The notes under the pieces: model-generated | The model's input: only the letters and a program-made list of their open reading frames with translations | Databases searched by the model: none | Told to the model about the DNA's origin: nothing | Made by a program: the position numbers and the translations under genes | NCBI RefSeq assembly: GCF_011745625.1 | Contig: NW_027191460.1 | Location: 1 to 64,000, forward strand | From: Cladosporium halotolerans | Lineage: Eukaryota | Length of the DNA stretch: 64,000 nt | Direction: 5' to 3' | Part shown: positions 1 through 64,000 of the stretch, in pieces | How positions within the stretch are numbered: the stretch's first letter is position 1 | Layout of the letters: the number at the start of each line of letters is the position of its first letter

Positions 1-1092
1 ATTCAATCTCTTCAAGGTGGACGTAGACTTTTAGACGTAAACAGAGTGTTGCCCTTTAGGTGCTTAGCGCCGGGCGGAATAAAGTTCATCATCATCATTA
101 ACTGAACCGATATTTTTTCGTAAGTGCTCCGAAGTTACACCAGGGCTTTCCACGAAAATTGAACAACAATAAGTTGTGAACGGCGACTGCTGACGCGCCT
201 CTTCTGTCTAGCAGATCTGTCCCATGTCATCGCGCGATGCATGGGGGCAACGGGGATGTGTATGGTGAGGCGCAAATCGAGTGGTCCAGATTCAGCAGTC
301 GAACCCTTTACTCGACGCTAGCTGATCCGATTCCTGCAGCATGATAAATCGCTCGTCTTGTCTCATAGATCGAGGTTCCGGATACTGCTGACCGGGGAAC
401 GGAAAGTGAACGCCCCATCGCGTGCCTGCATAGGGCGGCCGTCGCCAAGCTGGGGTTCCGCAAGCCGCCGCACCTGCCTGCGTCGCGAGCGGAGGGACTC
501 GCACATCACCTGCTGTGCCGCTGTAGCTCTACAGTAGACTCCCTTCCAAGATTGCCCATCCCGCCACAAGACTTTCTTAGACCATGCGCGGCATCGATCC
601 GAGATTGCCCTCGTGGCCATCTAAATCGCTCGCACAGAGCCACCTAGATCTACCTGCCCTGCCGGGCGCGACCGGAAATGCAGCGGTGTTACCTTGGTCC
701 GATCAATGCTGTGTGCGGCCAGATGAATGAACCTGTCGACACGATTGGAGGCATCTTCGCCTCCTGATCATCCATCAACCAAAACATGCTTCGTCAAGGG
801 CAAATCGAGCGACGCTACATACGACTAGGACTCTAGCCGATCTGCTCCTACGTATGCCCATGTGTGTGCCTTTGAGCTGTTCATATATCCGCAAGTAACG
901 ACGCTCTCACATACGGACCTGCCTGCACACTTCGTGTTGCAACATTCATCATATCATAATGCGTTGCATATCATAGCCAGCAGTTCCTGCTCGCTTACCT
1001 GGCTGTGCTATCCGCCACCGACCTTCCATTGCGCTCCCCCTCTCTTTATGGAGTTCGAAACGAGACCACGTCGTTGCAAATAGTGCATTGCC

Positions 1093-2650
1093 ATGCTGAC
1101 CAAACGAGCCCACCGCAAAACACGTAGCGGTTGCAGCACTTGCAAGGTTCGCCGTATCAAATGCGACGAACTCCGTCCTGTCTGGCGAGTCTTCGATCAT
1201 CCACGCGGCCGTTTTGCGCGGTGTGACATGGCTGATACCTCTGTATAGCACTCAATGCCGACGATTGGTCGCCAAACAAGGATCCATCCCCGAAGCATGC
1301 TCGTACATTACAACGGAGCCGAGCTCGGCTGCAGTGGAAACAGCTGAGCCGGCCGCTTTATGGACATTGCCCACATTATCCCCGTATTCACCAAACGAGA
1401 CGCGATCATCTTTCGTCATGGCTGAGTACGGATGGCCGACATCTTTGTCCGACGTGGAGAGGCGGCTGCTCCATCATGCTTGCACTGTCAGAGCCAATAT
1501 CAACGAATCGGCAGAGATTCAGATACGATGCCTCCATCTCTTCTCGAGGTGAGCGTCTTCTTCGTGACTTCATCAAGCGCCGGCCGAACATATTTCTAAC
1601 TCGTTCAGTTACATATTGATGGCTACACATTCGGACCATGTCCGCCACTCCGTCTGCGCCGTCGCTGCCGCACACCTATGCGCCCTGACACGCTCGTCCG
1701 ACATGCGCGGCGCAGAAATCCAAAGCCGAATTTTAGCGATCGGTGGTATGCGCGAGGAGCTCGATCGCAAGCGTACCACAAGGGAAGATTGTGACGAAGA
1801 CTCTTGCTTGTCTCTAACAGCATCGTCAACCCTGCTCACCTGGAATGCTCCTTCTGAGTAAGATCCACCCATTTGTACAGGAGCCCTGGCCATCAACAAA
1901 TACTCATCGCGCACTTCCAGGAGCGAGTTCGCCGCTCTCTTCAGGGGCATGCTCAGCGTAAGACTTCTCCATCCTTCTACTCGACCACTCAATCCCTCGC
2001 TCACAAACGCCACCTTCCAGATGAAAGCCAAGCTCCACTCCCTGAACTCAGCCACTACTACTCCCTCCAGCACCAACCCGTTTCACCCCCTCTCGCCCAT
2101 CCCGCCCCCCGCGACCCAACAACCCCTCCCCATCCCTCTCCCTCCCCCTTCCGCCACCAACGACCCCGCCGTCCCCACAGCCGTCACCCACTCCCTCACC
2201 ACCCTCGCCGCATGCCCCCTCGCCACCGACCTCCAAGCCGCCGCCCGCGACCTCCTCAACACAACCCTCAACGCCACCCGCTTCCTCGCCGGCCACCCCA
2301 CGCCGGACCCGCTGGCCCTCCTCTTCCCGCTCCGCTGCTGGAGCCGCACCCTCCCCCACGCGCCCGAGCTCGCCGCCGCCGGAGACCCGCTCACGCTCCT
2401 GTTCGTCGCCAACCACGAGCTCGTCGTCCTGGCGCTCTGCGCGCGCCTGGGCTTCGGCGCGGAGACCGCGGAGCTCGCGCAGGACGTCGCCGGCTTCGAG
2501 GGCCCGCTCAGCCAGCCTTTCCGCGGCGACTTTCGAGACGCGGGACGCGAGCGCGTGGAGCGCGCGCGCAGGGCGTGGCTCGACGCCTGGGCGCTCCTTG
2601 CGCGGGGCGCGGGGTTTGTCGATGCGCGCGAGGCGCCGTCGCCGGTCTGA
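1093..2650 (+). CDS. Zn(II)2Cys6 fungal transcription factor (5 exons)
   Basis: ATG 1093 gives MLTKRAHRKTRSGCSTCKVRRIKCDELRPV. A GC-AG intron 1185-1248 joins CTQCRRLVAKQGSIPEAC. Further introns 1549-1608, 1858-1920 and probably 1958-2020 link ORF pieces 1214.., 1616.. and 1949..2650 in frame. Confidence 0.8.
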
Positions 2651-4037
2651 GTGACTGAAGGCGCCTGGCCGCGAAGGAATGCGTAGCTTTCGAGCAGGAG
2701 CCTGAGGCTTTCCGCGTGCGCGTGCAAAGGACGCCGGGTGTCTTCCGGTATCCGTCGGAAAAGCGTGGGTGGCATCGGCGTGCTCTGCCTACACGGGGTC
2801 AGCAGCCCCGGCCACGCGCCGAAAACGCGCGCGCACCCGGGACCTACGAGCGACGACGACGACGAGCGGGAGTCTCGGCCTACCCACAGCCTTGCCGACC
2901 GATCGAAGCCCACCAGACAGCCCCAGCGAAGAACCCGCCCAAGCGCCCACCCTCTGGCCCCTGCCTCGCCGTCCGAGAGATTTCCTGGCGCGACCTATGC
3001 CATCCCTGTGCACTGGGCCACAGAACACTGGACGACCGCGGGAGGACTAGAGGAGGAGCCGATAGCCGCCGGAATTGGACGAAAAGGCAGACGACGACTG
3101 TGGTGTCGGGCGGTGAGGCGAGGTGAGGTCTGGGTCTGAGAGAGGCGAGAAAGGGGTTGGACGCTTGCTTGCTATGCAGGCGGAGAAGGCAGGGTCGTTG
3201 AAATCGAGAGAACCGTTACCGATTGGATGCTTTGTCGATTCGAGAGATGCTTCGCGAAAAAACCACCGGGAAACTTCGAAGACGAAAAGGACGAGGGGCA
3301 ATAGCAAGAAACGTAGTGGAAGGAAAATGCACTGCGGTGCGATGCGGTACAATACCGATGATCGATTGTATGATAGGAGGCAATGCAAGACAAATGGAAG
3401 CAACCACGGAATGTAATCTCGGAAAGAATGCTTTTCGATGCAGGCGCGGCGTGCTGTTCGATCTCGCTTCCCCAAGCGGTGGTGGTGCTGCATCTTGTCT
3501 TCCCTTTGACAGTCGTCTTCCCTCTTTGCTCGTATATCGACGATAAATCAACAGCAATCGTCAAAACGTAGCACCAAAGAAACCAAGGCAGCAAAGAATG
3601 TATGTCAAAAACGTATGTGTAATTTGTACAGATGTAGCAGAAATGCAAAAGAGACCGGGAAGACCGATCAAAGGAAAAAAAGTGTCATGTCAAGTCGTTC
3701 CGTGGCGGCGGCGGGCGGCGGCAGTCGATATGCCTGCCTCAGTCCCCACCACTTTCTCTATCCCTTTTCCTTTTATAACCCTTTCCCATTCCATTCCATT
3801 CCATATGTCCAACCGGATGGGGCGGTGGTAGATAACACAAAAAAAAAAGGGAAATGTCCTCGTCGTTTTTTTCCAAGAGAGGATGCGCGGGCGAGAAAGA
3901 ACGCCGGCGCGGTGTTGTATGTATAGTATGCTGATGCAGGAGACAAAAAAGAAAGATTGTAAATAAACCCTCCCGAGATGGAAAAGAACTCCAGATGCTA
4001 AGAACGCGACACGACGACCAAACCAGATACTGGCTTC

Positions 4038-5477
4038 TTACAGGGCGAGAACAGCCACGCCCACGGCCCCGATCAGCGCAGCGCTGTACCCCGACGTCGC
4101 CGTCGGCGCCGCGTACGCCTCGGACGTGATGCTCACGCTCTCCGGCCCGCCGCCGTTGACGTGGCCGCCGGGCCGCACGTTGATGGACGAGACGGCGTCC
4201 GGGACCACGGTCGCGCTGGGGATCGGGTTGGAGCCGTTGGTGATCTCGAGGATGTTGTCGGTGCCCGTGGCGTTGAAGTTGGTGGGCGCGAGCGAGATCT
4301 CGTTGTGCTGCAGGTCGTAGACGACGTAGGCGGAGCGCAGGAAGGTGTCGCCGAGGACGGGCGTGGAGCCTTCCGCGGGCGCGATGCCGAGGATGCAGAC
4401 GGGCTCGCCGCGGTCGACGCCGGCGACGATGACGAGCTCGTCGAGGGTCACGCTGATCGTCGGGCCGGAGAAGGTGAAGTCGATGGTGCCGGAGCCGTAG
4501 CGGAGGCCGCAGTCGACGAAGGCGGCGCCTTGGTCTTGCTGGTAGTCGGCATTGACGGAGTCAAAGATGGTGTAGGCGATGTCGTCGGGGAGGTACATCA
4601 GGCTGCTGCCGGAGTCGAGGAGCACGGGGACGGCGATGTTCTGGGCAATGTTGTCTTTTTCGCCATTGGCACCGACAGAGGTCAGGGCGATGATGAACTC
4701 GGCGTAGGTGCCTTGCTCGGCGATGATGGGGAGGGTTTGGAGCTCCCCGTGGAACTTGGCGGTGTTTATGCCGCCGAAGAGGATGGAGCCGGTGGAGGCA
4801 GAGAGGTCGTTCAGCCACAGACTGTAAGCGTTGACGCCGATGACGCCTTCTTGGACGAGGTGCCAGGGGACGTTCGGGTAGGGGTTGCCACCGTTGTAGG
4901 CGACCGCAACCTCGTTGATAGGGTAGCCGATACCGAGGATGCCTTCTGTTGAACTCGACACATAGCCGACGCCAAACTGCTGCCCCTCCAGATCGATTCC
5001 TCCAAAGCTGAGCGTGTCCGAGACGTAGTCGCCTGTTGATCCCGAGCCGTCGACGTAGCTGATATTGAACTCGCTGTTGATGTACTCATATGTCGACGAT
5101 GAGTTGGCGTCGTATGTTCCGGATAGACTGCAAGGATCTGTGCTCTCGCCGCAAAGTCGGCTGTTGTCGACGTTCACCCAAAGATCACTGCTGCCAGTAT
5201 CCAGATGCAATTTCATGGGCTGGCTCGGCGTGCCAATGCTGACGTTCATGAAATACAGCGTCTCCTCATTGTCCAACGACACCTGCACAGTCTCGCCCGA
5301 CTGTCTTTTACGGAGGCGATTGCGGTCCCGGGTAATGGGATTCGAGACGCTGTTACGCTGGATCTCATGCTGGACGACGCGAGGCGGCGCGGCATCCCGG
5401 GGCTGTTTCAGATTGATGGCGTCGGCGCCAAGAAAGCCAGATGCGGCTGCAGCGAGAGTCGGTATCGAGGGTCGCAT
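4038..5477 (-). CDS. Secreted, probably GPI-anchored A1 aspartic protease (yapsin/OpsB-like), ~479 aa
   Basis: Signal peptide MRPSIPTLAAAASGFLGADA, LRKR propeptide site, catalytic DTGS and DSGS motifs, VLGDTFLRSAYVVYDL, hydrophobic C-terminus. Confidence 0.93.
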   Translation of the reverse strand: MRPSIPTLAAAASGFLGADAINLKQPRDAAPPRVVQHEIQRNSVSNPITRDRNRLRKRQSGETVQVSLDNEETLYFMNVSIGTPSQPMKLHLDTGSSDLWVNVDNSRLCGESTDPCSLSGTYDANSSSTYEYINSEFNISYVDGSGSTGDYVSDTLSFGGIDLEGQQFGVGYVSSSTEGILGIGYPINEVAVAYNGGNPYPNVPWHLVQEGVIGVNAYSLWLNDLSASTGSILFGGINTAKFHGELQTLPIIAEQGTYAEFIIALTSVGANGEKDNIAQNIAVPVLLDSGSSLMYLPDDIAYTIFDSVNADYQQDQGAAFVDCGLRYGSGTIDFTFSGPTISVTLDELVIVAGVDRGEPVCILGIAPAEGSTPVLGDTFLRSAYVVYDLQHNEISLAPTNFNATGTDNILEITNGSNPIPSATVVPDAVSSINVRPGGHVNGGGPESVSITSEAYAAPTATSGYSAALIGAVGVAVLAL

Positions 5478-6180
5478 GGTGATGTGGTGTGAGGGATGGC
5501 TGCAGGGCAGGCAGAACAAACAAACGATAGCAATACAAGCGAAAGCAAGACGGATGGACAGGGCCGATATTATTTCCCTGGCGCGGAAGGCTGGCGGGTA
5601 GGAATGACGAGGGCGATGAGGTATGCGCGGCGGCTTGGAGGGAGGGACCAGCCGGTGGCGTAGCGCCCGCTGTCTTAAACGGGCGACGGGCGAGGCTGGC
5701 GGACGAGTCTCGCGGGCTGAGATGACGACGGACGCGTGGTGATGGATGGTGGCGACGGTATTTACAAATGGGAGATGAAGAAAATGATGGCAGACACGAG
5801 AGTGAAGAAGACGATGGGAACGGGGATGGGCGTGAGCAAACGGCGCGCGGCCGACCCAAGAAACGGGCTCGACGAGCTGCAGGCGCAAAGGCTGATGCTG
5901 CCGGGGCTGGCTGCGTGTGGTGCGTGTTACGACGCTCATGATGGGGCAGGCACGATCAAGGCTCAAGGCTTACGCGCACATCCATCCGTGCCTTCCAGCC
6001 CAGCCCCGGCCGCGCCTCCACCCGCGTTCGCCGCAGCTGGCTCCATCCAGCCAACGAGCCGCTTTGTACGAGACTCACCAGCCCTGCGCCCGTTGCCGCC
6101 AGCAAGCCACTGCAAGGTGCTGCATGCCACTGCAAGGCTGTCCGTCGAGTCTCTACACACTCTCTCCCCGCCGATCCATC

Positions 6181-6269
6181 TCCTCTCCCTGCGCTACGAC
6201 AATCCCACTCCTCTCCCTGCGCTACGACAATCCCACTCCTCTCCCTGCGCTACGATAATCCCACTCCTC
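6181..6269. repeat. 28-bp tandem repeat, 3 copies plus a partial copy (TCCTCTCCCTGCGCTACGACAATCCCAC)
   Basis: Copies at 6181-6208, 6209-6236 and 6237-6264 (one C>T change in the third copy). Confidence 0.95.
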
Positions 6270-7240
6270 CGTGCCTCCCTGCTCCTCCACGTGCTGCTCG
6301 CCGCCGGGTCAAAACAGGCGTCGCTCGCCATCTCTCGCGTAGATCTCACAGCCGCCGCGTCTCCGGGTGCGAGAGCGCCGTCCACCGTGGGCGCCATGCA
6401 CGCCGCTGCCGCCTGACCCTTAAGCTCCCGCCAGTCGCCGTCCAGCACGCGCGTGTCCCGGGAGAGACGTATGTACAATGTGCGCGTCAGCCCGGAGTCG
6501 CGCAACAGTCTGCCCACCCTCCGCTGTCAAATGCACTGCAACTGCACAGCCTTGCCATCTCTTCCGGTCTGCAGCTGCTGAAAAGTCCGACTGTGCGTCG
6601 TGGACTTGCGCGTGCTGATCCGTCTCGGCACCGTCTGCCCTGCCCTGCCCTGCCCTGCCTGCCGTTTAGCCAGCCATTTCGAGTCCTCGGCTTCGACTTC
6701 CGAGGGCGGCACTGCTCTTCACGCCCCGAGGAGGGAATTTGCCCTCGTATCAAGCCTTCTCTCAGGGAGCGAAACGTTCTGCAGTAAATTCGCACCCTCG
6801 CGGCGTCATCGGCTTTCATCATACCCACAGACTTCTAGACCGCGACGAAGGATACCCACCTCGCGCCGCGGCAGCAGCACCTCCTAGCGCTGAAGTCATC
6901 CATCCGTCCAACGCTGTACTCTGCACCGCGCTGCACCGCACAGCACCGCAGGATCGCCAACAACTCTCCTCTCCTCGGCGACGGCTCTCCACCTCTTGCA
7001 GTGTATGTACGTTACGTTGGCACTGAGCTCCCACCACAGCTGTCACAGCCAAGTGCCAACCCGTCGTCGAGAGTCATGCGCCCCGCGCCTGCGCATCTCC
7101 CGCAAGACACAGCCAAGGAACACATCACCACCTGCCCAGGCGTGCGTGCCGCTGACGAGAAGACATGTGAAGCCCGCGCGGCCGGATATCAAGCCCGTCG
7201 CGGCGCTCGCTAGCGGGCGTGGCATCGAATCTAGGTAACG

Positions 7241-7975
7241 TAGTTGAGATCATATACGTTGCGGCGTTCGGTACCGTGGTATGCCTTCTCGCCTGTTGAA
7301 TTGCCGGCCGGCAATTCGCATCCTTTCCCTCCTTTGGGGCTGGAGTGCGATATCGTGAATAGATTGACAAGATGGCTGAGGCTGTGAGAATGCAAGAAGA
7401 AAAAGGAACCAAGATCTGCACGCATATGTATGTATATGCAGGCGGCTATTGGATTTCCATTAGCAATTCCCCGATCCCGGGAAGAGGCTGCATGTAGCTC
7501 GTCCGGAACCGGTCGCTGCATGCTCTTCTCTTCTCTTCCCTTCGCAGCGCGCCAGCCAGCCGTCTGGGTTCCCTCTTTGGCGGATGCGCGACTGGAATCG
7601 CGTGCTACTGTATATCTGCGTGTAACGGTAGCTCTGTCGCCGCCGAGGTAAGCCCCCCGGCTCCCTTGGATTATACATATCGTGGTTATTTTGCGCATAC
7701 GCATTAGCAAAGCGAGCAGACACGTCTCGCAGTCTGCAACGACAAGCAGCGTGTCGTTCACGGAATACGGTACTGCGGATACCCGGCGTTGCGCGAACGC
7801 CGGGCAATTGCTTTCCCACCACGCGCGTAAGCCTCCACAGTAGGTATGTGAGGTTGTTGACCGAGTGCTACGCATTCGAGAATACCACGCGCTTCTCGCC
7901 GAATGACTCTTCGATCCAAACATTGCAGACGACCTGGTCGGACCGGGAAGTCCAGTAAGACGCACGGCTATCGAA
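7241..7975 (+). ncRNA. Candidate large structured non-coding RNA, copy A (family unknown)
   Basis: Colinear conserved blocks shared with 8186-8795 and multiple helices with compensatory/G-U variation. No reading frame is conserved between the copies. Ends are approximate. Confidence 0.55.
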
Positions 7976-8185
7976 TGTCTAACCCCGGCTGGCATACTAA
8001 CTTGTGGTGGACAGGACGACTAGGCACTTGAAATATAGCTCTCGATATGTCTTTAGAGCGATTCGACTAGCGACGATTGAACTGCTGATCGATGCCGAGG
8101 TACTGTTTTTTTATCAGTACTTTGCTGAATGTCTGAAACTTGTTATCGAGGCCGCCGCGAACGCACCAGCCGCCGCGGTCAATGC

Positions 8186-8795
8186 TAGTTGGAGATAAGA
8201 TATGGGGGCAGCTTCTTTCGACTTGCCGGCCGGCAATTTATATCCTTCTCCCTCGTGGCGGGAATGCGATATCGTGTATAGATTAAACAGACGGCTGAGG
8301 CTGCGAGAGCCTTGCCAAATATAGAGAAAAAGCAGATCTGCATGCATGCATGCACGCACGCGTGCGGCTGTTGCATGCAATGCAGCAATTTCCCGATCCT
8401 CGGTGGGAACTCTGCAGCGCGTCCGGAACGGTAGTGTGTTGGAACGCTGCTGCATGTTGTGTTGTTATCAATGCAGCGAGCGAGCCGTCTGGATTTCCTC
8501 TTTGGAGGGATGCGCGACTCAAGCATGCATGCTACATGTGCATATAACCGTAGCTCTGTCGGACAGGCTTGCGAGCCAAGATAAGCTCACAGGCTCACTT
8601 GCGTGATATCGTGGTTATAGTGCGCATATGCGAGCATCGTTCGCGTAAACACCCGGCGTTGCGCAAACGACGGTCAATTGCTCCCAACCCATGCAAAGCT
8701 CAAGTCTTCACTGGTAGCCAATCCCAAACCCGGGAGAGTACCACACGCTCGCCGGACAGTATGCTGATGAAGTCCGGCCTTGCACACACATCGGG
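8186..8795 (+). ncRNA. Candidate large structured non-coding RNA, copy B (family unknown)
   Basis: Diverged tandem paralog of 7241-7975 with the same block order and helices. Ends are approximate. Confidence 0.55.
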
Positions 8796-8916
8796 CACTT
8801 TATTGCCACCTGAAGCTCGAGGCGGGCCCGGTAGCCAATCCCAAGCTCTCGAAGACCACACCCACCACGCCCCGAGCACCACACTCTGCCCAAACGCATA
8901 GCAGAATCGAATACCC

Positions 8917-9837
8917 TCAACCCACCTCTCCCTTCACCCGGAATCTCGCCCCCTCCACCTCCAACCCCCACCCCTCCCAATCCGCCTCCCTCCTGATCTC
9001 CCACTCCCACTCCCTCCCCTCCAACCCCTCCACCCGCCGCTCGGGATCTTCGACCACAGCCCTCACCCTCCCAACCCTGCCCTCCAAAATCCTCCCCTCC
9101 ACCAATCCCTCACACCCCCGCACCACCTCCCTCACAGCCGGCCCAAACGCCCTGGGCGTATAAATATCGAAATTCCTCAACACCAGCGCCAGCGTGCCGA
9201 CGGCCCACTCCGGCTCTGCTGCCGGTCCTGGGGCTGAGGTTGCAAAACCCGGCCCGGCGCAAAAGAGCTGCCCAAGCAAAGTGAGCAGGACTCTGAACGC
9301 CGTGCCGTGCGGGCCGAAGGCTTCGGGCGTGAAGACGCGGACGTCGACCGTTACATCCAGCCTCGTGTGCCGCGAGGGCAGGACAGGCAGGGAGGTCCAG
9401 AGCGGGTAGAGCGTGTAGCTGTTGGCCATGAGGTCCAGCGAGGCCGGGAGGGAGGCGTGCGGGGCGTTGCGGTGGGAGGCGAGGGAGAGGACGTCGGCGC
9501 GCGTTGTGCGGGAGGTGCGCAGGAGGGCGTGGAGGGGTGAAGGGGGGAGGGTGAGGGGGTAGGCGATGTCTTTGAGGGGGTCGTTGGAGGGCGAGAGGCG
9601 GTAGATGCGTGGGCCGGCGAAGGGAGGGCTGGGCGGGGCGGGGCGGTGGGGTGAAAGGAAGTGGGTGTAGATTTGGTCGCGGAGTTCGCGGGGGAGGCGG
9701 AGGAAGGGGGAGTTGGCGTTGTGGTTGGTTGCGGCTGAGGTCTGGGAGTCTGGTGGGGAGAAGTCGACGAGGTCTTCGCGACGCGGCCACTTGAGGTTAC
9801 TGGTGCTTGGGAGTGAGTCGAGGAATCGCGTGGACAT
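8917..9837 (-). CDS. Hypothetical protein with F-box-like/2EXR-like N-terminal motif, 306 aa
   Basis: Single ORF containing SPFLRLPRELRDQIYTHFL. Confidence 0.75.
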   Translation of the reverse strand: MSTRFLDSLPSTSNLKWPRREDLVDFSPPDSQTSAATNHNANSPFLRLPRELRDQIYTHFLSPHRPAPPSPPFAGPRIYRLSPSNDPLKDIAYPLTLPPSPLHALLRTSRTTRADVLSLASHRNAPHASLPASLDLMANSYTLYPLWTSLPVLPSRHTRLDVTVDVRVFTPEAFGPHGTAFRVLLTLLGQLFCAGPGFATSAPGPAAEPEWAVGTLALVLRNFDIYTPRAFGPAVREVVRGCEGLVEGRILEGRVGRVRAVVEDPERRVEGLEGREWEWEIRREADWEGWGLEVEGARFRVKGEVG

Positions 9838-10345
9838 GTTGAGTGATGGCTTCGATGGAATGATCTTGTGACTGAATCGTTTGGACCGGCTATTGAAGAG
9901 TTCGTGCTATTCCTGGGTCCTGCGTAGAGCCAGAGAGGTGAGAACGATTCCTTGGAGGTGGATCAACGTCTAGAATCCAGTTCTCGTTGGCTTCATTCTT
10001 GGAAAAAAAAAGGAAACGTGACGCGTTGTATGCCGAGGTACCAAGAAGTCAGATGTCAGCTTTCGCGGAGATTCCTTTGGGCGCAATGCTGTGAATCAGC
10101 GGCAGTCAAAGGTGTAGGTAGGTCAGCCAGACATTGATGTATCTCAAGCGAGCGCACAGCTCAGTTAATGGTCCATTTCACAGCCCGCAGCTAGCTCCGG
10201 CACCGGCCCATCCAATCATTGAGCTGCGCCACCAGACCCCGAACGTAACCTCAAGCTACGTCTGTACAACCACCAATCTACCAGGTCGACAAGAACACCT
10301 CGAACAACCAAGCCAGACCACCGCCAACCCGGCACCTCTCTCAAG

Positions 10346-11109
10346 ATGCATCTCGCATCCCTCCTCTCCTTCCTCGGTGCCGCTGCCCTTGCCTCCGCCG
10401 CGAAACTCACCATTACCATCCCACCCACCCCACCAGTCCTCCCGAACCCAGCCTCGCTTCCCCCCTCAACGCACGCAATCCTCATCGGCGCCCCCGGCAC
10501 AAAATACTCCGCCCCGCTCCGCCGCGACAACACTCTCGTCTTCGACTCCCTCCCTGAAGCCAGCTACCTGCTCCAAATCCACGCCCGCGACCACTTCTTC
10601 CCGCCGTACCGCGTCGATGTCTCCGCCGACGCCACCGCACAGACCGTGAACGTCTGGCAGACCTTCCGCGGCAACGAATGGAGCAACAAGGGCCCGCATC
10701 TGGGTTCTGGGGCCGGGCAGGTGACGGTGGAGGCGCGGCCGGCGGCGCGCAAGGATTTCTACCAGCCGCGTGGAGGGTTTAGCGTGATGAGCATATTTAA
10801 GAACCCGATGATTTTGATGGGCTTGGTTTCGGTTGTAATGATCTTTGGCATGCCGAAGCTTATGGAGAACAGTGAGTATTTCGGGAAGCGCAAGAGCCTA
10901 TGTCTTTGTGCCGTATGGTGTCAAGATCTTGTTGCTAATAATACATTGCAGTGGACGACGAGACGAAGAAGGACTTCGAGGAGATGCAGCAGAACACGTT
11001 TGGAGGTAAAGAGGGCCCAGCGAGCCAGATGCAGAACTTCGATCTTGCGGGCTTCTTGTCTGGGAAGCCTAGCGCGGCGGGCAATGCTGGGTCGGCGAAG
11101 AAGAAGTAA
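10346..11109 (+). CDS. EMC7: ER membrane complex subunit 7-like (DUF2012)
   Basis: Signal peptide, beta-sandwich region, FKNPMILMGLVSVVMIFGMPKLMEN TM segment. Intron 10872-10951 (GTGAGT..GCTAAT..CAG) gives MDDETKKDFEEMQ..NFDLAGFLSG..KKK stop. Confidence 0.85.
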
Positions 11110-11519
11110 GATCGCTTATTGTAGCATGGAACTGCAAAGTAACTGCATAGCCTTGGATGATAAACGCATTGATTATCACGGTCTCAGGTCTTCTTACAGT
11201 ATCCGTTTCAAACAGCAGAGGCAAGTGTTTTCCCCCGCCTTTTTGCTGAGGCCAATCGTCCCCACATGCCCGCGTACTGCACGAACTACGGCAACGGCAA
11301 TGATTCGCTATACCTCTCCCCTTCCTTCGCTCCAAATAGGTGATAGTCAAGACATTCTCTATTGTCCGAGTCTCCTCAGCCGGTTATTAGGCTAAATCGG
11401 CCCAGGAACGGCTATCAGGGTGATTTCTCCTCTTTGGCTAGGAGAGCTCATATAAGACGCGCGAAGTTGGAACAAGCTTCTCCTCATACGAGATCACTTT
11501 AATCAAGCTTCTCATCAAT

Positions 11520-12762
11520 ATGGCCCCCATCAAAGTTGGCCTTATGGGCTATGGCTTCTCCACCAAATGCTTCCACCTGCCCTTCATTCTCCCCAACACG
11601 GACCTGGAGGTCTACGCATTCCTGCAGCGTGCAGAAGCACCTTCTGACAAGGCAGGCGTGGAGTCCGGCAAGCATTGCACCGTAGACTACCCGAAAGCAA
11701 AGCACTACCGCACGGCGGACGAATTCTTCGCAGACCCTGACGTTGAATTGGTCATTGTCTGCACGAGCTCCAACAACCATGCTGAGTTCGCGGAGAAGGC
11801 GATGCGAAGCGGCAAGCATGGTAAGTCCCATACGTTCTTTGACCACGCCTAGTTGCAATCGCTGACCATCGCCCCCAAGTTGTCGTCGAAAAGCCCTTTA
11901 CAACCACCTCCGCCGAAGCCGACCAACTGATCGCGACCTCCAAAGAGACCGGCAAACTCCTTACTGTCTTCCAAAACCGCCGCTACGACTCCGACTTCCG
12001 CACCCTCCAACAAATCCTCACCTCCAACTGCCTGGGCCAAATCACCGAGTTCCAGAATCACTACGACATGGACAACCCCGACTGGGCGCGAAAGTGGACG
12101 TCTACCGACCCCGTCGCTGGCGAAGGAATGCTGTACGGCCTCGGCACGCACAGCATTGACCAGACGCTGCTGCTGTTTGGCAAGCCTAGCAGTGTGACGG
12201 CGTTCACGAGAGCGCTCAGGCAGAAGGGTGTTGCGAGCGACGATTCGTTTACGGTTGTGTTGCAGTACGGGGGCGAGCAGAGCGACTTGGTCTGCACGGT
12301 TAAGACGACGATTGTTAGTACGTTACCGATGGAGAGGCAGTTGAAGTTTATGGTTAGGGGAAGGGAAGGGAGTTTTATCAAGGTTGGTAGCGTTGGCAAC
12401 GATCGGGAAAAGTCAGTATACTGATGTTGCTTTAGCACGGCGAGGACCCCCAGATCGACCATCTCTTTTCTGGAATCAAAGCTGATGATCCTCGGTACGG
12501 CGTCGAGCCAGAGAAGTACCACGGCCAGCTGTTCACCAAGTCGCGGTTCGATGATGATCAGAGCGAAGCGGGTGGTATCTGGATGGGCAAGTACCCTAGT
12601 GCTCGGGGCTCGTATGTTGACTACTACAAAGATGTGGTGGCCGCGATCAGAGGGGACAAAGAGGTTGTTGTTAAGCCGGAAGAGTCGAGGATGGGAATCA
12701 GGGTCATTGAACTGGCGCGCGAGAGCGCTGAGAAGGGCGTGACTGTTGCATGGAGTGAATGA
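11520..12762 (+). CDS. Gfo/Idh/MocA family NAD(P)-dependent oxidoreductase
   Basis: IKVGLMGYGFS Rossmann start, GKHVVVEKP across intron 11821-11879, VFQNRRYDSDF, LGTHSIDQ. Intron 12383-12435 precedes HGEDPQ. Confidence 0.9.
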
Positions 12763-12910
12763 TGATGGTCGCGTTTTGGTGTTTGTGCCGCGCGTTGCTG
12801 CCTTAGCAGGTCTGTATGCAATTCACTTAACTTCTCTTGGCGGGTGCTTACATGTTTTCGCGAAGTCTTGTCGATACTGGAACATCAACCAACTTCTGGG
12901 TCGCTTCACG

Positions 12911-13771
12911 ATGATTCCGTCAACTGCGAGCCCTTCGTCAACGGAGGCGGCGACTCCGCCATTCGATCCTGACACCGCTACACTCCTCGAATTGGTCCGT
13001 TCTATGTCTCGCAAGAGGCCCCAATCAATAAATATGCCTGCAGACAACTTGAAAAAGCACTTTCCGGTATTCCCTTTCTTCAAGCTGCCGCTTGAGCTTC
13101 GCGAGAAGATCCTTATCTTAGCGAGCCTCGAACATGGGGATCCTTGGATCGACGAGCCTTCTACAGTCATCCGCAGCGAAAAGACCGGAGATGAAAGCAG
13201 CAAGGCTATCCAAAGCGAACGTACAACTAAGCTTCACCCAAGCGATTTCATCAAGACCAAGCATCCGATCATCTTCACGTGCCACCAAGTGGGCGTCGAA
13301 TACCGTGCCGCTCTTTGGCGCCGCCTCATGGCCGACGACAGCCGTCAGGTTGATATCAAAGTGAAAGGGCTCTCGATGGATGTCGCCGATCAACTTCTGT
13401 CTTGCTGCCTACGACCGGATCGCGAGAAGCTCAAGAAGAATCTCAAGGTTCGTCTCCGCCTCGACTTCACCGACTCCCGCACTGGCGGCTTCACGCTGTA
13501 TCAAAGACTGGCCGCGATGGAGAACGTCTGCGAGCGCTTCGAGCTGGTCCCTAAAGTCGTTATCGACGAGATGGGGATCGATGATATCTTCGATCTTATT
13601 GGGCCGATGGTCAATCGGAAAATCTTACATGAGACCCTTCCGATTGACACATCGGCTTACGGCTGGAAAACTCACCTTTTCACGAAGATCTTCGAGGAGG
13701 TGAATCATTTTTGCCAGCGTCCGGACATGTTCCAGGGGAGGTTTAAGTGGAGAGGAATCGTTTTTTACTGA
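12911..13771 (+). CDS. Hypothetical protein with F-box-like motif
   Basis: ATG 12911 within a long ORF; FPFFKLPLELREKILILA. Confidence 0.7.
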   Translation: MIPSTASPSSTEAATPPFDPDTATLLELVRSMSRKRPQSINMPADNLKKHFPVFPFFKLPLELREKILILASLEHGDPWIDEPSTVIRSEKTGDESSKAIQSERTTKLHPSDFIKTKHPIIFTCHQVGVEYRAALWRRLMADDSRQVDIKVKGLSMDVADQLLSCCLRPDREKLKKNLKVRLRLDFTDSRTGGFTLYQRLAAMENVCERFELVPKVVIDEMGIDDIFDLIGPMVNRKILHETLPIDTSAYGWKTHLFTKIFEEVNHFCQRPDMFQGRFKWRGIVFY

Positions 13772-14142
13772 TGGTGCGACATGTTGTGGTGGACCGGAAG
13801 GCTGGGGTATGCAGCTGGAGGAAGTGGTTCCATGATTGGGGGGCTGCCTTGGGAAGCAATGCTGATGGAGAAGCATGTTGGCTCCAAAGAACGATTAGAT
13901 CGGCGTCCATGACCTGAACAGTGTCTTTTTGTATTCAATGGTCCCAGGCTTATACCCTGATAGGCAAAACTATGAAAAAAGGGCGAACCTACACGTCAAG
14001 CTGTTCCATCCTCATGGCGAAGTGGAGGTCCTGTTGACTCGATCGATGTCCTCCGTTGTCTCCACGGTCGAGTTTCATGTTCAGAGCGAGGCCTCCGGGG
14101 TTGAATATGGTGGCCAACGGCACAGAGCCACGTTAGAGCCGA

Positions 14143-14277
14143 TGTCCTCAAATGTCCTCACATCGAAGTCTAAACCGCGAAGTTTAGTATGTCACCGGGA
14201 CCATGACGGTTTGTCCTCATGCGTGTCACCATGCGTGTCCTCATGCTTGTCCTCACGATGTCCTCATATTGTCCTCA
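14143..14277. repeat. Array of TGTCCTCA octamers
   Basis: Exact copies at 14143, 14153, 14212, 14236, 14248, 14259 and 14270; variant TGTCACCA at 14224. Confidence 0.85.
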
Positions 14278-14426
14278 GGCAAGTGGTAAGGAAATATATA
14301 CCTCCAAAATGTCCGCAAAAATTGCAGTACGACAGCCACAGCTCATCATACCCCGATCAGCACGCTATCAAATCAACCCCTCAGCACTGCCAATCAAACA
14401 ACCATCTGCGAACAAAACAATCAACC

Positions 14427-15068
14427 ATGTCTTCCACTCAAGAAGCAAGCCTCTTCTTCAAGCTCCCAGCAGAGCTGCGCGACATGATCTACCAAGAAGC
14501 CGCCGAAAATGAAGAGACCATCGGCCTCCACATCCAAGTCACATCCGGCTCCAAGCCCAAGCCTCTTGCTCACAGCATCGACGGCTTGTCCAGCACCTGC
14601 TCCCAGATCAGATGGGAATACTCAGCAACCCTCGAGCGCCTGGCCAAGAAACTTGCCGCCAAAGACTCGCTCAGCAGATACACGCTGAAGAACACGCACT
14701 CTCTCCGCGTCGCCGAAGTCCAAGGGCCCGAGAGCAAGTCTGTCCAAGACAACTTCGCCCTGACAGCAATCCTCTACTGGGACCTTCTCGCCAAGAAGAA
14801 ACTCGTCACAACCTTCACCTTCGGCGACGACAGCTCGCTCAACCAACGCTACCCACTCTCGAGCCTGTCAAGAAACAAGGCGTTCTGGGTCGCTTCCGAA
14901 GAAAGACCGCAGGTGGCTTCCGGGTTGACTGAGATGGCGGGTCGTGTGTCGAAAGCCGACTGGGCCACCGCTCCAGCGTTGCTCCTCATGTGGGAGAGGT
15001 ACTGCCGCGCATACCTCATCCTCGCTGGGTGGGAGGATGCAATGAGAATCGAAGGTCTTGATGATTAG
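14427..15068 (+). CDS. Hypothetical protein with F-box-like motif
   Basis: ATG in good context (CAACCATGT); SLFFKLPAELRDMIYQEA. Confidence 0.72.
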   Translation: MSSTQEASLFFKLPAELRDMIYQEAAENEETIGLHIQVTSGSKPKPLAHSIDGLSSTCSQIRWEYSATLERLAKKLAAKDSLSRYTLKNTHSLRVAEVQGPESKSVQDNFALTAILYWDLLAKKKLVTTFTFGDDSSLNQRYPLSSLSRNKAFWVASEERPQVASGLTEMAGRVSKADWATAPALLLMWERYCRAYLILAGWEDAMRIEGLDD

Positions 15069-15316
15069 AAGATATTTGAGAATCAAGATCCAGATCTTCC
15101 CAATTTTGATAAACTTTTCATTTCGCATGTTGTCGAGTTTCATTGCAAGACAGCTCCCTTTGAATCGGGCCGTCATTCGTGCCTGACGCTTTTGTCCCAA
15201 GCCATGGGTACCTCGAAAAAGTAGTGACATCGCGAATTGTGAACTCCTACCGCCCAGTGCTGACATCATGTGCTATGATTGTCGGAGGCAAATGCAGGGC
15301 ATGCGTACGACAGGCT

Positions 15317-15844
15317 TCATTTCATCCAGCTTGGCTTCGAGACATCTGAGCCACCCTTCTCCCATGGCTTTCTCCTTTTCTCTGCCTGGCTTTCTGATGA
15401 CTGGCCCTCCAATACAGTGTCTGGAATGTCCTTAATTCCTGGTATAGGCTTCCCCTCGGCGATCAACTCGCAAATCTCGGCAAATGAAGCTGGCTTGGGC
15501 GCGTCTCCTAGTCCACCAGCTCCAGTCTGCTGTTGTGGCTGTGGCTGCTCCTGCTCTGCCAGTGGCTCGTTTCCCAAATTGGTTGTTGGTGCAAGGTCTT
15601 GGGTACCCTGATTCCGATTCTCGACCCACCGTTTATAGCCTTCAAAGTCCACCTGAGTTCCAGATTTACGGGCATGATAGTAGCACTTAGCGCGTAGTGT
15701 GAGATGCTCCAGCTGTGCTTGGTCTTGGACAGACCCCAGAATCGCTTTCATGCCTCCTTGAAATTCCTGGTCATCATCCCATGGATACTCGTCCAGCTGA
15801 TGGAATAGATAGGCAGAGTCAAGTGAGTCTGTTGCAGCGGCCAT
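15317..15844 (-). CDS. PEX39: PEX39-like peroxisomal (PTS2) import factor, 175 aa
   Basis: YPWDDDQEFQGG N-terminal helical domain, SFAEICELIAEGKPIPGIKDIPDTV, C-terminal RRKPWEK ((R/K)PWE motif). Confidence 0.72.
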   Translation of the reverse strand: MAAATDSLDSAYLFHQLDEYPWDDDQEFQGGMKAILGSVQDQAQLEHLTLRAKCYYHARKSGTQVDFEGYKRWVENRNQGTQDLAPTTNLGNEPLAEQEQPQPQQQTGAGGLGDAPKPASFAEICELIAEGKPIPGIKDIPDTVLEGQSSESQAEKRRKPWEKGGSDVSKPSWMK

Positions 15845-16207
15845 GGCTGCGGAGTTTCTGACTGCGTATTGCTGGCGATAACCACACTACTAGGAGCCAG
15901 TTAAGTTCCTGTGGCGTGTCTGGACTGCTATCGGCTATCGGCCTTCACTTCCACCCGCAAGTGACGTTGGCAGCCGAATCCCAGTATTTATTTGCCTGAG
16001 ACACAGGTCCGCTTGGCGCTCAAAGCGCGCGTTTCTGAGCGACCTTTGATGGCGGGCGCACCAGCGGGCACGGACACTCTGGCTCCAGCTCGCGGTAGCA
16101 TCAACACCCGCGCCAGCTCTGTTCGATACCGCTCACTGCCACCAATCTCGCTCTCCCAACCACTCTCCTCTTCACCTCCATCTTTCTCTCGTCGGAGTTC
16201 GCGCAAG

Positions 16208-18206
16208 ATGTCGGAATACATTGGGTGGGTATCTAGCCACAGTACCCTCCCAAAACCCGGGTCATACTGACCACACTGTGCTACAGGTCCCGCATCTCGC
16301 TCATCTCCAAGTCCGATATCAAGTATGTCGGCACCTTGCATGAAATCAACAGCGAATCCTCTACCATCGCCCTCGAGAATGTTACCTCCTACGGTACCGA
16401 GGGTCGCCGTGGCGACCCTTCCCAAGAGCTCCCTGGCTCTGACCAGATCTACGAGTACATCGTCTTCCGCGGCAGTGATGTGAAAGAGCTGTCAATGGTC
16501 GAGGCACCGAAGGAGAACCAGCCGCCGGCGATGCCGAATGATCCTGCCATCATGGGAGTACGTGCGAATCTCCCCCAATCCCACCAGCGACAAGCGCAAT
16601 GGCTTTCAAGATGAAGTATTCTTGGATGTAAACACATTACTCTTCTGAGAGCGCAAAAACAATGCGGATAACTCCTTGTTGCCTTCCTCCTGATCAATCC
16701 ATATGCGCGTTGCGTTGGAGGGTTATTGGCGAAAGCTGGACATGTGACTAACAAGCATTTCAGTCGACGCGCCCTCCCCAGCAGCAGCAACCTCAGCAGC
16801 CGAATCAGCAGCAATTTCGCAACCAGCCGGGCCAGCAACCCCCGTATCCTCCCTACGGTTTTCCTCCTGGACCTCCCCCTCCTTTCCAGCAGCAGTCTCG
16901 CTTCCAGGGCCCTGGCGGACCTCACGGGTTCCCAGGCACCCCAGGTGCTGTTCCCGGATATGGCATGGGCTTTGCGCCGCCGCCTCCTGGCTATGGCATG
17001 CCGCCGCCGTATGGACCTCCCGGTCAAGGTTTCCCGCCGCCTCCTCCCGGCGCGTTTTCTCCGAACAACCAGCCTATGCCGATTGGGCCACCTGGCCAGC
17101 AGAGACCCCCTCAGATGCAAGGCGCTACCCCCGGACCCGTTGGAAGTGGAAGCAAGCAGGGTACACCGCAGCCGGCGTCTGCTCAAGCGCCCCAGCCGCC
17201 GCCCGTCCAGGCCAACATGAAGCCTGTTGAAATGTCCACCACTCCTGCTCCTCCGTCCGCGGTCCCTGCCACCGGTCCTCCGCCGCCGGTCGAATCGAAG
17301 CCTTCGCCCGCTGCAGCAACTGCGCCCTCTGCCCCTGCACAGGCTCCTCACCAGACTGCTGCTAAGAAGGCAGCGAACAGTCGCGTTGCCTTGCCTCTTG
17401 CGCCTAATGCCGCATCGAAGCCCGCTGTCCCCAAGCAAGCTGCAGCCGGCGGGCAAGCTGCACCTGCACCTGCCGCCCAGCCCCAGTCTTACGCCGATGC
17501 CACGCACGCCGCTACTGCCGCCGTCGCTGCCGCTATGGCGAAGCTTGGTCCTGCGTCTCAGCAGCAGCAACAGGCCGGAGGAACCCTGGATAACCTGACT
17601 CAGAAAGTAAACCAGATGAGGGTGCATGACGCCCCTGCTCGTGGTCGCGGACGTGGCCGCGGCCGCGGTGGCCCTGCTGGTGGAAGGCGTGAAAGCGCGC
17701 ACAAGCCCATGGAGGTCCCGACGGAAGACTACGATTTCGAAAGCGCCAATGCGAAGTTCAACAAGCAGGATCTCATTAAGGAGCAGATTGCTACCGGCTC
17801 TCCGGTCACCAGCCCCCAGAATGGCGACACTCCGGATCCGATTGCCAACGGCCACACCGAGTCTGAGGAAGTCGTCATCCCCGCGAAGCCTGGCGCCGAG
17901 AAGGGTTACGACAAGCAGTCTTCCTTCTTCGACAACATTAGCAGCGATCTCAAGGATCGCATGGATGCGCAGGGCGAGAGCGTCGACGGACGCGCTATGC
18001 GCCGTGAGGAGCGCAACAAGAACGTTGATACTTTTGGTCAGGGCTCTGTGGATAACGGCTACCGTGGCGGTTTCCGCGGCCGTGGCAGAGGCGGTCGTGG
18101 CTACGGTCGCGGTGGTCCTCGTGGTGGCTACCGCGGCGGCTTTGACCCCAGGGGTGCCCCGAGGGGACGCGGCCGCGGCGGTCCCAACGAGATGACCACG
18201 GCCTAG
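16208..18206 (+). CDS. SCD6: Scd6/Lsm14 (RAP55/Sum2) P-body translational repressor
   Basis: MSEYIG/SRISLISKSDIKYVG Lsm14 domain across intron 16225-16286; intron 16558-16763; DYDFESANAKF, FFD and TFG boxes; RGG tail. Confidence 0.93.
16605..16696 (+). ncRNA. snR52: Intronic box C/D snoRNA, snR52-like (predicted guide for the 18S Am420-equivalent)
   Basis: C-like box AAGATGA 16608, D' CTGA 16645, D CTGA 16690. Guide TGTTGCCTTCCT (16677-16688) is complementary to conserved 18S AGGAAGGCAGCA. Flanking stem GCGCAATGG/CCATATGCGC. Confidence 0.78.
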
Positions 18207-18510
18207 ACGGCCCGCATATATTGTCTGTTCTCAGGCTCTGAGCGATTTTGAGGGATGATCGGCGTCCTGGATTCACGCTGCGGCTGGTGGGTTCTTTGAA
18301 TGATACTTTTCATGACGAAAGCTCGCTGCGAGCAGATTATACGCGTGCACGAATGGGATCGAAAACGTGGAAGGGAATGGTGATGGAAGTGTATAGTAAG
18401 CCGTCCGCCAGGCCAGGCGGGTGTTACGAAAGCAATTCTTGATTGTGGTTGTTTTGCTACAACCATTTGCATGCACAATTACTTCTTTGCTTGTCACTCA
18501 TGGTAGTCTC

Positions 18511-19336
18511 TCAATTCTTTGTTTGACTCGATCTTTTCCCCTTTCCCTTCATGATGGACGTCTTCGCTGGTATCGATGGCCGCACTCTGTTCTGGCTGCT
18601 TCGCATGTCTAGGCCGACCGAGAGTGCTGCTTTCAACCTCTCTACGAGACGCCTGCGGATTTTCAGTCGAGTGCAGGAGTCTTCGTACGATACCCATCCT
18701 CGCCAGTCCTCACGCACCACCTATAAGAGCAGAAGACCTCGCGCCCCGCCATTTTCTCTTCCAAACACCACTCTACCCATTCTTTCACACTTGCCGGCCC
18801 ATCCGGGAGCCTCGGTCCCTCGATGTAATTCAGCGGGATGGTGATACAGGGCATGGTGCTGTATGGAGCAGCACTGCAGATGTTGGCGTTGTACAAAGCA
18901 CGACTCGAGGCATCGAGCTTGCTGAAGAATCCCGATCGCGCGAGGGAGAAATCTAAACCTATGACTTCGACGATGACTTTCTGGACTCTGCCCGCAAGGG
19001 CGGCGGCCTTCAAAGTTCTGGCGTACGAATGCCTCAGCGCTTTAGAGGTCCGTAGTAGTGAGTGGATGTGAAGACCAACGGCATTTCGTCGGCTGTGTGA
19101 GGTTGCGGGCTGGATTCGGGGTTTCTACCCATTGCTGTAGGTACGAGGATGATCTTTGCGGTGTCTTTAGTGCACGATTCGAATATCTTCGAGAGAAGCT
19201 CTTCCGGTAGGCTTGGTAGGTAGCAACGACCGAGAGCGTTGAGTTCCGTTCGGCTACTTGTGCTGATTGTTCCACAAGTCGGTTCGACGGTGAAATTCCA
19301 TTCGTGTGTTCTCTTGTTCAATCCGGAGCGGAACAT
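18511..19336 (-). pseudogene. Probably frameshifted F-box-like gene
   Basis: YLPSLPEELLSKIFESC in one frame; IHSLLRTSKALRHSYARTLKAAALAGRVQKVIVEVIGLDF continues in another frame; a further shift is likely near 18720. No convincing intron rescues the frame. Confidence 0.5.
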
Positions 19337-20086
19337 GTGATTTGCGATTGCGATTGGTGGCGCCATGAAGGTATTAGTTGCAATAGTCTGATGTGTGCAG
19401 CGCTGGTTGTGTGCTGGGAGACGCATATCAGTACCGCGTTATTGATGCGGATCTCGAGGCGAAAGTAGAACCATTCAGTCATGGCGACGGAAACAGGAAG
19501 TCGCAGCTGGCTGCTTAGGCGAAAACATAGAGCGCGGAGTGAAGTGAAGTTGGAGATGAAGGTGAAACTAGGTCTAACCGGGTTCAGATATGTTGTACAT
19601 TCGCTGAATCTTCTTAAATACATCGAATGGACGTCACTGCTTATTCGTGATCCCATTGGATACGCCAGTCCACACTCAGAATATTCTGGGGTTGTGGTCA
19701 TGCAACGATAAGTTCAATCAAGAACAACCCTCAAATGACGGATCACTTTGTCCTGACTGAGCTGTGCTCTCATGTTGTAAACGGCTGATCGGAGCTCGAA
19801 CTGCAGATACCGGGGGCCAAGTAAGTACTTGAGACCGGCCCCAGACTGATGCCACTCTTTGGGAAGCGGATGTTGTTCGGAGTTGCTGCTCAGAGGCTTG
19901 ATGACATCCGGGAATTGCTTCGCGCTTCAAGTCTTTCCATTTAGAAAATGGCGAGAGCAGTCGAATGTGAACGAATGTCGCTGACTCCGACGAGACGATC
20001 AGTCTGCTGGGCGCTGATTCGAGGACAGTGGCTGGCGCCCACACCGTGCAGGCAAGGCGCGTACTAACCTTGTCCAACGGCAGCCC

Positions 20087-20623
20087 TTAACGTCCAAAGA
20101 ATCCACCAAACAGTTTTCCTCCAGCTCCACCACTGCCTTGCCTCGCAGCCTCTGTCTCAATCCACTTCTTCAAAAACGCCCTGTTCTTCAAGTCGTCCAA
20201 CCTCGACACTTTGGTCTCCATCTGCGGCTCCTGTCGATCGAAAGCCAGCAAGGTCGGGATCGAGTTGATCATATATCGCATAGGGATTCCACCGACACCA
20301 CCTAGATCGGGGCTATCCATTTCGACCTCAACAAATGAAACCCCACCTTCTTCCTCTCCAATGCCATCCTTCTCCACGAGATCCCTGATCAATGGCGAGA
20401 CGACCTTGCAGGAGCTGCACCAGTTCGTTTTCCAGAGTGTCAGGAGCGGTGTGCGACTACTCGCAGACATGAGGAGGAGTGTCTGGAGCTCATCTTCGGA
20501 GCGAACGGGAGCTGGGAATATGCGGTTCTTCGCTTGCGACGCGCTTGTGGATGAGAACTGGCGGGACGCAAATCTTGGGGGCGAGTTGCGCAGCAGCCTT
20601 GTTGAAACAGAAATTGGCGTCAT
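20087..20623 (-). CDS. Thioredoxin-like protein with probable mitochondrial presequence, 178 aa
   Basis: Arg/Ser-rich N-terminus, WCSSC CxxC motif, INSIPTLLAF cis-Pro loop. Confidence 0.85.
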   Translation of the reverse strand: MTPISVSTRLLRNSPPRFASRQFSSTSASQAKNRIFPAPVRSEDELQTLLLMSASSRTPLLTLWKTNWCSSCKVVSPLIRDLVEKDGIGEEEGGVSFVEVEMDSPDLGGVGGIPMRYMINSIPTLLAFDRQEPQMETKVSRLDDLKNRAFLKKWIETEAARQGSGGAGGKLFGGFFGR

Positions 20624-20869
20624 TGCGGTGAGTGGATCCGGCCGGTATTTTAAGTAGCGACAATGTGCGAGTGAAGGAACAGGAGTAAACAGAAGTGTGA
20701 TGTCCTTGTCCTGCTTGGAAGGAGGAATGACGTCGTGCGAAAGTCAAAGTTGAGGCCAGAAGCCGAGGCCGAAAAAGGTGAATGCGAGAAGGGCCTCTAT
20801 GCATGGTCATGTATATACGATTGCAATATCATTGATTCGTCCAAAAGCATTATACATATAAATCTCGAC

Positions 20870-22162
20870 TCAAGATCGCGCCTTCGACTCGCCCATCAAT
20901 TCCCGCAGGCCTTCCATGCGGTAGTCCTCTACGACCGTCTCCCAATCCTTCTCCAGCAATCCATACGTCTCATCGTCGTACTTCTCAGGCTTGCGTGGGT
21001 TCAAAGCCCAGTAACCGAAGTCCGCGTCGACGTCGCGCAGAATGCGCATGAGGTGATTCCAATAATGAAGATCGCCTTCGCTTGCGGAATGGGGCGCCCC
21101 GAACTCGCCTACCCACACAGGAGCGGTGTTGGAGCGAAGCAGATAAGCCCAGTTGCATTCCATATCGTGAGCGAAGGAAGGATAAGGGCGCTTGTGGTAC
21201 GGTACTAAAGATGACCATCCTGACCAAGAGTAGACGTGGCTACTGTATACAACTCGGTCTGGGACTGAGAGTTTGATGGGTCGGGTGCGAGCCCCAGAGC
21301 AGTCGTTGGCCGAGCTGACGCCTTCGACGAACATGAGCCAGTTTGGCTGCATGGCTAGGAGAGCCTCGGACGCTTTCTCTGCAGCAGACGCCCACATTGA
21401 CCATGTCATCGTACCCCAGAGACCGCGGGGCTCGTTGCGTAAGTCTGCGCCGATCACAAGAGGATTGTCTATGAAGAGCTCCATGACCGTTTTCCAATTG
21501 TCGATCCAGGACTCAGTAGTCTGCCGGACCTTGCAAATCGGCCCGTAGTGACTGTTCTTCCAGCTTGAGTCGCAAAGGTTCATGCCATCACACCACGCAG
21601 CATTCGTGATGTGATTGTTGGGAATGACCGCGATGCCTTCATCGGTCATGGCTTTGACACAAGCAGCGTAGACATCAAGTGCACGAGGGCCTCGAGCTTC
21701 GTCATCCAGCCTAGTTTGATCAATCCCTGGTGTTCCACCATAGCGCTCGAGCAGGTCGAGATTTGCTTGAAGATGTTTCGGGTCAATGACTGGGTTGTCG
21801 ATTACCATTTGATCTGAGTACGGGAACCGGACGCTGTTGAAGCCCATTCTCCTGATAGTCTTGGCTATGTCTGATCGATGCTTGATGTCCAAGCCCATTG
21901 GTACGAAGAAGATGTCGCTCGCGCCATACCAGTTCACTGAAGCGAGCTTGAATCGTTTCCCATCGGCATCTACGATATGTCTACCCGCGGTTTGCAATGG
22001 CGGAGTGAAATTGAAGTCGGCTTTCGTAATGTCGCCGAGCGGAGCCTCTACGGCGTATGGATATCGGGCTATCGCAGGAGGCATCATCTTGAACCCTAAA
22101 AAGATCGCAAATATGAACAGAATGAGTAAGCCGAGTCTGCGCGGTTTCCGAACCGCAACCAT
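20870..22162 (-). CDS. Glycoside hydrolase family 5 protein with N-terminal anchor, 430 aa
   Basis: GFNSVRFPYS, DLRNEPRG (acid/base Glu), YSSHVY, VWVGEFG (nucleophile Glu). Confidence 0.92.
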   Translation of the reverse strand: MVAVRKPRRLGLLILFIFAIFLGFKMMPPAIARYPYAVEAPLGDITKADFNFTPPLQTAGRHIVDADGKRFKLASVNWYGASDIFFVPMGLDIKHRSDIAKTIRRMGFNSVRFPYSDQMVIDNPVIDPKHLQANLDLLERYGGTPGIDQTRLDDEARGPRALDVYAACVKAMTDEGIAVIPNNHITNAAWCDGMNLCDSSWKNSHYGPICKVRQTTESWIDNWKTVMELFIDNPLVIGADLRNEPRGLWGTMTWSMWASAAEKASEALLAMQPNWLMFVEGVSSANDCSGARTRPIKLSVPDRVVYSSHVYSWSGWSSLVPYHKRPYPSFAHDMECNWAYLLRSNTAPVWVGEFGAPHSASEGDLHYWNHLMRILRDVDADFGYWALNPRKPEKYDDETYGLLEKDWETVVEDYRMEGLRELMGESKARS

Positions 22163-22911
22163 GTCTTATTAGACTTCAATGGGTCGAATTTATGATGTCA
22201 GAGTGAACGTACGGACATGAACAGGCCACGAGCAAAAGAAGAGAAGAAAGCAATCAAATGCAAAAGAGGGGTATCATGATAGGCAAAGAATCAGAATGCG
22301 AAAGAGATAGCCGGTAAGCACATTGGCGCATCCGCAGGAGTCCGGTGTTTGTGGACTCGATTCCTCCGAGCCAAGAGGCACCCTGTACGTACCCGGCTGA
22401 GGTCACGCGACAAAATGCCCGACGCGGCCGGATGAAGATGCGCCTCAGCAATTGAGTGGAAACGCTCGTCAAATGTAGAGAACTGTCTTGGAGCTACTGC
22501 TGGAAGTAGCTCCGCACAATCCGAGCCCTCCCACGCTGCATCCTGACGATTATTCCTGTTTCTAATGTTTGCCTAGGTGAGGAGGCATCACGTAGGGCTT
22601 CGGCAGACGGTTGCGATGTGCGTCCCGAGCCGCCGTTCCTGCGTCCCACCAACTCGGTACCAGAGCTACGCCTACATGTAGATGCCGTCATTTTGACGAC
22701 GACGACCTGAACGCATCATTGACAACAACGACGTTGTGATTCGATGAATTTGAATATCAAGCGTGCATAATGTGGAGTTTGTCTTCTATGATTGTAGATA
22801 TAGGTTTTGAGGAGGTCGTTTTACTTCCACAGTCTGCTCGCTCTTCATCATACAAATATTATATCTCTAGAGGCCTAGAAGCGATATCGTCTAATTGACC
22901 AATCTATCAAA

Positions 22912-23999
22912 ATGGAGGCCGTCAAGAAATCAATGGTCGAGAACCTTGGTCAACCTTTCCACAGCCTTGCTACCGGCGACCAAGCGTTCTCTCTAGAACA
23001 AGTACCCGATCTCAGCGGCAAGGTTGCCGTCCTGACTGGTGGAAGCCAAGGCATCGGATACGGGTGCACTCACACCCTTCTTTCGCACAAGATCACCAAA
23101 CTCTTCGTCCTCTCTCAGTCTGAGGAGAAGGTCGAAGACGCTCTTGATGGTCTTGAGAAAGAACTCGGCGCTACCGCCCGCAAAGCCGTTGTCTGGAAGC
23201 AATGCGATCTCTCAGACTGGCAGCGTACCTCGACGGTGGCCGCGGAAATCTCCAAGGAAACGGATCGTCTGGACATTCTGATCAACAATGCTGGACGTGG
23301 TATCATGACCCAGCAGTTTGCGCCCACCAATGGTATCGACGCACACATGGCGGCGAACCATTTCGGTCACACGATTCTGACCGCTCATCTCCTGCCTCTG
23401 CTCAAGAAAACCGCCGACAGCGGCAACAAAGTCCGCATCGTCAACTTGGCTTCGAGCCTTCATGAAATGGCCCCTAAAGAGACAGCTTTCAAAGACTTGG
23501 ACGAGCTGCAGAAGAACTACGGCCCGGAGGCACAGTACGGCCGCTCCAAGCTTGCCGTTCTGCTTCACGCCAAATACCTTGCCCGCCATCTGACCTCTGA
23601 GCACCCTAATATCCTCGCGAACGCAGTCCACCCGGGAGTTGTCGACTCAGCTCAGACTAATGAGCACATTCATGAGCCATACCCGCTGCTGGGCTACGGT
23701 ATGAGTGTTGGTCTGAAGCCGTTCCGCAAGAGTGCGCTTGACGGGTGTGTCAGCACAATGTATGCCGCAACCACGTGCCCAGACAGTGGCCTGTACAGTA
23801 TGTTCTTAGTTTTCGACTTATTAAGGAGGCCTCGAAGCTAACACAACTCGCAGTTGCGCCACCCAAGATTACCGAGCCAGGCAGCGACAAAGCGAACGAC
23901 ATGGAGCTTGCCGAACAACTGATGAAGTTGACCAAAGAGATCGTCGACGAGAAGACGCATGCCACGGAGAAGGGTTGCCCCATGCATGCGGCATCGTAA
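22912..23999 (+). CDS. Short-chain dehydrogenase/reductase (retinol dehydrogenase/WWOX-like)
   Basis: TGGSQGIG, LINNAG, YGRSK, NAVHPG; intron 23798-23853. Confidence 0.92.
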
Positions 24000-24113
24000 C
24001 AATCCGGTTACCCTAGCCTTGGGGAGAAGAAGCATCGAGAGTAATGAGTCCATGAGGACATAGAAACATGACGCTATGTATTTCCGTATGAGCTAAAATT
24101 GAAAAGCGGTCTT

Positions 24114-25891
24114 TCACTCCGTTCTCTGTGCAGATGTTGGCCGACTTGTTGTTTTACCGTGGTCGTCGACCGCAGACTCTTTATCCGACACGGCCACAGA
24201 CTCGGCAGAAGGACGTCTCGACGGCTCAGCACTCTTCTCAGCTCTCGATTTCTCAATGTCATCTTGAACAGCAGGTGTCATCGTCCCGGGTGTCTCTTCC
24301 TCGCGGATTAAACCATGGTCCTTGATAAAGACACAAAGGCCAAGGCACACAGCAGTCAAGGGTGCGCAGAAAATGAAGACGGCTCTGCTAGCATCCGCGT
24401 AAGCATTGGCGATTGCGGTTTGGTCTGCGACGTCAAAGGTCGATAAATCGGGAGCCGCGAATGTGCTGTTAGCAACGTACGACAAACGCCCCGGAAGAGA
24501 GCTTCGCAGTGTATTGGCGAGGATGGCGGAGGAGACGGCCAATCCGACCGCGCCACCCGAGCTGCGCAAGAAGTTACGGTTCGACGTGACCACAGCTCTC
24601 TGAACCTTTGGCGTGTGTGCTTGCAATGCCACGAGTGTTGGCTGGAAGACTTGGCCGGTGCCGCATCCTATAAGAAACAAGAAGAAGCAGACCCAGCCTA
24701 TGTTCAGACCCCGGTCTGCCATAATGAGTAAGCCAGATCCGATCAGCCAAACCCCGAAGCCTCCCCAAATGATGATGCCGTAGCGGTTGAAGTATGTCAT
24801 GCTCAGCCCTGCTAAGGTAGACGAAATAGCTTGAGTCACTACAACCGGAAGCAGAAGCGCCGCAGAGACTAGGGGCGTGTATCCTTTGACGTTTTGGAAG
24901 CTGTTATTATCGTTAGCACGCAGGCATTACAAAGGCGCGAAAAAATTAGCTGTACTTACTAAAGCGGAAGGAAGTAAAGGTAAGAATAATAACTTGCGCC
25001 CAAGAAGAAACTCTGGGCCAACATTGCGGCAACCGTAGGAATGTTGAACATGTCAAGTGGCATGATAGGCAATCGAGCCCATTTCCACTCGACAAGGATA
25101 AATGCGATGAAGCAAACTCCTCCAACGCACAGCATCGCTATGACTTCAGCCGAGTCCCAAGGTGTTCCTTCGTGCCCACCCTCCGAGATTGGAATGAGTA
25201 GCAAGATCACAGCCGCAGTACCAGTAAACAGGCCAAGGAAATCAATCTTGCCAATCGTCTCCTTCCAATTGAGAGCGGGCATGTTTGATGGAAGGTAGAG
25301 GGAGCTGAGTACAACGACGATCATGATGAGTGGTGCCAGCAAGTAAAACAAGCCCCTCCATGTCGTGTGGATGGCGAAAGCGGATGCGATCAGAGGTCCG
25401 ATGGCATTGCCTAGGCCAACCATGGAACCCAAGATACCTTGATACTTGCCTCTGTCTTGTAGGGTCACAACATCGCTGACGATCATCATCGTCAAGCTTG
25501 TAATTCCGCCGTTCGCTACACCAGCTAGGCCACGGAAGATATACAGCATCGTCGAGTTGACGCTCAATCCACATGCTAGATCGCTGAGGCTCAGCAAAAG
25601 CAATGCTGAGACAAGAATGTTCTTCCGCCCAAAGAGATCCGACAATCGCCCATAGAGAACTTGGAACACCGTGTTCGCAATCAGGGCAGATGTTCCAGCC
25701 CATGAAATCGATGCCTGGGCATTGAGGTCACGGGCAATGGGTGGCAGGATGACACCGATGCCATTTTGATCGATGAAGCAGACCAGTAGGCAAAGCGACA
25801 GTAAGGCAAAGACGAAGATGATGTTCTTCTTGTCGAGCAGCTGTGTTTGATCGTGAAGAGTGCTTTCAAGATTGCCTGATTGACGACCCAT
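24114..25891 (-). CDS. MFS transporter, DHA2-like 14-TM drug:H+ antiporter
   Basis: GRLSDLFGRK motif A, RGKYQG, multiple TM segments; intron 24901-24959 joins the two ORFs. Confidence 0.9.
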
Positions 25892-26848
25892 GGCTGTCGG
25901 GTGAACGTTGCAGCCCTAACACCAGCGTTCGGACAAGGCTGGAGAAGAAGCCGGCACCATAAGACTGGCCAAGCCCAAACGGCAGGTCTCAATTTGGCCT
26001 ATCCAGATTTCGATCGACTATAGTAGAAGTAAATGGAGCGTGTAGTAGCGGTGCTAGCCGATCGAGACTGGCTGAAAAGCAAACGACGGCGAGTAGGCTT
26101 AGGCAAGGCGAGTAACAAAGTATTAATGCAATGGACCTTACAGGCTTCGTAGGGCCTCCCGACTCGAATGAAGATCCAGATAACAACATTTTCGGTATCG
26201 GACCTTAGCCGCTCCAAGTAGGCGCGTCAAAGCCGAAGAATTGCGTGCCGACTTTTCCGAGTCTAGCAATCTTGACTTGCCATGCTTGCTGCACGAGCCA
26301 TGCAGGCCATGCAAGATGTCGCGTGCTGTCGAGCCGCTCCGGTACCGGCGCCATCCTGCAGATAATTGTATGTTAACGCCGACGAGGTATCCGATCAAGG
26401 CGCTGATGCGTGAGGGGAAGAACACCGACCGAGAAGCCCTCGTGGCAGCCATGCTGGGAAGACGTTTTGGTGGAGACGCCTTTTGGGGCAGAAACTCAAA
26501 AGCCGGCTTTCGATGCCTTCGGCACCCTTTCCAGATGTTCCAGAATTTCGCGTGACGAGACGGCGTAGATGGAATTGCCACTGCTGATATTCTGCGGCGC
26601 AGTGACAACAATCAATAGGCAGGGTTGGACTCGAAATATCTCTCATATACAGCACCTGAAAAGCGCGATAGCATCGCCAGACCTTTCTCTGATCATCTGA
26701 CCATGGCAATGGCGGGGCTTCGTGAGATGGGCCGTCATCGTGCTACAGTACATGCTCAAAACCCTCCGATAACGGTATATAATTACATCCACCAACGCCT
26801 CGCTAAAACAAAAAGACCGACTGACACCTGATCCGAAGTCGGAGGCAC

Positions 26849-28013
26849 CTAGTTGTTTGGCACCGTGAAGAGTGACGGTTTCATGTTGAGCTTGCACAGT
26901 TTTGCAACACATCCAGCCAATTGAAGGTATGTCTGCATGCCCTCAAGAATACGCATGTGCGTGAAGCCTATCTCGCGGACGAATTCGAGCTTTGTGTGCT
27001 CACTGAGGGATGGAATAGTCTTCGTGACCTTGAACATGCTGCTGATGATGTCGTGAGACGAGTAACCAAGAGTCCTGGAAGAACGGGTTAGCGATGCTAT
27101 GATTGTGCTCCGTGGCGTTCTTGAAGCTTACCAGAGGTCCTTGAGAATGTCGAGGGCTTCATCAATCTTTTGATCCTGGCACGCCTTGATCATTGCCTGG
27201 ACCTTGACCGGATGCGGGCTGTCGACCACGCGGAAAACGTTATCGCCGCTCACAAGTCCGAAACCAGCTGCTGTAGATTGCAAGTTGTTGATAGCTTGAC
27301 GCATATCTCCCTCCGCGCTGAACACAAGTGCAGCTATACCGTCGTCGCTGTATTGTACATCCTCAGCTTTGCAAATCTGATACAGCCTCTTCACCACTTG
27401 AGCGTCGGTCAAGCGCGAATACCGCAGGATGGCACAGCGCGACTGCAGCGGCTCTATAATCTTGTTCGACTGGTTGCACGCAAATGCAAATCGTGTTGTG
27501 CCCGAATAGATTTCCATTGTTCTCCTCAAGGCCTGTTGTGCGCCGCTTGTCATGCTGTCTGCCTCGTCGAGAATGACAATCTTTTGTCGGCCGGCTGGCA
27601 GTGTAACCTTCTTTTGCGCGAAACCCTTGATCCTGTTCCTCACCACATCAATACCTCGCTCGTCGGACGCATTTAGCTCCAACACAGCTTCTTTGTATGC
27701 ATCACCCAAAAGCTGACGCGCAAGGCACAGGACTGAAGTTGTCTTGCCGATACCAGGCATGCCGCTGATGATCACATGGGGCATGTTACCATCTTTGGCG
27801 ATGATCTTCAAGCGCTCGACTGTTTCTGTGTTGCCGACGATATCATCTAGGAACACGGGACGGTATTTCTCTACCCTAACATGTTGTGAGCATGGATTCG
27901 ACAAGGAAGCTAAAGGTGCCTTACCATGGGAGCTCATAGTTCGAGGGCGCCCCTTGTGCGCTGGCTTTGACACCATTGCTTTCGGCATCTTTCGAGGATT
28001 CAGCGCGTGCCAT
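26849..28013 (-). CDS. RFC4: Replication factor C small subunit 4
   Basis: MARAESS..NYELPW/VEKYRP across intron 27876-27924; GMPGIGKTT Walker [20 protein letters not shown]; intron 27075-27131. Confidence 0.93.
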
Positions 28014-28434
28014 GCTGTGCAAAATTTATTGATTGCTGTCGTCGGGGATGTGTTGTCAAAAGTGTCAATCTAGCTCGCGGCTACATGTCCCAGTCCGGCT
28101 TCAGAAGTTCGTGTCGCAACGCGACTTTCGAAGCGCGATGTCACGTGATGTGTCATCACACCTCCTGTGCCGAGCATTCTTGATGGAGACGTACCTCTCC
28201 ATCAAGGGCGAGACACATACTGACATTTGGTAGTCATCGTGTCTTGTACTTTATTTCCTCATACGCGTAGCTTGCTTGCAAGTCTTTGTTCCGTCGCTCC
28301 GTGAGCTGCTCTTTCCAACACTTTCGACTTCCTGGACCAGCAACATCCAGAGAGACAGCACGATCCAAAGTCCTGTGACCAATAAGGCCACGGCATTTAG
28401 AGACCAAATGCGATCATAGCGTGATCTTAGCAGG

Positions 28435-30377
28435 ATGTTCTCTGTCCAGCGTTATGTGCTGTATCTGGCATTAGCAGCATGCGCTCTATTCACGATCAGC
28501 TACTTCCGCACTGACTTTTTGTCGAGTCGCTACAATGCCCATATATCAGCCGGGCAACTTGGCTCAAAACCACAGCACTTAGCAGTCAATCCGGGCGGCG
28601 GGCCTTTCCAGTGGCGAACAGTTTTAACCAACTATCCGGCCAAGAGCCTAACGCCACTACCCACGGCGAAACCCTTGAAGTTGCCCAAGGTTCAGCATGA
28701 ATTCCTTCCGGAAACCCAAGAGCATGCCTCAAAGCGAAAAGAACGGCAAGCGGCAGTCCGCAGCACTTTTGAGCGCTCCTGGAAAGCCTACCGTCAACAT
28801 GCCTGGATGCACGACGAGCTGGCACCCATTTCTGGCAGCACCAAGGACGGCTTCGGCGGGTGGGCAGCCAGCCTAGTAGACAATCTGGATAACCTCTGGA
28901 TTATGGGATTCAAGACGGAGTTCGAAAGTGCACTGTCTGCGGCCATGAGTATCGACCTTGGCTCTGCGACGATTGACTCCGTCAACGTGTTCGAGACCAC
29001 TATCAGACATCTTGGAGGCTTCTTGTCTGCATACGACTTGAGTGAAGATGAAAGATGTCTACACAAAGCCATCGAATTTGGTGACATGCTGTAAGTCAAA
29101 CGAACCTGTGCCCCCGATCGTTCTCAGTGGACAGGGCAACGCTAAATCTTACTCCTTGCCGCACAGATACAAAGCATTTGACACGCCCAACCGTATGCCA
29201 GTTACAAGGTGGCGGCTCCAAGACGCAATGACGAGTAGGTCAATTGCTGACAACGTCGTTTTGGTTGCCGAGCTTGGCTCTTTTACAATGGAGTTCACCC
29301 GTCTTTCGATGCTTACTGGAGATCCCAAGTGGTACGATGCAGTCGATCGGATCACTAGGCTGTTTGCAGAGCAGCAGAGCAGGACTCACCTCCCAGGCAT
29401 GTGGCCTGTCGTCGTCGATGCGAGAACACCAGATCTCACAAAAGATACCTGGTTCACACTTGGAGCGATGGCAGACTCAGTCTACGAGGTATTTTCACGC
29501 CCTCGCCCCGCTCTGAAATGGCAACTACTGATCACTGTCTTAGTATTTTCCCAAGATGCAAGGCCTCCTCGGCGGCGTCGAAGCAGTCTACAGGAAATTG
29601 TACGAGGGCAGCATGGCAGCAGCAATCAAACACACCCTGTACCGCCCCATGGTCCCCGACGAAGCCGACATCCTCATTGCAGGCGGCGCCCGAGCCCAGG
29701 CAAGCACCGGGCCTGTCCTCGATGCGCGAGGCGAGCACCTGGTTTGTTTCGCAGGTGGTATGTTCGCACTCGGTGGCAAAATTTTCGACATGCCCGAGCA
29801 CGTCGAGATCGGGCGTAAGCTCACCGACGGCTGCATCTGGAGCTACAGAGCCCTCCCGCTGGGTGTCATGCCTGAAGTCTTCCAGATGATTCCGTGCGAA
29901 GATCGGGCGAGCTGCAAGTGGAATGAGACTATGTGGCGCGAGGAAGTGTCCAAGCACCAGCCTATGGGTATGCCCTTTGACAGATACATCAAAGAACATG
30001 CCCGCCTTCCCAAGGGATTCGCCCAGATCAGCGACCCGCGCTACATCCTGCGGCCCGAAGCCATCGAGTCCGTCTTCATCCTGTACCGCATCACAGGCGA
30101 GCAGAAATACCAAGACGCTGCGTGGGACATGTTCACAGCCATCATTAAGTCTTCAGAAACAAAGCTTGCCAATGCTGCTCTGGCCGATATTACTTACACG
30201 CAGGAACAGCTGGACAGAGATAATGTCAACATCAAGATGGACAGCATGGAGAGTTTCTGGATGGCGGAGACACTGAAGTACTTTTACCTCATTTTTAGTG
30301 ACTCTAGCGTCGTGAGCTTGGATGAGTGGGTTTTCAACACTGAAGCGCATCCATTCAGAAGGAATGTGGCCCTTTGA
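28435..30377 (+). CDS. Class I alpha-1,2-mannosidase (GH47), type II membrane protein
   Basis: NVFETTIRHLGG, ADSVYEY, HLVCFAGG, LRPEAIES, MESFWMAETLKY, NTEAHP; introns 29091-29166 and 29489-29543. Confidence 0.93.
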
Positions 30378-30477
30378 GAAAGTCACGTTGCGGCTGCAAT
30401 CAGTGCAAGCAATTCAATAGGTTCGCCCGATAGTAATGTAACTTTGAGCTCAACTTCTCAAATCTCGATCGGGTCTT

Positions 30478-33286
30478 TTAGCTAAAGGCATTCGAGCTCA
30501 CGTTCCAAAGATCGTCAAAGAAGCCCATAGCCAGCGTGCCTTCTACGCCTTTCCAAAGCATGTCTGAATTTGCAACAACAAAATCTGGTACTCCAGCTCC
30601 AGTCAAGGTAGGAACAAGCCGAGCCGCGATGCTCAAGCTTTGCTTGTCCACGCCCCAGACCACGAGCTCGAGCCTCTCGTTTGGCAGCGGGCGTAGGAAT
30701 ATCGCGGCCAGTCCTTTGCTACGTGAGGGGTACGTATGCGTTGTGCCTTGTGCGTCTTTGAGCTCGATACGGTCTTTGTGGAGGGAGATCGCTTGTTTGA
30801 CAGCCGCAGCCTGACCAAATCGATGTTGGACGTCTTCACCGACCGAGACACTGATTACGTTGCCAGTGCTGTCGTTGATCGCATGAGATGCGTTCGAAGC
30901 CATCTCTGTGTCCGCACTGAAGTACTGGCACAGATTTCTGGAGATCTGCAGGGCGGTATGTTTAACGCCTTCATGGTCTTCAGAAGGTGATGAAAGGATT
31001 TGAATTGTACTCCGTGTGCGCAATACGGCATCAATTGCGCCCGATTGTCGGCCACGCCGGCTGTCATCTCGGACGGTCTTAGAAATCCATGTACCATCGC
31101 GCCGCCGTTCCAGAACGAGATCACCGAAGCCGCCGGTAAGACCCGAGTTCACTCGCTTGTCATCAACGAACAAGGTCTTGCAGCTCTTCAGACCTTCTGA
31201 CAACTGCAATGAACGTACGTTGCTCGTAAACAGACTGCAGGTCGTTCCTTGTGATTGTAACGTGAAATCAACTCTACCCAGCTGGCCAGGAGTTATGAGC
31301 CCCAGAATCTTCACTCCGTTTTTAGAGCCTGTGTCTCCAGGGTCCGCGGAGACTATCGTGAAGTTGCTGGACTTGCTGCTGCCGCCTCTTTTCTTTTCGG
31401 ATGCGTTTAGTTGTGCCTGGAAGAACTCGGCCAGATGTGGGGTGGTCATTACACCGTCCCAATAGTGTGGCTTTCCCTCCATTTCGAAGTACGTGCTGTG
31501 GGCGTCACTCTGATCCAACAGTTGGTGCATCAGCCTTGAGTGGTACGCAGGCACGTTGTCATCTGCGCTTCCATGCTGCTGCAAGATCGGGATGCCCTTT
31601 GCATTCTCCAAGAGAAGCTCGTGCCGGTAATCGCTCAGACTTGCCTGTACGATCGAAGCTTTCCTTGCATCTGCGGTGCGCCAAAACTCGTAGGGCACGT
31701 AGTTCTGGATGCTAGAGTATCCGCTCAGTGGCGCGGCCGCAAACACCTTATCCGGATGGTGCGTGAGGAAATACCATGTACCTTGGCCACCATTTGAGTG
31801 GCCGGATACCAGCCACCGATCGATATCGACGCCAGGGCCTTCCCACGAATGTTGCTCGATCCACTTGAGAATCGCGCTGATTGCAGCCTCGACGTCGGTG
31901 TAACCCCAATTGTGCCAATCGTCGCCACTCCATGGAGTCACTCCTGTTGGGAAGAGAACCCAGGCACACAGGTCCGGCAACGGATCAAGACCATGCCTGA
32001 CTTGATCACTGTCTGCCTCAAGACCAGCACCGTGAAGAGCCAATAGAATCGGCAACTTTCCGTCTGGTGAATTACAGGTCTCGATCGCCTTCAGCGACGG
32101 AGGCCTCAGAATGGCGTAGGACACCATTCCACCTGGGTGGAAATAAGTCAGCTTCTGCGGATCATGTATGCTCGATACCAGTTTCGGCAATCCGGACACA
32201 TGAAGAGTGCGCTCGCCCTTTTCTCCAGAAACTAACGAGTAGCTGAACTCAACATCAATGTGTGGAAGTGAAATCCCAGGGATGCACATGATCTGAAATG
32301 CTACAGGACGAGTTTGACCTGGTGCAATCTCAATCGATGCCTGCAGAGCCAGTCGCACCTCACAGATATTGCGCATTGAATCCTGCGGTTGGGCACTTCG
32401 AAGGACGAGTTTGACCTGGTGCAATCTCAATCGATGCCTGCAGAGCCAGTCGCACCTCACAGATATTGCGCATTGAATCCTGCGGTTGGGCACTTCGAAT
32501 GACGACCTTCTCTTGCAGATTATTCCGGATCATGGCAGAAGCAAGGTCACTAGCGAGGACATCGTTGGCACCGTCGATTCGGTCTGCAATGACGATATTT
32601 CCAACGGCTTGCACATCCCCTCGAGATGCTTGCAAGTCGATTCTTACGTTGATAGCCGGGTTGGTGGTGATACCGCCCATAGATCGAACATCTCTCACGA
32701 GACGAACGTCTATGCGGTGAATGCCAGGTTCAAGATGCAGCACTGCAGCGGCTTTGCCATACCCATAGAAATCGCCGCCAAAGTAGTGAACACCATCTAT
32801 CCAGTATTCGAGTACGTTTTCAACATCGAGAGCCAATGCTATGGTGCTTTCTCGCTCCACAATGATCTCGCCTCTGGCCCATGCTTGCCACTGCAGAGCA
32901 GCCCAGCCGTATACCTGCTGGAGGAATGCCCAATCAACGTCAGGGTATTGAACAGTCAACTCCACGCTGGCGGAGTTTGTGCTCGGATCTCCCAGCTTGG
33001 CTGTGGCGTTGGACCAGAAGACTGATGCATTTGCAGGCAAAGAGCTGGGGAAGTGGGAATCGCGGTCACGTTCAAAGGCTCTGAAGCCGCCATGTTGTTC
33101 CAATGGATCCGCGCCCCAAATGGCTTCCCGAGTGCCGATCTGAAAGGGACCTAGTATCTGCCATTCTTCGGAGAAAGCGAGGGTTGTGAATTCAGGTGGA
33201 GCTCGAGAGGAAGGCGGAGGCGACAGGCCCAAACATGCCTGTGCGGCCCGGGCGTACTGCAGCGCATACCTCAAGACGAGGTGCAT
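30478..33286 (-). CDS. Secreted alpha/beta-hydrolase (peptidase S9-like), ~903 aa if a 97-bp duplication is removed; frameshifted as assembled
   Basis: LALHGAG, GHSNGG nucleophile elbow, HGSADDNVP, PHYW. Two ORFs (32360..33286 and 30478..32493) overlap at the duplicated segment. Confidence 0.75.
32305..32498. repeat. Perfect 97-bp tandem duplication
   Basis: 32305-32401 is identical to 32402-32498. Confidence 0.95.
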
Positions 33287-33781
33287 TGTGAACGACGGCC
33301 CATATTGGCACGCTCAACAAATCGATGTATGTAGGATACGGTCACTCCGCACAACCGGACAATTGTGCTTGCAAGACCGCATCCCTGCTCTTCGCTCGTA
33401 GATGACGACGCCATGGGCCCGCTAGCCGTCCCACGTGGGACGAGGAGGCAGGAAGCCCGAAAGCTTGATGATGCGAGAAGCGGCCTCTGCGGCGTTGATT
33501 GCGCGCAAACCTAGTTGCAAGGTCGCGACTCTCCTGTGCGCACTTTGCTACGATACATCCGACGATACTGTACATGATTGAACGTCGACCATGTACGCCA
33601 CCAGATAGAACACAAGGCGCCATTGTACGACCAACCAACCCCCAATCTGCGGCGGGACCCGAGGACACGAGACACCACGACACACGTTCACACTTGCCGG
33701 AGCCCGGAACTCGCGATTCAGCTGCGCATTGCGATGGACAGATAAGACAATAGCTTACATAGCGACAAACACACCAACAGC

Positions 33782-35467
33782 ATGGTGCCACACTCAACGA
33801 CAAATCAAGCCCGGCGACGCTCGTCTGCAAGCCCCAACCCCAACGGCACGTTCAAGTTCCCAGACCTATCGCACGATGCATTCGACGAGGACACATTCGA
33901 GGAAGGCTCAAGAGATGGGACACCGAAACCGCTGCCAATGGGCCTGCCGCACGGCTTACATTCGAGTGAGCGGTGGCCTGCAAGGAGAGCCTCGAATGCG
34001 AACAATTGGAATTCATGGACAAACGGGACTTCGGGTAAGACCCGACACGGCAGACAGAAGAGCTTGAGCGAGGCGATTCAGACAGTGCGAGGACGGAAAG
34101 CGAGCATAAGTGAAAATGCTCATGTAATTGCGGACTCACTCAAGGCTCCCGTGAGCTGGAAGCTCATCATCCTCTGCGGTGTCTGGTACTCGACCTCGAT
34201 CATGACGAACGCATCTTCGAAGGCTATCTTGACTGCCTTGCCCAAACCAGTCACCCTCACGATTGTACAATTCCTTCTCGTGTCCTTCTGGTGCCTCTTC
34301 CTGTCTTGGCTGGCCAAACGGAATCGCTCAATACGAGAAGCCGCCCCTTTCCTCAAGAACGGCATTCGAAAGCCGAGCAAAGAGATCATTGTCGCAACTC
34401 TACCCTTGACGGCCTTCCAAATTGGCGGCCACATTCTGAATTCCGACGCTATGTCTAAAATCCCGGTCTCGCTGGTGCATACTATCAAGGGTTTGAGCCC
34501 GTTGATGACGGTTTTCGCCTATCGCATCTTCTTCGACATCCGCTACAGTGTACCAACATACCTTTCACTCATCCCGCTAACTGCCGGTGTCATCATGGCG
34601 TGCGCGGCAAGCACGACGACAAACTTCTTCGGCCTCCTCAATGCCTTTGGCTCGGCAGTACTGTTCGTCACGCAGAACATTGTGAGCAAGAAGATATTCA
34701 ACGAGGCGGCCAAAGCTGAAGCAGATGGCACGCCTGCTGGCCGACGCAAACCGGACAAGCTCAATCTGCTCTGCTACTCCAGCGCCTTGGCGTTTTTGTG
34801 CACCGCTCCTATCTGGCTCTTCAGCGAAGGATGGGCGCTAGCGAAAGACTACTATCAAGACGCTTCTATTACCCTTCGCGAGAAGCCCGGCTCGCTGGAT
34901 CACGGAGCCTTGGCAGCCGAGTTCGTCTTCAACGGTACCTTCCATTTCGCTCAATCACTGGTTGCATTCGTCCTCCTCGGCATGACCAGCCCGGTCACGT
35001 ATTCTGTCGCTTCGCTCATGAAGCGCGTGGCAGTCATCATCTTCGCTATCGTATGGTTCGGCAACCCGATGACCTACATCCAAGGCGCGGGCTTCGCTCT
35101 CACCTTCCTGGGCCTCTACCTCTACGACCGCACATCAGAAACCGACAAAGCCGACAAGCGCGCCCGGGTAATGGGCGAGTCGAAGCAGCCGCTGCTTCCC
35201 ATCAACGTCGGCGACGAGAAGAAGAACGATCCGGCGCCGCCAATGTACACGAACAGCCCTGTGGCTGTGGAAGACGGCGGCCGAATGTACGGGCCCGCGA
35301 GCGGGTTCGCTAACGGCGACCTGGGACCGGGAAGGGCGAGATCTGGGAGCAGACCTAGTCCTGTGCCGAATGGGGCCCCCTACTCTCTGCCCCCGGGGAC
35401 GAAAGCGGAAGAGACGTGGCGGCAGAACGACGTGGGCACTTCGGCGCAGGGCGTCGGTGTACGATAG
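33782..35467 (+). CDS. Triose-phosphate/nucleotide-sugar transporter family protein (Sly41-like), 561 aa
   Basis: PVTLTIVQF, IPVSLVHTIKGLSP, SPVTYSVASLMKRV; multiple TM segments. Confidence 0.88.
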   Translation: MVPHSTTNQARRRSSASPNPNGTFKFPDLSHDAFDEDTFEEGSRDGTPKPLPMGLPHGLHSSERWPARRASNANNWNSWTNGTSGKTRHGRQKSLSEAIQTVRGRKASISENAHVIADSLKAPVSWKLIILCGVWYSTSIMTNASSKAILTALPKPVTLTIVQFLLVSFWCLFLSWLAKRNRSIREAAPFLKNGIRKPSKEIIVATLPLTAFQIGGHILNSDAMSKIPVSLVHTIKGLSPLMTVFAYRIFFDIRYSVPTYLSLIPLTAGVIMACAASTTTNFFGLLNAFGSAVLFVTQNIVSKKIFNEAAKAEADGTPAGRRKPDKLNLLCYSSALAFLCTAPIWLFSEGWALAKDYYQDASITLREKPGSLDHGALAAEFVFNGTFHFAQSLVAFVLLGMTSPVTYSVASLMKRVAVIIFAIVWFGNPMTYIQGAGFALTFLGLYLYDRTSETDKADKRARVMGESKQPLLPINVGDEKKNDPAPPMYTNSPVAVEDGGRMYGPASGFANGDLGPGRARSGSRPSPVPNGAPYSLPPGTKAEETWRQNDVGTSAQGVGVR

Positions 35468-36099
35468 ACGCTTCTTTGTAGGTATAGGTAGCAATTACGT
35501 TGTTAATACGCCAGTTGGAATGCATCACGAGACCAAAGTCATCTGTTTGAGAACGTAAGTCATGCGGCCTTGCGACTCAATGATCGTCTGGACAGTGGAT
35601 TCTGCGATTGCGCAAAGCCCGATTGCTGGATGTACGTGCACGCGTTCTAGGCCTCGTTCCCCTGTCGACGAGCATCGTGCAGGTCCGCGCTCCCCCCACG
35701 GGCGTCAAGATTCGGTCATATGCGTTCGTTGATGTGCTTCTCAAACACCATTTTATCGTGGAAGATGAGACGTCTGCTGAATGTGGGGTAGCGAAAGCCT
35801 ATGTAGACACGGTGGAAAGGCAAAATGCCATGCGCCAAGTGGCATATTCGTAGTAGAATGAACACTGACGAGCGCCGCATGGGATAAATTGCATCACGCC
35901 CGAGGTGCCAGCAGCGGATCCTGCCGAGGCGGTACGTGCTAGTGAAGGGGAGGAAGTGTGGGCGTCGTGGGAGAGACAGCTTGGAGGGACATCGCCGCCG
36001 CCGCGTGACGTGACTTGACACCCTGTCATTGTGTGCCGCTCCGGGTGGCTGCCACACAATTCCGGAAACCTGCAGCATCCCGCTCTCGAGGGTCATACC

Positions 36100-38887
36100 A
36101 TGGCCACGCTCTCCCCCAACGGCGATACTCGCCGCCCCGTCACCACCAACCGCTCGCCAACCGCCCCCACCGTCCTCACCATGAACGGCCACTTCGGCGC
36201 CGTCGGCGACAATCCGACCAAGGAGTCCTTCGAGCATGGCATCCAGGTCATCGACGAGGACAAGGTCTTCAACCCGGCCTTGCCCTCGTATTTGCAGCTG
36301 GAGCAGGTTACGAGGTCTGGCTTTAATTACCACTTGATCTCGGTGTTTGGTAGCCAGAGCACCGGTAAGAGCACACTGCTCAACACATTGTTCGGCACGC
36401 AGTTTGGTGTCATGAGCGAGCAGGAAAGGCGCCAGACTACGAAAGGTATTTGGATGAGTAAGAACAAGAGGGAACATATTGAGACTGCGCCTGGGCAGAA
36501 GATGGCGGAGAACATTCTTGTTATGGACGTCGAGGGTACAGACGGAAGGGAACGAGGCGAGGATCAGGACTTCGAGCGCAAGAGTGCACTTTTCGCGCTT
36601 GCCACCAGCGAGGTCTTGATTGTGAATATCTGGGAGCACCAAGTTGGTCTGTACCAGGGCGCAAACATGGGCCTGCTCAAGACCGTGTTCGAAGTCAACC
36701 TGCAGCTTTTCCTGAAGGATGCGAAGAGCGTCCCCCGAAGCTTGCTATTCTTCGTGATCAGAGACCACCTCGGAACCACGCCTTTGGACAATTTGAAGAA
36801 CACATTGCTCCAAGATCTCTCGCGCATTTGGTCGTCCCTCTCGAAGCCTCCTGGCCTCGAGAAGAGCAAAATCGACGACTACTTCGACTTCGCCTTCGTC
36901 GCCCTGCCGCACAAGATTCTCCAGCCCGAGAAGTTCCAGGCCGAGGTGCAGAAGCTCGGCCTGCGTTTCAGGGAAGGTTTCAAAGACCCGAAGAGGGCCG
37001 GCTTGGTCGACGAGTCCACCGAGGCGATCCTCCTCCCCGAGTACCACCGCAGAATCCCCGCCGACGGCTTCCCCATGTACGCGCAGGGCATCTGGGAACA
37101 GATCGATAGCAACAAGGATCTGGACCTCCCTACGCAGCAAGAGCTTCTCGCGCAATTCCGATGCGACGAGATTGCGAAGGAGGTGCTCGTGGCTTTCGAC
37201 GCCATTGTTACACCCCTGGAGGAGCAACAAGCGACGGCCGTTGCTGCGGGCACACCTACTATCCTTGCATCTCTGGGCCAGGCTATCGCTGGAGCACGCA
37301 AAGCGGTTCTGGCCGATTTCGAGACCGAGGCGAGCCGGTACCACAAGGGCGTGTTCAAGGCGAAGCAGGGCGAGCTTGCCAGCAAAGTCGATGGCAGACT
37401 CAAGGCTCTCTACCAAGGCCAGCTCAGTGCAGCTCACAAGAGCGGCGTCCACGAGTTCAGCGAGGCAGTCACACTTGCGGTCAAGGCTGGGCAGAAGAAG
37501 GGGGGAAGCTACGATTTCTACAAGATTGTCTCTACCGAGAAGCAGAAGTCGCTGGAGAAGTTCGAGAAGGAGGCGAAATCCTCGCGCATCGAGGGCACGC
37601 CGTGGAGCGATTACACCCAGCAGCTCAACCTTTATCGCAAGGAGTTGGATGAGGTTAGCACTAGACTGCGCAAGGATGAGATGCGTCGCTTGGCCACGAG
37701 ATCTGAGCGCTGGGTTCGTTCGCGACTCGGCGAGCTCGTGGGCTTGGAGTTCAACAAGCTTGGTTCCGGGCGTGGTGGCTCAGGAGCTCCAGCTGAAGGC
37801 GAGAAGCCTGCCACTGAGAAAGACCTGTGGGACCGCATCTGGGGTGTTTTCACCGAGACTGTCTCGCACGCAGAGACTCGCTTCACGGACCGCGCACGCA
37901 GCTTCGACGCTAGCCCTGACGAGGTTGAAGTCGGCCTTTGGCGCCTGCGAAGGAAGTCCTGGGGTGCTCTGCGCGACAAGATCGACGAAGAGGTCATGGA
38001 AGGCAACCTCATGCTTAAGCTCCGCGAAAACTTCGAAGACAAATTCCGCTACGACGAGGAGGGTGTGCCGCGCATCTGGAGGCCGACGGACGACATCGAG
38101 GGTCTTTACACGAAGGCGCGTGAGAGCACTCTCGAGCTCATCCCTCTGCTTTCTCGCTTCCGGATGATAAGCACATCCGCGCCGCCGCCTCTCGATGCTT
38201 GGATTGGCGCGCCGCCACAGAACATTACCGCTGCGGATGAGGAGGATTTGAACCCGATCGGAGGCGTCGATGAGGAGGAGGGCAAGACCCTGGAAGAGGA
38301 GATGACCGTCCTTGGCGATGCGAAGCGCCAGGATCTCGCCACAAGGTTCAAGAAGACGGCTGATGGTGTCTACGTTGAGGCCAAGCGAAGTGCCATTGGT
38401 GGTGTCGCCCAGGTGCCGCTCTACTTCTACGGCCTTCTGCTGGCATTGGGATGGAACGAGATTGTTACCGGTAAGAAACCAAGCTCCTGTGTTCCACTCA
38501 ATCCCCCTTTTAGCATTACTAACAAATTTCTGCTAGTCCTTCGCAACCCTGTGTATTTCATCTTCTTGATTCTCGCGGGTGTCGCCGCCTACGTTACCTA
38601 CACGCTCAACCTCTGGGGGCCGATCCTGCGAATGACGAACGCAGCCAGCTCACAAGGTCTGGAGATCTTCAAGGAGAAGCTGCGGGAGTTCCTCGAGTCC
38701 ACCGACACCGGCAGGCAGGCGGTTGGTATGTCGGCGAAAGGATCGTACAGGTAAGCTGGATCGTTAGCTCAGTTGTTCGTGGATCGCAATACTGATATCT
38801 CCTTCTAGCATGGACACACTGAACAGCAACGGCACGACCAAGACAAAGGCCTCAGCCAAGGACGATGACGACGTTGATGAGATTTAA
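36100..38887 (+). CDS. SEY1: SEY1/RHD3 dynamin-like ER fusion GTPase
   Basis: GSQSTGKS P-loop, [25 protein letters not shown]-terminal TM hairpin; introns 38471-38536 and 38751-38808. Confidence 0.96.
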
Positions 38888-38894
38888 GCGAGCA

Positions 38895-39644
38895 TTAAGC
38901 ATTCACAAGCGGATACCTATTTGTGTAGTCGAGGTTTGTATACAAGTGACAGACAGAATTCAACGGCAAATCCATTCTCTCACCGATTCGTTTCCCCGTC
39001 ACATCTTCCTCCTGCTTGATTTCTTTTTTCTCCTTTTCGTCCACCATGCTCTCATCGTACAACGTGTCGTCCAAGCTTATTGCCTCCTGGTCTCTTGTCG
39101 GAACCGGGCCAGACTCAGCTTGAGCGATCTCATCGACTTGATCGGTGCGTCGAGTAAACCTGCGTGCGTGACAGCACCAGATGCTTCCTTGCAAGAAAGT
39201 AAGCAGCCATAGCACCATGCTGAGCAAGTCGAAAGCGATCGCAGCTTTCATGCCATCCGCTGACTTCACTTCGTCTTCCGCAGCCAAAGCACTGCTACCA
39301 TCCAGATATGTACTCCCATAAACACCTGCCAGCGCAGCCCAAAGCACACACAGGACAAGGTCCCAGAGAACCCACGCCGCCCGCTTGACCGTCACAAAGC
39401 AGTGGAAGCCGACGGTCATCACAGACAGGATGCCGACGACCTGCGCGTAGATTTCGTTCGTGATAGGCGTGTAGTCGCGGTTGCTTCGGTAGTTCAGTTC
39501 GCTGCCGTAGATGCCGATGACGATGATTGCGCTCGAGAATTGGATCGTTCGAAGAGTTGCGCGCGCCATGATGCCCGTGTAGCCGCCTTCGTGCCAGTAT
39601 TGCTGCAGTGATGCACGCTTTGGGTTCGGCGTCTTGGGCGTCAT
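38895..39644 (-). CDS. MARVEL-domain-like four-TM membrane protein
   Basis: LRTIQFSSAIIVIGIYG, YAQVVGILS, WDLVLCVLWAALAGVYG, MKAAIAFDLLSMVLWLLT pattern. Start and 3' end are uncertain. Confidence 0.75.
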   Translation of the reverse strand: MTPKTPNPKRASLQQYWHEGGYTGIMARATLRTIQFSSAIIVIGIYGSELNYRSNRDYTPITNEIYAQVVGILSVMTVGFHCFVTVKRAAWVLWDLVLCVLWAALAGVYGSTYLDGSSALAAEDEVKSADGMKAAIAFDLLSMVLWLLTFLQGSIWCCHARRFTRRTDQVDEIAQAESGPVPTRDQEAISLDDTLYDESMVDEKEKKEIKQEEDVTGKRIGERMDLPLNSVCHLYTNLDYTNRYPLVNA

Positions 39645-40122
39645 GTTTTGGTTGGGTTGTTCGTGGATATGATCGTTTTGCAGACAGGATTGAGACATGC
39701 TTGATTGGTATATCGAACGAGTTATTGGCAGCTTCGGTCGGCGTACGACGGAATTCACTGGGCAAACGCTTCGGACGAAAGATTGAAATGTACAGGATAG
39801 ATGGGAAGAGACGCAATGGCCTTGCTTTTGTGCGGCGACGATTCAACCATAACATATGCCGATGTACTTGTGCCGTGGTGCGTCCATGCGCTAAGCTCGC
39901 CGTATTCCATACGGCTAGGAAGCGCACCGAAAGTCAACCGTATCGAATACGCCAGCCCTAAGTATGAAGTATTCATAGCACGCCCAACCTCAACGACGAG
40001 CATTGTGACGACTTGGTCGCCGAAAATACTCCCAAACGGAGCCGTCTGGCTCAATCGCTGCTTCTGGTACATCATGGCAGCTGGCGCACGCTTTTTCCTT
40101 CTTCCCACTGGGAGAAGAAAAC

Positions 40123-42872
40123 ATGGAGCGAGATCTTGAGATTCCGTCCCGCTCGCTTTCACTTTCGCCAACTCTTACGCGACTTCCTTCGTATGTGACA
40201 TTGGCTCCCGAGAACGCCGACACCACAATTGATGCAGACTCCAATGGCAATTTGGAGGTCTCGGATACGTTGGGTATCGGCGTGCGCAGCGATGGCCGAG
40301 TTGACGTGAACTGCCACGCTCCACTGGGCCGACGGCTCTCGCGCCTGCTCGACAGCGAACAACCTCACCTTGCCCCTTCCACAAGTCCGCGAAGCTATTC
40401 AGATCGATACGCAAAACCGCCTCCCCCCAAGCTCAACATCGTGATACAGATCGCTGGAAGCCGAGGCGATGTCCAGCCATTCGTAGCGCTTGGATGCGCT
40501 CTGAAACGCGACCATGGCCATAGGGTCCGCATCGCCACCCACGCTGCTTTCGAGAAGTTCGTCCGTTCGACGGGCCTCGAATTCTATCCTTTAGGGGGCG
40601 ACCCTACGGAGCTCATGGCATACATTGTCAAGAACCCTGGTCTGATTCCCAGCTTCGCAAGCGTGAAAGCCGGTGACATTGGGCGCAAACGCAAAATGCT
40701 CGCTGAGATGCTTCACGGATGCTGGAAATCGTGCATCGAACCAGACGAGCAGGCCAAGCAGCCTTTCGTTGCTGATGCTGTTATCGCCAACCCTCCCAGC
40801 ATGGGACACGTCCACTGCGCTCAAGCTTTATCCATACATCTTCACATAATGTTTACGATGCCCTGGAGCACGACCAAGGCTTTTTCTCACCCACTTGCTA
40901 ATCTGAACTATTCTGCGCAAACGATGCCAGCAGTCGCAAATGCGCTGTCTTTTGGAGTCGTTGAATTTATGATGTGGCAAGGGTAGGGCTGTCCCGAATT
41001 CATAAAGTGATGCAAACGATCACGACAAAAGCTGACAGGTTCTTTCACAGTGTTGGTGACATTGTGAATCGCTGGCGATCACAATCCCTAGATCTGGAGC
41101 CTATCCCAGAGTCCGATGGCCCTAGATTGCTAGAGCGTCTGGCCGTCCCGCACACCTATTGCTGGTCTCCAGCATTGGTGCCCCGACCGTGGGACTGGCC
41201 TCAGCATATAGGTACGAAATCTAAACATCTTCAGAGACACAACGTTTGCTAACAAGTGATTATCAGACGTCTGTGGATTCTTCTTTCGCGAGCCTCCCTC
41301 ATACGAACCACCGGCCGACCTTGCCAATTTCCTAGATCACGGATCTACCCCTATCTATGTTGGCTTTGGCAGTATAGTGATCGATGATCCGCAATTTTTG
41401 ACCAAAATGATCCTTGAAGCGATCCGTATCACAGGAATTCGTGCTCTGATCTCGCGAGGATGGAGTAATCTTGGGCAGGACCTAAAGTCAGACGACAGCG
41501 TCTTCTTCCTGGGCGACTGCCCGCACGAGTGGCTGTTCAGCCGCGTGAAAGCTGTAATACATCATGGTGGCGCTGGTACCACTGCCTGTGGCTTACAAAA
41601 CGGAGCTCCTACATTCATCGTGCCTTTCTTTGGAGAGTAAGGATGGCTTACCCTACGCAACACAGACTACGATAGCTGACAGCTCTTAGCCAACCCTTCT
41701 GGGGCAACATGGTAGCCTCGGCTGGTGCGGGTCCATCGCCCATACCTTATCACTCACTGACTACGGAAGGCCTTGCATCAGCCATCGTACAATGTCTCGA
41801 TCCAAATACAAAATCCGCCGCCCAGACTGTTGCCGCAAAGATGAAAACAGAATCGGGTGTCGATACCGCCGTCAGATCATTTCACGCCCATCTACCACGA
41901 GACATGGATTGCCAGGTGCTCTCGGATCAGCCTGCTTCTTGGATCTACAAGAAGCATCGTACAAAAATAAGACTGTCGAAGAAGGCGGCTGCGATATTAA
42001 TACAGGCATCGATCATAAAGTCAGAGCAACTGTCTCCGTGAGTCACGCTTCTCGTTCGGCGAGTCCGAGCAGAGACTAATCCTTTACACCCAACCAGTTT
42101 CCGCCCCAAACCCTTCCACATCGAACCCAAGCGCCTCGACCCCATCACAGCAATCCTCTCCGCCTCCTTCCAAACCGCCGGCTCCATCGGCCAAGCAGCC
42201 ATCAAAATGGCCTCCGACCCCTACCAAGCCTACAAATCCTCCAAAAGCCACCAACCCGCCAAAGCCACCACCGCGGCCAACCGCACACAGCCACCAGACA
42301 ACCCGTCCCTCGCCCTCAACCCTTCCGCTCCCCCACCTCACCTCGCCAAAACCCTCCTCACAACCTCCGCGCACAGCACGACCCGCCTCCTCCTGTCTCC
42401 CCTCAAAGGCCTGCTCCTCGACATCCCGCTCGCGCTAACTGAAGGCCTCCGCGCGCTCCCCACGCTCTACAACGACACCTCGTTCTCCTCCCACGAGCCG
42501 ATCACAGGCTGGAAGAGCGGCGCAGCCGTCGGAGCAGCGTCGTTCGCGCGCGGCGTGCGGCAGGGCGCGACGGACGGGTTCGCGGCGGCGTTCGCGGGCA
42601 AGAAGCGCGAGGGCGCGAGGGGCGTGGCGAAGGGGCTCGGGGTGGGAGTCGTGGGGTTCGGGGCGAAGACGGGGGCGGGCGTGGTGGGGCTGGTGGCGTA
42701 TCCGTGCCAGGGGGTTTGGAAGAGTTTGTATGCGGCGACGCATAGGAGGAGGGGAGATTTGGTTCGTGGGGCGAAGCTGGGGGAAGGGGAGTGGAGTTTG
42801 GAGGGTGCGGGAGGGTGTCAGCAAGAGGTCGTTCAGGGGTTTCTTCGTTTGCGGTCCGGGCCTGAAGATTGA
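40123..42872 (+). CDS. Sterol 3-beta-glucosyltransferase-like GT1 enzyme (no PH/GRAM domains seen)
   Basis: GSRGDVQPF, HRVRIATH, IANPPS, CPHEWLF, HHGGAGTTACG, PFFG/DQPFW; introns 40983-41050, 41212-41266, 41637-41689 and 42038-42097. Confidence 0.88.
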
Positions 42873-43435
42873 GATAGGCTTGGTCAGGGCTGAGGAGGCA
42901 TGATCTTGCAGGTATGCACGAGGAGCGAGTTTATTAGGAAAGAACAAGCAGATTTTCCATTATTTTCTCTCTGCACATTAACTACGATCGAGACAACCGT
43001 TTCAGTGATTATGTGGGCAGATTCCACCATGGATGAGTATGCCTTTGAACAAAAGGTGTTGAGCAAGAAGAAGAGGGAAGAAGAGAAAGGAAAAATTAGG
43101 GGCAGAGACAAATGTCCTCTGGAAATGGGCATAAAACCGCAGTGAGAGCCGGATTGATGCAACTTTAGGAGCTTCCCGGAAGCGTTGTTAGCCAGACGTT
43201 GAGATACCTGTCCAATCCAACAGCTTGGGGTAGACTCCTGGCCCAAGCTAGCTTGAGGTGTAGAAAGCAACGAATTCGAGGATCAATCTTGGGAGCCGCA
43301 ACCCTTTGTAAATTGTCGACACAATGCGAGATGGTGTGAAGGATGGGCTTTCTGGCAAGCAAGCTGATGCAATTCCAAGGAAACGCGGTAAGTAGCTCGC
43401 AATGAACTATGGTTGCGTGAGGCTGCAAGATTGCT

Positions 43436-45721
43436 CTAGCGGTAGCTGCTGTTGCGGCCCATGCCAATGAAGCCACGGTCATTGTGGTTGTAAGGACGAG
43501 CGCCCATCTCGAGTGCCGGCTGCTCCGGGTAACGGCCGTTGGTACGGCTCAGTCCAACCGGCGGGCCAGGACGGGTGACGAAAGCAGGGTTGGAGCACAG
43601 CATGGCGACGCGCGAGCCGTACTTGGAGCCGCGAAGAGACACCATGTGCTTGCGAATGTGAGCGGCAACGACTTCACGGCGCTGCGGATCGGCGTTGGCC
43701 AGAATGTACTGGATCAGGTAGTTGCCAAACTGGTCACCAGCGATGTCGACAAGCGGCATGCGCGGACGGTCAGGGCGAGCCTCGCAGACCACGTCAAGGT
43801 AACGATCGAGGAACTCCGAACCGCCAATCTTGAGGCACTTCTCGATGACCTTAGAAGCGAATTGATCCATGCTGTACTCCGTCGCGAAGCGCAGGACATG
43901 GTCAACAGCACGGGTGCGGTCGGGGAGAGAGCCGTGCTCGCAGATGTGCTGGATGCACCAGTTGCCGAACTGGCCATGAGCGACGACATCGATGCTGGCA
44001 AGGACTTCGTTGATGCAGGGGCGCTTGTCATCCTCAAGGCAGTTCTCGAAGATATTCTGGACGACAAGGCTGCCAGTCTCGCCCAGCGCAACTTCGTGCC
44101 ACATACCGCGAAGCGCCTCGTTGACGTACTTCATGATCTGCGGCGGAGAGCCACTCCAGCGAAGCTCGAATAGCTTTTGCCAGACGTGGCATGCGTAGCG
44201 GTGGATGACGGTCTCCGGGATGCGACGCAGCAGCTCGTGAACCATGATTGACTTGTACTCCTCAGGCACACTGTCGAATGCCTTCTGGACGACATGGCAT
44301 CCGAAAGCGTCCATGCTGAGGTTCAAGGTATTGCCGCGGATAGCCTGGGCAATTGAGACGATCTGGTCCGGCGTGCCGTGCTCGAAGCAGCGCTGGACGA
44401 GGAAGTTGCCGAAGCGGTTGATCATGAGCGGGTAGGCTTGATCGATAATCGCCTGCACGATCTCGAACTTGTGCTCGGGGGTGCCAACCTTCAGCTTCTG
44501 CTGGAGGAAGATGGAAGCCTGCTGGTCATTGTTGCAGACGATCTTGTCGACGATGTAGCGCCAGTTGCAGCTCATGTTGCGATCCAGCAGACGGCGGTAA
44601 TTGAGCGGTTCGACAGTGCTCATGTAGTGCTGAGTGGTCGGCTGCGTAGCAACAGTCTGCCACTGTCCGGTGAAGTCGGAAGCGGTCGGCGACAGCCTGG
44701 TGCCAATGGGCGCCTGGATCGGCTGCGCGTGTCCACCATCCTGCTGACCGTAGATCTGGCTGAGCTGGGTTGGGTTGAAGGTCTGGTTGAAAGGAGTGAC
44801 CGGGGGAGTTAACCCGGTGTGACGTGCCGGGCGCGCGGCGTAGGAGGACGGCGGGCGGCTGAAGGGAGCCGAGGTTGGAACATCACTGTTTCGCGTTAGT
44901 GATGTGAAATTAGTGGGATACTTCGAGGCCACTTACGGCTGGCTGGCAAAGAAGGGCGGCGGCGCGAGTGACCCGCTCTGGAATCCGCCATTCAGCGCAA
45001 GAGCGTGCTGCTGAGAGTTGAGGTCGAGCGGACTAGTGCGCCTAGAGTCGCGGGCAGTGACGTTGGGCTGAGTGGCGCCAAGGGAGACGAAAGGGAGACC
45101 ACGGGTAGCAGGCAAGAAGGGGTTGCCAGCAGGCTGCTCAGCGGCCTGACGGAGGCGAGCCTGAGATAGCTCAAGCTCCATCTGCGCCATGCGCTCAGTG
45201 GCAAGCTCAAGCTGCCTCTTCATGTTCTCCATCAGGGAGGTGTCATTGCTGTCGGACGTAGTGGTGCTGCCGGCTGGCGGAGTGCTGGCGAACGGGTCGG
45301 TGGGCTGAGAAGAGCTGTCGTCGTCGAGCGGGACGCCGCCCTCGTGCTTGATGTTCTGCTGTTCGTTGAGCTTCGCCATGAGTTCGCCGAGGACGTCGTG
45401 TTCTTCTGGGGTGGTGGTGTTGTTCTTCTGCAAGGTACTAGTGAGCATGGTGGTGGGCAAGGGCAAAGGTAGTATGTGTGATGATTGGAGTTTACCTTCG
45501 GAGACTCGCGTGGGAGCTTGTTGACGAGTTTGGAAGTGGTGAGAGGGAGTGGCAAATTAGTAGTCGAGCGCTTCATTTCAACCTGCATAATCACATGTCA
45601 GCGGTGTCGCGTTTGCGGTGAAGTGAGCGCTGATCGCGTCACTGACATTCGGAATCGCCGAAGCGCCCTCATCGCGGTGGATGTCGAACGCGCGCGCGCT
45701 CTTCTTCTGCGGCGAAGCCAT
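43436..45721 (-). CDS. Pumilio/PUF-repeat RNA-binding protein (Mcp2/Mpf1-like)
   Basis: PUF repeats (FGNFLVQR, FGCHVVQK, YACHVWQK, FASKVIEK, FGNYLIQY). Model: ATG 45721, introns 45583-45646, 45428-45495 and 44886-44936, all in frame. Confidence 0.88.
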
Positions 45722-46426
45722 CCTCGATGTAGTACGTACGGGTTGCTGTAAGGTGGTGCGGTCGCGCGAGCACAGCCGGGTGGTGCGGTCGCGCTAGGAT
45801 GCGAATGGTAGACGAGCAGACGGTGACGGTCGCAAAGGAGCGTATGGGTGAGGGAAGAAGTGAAAGGAGCGTGTGCGCGCGACGCGACGGAAGAGTGAAG
45901 AGGTTGCGACAAGGTGCAGGCAGGTCAGGAGGGGAGTGGGAAGTCGCAGCCAGGCCGTGACTGCCTTCGCGCGCCACGCGATCCCAAGGCGTTCTTTCAA
46001 CTTCACTCGATCCGCAGCTCCACCAGCCGGTCCGGTCCGCAAACAAGCAATGGCTTTCACGTGCTTGCAGTGAAGGTGAGCTGGCTACCTATGATATTGC
46101 TTGTCATGTCGTCAGCAAAGCATTGCTACTTTCGACCATATTGCCTTCTGAATTCGGCACAGTAACAGCAGCAAATGCTGCCGTCGTTTGCCTCGTCGCC
46201 TGGTTAGCAGAGGTGTGAGTGAAGTGAGGAAAGCGCCGGAGGTAGCCGGGGGATCGGGGAACTAAGCCGGTGACCGAAAGGGGTAGTGACGAGATATGCA
46301 TTCATCACACTTCTTACAATGAGAACCGTTTCAATACCATCTGCCCGTAAACAAGGGTATATCGCTGTAAATGCTCGTATGCTTCGACTCCTCGCCATGC
46401 AATGCGCTTCCATATCGCTAGTCACA

Positions 46427-48326
46427 TCATCGTGATGGCTGCGAGAGACGTCAGTCATCGATCGGTAGCTTCACTTCATAATCAGTGCCGTACCATGCCG
46501 CTGCCGGGCCCAACCAACGCCCGCTGCTTGCCGATCCAACTCTTCGGCTCCTGTCGCCTTCTCCCGAGCGTCACGCCGTTGTTCTGAAGGCGAGCCGACA
46601 GGTCGTACCACGCCGAGGCCATCAAGCGGTTCTCGCGCTGCAGAGTAGCCATGTCCGGCGTCAACGCGCTGGTCTGCGGCTGCTTGGAAGCGGCGTCGAG
46701 TTGCTTGCGGAGCTCGAGAATCCTAGTCTCCTGGTCCTGCGCCAGCTGTCGTGCCTTCAGCTTCTCGTCATCGTTGTTCTGCAGAGTGCGCTTCTCCTCC
46801 TCGAGAGCATCGGTGCGTTCCGCCGCTTGCTTCAGACGAGTGTCAGAAGCCTCCAGTTGCTTCTCGAGCAACGCCACCTTCTCTGCCCAGTGCTTGCTCT
46901 CGTCCGTCTTTGGTGTCGCGGGAACCTTGGGCTCTGCCTCGCTAGCAGTGATCTCGCGGTTCATGTCTTTCTTCGGTACCACGTCCTCATCGTCCAGGTT
47001 GTGATCCTGAAGCTTCTGGCGCAGCTCCTCAATGGCCTCGTGGTCGCGCTCATGGCGCTCGCGAGCAGCCTCAAGCTTCTGCGAGAGAACACCAGAGTCG
47101 TAGACAGCGTGCTTCCTCATCGTACTCAGCTCGTTGATCTGGTACTCTTGGTTGCGAATGAGCCCACGCTTCTCGATGATCTCCTTCTCGAGGCCGGTCT
47201 GAACCTGCTTCATGCGCTCGAGCTCTTCGAGCTTCTCGTTCGCCTGCTTGAGCTCGTCGCGAAGCGTGCCGTTCAGCCGCTCTTGCTCCTGAAGCGCCTG
47301 GATCTTCTTCTTGAGGTTCTCGTTGGCTCTGATTTTCTGGGTCAAGTCCTCGTTCTCCGCCTTGAGCATTTGAAGGTCGTCGCGTAGCTTCTGCCCAGCC
47401 TCTGCGTCGTCCTTGTACTTCTGAATCTGCCTTTCGTACTTCTCCACCGCATTCCGTGAGTTCTGCAGCTGCGTCTCGAGATCATCAATGTAAGCCCGGT
47501 CGTTGTCAGCCTGCCGCTGCAATTTCTTAACCGCATCCCCTCCGTCGCCCTTCCTCCCCTTACTGTCAATATCGTCCCGATACGCATCAAAAGCCTCCTT
47601 CAACCTATCCTTGTCCTGCCTCAGCTCCTGCAGCTGCCTCTGCGCGACCTCATGGCTCGCCTGCAACTTATCAATCGTCGCCTGCGCCTGCAGCAGCTCC
47701 TCTTCCCTCTCCAGCAACGGATCACTGTACAGCCCCGCAGCCCCCTTCCCCCCATTCACCCTCCCCCCCTCCTCCACCCCCTCCGCCTCACTCTGATACG
47801 CCGACTCCTCCCTACTCCCCGGCTCCGCCAGCTCCTCCACCGCCTGCTCACTCTCCTCCATCGCCCTCAACTCCCCCGCAATCGCCATAGCCCTCTCCCT
47901 GCCTAGTCCCATCAACCTCGGCGCCATCCTCTGATTCGACTCCGGGCTCGTCATCGCCGACCGTATAATCGCCATGAGCAACCTCTCCAGATCCCGCACC
48001 GAGCTCTCGGCAGCAATCGCCTTCAGATCCGGCCCGCGCGCGCCCAGCGTCTCCTGCCCGTTGCAGATGTCGCGGTAGTACAGGCTGACCTGCTTGTCGA
48101 CGTGCTTGAGGTTCTGCCAGCGGCGCGTCCAGTCGTCGGCGGGCGAGACGGCGGGCTCGGGCAGGGCGCCCGCGAAGTAGTCGCCATCGATGTCCTGCAG
48201 GATGGCCCAGAGCGCGCGGCCGTCGGACAGGTCGCGCCAGGCCTCGACGGAGCCGACGCCGGAGAAGGAGCGGACCCATTGCAGGAGGCTTTCGCCGAGG
48301 AGGTCGAGGCTGCTGCTGTCTTCCAT
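46427..48326 (-). CDS. hookA: Hook-family dynein/early-endosome adaptor
   Basis: N-terminal Hook domain (LLQWVRSF..DLSDGRALWAILQDID), long coiled coil, C-terminal RENRLMASAWYDL; last intron 46439-46493. Confidence 0.82.
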
Positions 48327-49018
48327 TTTTTTGGGGGGGAGAGGCCTGCGGAGGGGGAGGGTGGTGGGTTGCGGGGGGTAAGGGGTTGATTGTATGGTGC
48401 TCTCTCCAGAGCACCACCGGTTTGGTCGGGAAAACGCTCACTAGAGCTATTGTTGGGAGTGGGATGTGAGGTCCAATCGTGGTTGACAGCCCCGTGACGG
48501 ACCAGGGACGATTGACGCGGGCGGAACTCGGCTGTTCGGAGCCTGACTTGCCCACGACTTGCAAACGCCGTTTCTCAAAGCACAAGGTACGAACGGAACA
48601 ACACGCGAGATCATAGTGAAACTGAAAAACAGGTAGAATTGATGATTGGGCGCGAAAATCAAGCATTGAATTATTAGTTCTGCCGTTAAAAGCCAACCCG
48701 ATCCACGGGTCCTTTGTCTCGTCGCGTTCGTAAGCTGTATCAAGGCAGACCAGTCCAGATCAGATGGGTACTGTACAAACCCAAACCCAGCAGGCCTGAA
48801 GTCCCTCGCGATGCAATACAAAGGAAATCCCGCCACCATTAAACAGAAACCACGCTATGCTACTACCGACTGGTATCCTCTCCTTCTATCTCTCTCTATC
48901 ATGTGTACTTGCTCGTCACTGCCTCGTTCATCTTTCGTCGTGACCCTCAGCCCGCTAGGATCGGTCGGTACATCGCTTCGAGCGATGCGTCGTGCTACCC
49001 TGCTCGTTCGCCCCTGGA

Positions 49019-50254
49019 TTAGAATCGCCTCGCAGCTTCAGCTGAAGTGACGACCGGCGGCAGCGGACACCTCGACTGCGGCGTTGTGATTTCGCCCAAC
49101 GGCGGCAGCGAGGGTGCAGAGCGTGGTGTGTATACTGCGCCCGCCTGACAGCTGCGAGCGCTGTCCGCGCGGTGTCTGAGCGACGAGCCCGCGCCAGGCG
49201 AGCTGCCGCCGCTGTTCCTGCGCGCCATGCGGACCTGCTCGGGCGAGATGGAGGCCGGCATGGGATGGGAGATTTGGGGTAGGCTGTGGTTGTGCGTATG
49301 CGTGTGCGAATAAGCGTGACCGAGCGCGGGACCGCTAGAGACGGAGCCTGGCGAGGTGCTGGACCTGCTGTCTGCGACTGCGACCACGCCGGTAGGTGCG
49401 GATGTGTTGTTCTGGCCGGCGAGGTGGAACACGGGGACGTTGGCGCGTTGCGCCATTTCGACTTCGCCGATTTGCCAGTGCATTGCTTCGGCCGCCCGCC
49501 AGGGGAGGGCCATCTCTTTGGAGATCTTTTCCCACATGTCTTTCTTGAATCTGACGGTTCGGTATTAGTAAAAGCTCCACAGGTCCTTTGCATTCGACAG
49601 TCCATACCTCTCGTAAAGCCTAGCAAGCTTGTTCTTCTTCTCCTCGTCCCACTCTGATCGACGCTCCAAGTAGTTTTGGAATCGAAGGCGACAGCTGATC
49701 GCACTGCGACCCGGCAAGTGCTTCGAGATGTCTTCCCACTTCATTCCATTGCCGCGCAATTCGATGATGGAAGCATCCTCGTCGGCGGTCCATTTAGACT
49801 GCTTCTTCTTCGCGGGCGACGCCGCTGGATGAGGAGGAGCCAGGCGCTTGTTGCTCGTGCCGGTATGCGTAACAGGTATCGACGCGAATCGAGGATCTGG
49901 CATGCCATTTGGTACATATCCAGGGTAGCTTGTTGCCGCCGGCGAGTAGTGCTGTGGATGAGGCACGTACGACTGGTGGTATTGCACAGCCTGCATTGGG
50001 TGGTAGTACAGTGGGCTCGAGTACTGCAGTTGAGCCTGAGCTGGAGGCGGTGTCTGTTGAACGCTGTGTTGTATACTCGATTGATGTCCAGGATAGGGAG
50101 CAGGTGCACCGAAGGATGTCACTGTCGAGGCCTGTGTCGATGTCGTGGCGTTGTCTCTACCGACGCTGCTACCACTGGAGTTCCTAGAAGATGTGCTCGC
50201 GTTTCCCGGTGATGCCGGACCGCTGGGCCTCTCTAGGAGAATGTGGATATCCAC
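49019..50254 (-). CDS. Myb/SANT-domain transcription factor; start probably GTG 50254 (first ATG is 49996)
   Basis: KWTADEDASIIELRGNGMKWEDISKHLPGRSAISCRLRFQNY; intron 49551-49607 gives YERFKKDMWEKI..PWRAAEAMHW. Confidence 0.82.
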
Positions 50255-53200
50255 TTTGCCGGTTGCTGCTGGCTTAGAATAGCCAGAAGTCAATCTGAGA
50301 GTCGATGATGTGAGCAGCGATAAAGGTGTCGTTTAATGTTCGTGGCGTTTGGGGTATTAAGTGACGGTGTTAGTCGTCCAATGGAGCGTTGTATCGTAAG
50401 AAGTCAGGCGGATAATTATCTTCCTGACGATCACTGCTTATTGTTGACGATCCGATGCGGCAGGGCCTGTCGTTTTGTAAAGCGAAGGACGGGCAGCGAT
50501 TGGGCTAAGGCTGAAATGAACCTCCAACGATGTGAGACGATTTGATGAACGCGTGTCGTCAGAAACAGGCCAGGATTCGGCGGCACAGCCCTATCCTAGT
50601 TGAAAGCCAAGTCCTGAAACGGCAGGTTAATGAGGATTTTGGTCACGATCAAGGCTCCCAAGTCAGCAAAGGCAAGAGGTGGTCGAGGCTGTTGTAAGGC
50701 TTATGGTCGATGTAGTTCCAACTGGCGGTCGGAAAACCCAAACTTGACGTAACACTAGCTCACGAGATCACGGGGCAGTATGGCAACGGTGAGGAGGGCT
50801 CTAAGGCGACGACAGGGTTGGCGGCATGGGGCAGCAATTGATGTGCAGGCGCGCCAGGCACGGGAGCAGCCTCCCTGCGCGTGAAGTGGGTACCGTTGCA
50901 TGGGATACCGTGCGTGATGTGGCGGCGCCCGTCAGGATGGCGACAACCCCTTCCCAAGCTCGGACAAAGGCAGGAGGTGCAAGGGGTGAAACGGCGAGCT
51001 TGCAGTGGTGACAACACCTCTACCAAGCATGCAAGTTTGGGAATTGGAGCACAGCCAGTGCAGGCTGGTGGGGAATTTGTTCGGCTGTCGGGTGGGCGAA
51101 CTGCTGGAGCAGGGCTAGCCCTCTCTCTTTCTAAACAGCGGCTCGATCTCTGACCGGGATCTGAGCTCCAAGTAGAATGACAGGGTCGGCTAAAACAACT
51201 GGAAGGCCTGATGCACCACTGTAGCGGGCGATCCACGCTCATGCACATGCGCCACAAGTCTGTGACGTCGGCATGCTACTGTGGACCAAGTTTCTTTACA
51301 CCGCAAACGCAGCAGAGCAATAGCAGGTGCGACCCTAAGTCTGCGTTGCCAATGACCGGGTGTCTGCGAGTGGAGTGACGTGGTAAGACACGGCTTGACT
51401 CAAGGCGGAGAGGTGACCGCCAACGGCCGTGAGAAGCGGTGAAAAAGCTCTGCAATTGGCGCGGACGGGCTTCGAGGGGACGGGAGCTAAAGCTGTGTGG
51501 TTGTTCTTAGGTTCTGACGGGAACAGGCGTGATGATCTGGCACGGCTTCAGAACGCAGATCTGCATGCGACATGCACGCGTCGAGCCCTCGGGACTGTTG
51601 GACGCTTGCGATTGTTATTATGTTATAGCATGGCGAAGGCGTCACCTCGGGCAGGAATGGTTGCGGAAGTGCCCAACGAAGCCACTGTTAGGATGGTGCG
51701 AAGAATGACCGACTACCGCCATCTCCAGCACTCGCGCTGCCAAACAGTGCAATTTCCCTTAAGGACTGGAGATCGGAATGCAGATGCAGGGGACTTAGCG
51801 GTGAACTGCCGGAGAAAACGTCCGGTAGCGAGCGGAGAGCGAAGTTGGAGGGTGCATGCACTGACGTCCAGGAAAGCTCTGTAACACGAGAGACGTGAGG
51901 GCTAGATCGTGCCTGGCTCGTGAGTGACGCGTGGTTCGTCAGCCATATGATCCCGGGTGCTCCGGAATGCCGTTTTGTTTCGGTGATTGCCTGCGCTCAA
52001 GGATCTGTAATATCGTCCTTGTCTCGAGTGCGTGCTTTCGAGGTCGTTGCGGGACAATGGCATTCTCGCGCACGTCGCGGGTAGCCGCCGGCGGTGAAGG
52101 CTCTCGACGTGCGAGACTGCGACGGGAGCGGCAAAGCCGTTAGTATAGCCAGGGATGCCGGCCTGCACGCAAGTCATGTCCGGGGTCTAGTGCATGCGGG
52201 AGACGCACAGATCTCGCGTTCACGAGATTGGCAAGGTCCACAGGAGTCTGCATAGAGTTGTCCGGAGCAGAAGAGGCGAGGCTGGCAAACGGTCGACATA
52301 GCGCCAGTGCTAGACTGCCTCGGGGTACGAACAGCCGAGAGTGACCTCACTGTGTTTCGCAGCGGTTGGCACATACATGTAGAGACCGGCAGAGCCCACG
52401 ACGGCGGTTTGGACCTCGGGCTGGCTCTGACGGCGCACTGGAGACGGCAGGCTGCGGTGGCTCCTCAGGCTCCGTGGACGGACGCGCCTTGTGGATGCAC
52501 GGCGGGAGTGTCATTAACATCAATCAATCAATCGAGCCCTCGCGTCTGACCAGGGAATACCGCTGACGGCTGCAGGCGGGGGGCATCAATGATCATGCTT
52601 GGATTCAAGCAACGGCCAAGGCGCAGAGCCACGCAGCAGCGGCAGGGTCGAGAAGGGCGCTGCAGCTGATGCACCTCAAGGATGGTGGTGGATGCATTTT
52701 CCGCGCGGCGCATGCGGCGGGAGGAGCGCCAAACATGTTCACGAGCGCGCTTCCTTGTCGCCGTGCAGGGAGTCGCTTCTTAGCCTTCCACGTCGCCCGG
52801 GCGGTGAAGCCCGGGAGCGTCGTGGCGCCGTCCATCGATGCTCGATCGCCAGGCGCCGCACCCGCCCGCAGCCATGTCGTTCGTGCTATGGCCCCGTCGT
52901 TCATAGTAGGTGACGACGCGACAAGGTATGCTGTAGCCGGCTTGCGCGTGCAATTTGGACGACATATGCGCTGGAGGCTGCCTGGCTGTACGCGCGGGCG
53001 ATCGCAGCGATTACTCGCGCTTTGCTCCTCGCCTCGTGCCGGGCGACATCATGCCGACGGAGTCTGGCCACGGGGCGAAAGACACTACGACCAACAACAC
53101 GCTTCATCCTCGACGGTGTCTTGGGTGTCCCAGCGCCGCTGCATGCCCACGATCCTATGACGAGTTACTCCACGATTGCCCCGAGCGAACTGGCCATCTT

Positions 53201-53663
53201 CACAACATCTCCAGCCTCTCCAACGCGTTCTAGAACACCGCGCCGGTCGACGTCTTGGCGCGAACTTCAGCCGGCTCCCGCATCAGCAAAGATGGTGAAT
53301 TGCTCGTGTGACAAAGCGCCTGGTACCGACTGCCTCCAAGGCTCCAACCTCGCAACTGCGACGACGTGATACGGCGACAGCTTCCGCGAGTGAAATTACG
53401 CGGCATTTAATTTGCCCCGCCGATCAAGCACCGCCGCGCGACCGGGAGGCGGGCTGTGTGTGAAACGCCGGCCTCGACATCCTCTACGCCGCACGAGCGT
53501 CTGCCTGGCCGTTGTGCCGATCGACCACCACGACAAACCGCCTTCCAGAACAATCGTCCCGCAACATCTCCGTCTCGAAAGCCCGACGCCGACGCTGCCT
53601 CAGCAAGCACAGTCAGCGACACTGACGCCGCACTCCGCGGAGTCCAGACGCTCAAACGGCACC

Positions 53664-54751
53664 ATGGCCACCGCAGCAGACATCCCCCTGCTGGTCGTGT
53701 CGGAGAACTCGTCCTCGGAGCGTCGTGTCTCGCCTTCGTGGACCATTGCTCAGCTCAAGAATCGTCTCGAGCCTGTGACCGGCGTGCCTGCGACGTGCCA
53801 GAAGTTGTCCCTCAAGATTGGATCGCAGCCTGCGCAGCCGATCGAGTCTGCGAATGAAGACGCCACTCTGCTTTCGGCGTGGCCGCTGCAGGCGTACGCT
53901 GAGATCAAGGTAGGTGCAGATTTTTCGTCGCCTTGTCATCGATATCTTGTAGTATTCGTAAACTGTGAGAGCTTGCCAGGCCCTTCTGGTATTAAAGAGA
54001 GGGTTGTCCTCGATACTATAAGCAGCATGTTGTTCGACCTGTGTTATACATCTGCAAGCGTGATCGTCTGAATCAGGACCGCCTGAGCCTCTCGAGCAAC
54101 ACGATGCCCTAAAAGCTTCTCCACGGAAACACTTCGATATGACCTCCCAAATAAACCCAACAAAACTGACCATGCCTCCCACCCCCAGATCACCGACACC
54201 CGCCCGCCCGGCGCCCGGCCCAACTACACCGACACCTCGGCCGTCGAGAAATACACCATGAGCGCCGACACCTACGAGGCCCTCCCCAACAGCGTGCTCG
54301 CGTGGAAGAAATCGCAGAAACTCGGCCGCTTCGACCCCAACGCGCCCGAAATCGAGCAGACCAAAATCGACGCCTCCTTCAAAGAGATCGAAGACAGAGG
54401 TACGACTTGAAAAACCCCCTTCCTCAACCCTCATCTTCCCGTCCAGCTCGCTGACGCTTCCAATCAGGCATCAAACCCTCCCTCCGCTGCCGCCTCCTGC
54501 CCTCGACCGACCACCGCCGCGGCAGCGTGGCGTTCGTGGGCGCCGTGCCCGAGATCCCGGGCGTGGGCGCGTGGGTGGGCGTGGTGCTGGACGAGCCGAC
54601 GGGGAAGAACGACGGCAGCGTGGGCGGGAAGAAGTACTTCTCGTGCGCGGCGAACTGCGGCGTGTTTCTGCGCGCGGAGAGGGTGGAGGTGGGCGATTTT
54701 CCGGAGCTGGGGTTGGAGGATGAGCTCGAGGATGAGGATGAGGAGTTTTAG
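53664..54751 (+). CDS. TBCB: Tubulin-folding cofactor B (Alf1/Alp11): UBL + CAP-Gly
   Basis: SERRVSPSWTIAQLKNRLEPVTG UBL domain, SVLAWKKSQKLGRFD, WVGVVLDEPTGKNDGS CAP-Gly, DEEF end; introns 53910-54188 and 54400-54467. Confidence 0.93.
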
Positions 54752-55032
54752 GAGGGATCGAGGCTGCGAAGGATTGTTCAGGGAAAGACGATCGTGAGAG
54801 TCAGAAAAATCGAAACTGCGGTTGTGGTATCTCGAAAAGCGTAACCCAAAGCACGCCCGTTCGTTGCTCGCCTCTTCCACTTTCGCGAAGCCAACGACAA
54901 AGTTGAACTCCCTCCAAAGATCATGAAATTCGTGCCCTGTATCGTGACCAACACACGCCGTCGTGTATCCCAAAGAGGGAGAACAAATCAAAACAAAAAG
55001 TCTACGAAAGTAAGGCCTCGAAGCAGCTTCCT

Positions 55033-57955
55033 CTACTGCGACGCCATCTCAGGCTCAACCTCACAGCCCTGCGCAAAGAAGATGCGCGCGTTCTTCGTAC
55101 GACTCTCGTTCGTGATCGAATAGTTGTTACCTGCAAACGCAAGCATCGTCAGCACATCTTTCTCGAAGAAAAACAAATACAACCCTGATGAACAGCCCGC
55201 TCGCTCCCCAAAGATAGCCCAGCCGACGCCCAGCGATGCGGTGCGACCAAACACCACGCACGGCGGCGCCTGCGATGTAACCCTTCAAAAACCCCTTTTC
55301 GTAAGCTGCTCCCCAGGACGAGCAAACAGCCGCCGGTGCGACGGTGCGCAGCTCGTGCGGTGCGCTGGTGCGAGGGTGAGGTTATTCCGACGGCTGGTCG
55401 CACACACCGCTTTCCGCGGGCTGCTCGTTGCTGGGTGTGTGTGCTGGCCGGGAGGCTGACCGCTGTTCTTCAGGCGGTTCGTGCTAGACAAGGCAATAGA
55501 GTGCGATGCTTTGGGCGCGAACGGGCTTTTGGGAGGGGGAAATCATGTGTTGTGCTGCGAAGGGGGGAACGAAGACAGAAAGAAAGAAAGACATACCTCT
55601 TGGGACAACCCACACACCACCTTTGGAGATGGCGAACTCGTTCGTCTCCGTTTCGCTGCCGGAAGCTCCCCGTCCGTTCTGCTCGGTGCTGGGCGGACCA
55701 ACGGTAACAAGGACCTTGCCTTCGTGAACGAAGAACACCATCTGCATCTTGCGAGAGTTCTTTGCGCGCTTGAAGCCCTCGGGTGGCAGCTCAACGATGC
55801 CAGATCCGAAGAATGGGAGGGTCATAATCTTCGCGTATTGGAAGGCAGAGCCAGCGACATCGCGAGTTATGATCGAGGATGCGGCGAATGCGATGTCTGT
55901 TAATGTTAGTGGAAGATGCGCGAAAAACTCCATAGACAGCAACGTACCTTCGCGGATCGGCGCCTCTGGGTTCCCTTGCTGCGAGTCGGGATCCCAAGCC
56001 GCGACGGTGCCTGCTATGACACCGACTTGCTCTTCCCAATCATCTGGCACCGTGCTTTCTGTATCGCTCTCCTCGGCAATACTTTCGAGGTCATTGCTAC
56101 CGCCACGACCACCAGCACGAGGAGCTCGCCGCCGGCCCTTGGCCTTCTTCTTCTTTCCTTTGGGTGTCTTGATTTCGTCTGCACGAATGATGCCCTCAAT
56201 CTCACCGTTCTTCCACACGTAGCTCTCGCCTGCCCAGTGCTTTAGAGGCTTGAGGATCGGTCGTCCAGAGCGAGACATGCGCTGGTGTGCATCCTCATGT
56301 GGTGTCGACGCCCGCAGATTGACGTTGCTAACACTTCCTGCGCGCTTCGACGGACTACGAGTCAGTGCGCGGTCGGGACTGGCGGATGTCGTGCGGCGCA
56401 TGGCCTGATTGGGATCGCGCTCTTTTGGTGCTCTTGACTGCTGCGCCGCTTTCTGGGCTTTCGGCTTCCTGCCTGGCTTCTTCTTCGTGACTGGAGAAGC
56501 TGGAGCGATCTCTACTTCGTCCTCTTCGTTCACGGGTGCCAAATATGAGTCTCCATGAGCCAGAAGCGCAGGATCGATCGTCTGTTCAGTCTGATCATGC
56601 AGCACGGTAATATCGCTCTTGCGAGGCCTGCCGGGCTTCCTCTTTGCAGGTTGCTCGGATGTAGCGGAAACCTGAGAGACATCGTTGTCGCCTTGCTCAA
56701 TGCTTTGATGCGTAACCTCGCCCTCATCGATTGTCTGTACAGTCTGGTCATGCACCGTGATGTCGCTCTTGCGGGGTCTCCCTCGTTGTCTCTTTGCCGA
56801 CTGGCCGGATGCGGTTGAGATTTGTGAAACGTCCTGGTCGCCCTGCTCGATGCTCTGAAGTGTTCCTTCGCCCTCATCGTTCTCAAGTTCCGTTCGATCA
56901 CGCTTTCTGCTACTGGGAATCATCTGCGCAGTCTGTGGTGTATGCTGGACCGAGCCATCCCCATTGACATGAGACTTTCGCGGTCGTCCTCTGCCGTTTT
57001 TCGCTGAGGGATTCGCAGTAGGTGTTGTCTGCAGCAGAAGATGCGTCTGCTCAAAAGCCTCGGTCAAGTCAGGCTCGTTCGATTGTCGCTCCGCATCATA
57101 GTAGTCATCGTCGTTATCGAATATCACAGGCTCATCGTTCGCAAGTTGGTTGTCCAATTGTTGCTGCTCTTCGGTCCGCTCGCGATGCGATTCCTCGTTC
57201 TCAGCCCCAGCTTCGACTTCCACTTCTTCCGCTTCTTCCTCGGTAATTCCGCTTTCCATAGCCGGCAGCTCAGGCTTACTGTCTCTGCCGGGCGAAGTCG
57301 CTTGGTCCTCTACTGGCTGGTCGTTTCGCACGGCTCCAGGAGATCTCCGGATCACTCGCTTCGGCTTGAAAGGGCTCGCGTTCTCAATGCTCATGCGCAC
57401 ATTTTGGCGACCGAAATTGAGGATCCTATTCGCAGGTGGCTGAGACGAAGTTCGGTTCGGGCTGGCCTCACTGGCCATGAGGTCGTCCCCATGTCGCGAT
57501 TGTGGGCGAGCGGAGGACATGCGCTTCGGAGATCCAATGTTTGTATGCCTGGGTGTGCTGGCGCGAGGCGGTGGGAGTCGTGGGGTTTTGCGCAGATGCA
57601 AGGTCTCGTCTACGTCTGGTGCTGAGCCTAATGAGCATCAGAGTCAGTCTCAAAGCAATTGAATGAGGGTGCATTCCCTCAGTGGGGAGATCCGTGTCAA
57701 CTTACTCTCCTGCAGCTCCATCGCATTCGAGCTGGATGTTCCCTGCGCTTGCTTCGGCGGCGAGGCGGGTGAGGAGAAGATGCCAGACACCGGCTCCAAG
57801 CCATGTTCGTCGCGCACACCTGTATCCTGCAATGTGATACCAGTTTTCCTGCCGACCTTGCCCACGTCGAAGTACTGGTTGCCCGTCCTCCCCCTGCGCC
57901 CGGGCGTATTGCGCGAGCCATTCCTGGCTTCTTTCTGCTGGTTCGCAGCAGCCAT
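55033..57955 (-). CDS. MIF2: Centromere protein C (Mif2/Cnp3)
   Basis: GRKTGITLQDTGVRDEHGLEP N-terminus, CENP-C box RMSRSGRPILKPLKHWAGE, cupin WVVPR/GNNYSITN; introns 57628-57705, 55897-55947 and 55131-55596. Confidence 0.9.
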
Positions 57956-58032
57956 GCTGCGCGGATAGCGGTTTTCCTTTTCAGGATCCAGTTTGACGTA
58001 TTCGTGTTTGTCGCGCTTCCAAGGGTTCAGCT

Positions 58033-58133
58033 ACGCGCCGGGCTCGCGTTATCCAAGTGAGCGTGCGCGCAAGTACGCGATGTTGATATCAATGGCCAGG
58101 TCCAGTGTGAGAATGCGAGATGCGGAGACGCGA
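58033..58133. promoter_or_regulatory. Cluster of MCB-like ACGCG cores upstream of mif2
   Basis: ACGCG at 58033, CGCGT at 58045, ACGCGA at 58075 and 58128, within 180 bp of the mif2 ATG. Confidence 0.4.
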
Positions 58134-58493
58134 CGGCGCGTGCTTCGTTGAGATGTGATGGGTCTTTTGTTTCCCGAAGCGCGGCGCGGCACAGCGTCTG
58201 CGGGCGGCGGTTGTTGTTTCTGTGTGGAGGTTTGTTGATTTGCGGCCAAACAAGGTTTGGCGCCAGCTGCGGCCACTTCCGCCTGCCCGCAGCGCGAACT
58301 GCTGCCCACCCCACGCGCGCGGGTATCTTCACCCACGTCATTGCCCAATGCCCAGTATTTATTCAGTTCGTGATCCTGTTCCATTCACGGAGTCTTGACT
58401 GTTGAGTAGGTACTTGTGAAAATCTTCTGGACTCAGTCAAAGAGCTTTATTTTCATCACTTGTCTCCCTTCACTCCCTCCCCAAATCTCAGCC

Positions 58494-59044
58494 ATGTCTT
58501 CCTTCATGAGAGTCATTCATCTCGCCCAAGCTCTACTGAGCGGCTACGGTGCTTTCCACTCCTACAAGGCGATAGTCAACCTTCAGACGTACGAAGCGAC
58601 CACCAAAAAGCTCGCCAAATGGTCTGATGAAGTCGGAAAACAACTTCACAAGACTCGCACTACGCAAGCTACAGCGGCTCTCACGGTACGGCCGACGCAA
58701 ACATCATTCTCGTCCTGCTTCAAAGGAATGACCTAATTTTGATCTAGATCCTTTTCTCGACCCTGACGTCTCTCACCCTTGGAATCAAGCCAGAAGTATT
58801 TCCAAGCTCCGTTCTCTACGCCGCACCGCCCTGCCTCGTCATCGTCGTGCTGCTGGCACGCAGCCACGTGTCGAACTACTGGGCGCCGTCTGATGGCAAG
58901 ACGGTGGGCGTGAAAGTCCCGCTGCCCAATCTGGACGAGTACAACAAGGCGCAGCGTGCCACAGAGGAAGTGCTCAAAGTCTTACAGTGGGTGGAGTGGA
59001 GCTGGGTCGGCGCGAGTCTGGGCGCGGGCATGGTTGGATACTGA
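58494..59044 (+). CDS. Small hypothetical membrane protein
   Basis: ATG 58494; intron 58686-58747 joins ORF 58416.. to ORF 58847..; hydrophobic segments; KTRTTQAT motif. Confidence 0.7.
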
Positions 59045-59119
59045 GAAAGGAAGCGTTCTACGTACTGGAAAATGGGACGGTCTGCTTTCGAGCTAAGCAA
59101 GTACAGGAGAGCTTTCCTT

Positions 59120-61237
59120 TCACAACAGCACGTCCAGTATCTCCTCGAGCAGCCTCTCCTTGTATCTAAACATCTCGCCCTGCGCGACCCTCCCCCCGAA
59201 CTCCAGCGCCATGCACCTCGCCCTCCAGTCCACGCCATCGTCCTCATCGCCACCTCTCCCCTCAGGATACCCGGTCACCTTGCTCATACTCCTCTTCGCG
59301 CGCTGCCGGAAGATCTCTTCGTCCGGCGGATTGCTGATATTCCTCGCCACCTCGCTCGCGGACCGCAAGATTGCATCGTGGATGTCCGGATCATTCGAGT
59401 ACTCAGGACGATGCTCTCGCGCCGGCGCGAGAGAAAGCGACGTCAACGAGAAGCTGCCCGTGCAGCCGCCCTGCGTCGACGTCCAGTATATGTCGTACAC
59501 CTCGCGCAGCTTTTCATCTGGTGACTCCATGTCTGCAGGGACGATCTCCTCGTAACCTTCGGCGTCGGAGCGGAAGCGAGTGAGGTTGATTTTCTTCGCG
59601 TGGCCGATGGCGGGGCCGAGAGGGATGTTTAGTTGGTCACCGAGGCCGAGCCATGATGCCGCGGTCAGGAGGGTGACATTGTCGCGGACTGGGTCTGGGG
59701 AAGGTGTTTGGCGAACGGAGAAGCGCTCGAGGACGGCATCGGCGAGGCGTTTAGCCTCGTCGCTTGTGAGACGGTTGTTGCGACCGATTAGCTCCACGCG
59801 GAGGAGATTCGTTGTCAAAGCGCGTTTGAGGGTTGCAAATGTTAGCCCGGGAAGTTGATGATTTTGCTGGTGGAGCTCGGCCGCTTGGACGTTCGTCAAT
59901 CTTTTCTGGACTTCAGACTTGGGCATGGACGCTGGATCTGGCGTGTGGGTCATACTGCGATCGCCGCTTTCGGATGTAGCGGTCTCTCCACTGACGACTA
60001 CCGTGGGCGGCGGAGGGGTTGCCAATCGGACTGGCCCACCCGTATGTTGCGGTACTTGCAGAGAGAGTCTTCCTGGACGACTAGAAGTAGCACTATGAGG
60101 TGGCGGCATCTGCGGTGGCATCGACTCTGGCATCACTGGTGTAGCGTCTTGAGGTGTCGGTGATCTACCAGGTGCCGGATTTGAAGGGAAAGTTGAGAAA
60201 GGGCCGTCTTGAGAAGTCCGTGATTGTGGCGGCCTTCCTCTAGGCTTCGCGCCCGGTGGGTTTTGTGAAGGCCACGCACTGGATACTGCTGGACCATGTC
60301 GACGCTTTCTCTTCGCTGAGGGCGTGACAGCAGACCTCGAGCCATCGAAAGCAGCATCGATGTGCGATGCCATTGACTCTCCGGGTAGCGCTGTCATTGG
60401 ATGAGGTGTTGCTGGAGTATGAGATGATGCGTTCTGATTCTGCCACCTCAAATGAGGAGGTATGGAAGGCGTGATGGCGGACTGAGGTGCAAGCTGGGAG
60501 GTGGACCACGGTGTAAATTGTTGCTGGGACACGGCAGAAGCTGCTGCCCAAGGGTCGTGTTGCTGTCCATCTGGGTGTGCGGTCGTTGGGATTGCAGATC
60601 TAGGGTATGCAGAGTGAGACTGGCCGTCAGCTGCAAAAGCTCCAAGCAGTCGAGCGTGTTTTGGCTGCTCGTCGACTTCAAGATATTGCTCAGTCTCAGA
60701 GTTCCTCCGTCGACCACGTTTCGGTTTGAAAGAAGGATCAAGGGCTCTGATCGCGGTGTCTTCCTCTACCAGGACCCCATCTCTGCCGTTTGGAGGGAAT
60801 GGGTTGCTGGGATGAGGGATGTCCATGAAGTATGCATGCTCTTTGCCGAGGAGATACTCGAAAAAGGCATCCACATGCATCGCTCGCATCCATCGTTTCA
60901 GTCTGACTGTGTACTGCTGCACTTTCTGGACAGATTGGCCTTTAGATACATCCGGCGGTTCAACCCCAAGATCTTGAGCAAGCTGGCCCCAAGTTTTGAT
61001 CTCTTTGGCGTCAAATTTCACGATAAGTTCCCACAAGGCATAGATCTCAAACTCTTTGTTGTCACTCCGGGGAGGTGTATTGAACTGCGTACGTAACGTC
61101 GTCGCATCAGTGTCCAATGCAAAGTGTGGGTTGCAATACAAGATGAACGCCACGTAGGCATCGGTGATTGACTCGGCGTCGACATCTCGCGCGGGCAACG
61201 AGCGGTCTGTCGGACGATAAGACAGAGACGAGTCCAT
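59120..61237 (-). CDS. ARS-binding protein 2 (Abp2)-like AT-hook protein
   Basis: LPARDVDAESITDAYVAFILYCNP, KVQQYTVRLKRWMRAMHVDAFFEYL, KPRGRPP AT-hook. Confidence 0.82.
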   Translation of the reverse strand: MDSSLSYRPTDRSLPARDVDAESITDAYVAFILYCNPHFALDTDATTLRTQFNTPPRSDNKEFEIYALWELIVKFDAKEIKTWGQLAQDLGVEPPDVSKGQSVQKVQQYTVRLKRWMRAMHVDAFFEYLLGKEHAYFMDIPHPSNPFPPNGRDGVLVEEDTAIRALDPSFKPKRGRRRNSETEQYLEVDEQPKHARLLGAFAADGQSHSAYPRSAIPTTAHPDGQQHDPWAAASAVSQQQFTPWSTSQLAPQSAITPSIPPHLRWQNQNASSHTPATPHPMTALPGESMASHIDAAFDGSRSAVTPSAKRKRRHGPAVSSAWPSQNPPGAKPRGRPPQSRTSQDGPFSTFPSNPAPGRSPTPQDATPVMPESMPPQMPPPHSATSSRPGRLSLQVPQHTGGPVRLATPPPPTVVVSGETATSESGDRSMTHTPDPASMPKSEVQKRLTNVQAAELHQQNHQLPGLTFATLKRALTTNLLRVELIGRNNRLTSDEAKRLADAVLERFSVRQTPSPDPVRDNVTLLTAASWLGLGDQLNIPLGPAIGHAKKINLTRFRSDAEGYEEIVPADMESPDEKLREVYDIYWTSTQGGCTGSFSLTSLSLAPAREHRPEYSNDPDIHDAILRSASEVARNISNPPDEEIFRQRAKRSMSKVTGYPEGRGGDEDDGVDWRARCMALEFGGRVAQGEMFRYKERLLEEILDVLL

Positions 61238-61726
61238 GAGCACGCCCCGAAGTAAGACCTTGCGTGGCCAGGACCGCCCTTCCGTATATGAAGGTGTCTG
61301 TCTTTCGATAACGCTTCTTAGCCATAGATTCCCACGAAGACAGCTAAAAGACGGCAATAGGAAATGATGTGGGTCAGAAAAGGAGGATAAGTGTGCAATT
61401 CAAGGCAAATAGTCCCTGAACGCGCGCTGCCTGCCTTTCCTCGAGCTTTCCTCCTTTCCCCGCAAAACGGAGACGCACCACGCCGCTTTCGCCCGAGCTG
61501 GCGTCACAAGGCTTGCCGAGGCATCAGGTGCGCGCGCATTCACAAGCAGCCGAGTTGGTATTCGGGAGCACCAGTCGAGCCAAAATCGAGCTTGCTCTTA
61601 ACTGCCCCTCGGCACCGAACAACCCGCGCCTTCGTTATTGTAACCCTATTCGAGCCTCCGTACAATTGATATTGACCTCCATCGCAATCCGACGAGCCCA
61701 ATACCATCCCACGAAACACCTTCATC

Positions 61727-62948
61727 ATGTCGTACAAGTCTCCCGCGCCCACTCCCTCGAACCCGCTCCCTGCCTCCACCGAGCCACAGGCGCAAGCACA
61801 GAATGCAGCGACAGGATCTCCTTCGGCGCAAGCAGTCGCCGCACAGCAGAGCGACAATGTAGCACACGCGCTCGCAGGCGCCGGAGGTGGACTGCTGTCG
61901 ATGGCCCTCACGTCCGTCCAACCCGCAAGAAGGATTGAAGTCTGAGATGGGATCGCTGAGACGAGAGCAGATACCCCCTGATTACATTGTCGACCAGAGC
62001 GCAGGTTGAGTCTAAGAAGGCCGACACGAACGTCGTCCAGGCTATCAAGAGGATCCTCGAACGCGAAGGTCTGGGCGGTCTGTATGCCGGGCTGGAGAGT
62101 GCCTTGTTCGGTATCACTGTTACCAACTTTGTGTACTACTACTGTGAGCATGGCCATCACCACATCAATGCCAGAGCGTCTCCGCTAATGCACTCGGACA
62201 GGGTACGAGTTCACTCGGGCCTACTTTACCAGGACCATGCAGAGGTCTCGTCTAAGCACCCTCGAGTCCATGGCTGCCGGCGCCATCGCTGGCTCGGCTA
62301 CTGTGCTTATCACCAACCCCATCTGGGTGGTCAACACCCGCATGACGGCACGCAAGGAGGAGACCAGCGAGCCCGTCCTCCCCACCAAAGAGGGCGAGGC
62401 TTCCGCTCCGGCCGAGAAGAAGAAAGCGCCCAACACGCTCTCGACCTTCCTTAAGATTATCCGTGAAGACGGCGTCACGCGTCTCTTCGCCGGTGTCCTG
62501 CCGGCTCTCGTGCTGGTCGTCAACCCGATCCTGCAGTACACCATCTTCGAGCAGCTCAAGCAAGTGCTCGAGAAGCGCAGGAAGGTCACCGCACGCGACA
62601 GCTTCCTGCTCGGCGCTCTCGGAAAGCTCGCTGCCACCAGCATCACCTACCCTTACATCACCGTTAAGTCGCGCGCTCACGTTGCCACCGGCGCAGGCAG
62701 CAAGGAGGGCATGACTGCGAGCCTCAAGCGCATTGTGAGGGAGGAGGGCGTTGCTGGCCTTTACGGCGGTAGGTCTACATTGACGAGGGGATCCGTAATG
62801 CAAAAGATCCGATTAACTAACCACAATCTCAGGCATCGGACCCAAGGTCACTCAATCAGTGCTCACTGCGGCTTTCCTGTTCGCTTTCAAGGACATCCTT
62901 TACGACGCTACTGTCAAAGCCCGCAGGACTATCTCAAAGAAGGCTTAA
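61727..62948 (+). CDS. Peroxisomal carrier PMP47/SLC25A17-like (mitochondrial carrier family)
   Basis: HALAGAGGGLLSMALT/YPLITLSTRAQ, TNPIWVVNTRM, TYPYITVKSR; introns 61912-61970, 62144-62201 and 62769-62832. Confidence 0.88.
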
Positions 62949-63421
62949 CCCTTCAATATTAGTGGCAATAAGTTCCCTGCGGACTAGTACTGGAGACGAA
63001 TGAATCTCAATCCCTGCATGGACGGCAGACGAGTGGTGGGTACTGTATCTGCAATATATCAGGTTGTCAAATACGGGTGGGAATTGAAGTCAGTTGCAGG
63101 CTTTAGTCGTACAGGGCTAGAAAGGAGCGCTGCAACGTGAGTGTCTTAACGGGAAACAACGGAAGGATCTCCTTAGAAAAGACAAAGCTGCCGGCGTCTG
63201 GATGGTTTGTAATGGCTTATCGTTGTTCGCAAGTAAGATTTAACTTCTCGTTATCAATCTGCGCATATCCTTATCGCGTGTTAAGCCACCAGGAGCACCA
63301 AGCTTCCCTCGTACAGCCGCTGAGCAGGTGCGACAAGACCCGAAACTCTTCCATGGAGCGTAGTTCCCATCGCTAACCTCATTTCGGACGTTCCCAGCCA
63401 TGACTTCGTGGGGTGTCCATC

Positions 63422-63456
63422 TTAGGGTTAGGGTTAGGGTCCTCGGGGTTAGGGTT
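63422..63456 (+). repeat. Interstitial telomere-like TTAGGG repeats
   Basis: TTAGGGTTAGGGTTAGGG followed by GGGGTTAGGGTT. Confidence 0.85.
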
Positions 63457-64000
63457 GGTGTAAGCGGTTGGCCAACTTCGACCCCTTAATATCGCCTCAT
63501 AGTGGCGAGTCATATGTAGAAGAGGCCGAGGAAATGTATTCTATTCATGAAGACGCAATCGTTGCATCGATCGTGGTTTGTTTGCGAAGATAGGGTATGG
63601 AGACGCACAGTTGGTGATCCGTTCAAGTCCATGCTTCGTGAAAGGACACGATACTACCTACAGGTCCCAGATCTCCAGCCATTTTGACCCGCCTTAGCAC
63701 AACACTCTATCGCCCCATTGTCTGACTTGGCTAAGACCGGCCCTGTCAATATTCCCTGCTTTCTCAAAATCGCTTGTCGCGATCGGACGTCTTCATCCAA
63801 AGAACCTCAGCAGGCGCCATGTCAGTTCAGGCGGACTGTCGCATGACTGTCGCTCGCCAGAAGGGCGACAGGCGATAATGGAAGGTGAACGAGTGGCATG
63901 ACTTGTGACAGGGATCGTGAGTGAGGTTGTGATCACGTGCGTTCCCATGCGCAGCTTGCCTCAGGTGATTGCAATGCAACTGGAAGTGAACGCATATGTG

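Follow-up and report, generated by a model that had tools for sequence, protein, structure and literature searches.

A diverged tandem pair of hairpin-rich, non-coding repeats upstream of an aspartyl protease gene in Cladosporium halotolerans, with base-pair changes at the level of chance

Does the long intergenic region upstream of an aspartyl protease gene in Cladosporium halotolerans encode a new structured RNA? The window analysed here is a stretch of 64,000 nucleotides, and the original prediction, made from its letters, saw between 7241 and 8795 two copies of a large, covarying multibranch RNA read from the plus strand. Our analysis bears out the pair and its hairpins, and leaves the conserved fold unsupported.

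The layout of the locus is as follows.

4038..5492, minus strand: aspartyl protease gene (Pfam Asp PF00026, E 1.1e-73)
7185..7960, no strand assigned: copy A of the duplicated unit; its blocks lie in a core of 7241-7954, with weaker homology from about 7185
7961..8139, no strand assigned: inter-copy stretch, without a counterpart after copy B
8140..8795, no strand assigned: copy B of the tandem duplication; the block core is 8186-8775
8774..8861, no strand assigned: nested third partial copy of the tail of copy B, resembling 8653-8746 (and also 7779-7838 in copy A)
8917..9837, minus strand: 306-aa ORF with a weak likeness to Pfam 2EXR (E 0.007; 17.9 bits, below the cut-off of 24.8)

Copies A and B are direct repeats of 0.6-0.8 kb with about 180-230 nt of unrelated sequence between them, so spaced that the unit measures about 0.93-0.95 kb. 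Across the core of their alignment (columns 70-760 of alignment A1) they are 70.0% identical, with 381 identical columns, 86 transitions, 77 transversions and 146 gap columns; the uncorrected divergence is about 30%. A blastn comparison pairs 7293-7702 with 8215-8631 (E 4e-44). All 16 of the sequence blocks listed in the original prediction occur once per copy and in the same order, the linkers between them do vary in length in the alignment, and the strings of the helices that it named lie where it placed them. Two of its measurements need adjustment. The separation of 925-945 nt is right at its upper end, with the actual spacing of blocks running from 822 to 945 nt, and the start at 7241 is too far to the right, since homology begins about 55 nt earlier, near 7185 and 8140. 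The longest period considered by TRF was 500, and hence the 920-nt period went unreported there. The third partial copy matches its source at 69% over 94 columns (E 2e-5 in a blastn-type comparison within the window) and carries a second GGTAGCCAATCCCAA.

The same tandem layout is present in independent assemblies of relatives (X1 record 2, covering 3793-9026, and X5 record 17, covering 6668-8456), and thus it is not an artefact of assembly. Both copies are kept in all the relatives seen, which are about 95-97% alike (records 2, 8-10, 17 and 25).

The element is non-coding. Gap runs between the copies have lengths of 1, 2, 3, 4, 5, 8, 11, 13, 17, 22 and 46, so that indels fall out of frame. 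Five ORFs inside the element match no Pfam family at E ≤ 0.01, and the 26 of 50 stop-to-stop frames that were searched (the other 24 include five of 49-68 aa) give a best E of 0.042, all far below the cut-offs. Among 5.8 billion proteins a 254-aa minus-strand ORF finds only two cluster matches, both Logan-derived. In the first, 13 of 125 residues differ before the frame is lost; in the second, 12 of 95 aligned residues differ, with 83 of 97 columns identical and two one-residue gaps. The longest ORF of copy B has no match in the same search. The ORFs are broken in relatives by truncation or frameshift, and there is neither a maintained reading frame nor a credible domain, in agreement with the non-coding character first proposed for the element. 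The frames tested likewise hold no remnant of a transposase or reverse transcriptase, neither of which the original prediction had seen nearby, and a tRNA scan returns no genes.

Is the region transcribed? It forms part of an unusually long intergenic region of about 3.4 kb. The element lies on the 5′ side of the protease gene, about 1.7-3.3 kb upstream of the start codon, while the 306-aa ORF presents its 3′ end to copy B. Two of the contig sets, X1 and X6, carry a spliced GT..AG joint of the EMC7 gene (10871>10952), and X6, which has a contig over 4230-5736, also shows a poly-A loose end at 3607; on these grounds we infer that both behave as RNA. X1 crosses the whole element in one contig (3793-9026), with depth above zero in all 30 bins, so that a low DNA background may bridge this 5.1-kb contig. 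In X6 a contig spans 7980-8593, next to bins of zero depth, and cover is absent over 5903-7771 and 8840-9640. Such contigs are blind to the strand, ends and level of a transcript. At least some of the region is transcribed.

The X1 contig also skips 7955-8010. The joint, 7954>8011, reads GT..GG at its ends in the window and stops 4 nt before a canonical ACAG at 8014, and the plus strand over 7955-8014 reads like an intron (GTAAGA ... TACTAAC ... ACAG). Because the joint opens exactly at GTAAGA and encloses TACTAAC it could mean a spliced plus-strand RNA; the skip could equally be a 56-nt indel between strains. A second X1 skip lies nearby at 7822>7889, with 7 letters between, and its ends are not intron-like.

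The abundance of hairpins, on which the idea of a structured RNA was built, is genuine. Copy A contains 17 hairpins of 6 bp where 7.3 are expected (3 of 300 shuffles reach 17), and copy B contains 18 against 6.9 (1 of 300 shuffles reaches 18), whereas a control of neighbouring intergenic DNA has 18 against 18.7. Short inverted repeats and palindromes are therefore about 2.4-fold in excess in both copies, with no excess in the adjacent intergenic DNA. Palindromes of at least 8 nt number 13 in copy B against 3.3 expected, five of the 13 coming from (TGCA)n. The principal elements are these.

7298..7317, no strand assigned: 20-nt perfect palindrome GAATTGCCGGCCGGCAATTC, whose counterpart in copy B is a 14-nt palindrome at 8223-8236
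7364..7572, no strand assigned: domain of copy A, bounded by the long-range complement AGATGGCTG(7370)/CAGCCGTCT(7557), from the MFE fold and the strings
8282..8498, no strand assigned: counterpart domain in copy B, AGACGGCT(8289)/AGCCGTCT(8483), from the MFE fold and the strings

The 20-nt palindrome has no other occurrence in the window. The copy A domain encloses hairpins at 7422-7439, 7445-7464, 7490-7523 and 7514-7549; that of copy B includes the palindromic (TGCA)n microsatellite at 8339-8354 and a triple GCAGCG(8414)/CGCTGC(8445)/GCAGCG(8473). Where hairpins are shared in position, their arms are either identical in both copies or lie within self-complementary microsatellite of the (TGCA)n type.

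Has a fold been preserved as the copies diverged? If these were paralogous genes for a large structured plus-strand RNA, a ribozyme or the scaffold of an RNP, compensatory change should have kept the fold, and some observations are of the right kind. Both copies are hairpin-rich, and both MFE folds hold a long-range helix GAYGGCU/AGCCGUC around a multibranch domain, with several hairpins at homologous places. There is a clean exchange of A-U for G-C (7448/7461 against 8370/8383), and a CGCTGC/GCAGCG stem is kept while the loops that it encloses have fully diverged. In one relative, copy A matches copy B at positions 7373, 7385 and 7571, and C at 7373 and 7385 makes C-G where the window has U-G; among the relatives, T7460>G also replaces a T.T mismatch by U.G. 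Pairing on the plus strand would accommodate every one of these changes, though they are few, and the region is covered by the RNA-like contigs.

None of the quantitative tests bears this out. In the long-range domain we count six two-sided changes on the plus strand against 5.2 in column shuffles (124 of 300 shuffles have at least six), and on the minus strand four against 5.3 (236 of 300 shuffles reach four); one-sided changes number six against 8.5 in 300 column shuffles. The statement that the differences between the copies preserve pairing is thus matched by shuffled columns. Two of the six pairs that look compensatory fall in the (TGCA)n-type microsatellite and three in poorly aligned linker, and the 9-bp hairpin at 7782-7804 is degraded in copy B without compensation. 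The structure conservation index is 0.31-0.60 over 18 window-by-strand tests, the minus strand doing as well as or better than the plus; the observed energy is reached by no shuffle in one of nine windows on the plus strand and in three of nine on the minus. Energy excess in the alignment is the same for both strands (z_E -2.65 on plus, -2.61 on minus), and single-sequence z-scores are -2.3 and -2.5 on plus, -1.3 and -2.8 on minus. G-U wobbles, which had been taken to favour the plus strand, occur as 8 pairs in the predicted consensus of the plus strand and 6 in that of the minus. Moreover, the tail of copy A has indels of 56-66 nt in close relatives, whose ORF pieces also reveal changes in four block codons.

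Comparison with known families adds nothing in favour. In size (500-700 nt) and in their many predicted hairpins the copies resemble RNase P/MRP, telomerase, SRP RNA, snRNAs, group I/II introns and small ribozymes; unlike these they have no Rfam match, no covariation above chance and no preference for a strand. The Rfam search that had been put forward as a check gave no match at E ≤ 1 with 4227 models (Rfam 15) over 6000-10000 on both strands, in keeping with the failure to see by eye any signature of RNase P/MRP, SRP, snRNA, group I/II introns, ribozymes or telomerase. Scanned at the gathering score, the whole window yields only snoZ13_snr52, at 16599-16701.

A covarying plus-strand multibranch RNA, as first proposed, therefore finds covariation at the level of shuffles, low structure conservation indices and an equal energy excess on the two strands. 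With just two homologous sequences the tests have low power, and so a conserved fold is unsupported rather than disproved. We regard paralogous genes for a structured RNA as very improbable. A fuller version can be drawn, in which the copies would be paralogous plus-strand loci for a hairpin-rich RNA belonging to a family outside Rfam, transcribed divergently upstream of the protease gene and possibly spliced at 7955-8010/8014, with a conserved core closed by GAYGGCU/AGCCGUC and the GCAGCG-CGCUGC-GCAGCG triple forming two mutually exclusive hairpins as a structural switch. So specific a model is a long shot, to which we attach very little weight.

Could the repeats instead be the relic of a mobile element? 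Two direct repeats of this length flanking a short unrelated stretch might be decayed LTRs left by a very old LTR or TRIM-like element that lost its interior, or else a non-autonomous element inserted twice side by side, and a hairpin-rich, non-coding region with no evident cellular function would suit either origin. Against this, no further copies of the unit or matches to its blocks occur within the 64 kb, and the frames tested hold no trace of integrase or gag either. Terminal inverted repeats are absent from the unit ends among the 25 of 29 inverted pairs listed. Direct reading finds no TGG-type primer-binding site after copy A (GTAAGACGCACGG) and no purine tract before copy B (GCCGCCGCGGTCAATGC); decay has gone too far at the unit ends for TG..CA or a target-site duplication to be judged. 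Contig depth in DNA-like runs is the same over the element as over its flanks (13.8 against 9-24 in X5; 6.2-7.4 against 4.4-8.2 in X22), depth not being copy number. Duplicated DNA attracts RIP in many filamentous fungi, yet there is no signature of it here: the substitutions are a mixture of transitions and transversions, TpA/ApT is 0.76 and 0.59 in the copies against 0.57 for the window, and GC is 0.55 and 0.54. These results, limited to the 64 kb, are not a strong test, and we consider a mobile origin quite unlikely.

What the neighbourhood does show is local instability. A 28-nt repeat occupies 6180-6269 and differs in length by 72 nt in X1 and X5, and X1 lacks 66 and 56 nt of the window's sequence in the tail of copy A. 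Head-to-tail units, nested re-duplication, a variable minisatellite, mixed substitutions and many indels are all features of ordinary tandem segmental duplication and minisatellite instability. The locus departs from that pattern in being old yet retaining both copies in every relative seen, in its excess of hairpins and in a modest excess of conserved blocks.

How much selection do the blocks reflect? Runs of at least 10 identical columns number 10 against 4.5 expected, a figure reached in 10 of 5000 shuffles; the longest run, of 16 columns, is reached in 2089 of 5000. When uniformly decayed duplicates are simulated and re-aligned with MAFFT, 3 of 120 attain 10 runs (the means expected range over 4.5-4.9). 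The block excess over uniform decay is modest. In close relatives 4 of 49 block codons are changed and 32 of 197 linker codons (odds ratio 0.46, p 0.18), a comparison drawn from ORF translations and so missing silent changes. From the block excess and this non-significant sparing, some sites may be under selection. Letters that differ between X1 and the window number 3.0-3.4 per 100 over the element and 2.3-2.8 per 100 over the neighbouring genes. The single metagenome contig found by scanning for the pattern CCTCTTTGG-N(1-3)-GGATGCGCGACT was rejected as a chance match, with only 31 nt common to the window; other block patterns have no matches in contigs of prokaryote genomes.

Selection on DNA would be expected if a cis-regulatory module had been doubled. 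The palindromes TTGCCGGCCGGCAA, CGATATCG, TGCGCA, TCCGGA and GCAATTGC, the hairpin CCCGGCGTT...AACGCCGGG and the CCAAT-bearing repeat would then be candidate sites for dimeric factors controlling the protease or a neighbour. Perfect palindromes act at the level of DNA and would account for the strand-symmetric energy excess, the blocks are modestly over-represented and tend to be spared in relatives, and there is a protease gene downstream of the element. There is a precedent in Aspergillus, where PMC8419926, in the part drawn on here, describes a Zn2Cys6 protease regulator whose site is of CCG/CGG type, together with validated CCAAT sites. Our locus resembles such PrtT promoters in its CGG/CCG palindromes and in placing two CCAAT-bearing repeats upstream of a protease gene. 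It differs from those described in Aspergillus in that the PrtT site CCGHCGG is absent from both copies (it occurs once in 5737-7184, against 1.06 expected) and in that known regulator motifs are not enriched over the copies. CCAAT, CreA and PacC motifs are as common as expected or rarer, and an AreA motif is marginal in copy B only, with 4 occurrences for 1.6 expected (20 of 300 shuffles do as well). Elsewhere in the 64 kb the blocks are absent, the sparing in relatives is not significant, and at 1.5-3 kb from the likely mRNA start (the X6 contig ends at 5736) the element is far away for a fungal promoter. With no known motif enriched, the regulatory part lacks positive support, and we consider a duplicated module rather unlikely.

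We prefer to explain the pair by an old, local tandem duplication of non-coding DNA upstream of the protease gene, giving rise to long non-coding RNA that has no conserved fold, a reading in which we place a little more belief than doubt. The duplication would most likely have arisen by unequal exchange or slippage in replication, as suggested by the presence in the same region of the 28-nt minisatellite, short microsatellites and a nested re-duplication of 90-120 nt. Since then the copies would have undergone mostly near-neutral drift, by substitutions and many small indels. The palindromes, inverted repeats and (TGCA)n tracts would be features of the DNA, folding equally well on either strand, and in this way may mimic a conserved multibranch RNA. 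Transcription would probably give long non-coding or 5′-extended Pol II transcripts. Any function would be exerted in cis on a neighbouring promoter, through palindromic protein-binding sites or the act of upstream transcription, rather than through a conserved RNA fold.

There are parallels for such an arrangement. SRG1 upstream of SER3, the fbp1 mlonRNA cascade, pHO-lncRNA 2.7 kb upstream of HO and RZE1 2.5 kb upstream of ZNF2 are fungal lncRNAs that act in cis from upstream positions (PMC12566771, in the part used here). Like these the element is non-coding, lies 1.5-3.3 kb upstream of the gene that would be regulated, and is covered by RNA-like contigs; its rapid drift in sequence is also usual for fungal lncRNAs according to the same part of that source. 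It differs in its tandem duplication, which that part of PMC12566771 does not describe for its examples.

As matters stand, this is just another old tandem duplication in intergenic DNA that is transcribed, and it matters little in itself. It does carry a caution: where two diverged paralogs are rich in palindromes and self-complementary microsatellites, the eye readily finds pairs that look convincingly compensatory, yet shuffled columns yield as many. Should the minority reading prove true, the locus would add to filamentous fungi a new structured lncRNA family tied to protease gene control, and would be of moderate interest.

The region 7241-8795 consists of two diverged head-to-tail copies of a single unit, designated copy A (~7185/7241-7960) and copy B (~8140/8186-8795), which together form the element. 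The 16 ordered blocks of the original prediction each occur once in copy A and once in copy B with their order kept, and are not found elsewhere in the 64-kb window. Their spacing had been placed at ~925-945 nt; from block start to block start it is 822 to 945 nt. Alignment of the copies using MAFFT gives 973 columns, of which the core (columns 70-760) contains 381 identities, 86 transitions, 77 transversions and 146 gap columns, i.e. 70.0% identity. A blastn search within the window matches 7293-7702 to 8215-8631 (E 4e-44), finds no further copy of the unit in the 64 kb, and shows that the tail segment 8653-8746 recurs once at 8774-8861. One metagenome scan for distant homologs returned a chance match only. 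Weaker homology to the left of the core reaches ~7185/8140, and the unit is therefore ~0.93-0.95 kb in length. The ~180 nt 3′ of copy A (7961-8139) are without counterpart past copy B.

An identical layout is present in the independent assemblies of relatives, taken from contigs of sequencing runs X1 (record 2, 3793-9026), X5 (record 17, 6668-8456) and X22 (records 8-10). Thus the duplication cannot be put down to misassembly, and it is older than the split of these relatives, which are ~95-97% alike. The segment 7716-7777 is specific to copy A, lying opposite gaps of 46 and 13 columns in copy B, and packs in four overlapping hairpins of 6-7 bp. It may have arisen by template switching or by a small palindromic insertion.

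The element sits in a 3.4-kb gap separating two minus-strand genes, with the following neighbours:

4038-5492, minus strand: aspartyl protease gene (Pfam Asp, E 1.1e-73), 5′ end towards the element
6180-6269: 28-nt minisatellite (3.2 copies, 98% matches), in the same gap, upstream of the protease gene
8917-9837, minus strand: 306-aa ORF with weak 2EXR likeness, under the cut-off, 3′ end towards copy B
beyond the 306-aa ORF, plus strand: EMC7, the next gene

Short microsatellites are also present in this gap. The X1 and X5 contigs omit 72 nt at the minisatellite (6202>6275), and its copy number therefore differs among relatives. On the plus strand 8900-9170 contains an extended C/T-rich tract, with two CCAAT-bearing repeats (8713, 8830) before it and TATAAATA after it, near 9160; by its sequence it resembles a classic promoter of filamentous fungi. 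The tract nevertheless runs across the 3′ half of the 306-aa ORF, for which the gene model is uncertain. The sole Rfam match at gathering score in the window is a C/D-box snoRNA gene at 16599-16701 on the plus strand (snoZ13_snr52, 71 bits against a gathering score of 47, E 5e-12).

Is the element a structured RNA? The original prediction was of a covarying non-coding RNA read from the plus strand. In Rfam 15 neither strand of the element gives a match at E≤1. Single-copy folding energies are modest and not strand-specific, with z-scores of –2.3 (A plus), –1.3 (A minus), –2.5 (B plus) and –2.8 (B minus) against 20 shuffles each. The remaining structure tests compare two homologous sequences, copies A and B. 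In sliding windows of 160 columns the structure conservation index is 0.31-0.60, and consensus energies reached by none of 60 column shuffles occur in one of nine windows on the plus strand and three of nine on the minus. For the central domain closed by the long-range complement (7364-7572 versus 8282-8498) the RNAalifold consensus has 40 pairs on the plus strand, six of them changed on both sides, and 38 on the minus, four of them so changed. Column shuffles give means of 5.2 and 5.3 two-sided changes, with at least six in 124/300 (plus) and at least four in 236/300 (minus). The apparent covariation is thus no more than chance gives for two sequences with this composition and 70% identity. 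Of the six putative compensatory pairs two fall within a (TGCA)n-type self-complementary microsatellite (7422-7439/8339-8354) and three within a badly aligned linker, leaving one clean A-U to G-C change (7448/7461 versus 8370/8383). Copy A's strongest hairpin (9 bp, 7782-7804) has decayed in copy B without compensating changes. The consensus energy does beat the shuffles, equally on both strands (z = –2.65 plus and –2.61 minus, reached by 3/300 on each), and predicted pairs use eight G-U on the plus strand and six on the minus, so the argument for a plus-strand RNA fails. A structured RNA is thus unsupported and, with two homologous sequences available for comparison, improbable rather than disproved.

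The copies are nevertheless rich in hairpins. Inverted repeats able to form 6-bp hairpins are ~2.4 times as frequent as in dinucleotide shuffles in both, at 17 versus 7.3 expected in copy A (reached by 3/300 shuffles) and 18 versus 6.9 in copy B (1/300); the adjacent intergenic control (5737-7184) has 18 versus 18.7. Copy B contains 13 palindromes of at least 8 nt versus 3.3 expected, five of them from (TGCA)n. Where hairpins occupy shared positions, e.g. the palindrome TTGCCGGCCGGCAA, the arms are identical in both copies, and are thus uninformative on covariation; the CGCTGC/GCAGCG arms are likewise identical, with fully diverged enclosed loops. Perfect palindromes are a DNA-level feature folding alike on either strand, which fits the symmetric energies.

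The element is non-coding. In the alignment of the copies the gap runs are 1, 2, 3, 4, 5, 8, 11, 13, 17, 22 and 46 columns long. None of five ORFs in the element reaches a Pfam family at E≤0.01, and for 26/50 stop-to-stop frames (≥30 aa) the best Pfam value is E 0.042, which falls well short of the cut-offs. A minus-strand ORF of 254 aa, the longest, lies across copy A and has just two cluster matches in a set of 5.8 billion proteins, both derived from close relatives' Logan assemblies. The first matches residues 1-125 at 90% identity before the frame is lost; the second covers residues 159-254, with 83/97 columns identical and two one-residue gaps. So many amino-acid changes at ~3-4% DNA divergence indicate that this ORF is without protein-level constraint. 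The longest ORF of copy B has no match.

A duplicated regulatory module under selection is a rival reading, and might explain why long identical runs occur at ~2 times the uniform-decay frequency: there are 10 runs of at least 10 columns versus 4.5 in shuffles (10/5000 reach 10) and 4.9 on average when simulated duplicates are aligned anew with MAFFT (3/120 reach 10). The longest, of 16 columns, is ordinary compared with shuffles. Among close relatives changed codons number 4/49 in blocks versus 32/197 in linkers (odds ratio 0.46, p 0.18), in ORF translations that are blind to silent changes. X1 differs from the window by 3.0 and 3.4 letters per 100 in the element, compared with 2.3 in the protease part of the contig, 2.7-2.8 in EMC7 exons and 4.2-7.3 in the 2EXR-like ORF, and the relatives' indels in the region include at least those of 56, 66 and 72 nt among the rows listed. 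Constraint on the element is thus weak at most. Known regulator motifs are not enriched in copies A and B; the PrtT motif, CCGHCGG in the available text of PMC8419926, occurs in neither.

The relic of a transposable element is unlikely. No inverted terminal repeats link the unit ends among the inverted pairs listed, inspection of the junctions reveals no primer-binding site or polypurine tract, and within the 64-kb window the unit has no further copy. Nor is there a RIP-like spectrum, with 86 transitions versus 77 transversions and GC of 0.54-0.55 in the two copies. This suggests that, in this lineage, RIP has been inactive or ineffective on this tandem duplicate of ~0.7-0.9 kb.

X1 and X6, another of the runs, behave as RNA, since the spliced GT..AG joint of EMC7 (10871>10952) is present in both, among four runs compared, and X6 has a poly-A loose end at 3607; none of the runs listed as matching the stretch is recorded as RNA. 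A single 5099-nt X1 contig runs from 3793 to 9026, spanning the protease gene and the entire intergenic region, and with some depth in 30/30 bins a faint DNA background could bridge it. The X6 protease contig stops at 5736; 7980-8593 belongs to another X6 contig (625 nt, depth 6.25), next to zero-depth bins. Contigs carry no strand, end or level information. If 3607 and 5736 mark its ends, as is likely, the protease mRNA has UTRs of ~250 nt (5′) and ~430 nt (3′). The X1 contig omits 7955-8010, starting exactly at GTAAGA and including TACTAAC, and so resembling the verified EMC7 intron (GTGAGT...GCTAAT...CAG), yet the omission stops 4 nt short of a canonical ACAG. A second skip close by (7822>7889 as reported, with seven letters between) has ends that are not intron-like. 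We regard a real plus-strand splice at 7955-8010 as possible, leaning slightly against it. Words from 7100-8900 are found in at least 24 runs from 18 studies, with 15 or more coded organism labels, among the runs listed, most of which carry small shares (0.08-0.19).

In our best-supported reading, hairpin- and palindrome-rich non-coding DNA was duplicated in tandem long ago, within an upstream region prone to repeats, and drifts under little constraint and is transcribed as long non-coding or 5′-extended RNA. Of the rivals, a selected regulatory module ranks first, the relic of a transposable element second and the structured RNA last. In the available text of PMC12566771 the lncRNAs of SRG1/SER3, the fbp1 cascade, pHO-lncRNA and RZE1 act from 2-3 kb upstream. 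Any function of the element would most plausibly be exerted in cis.
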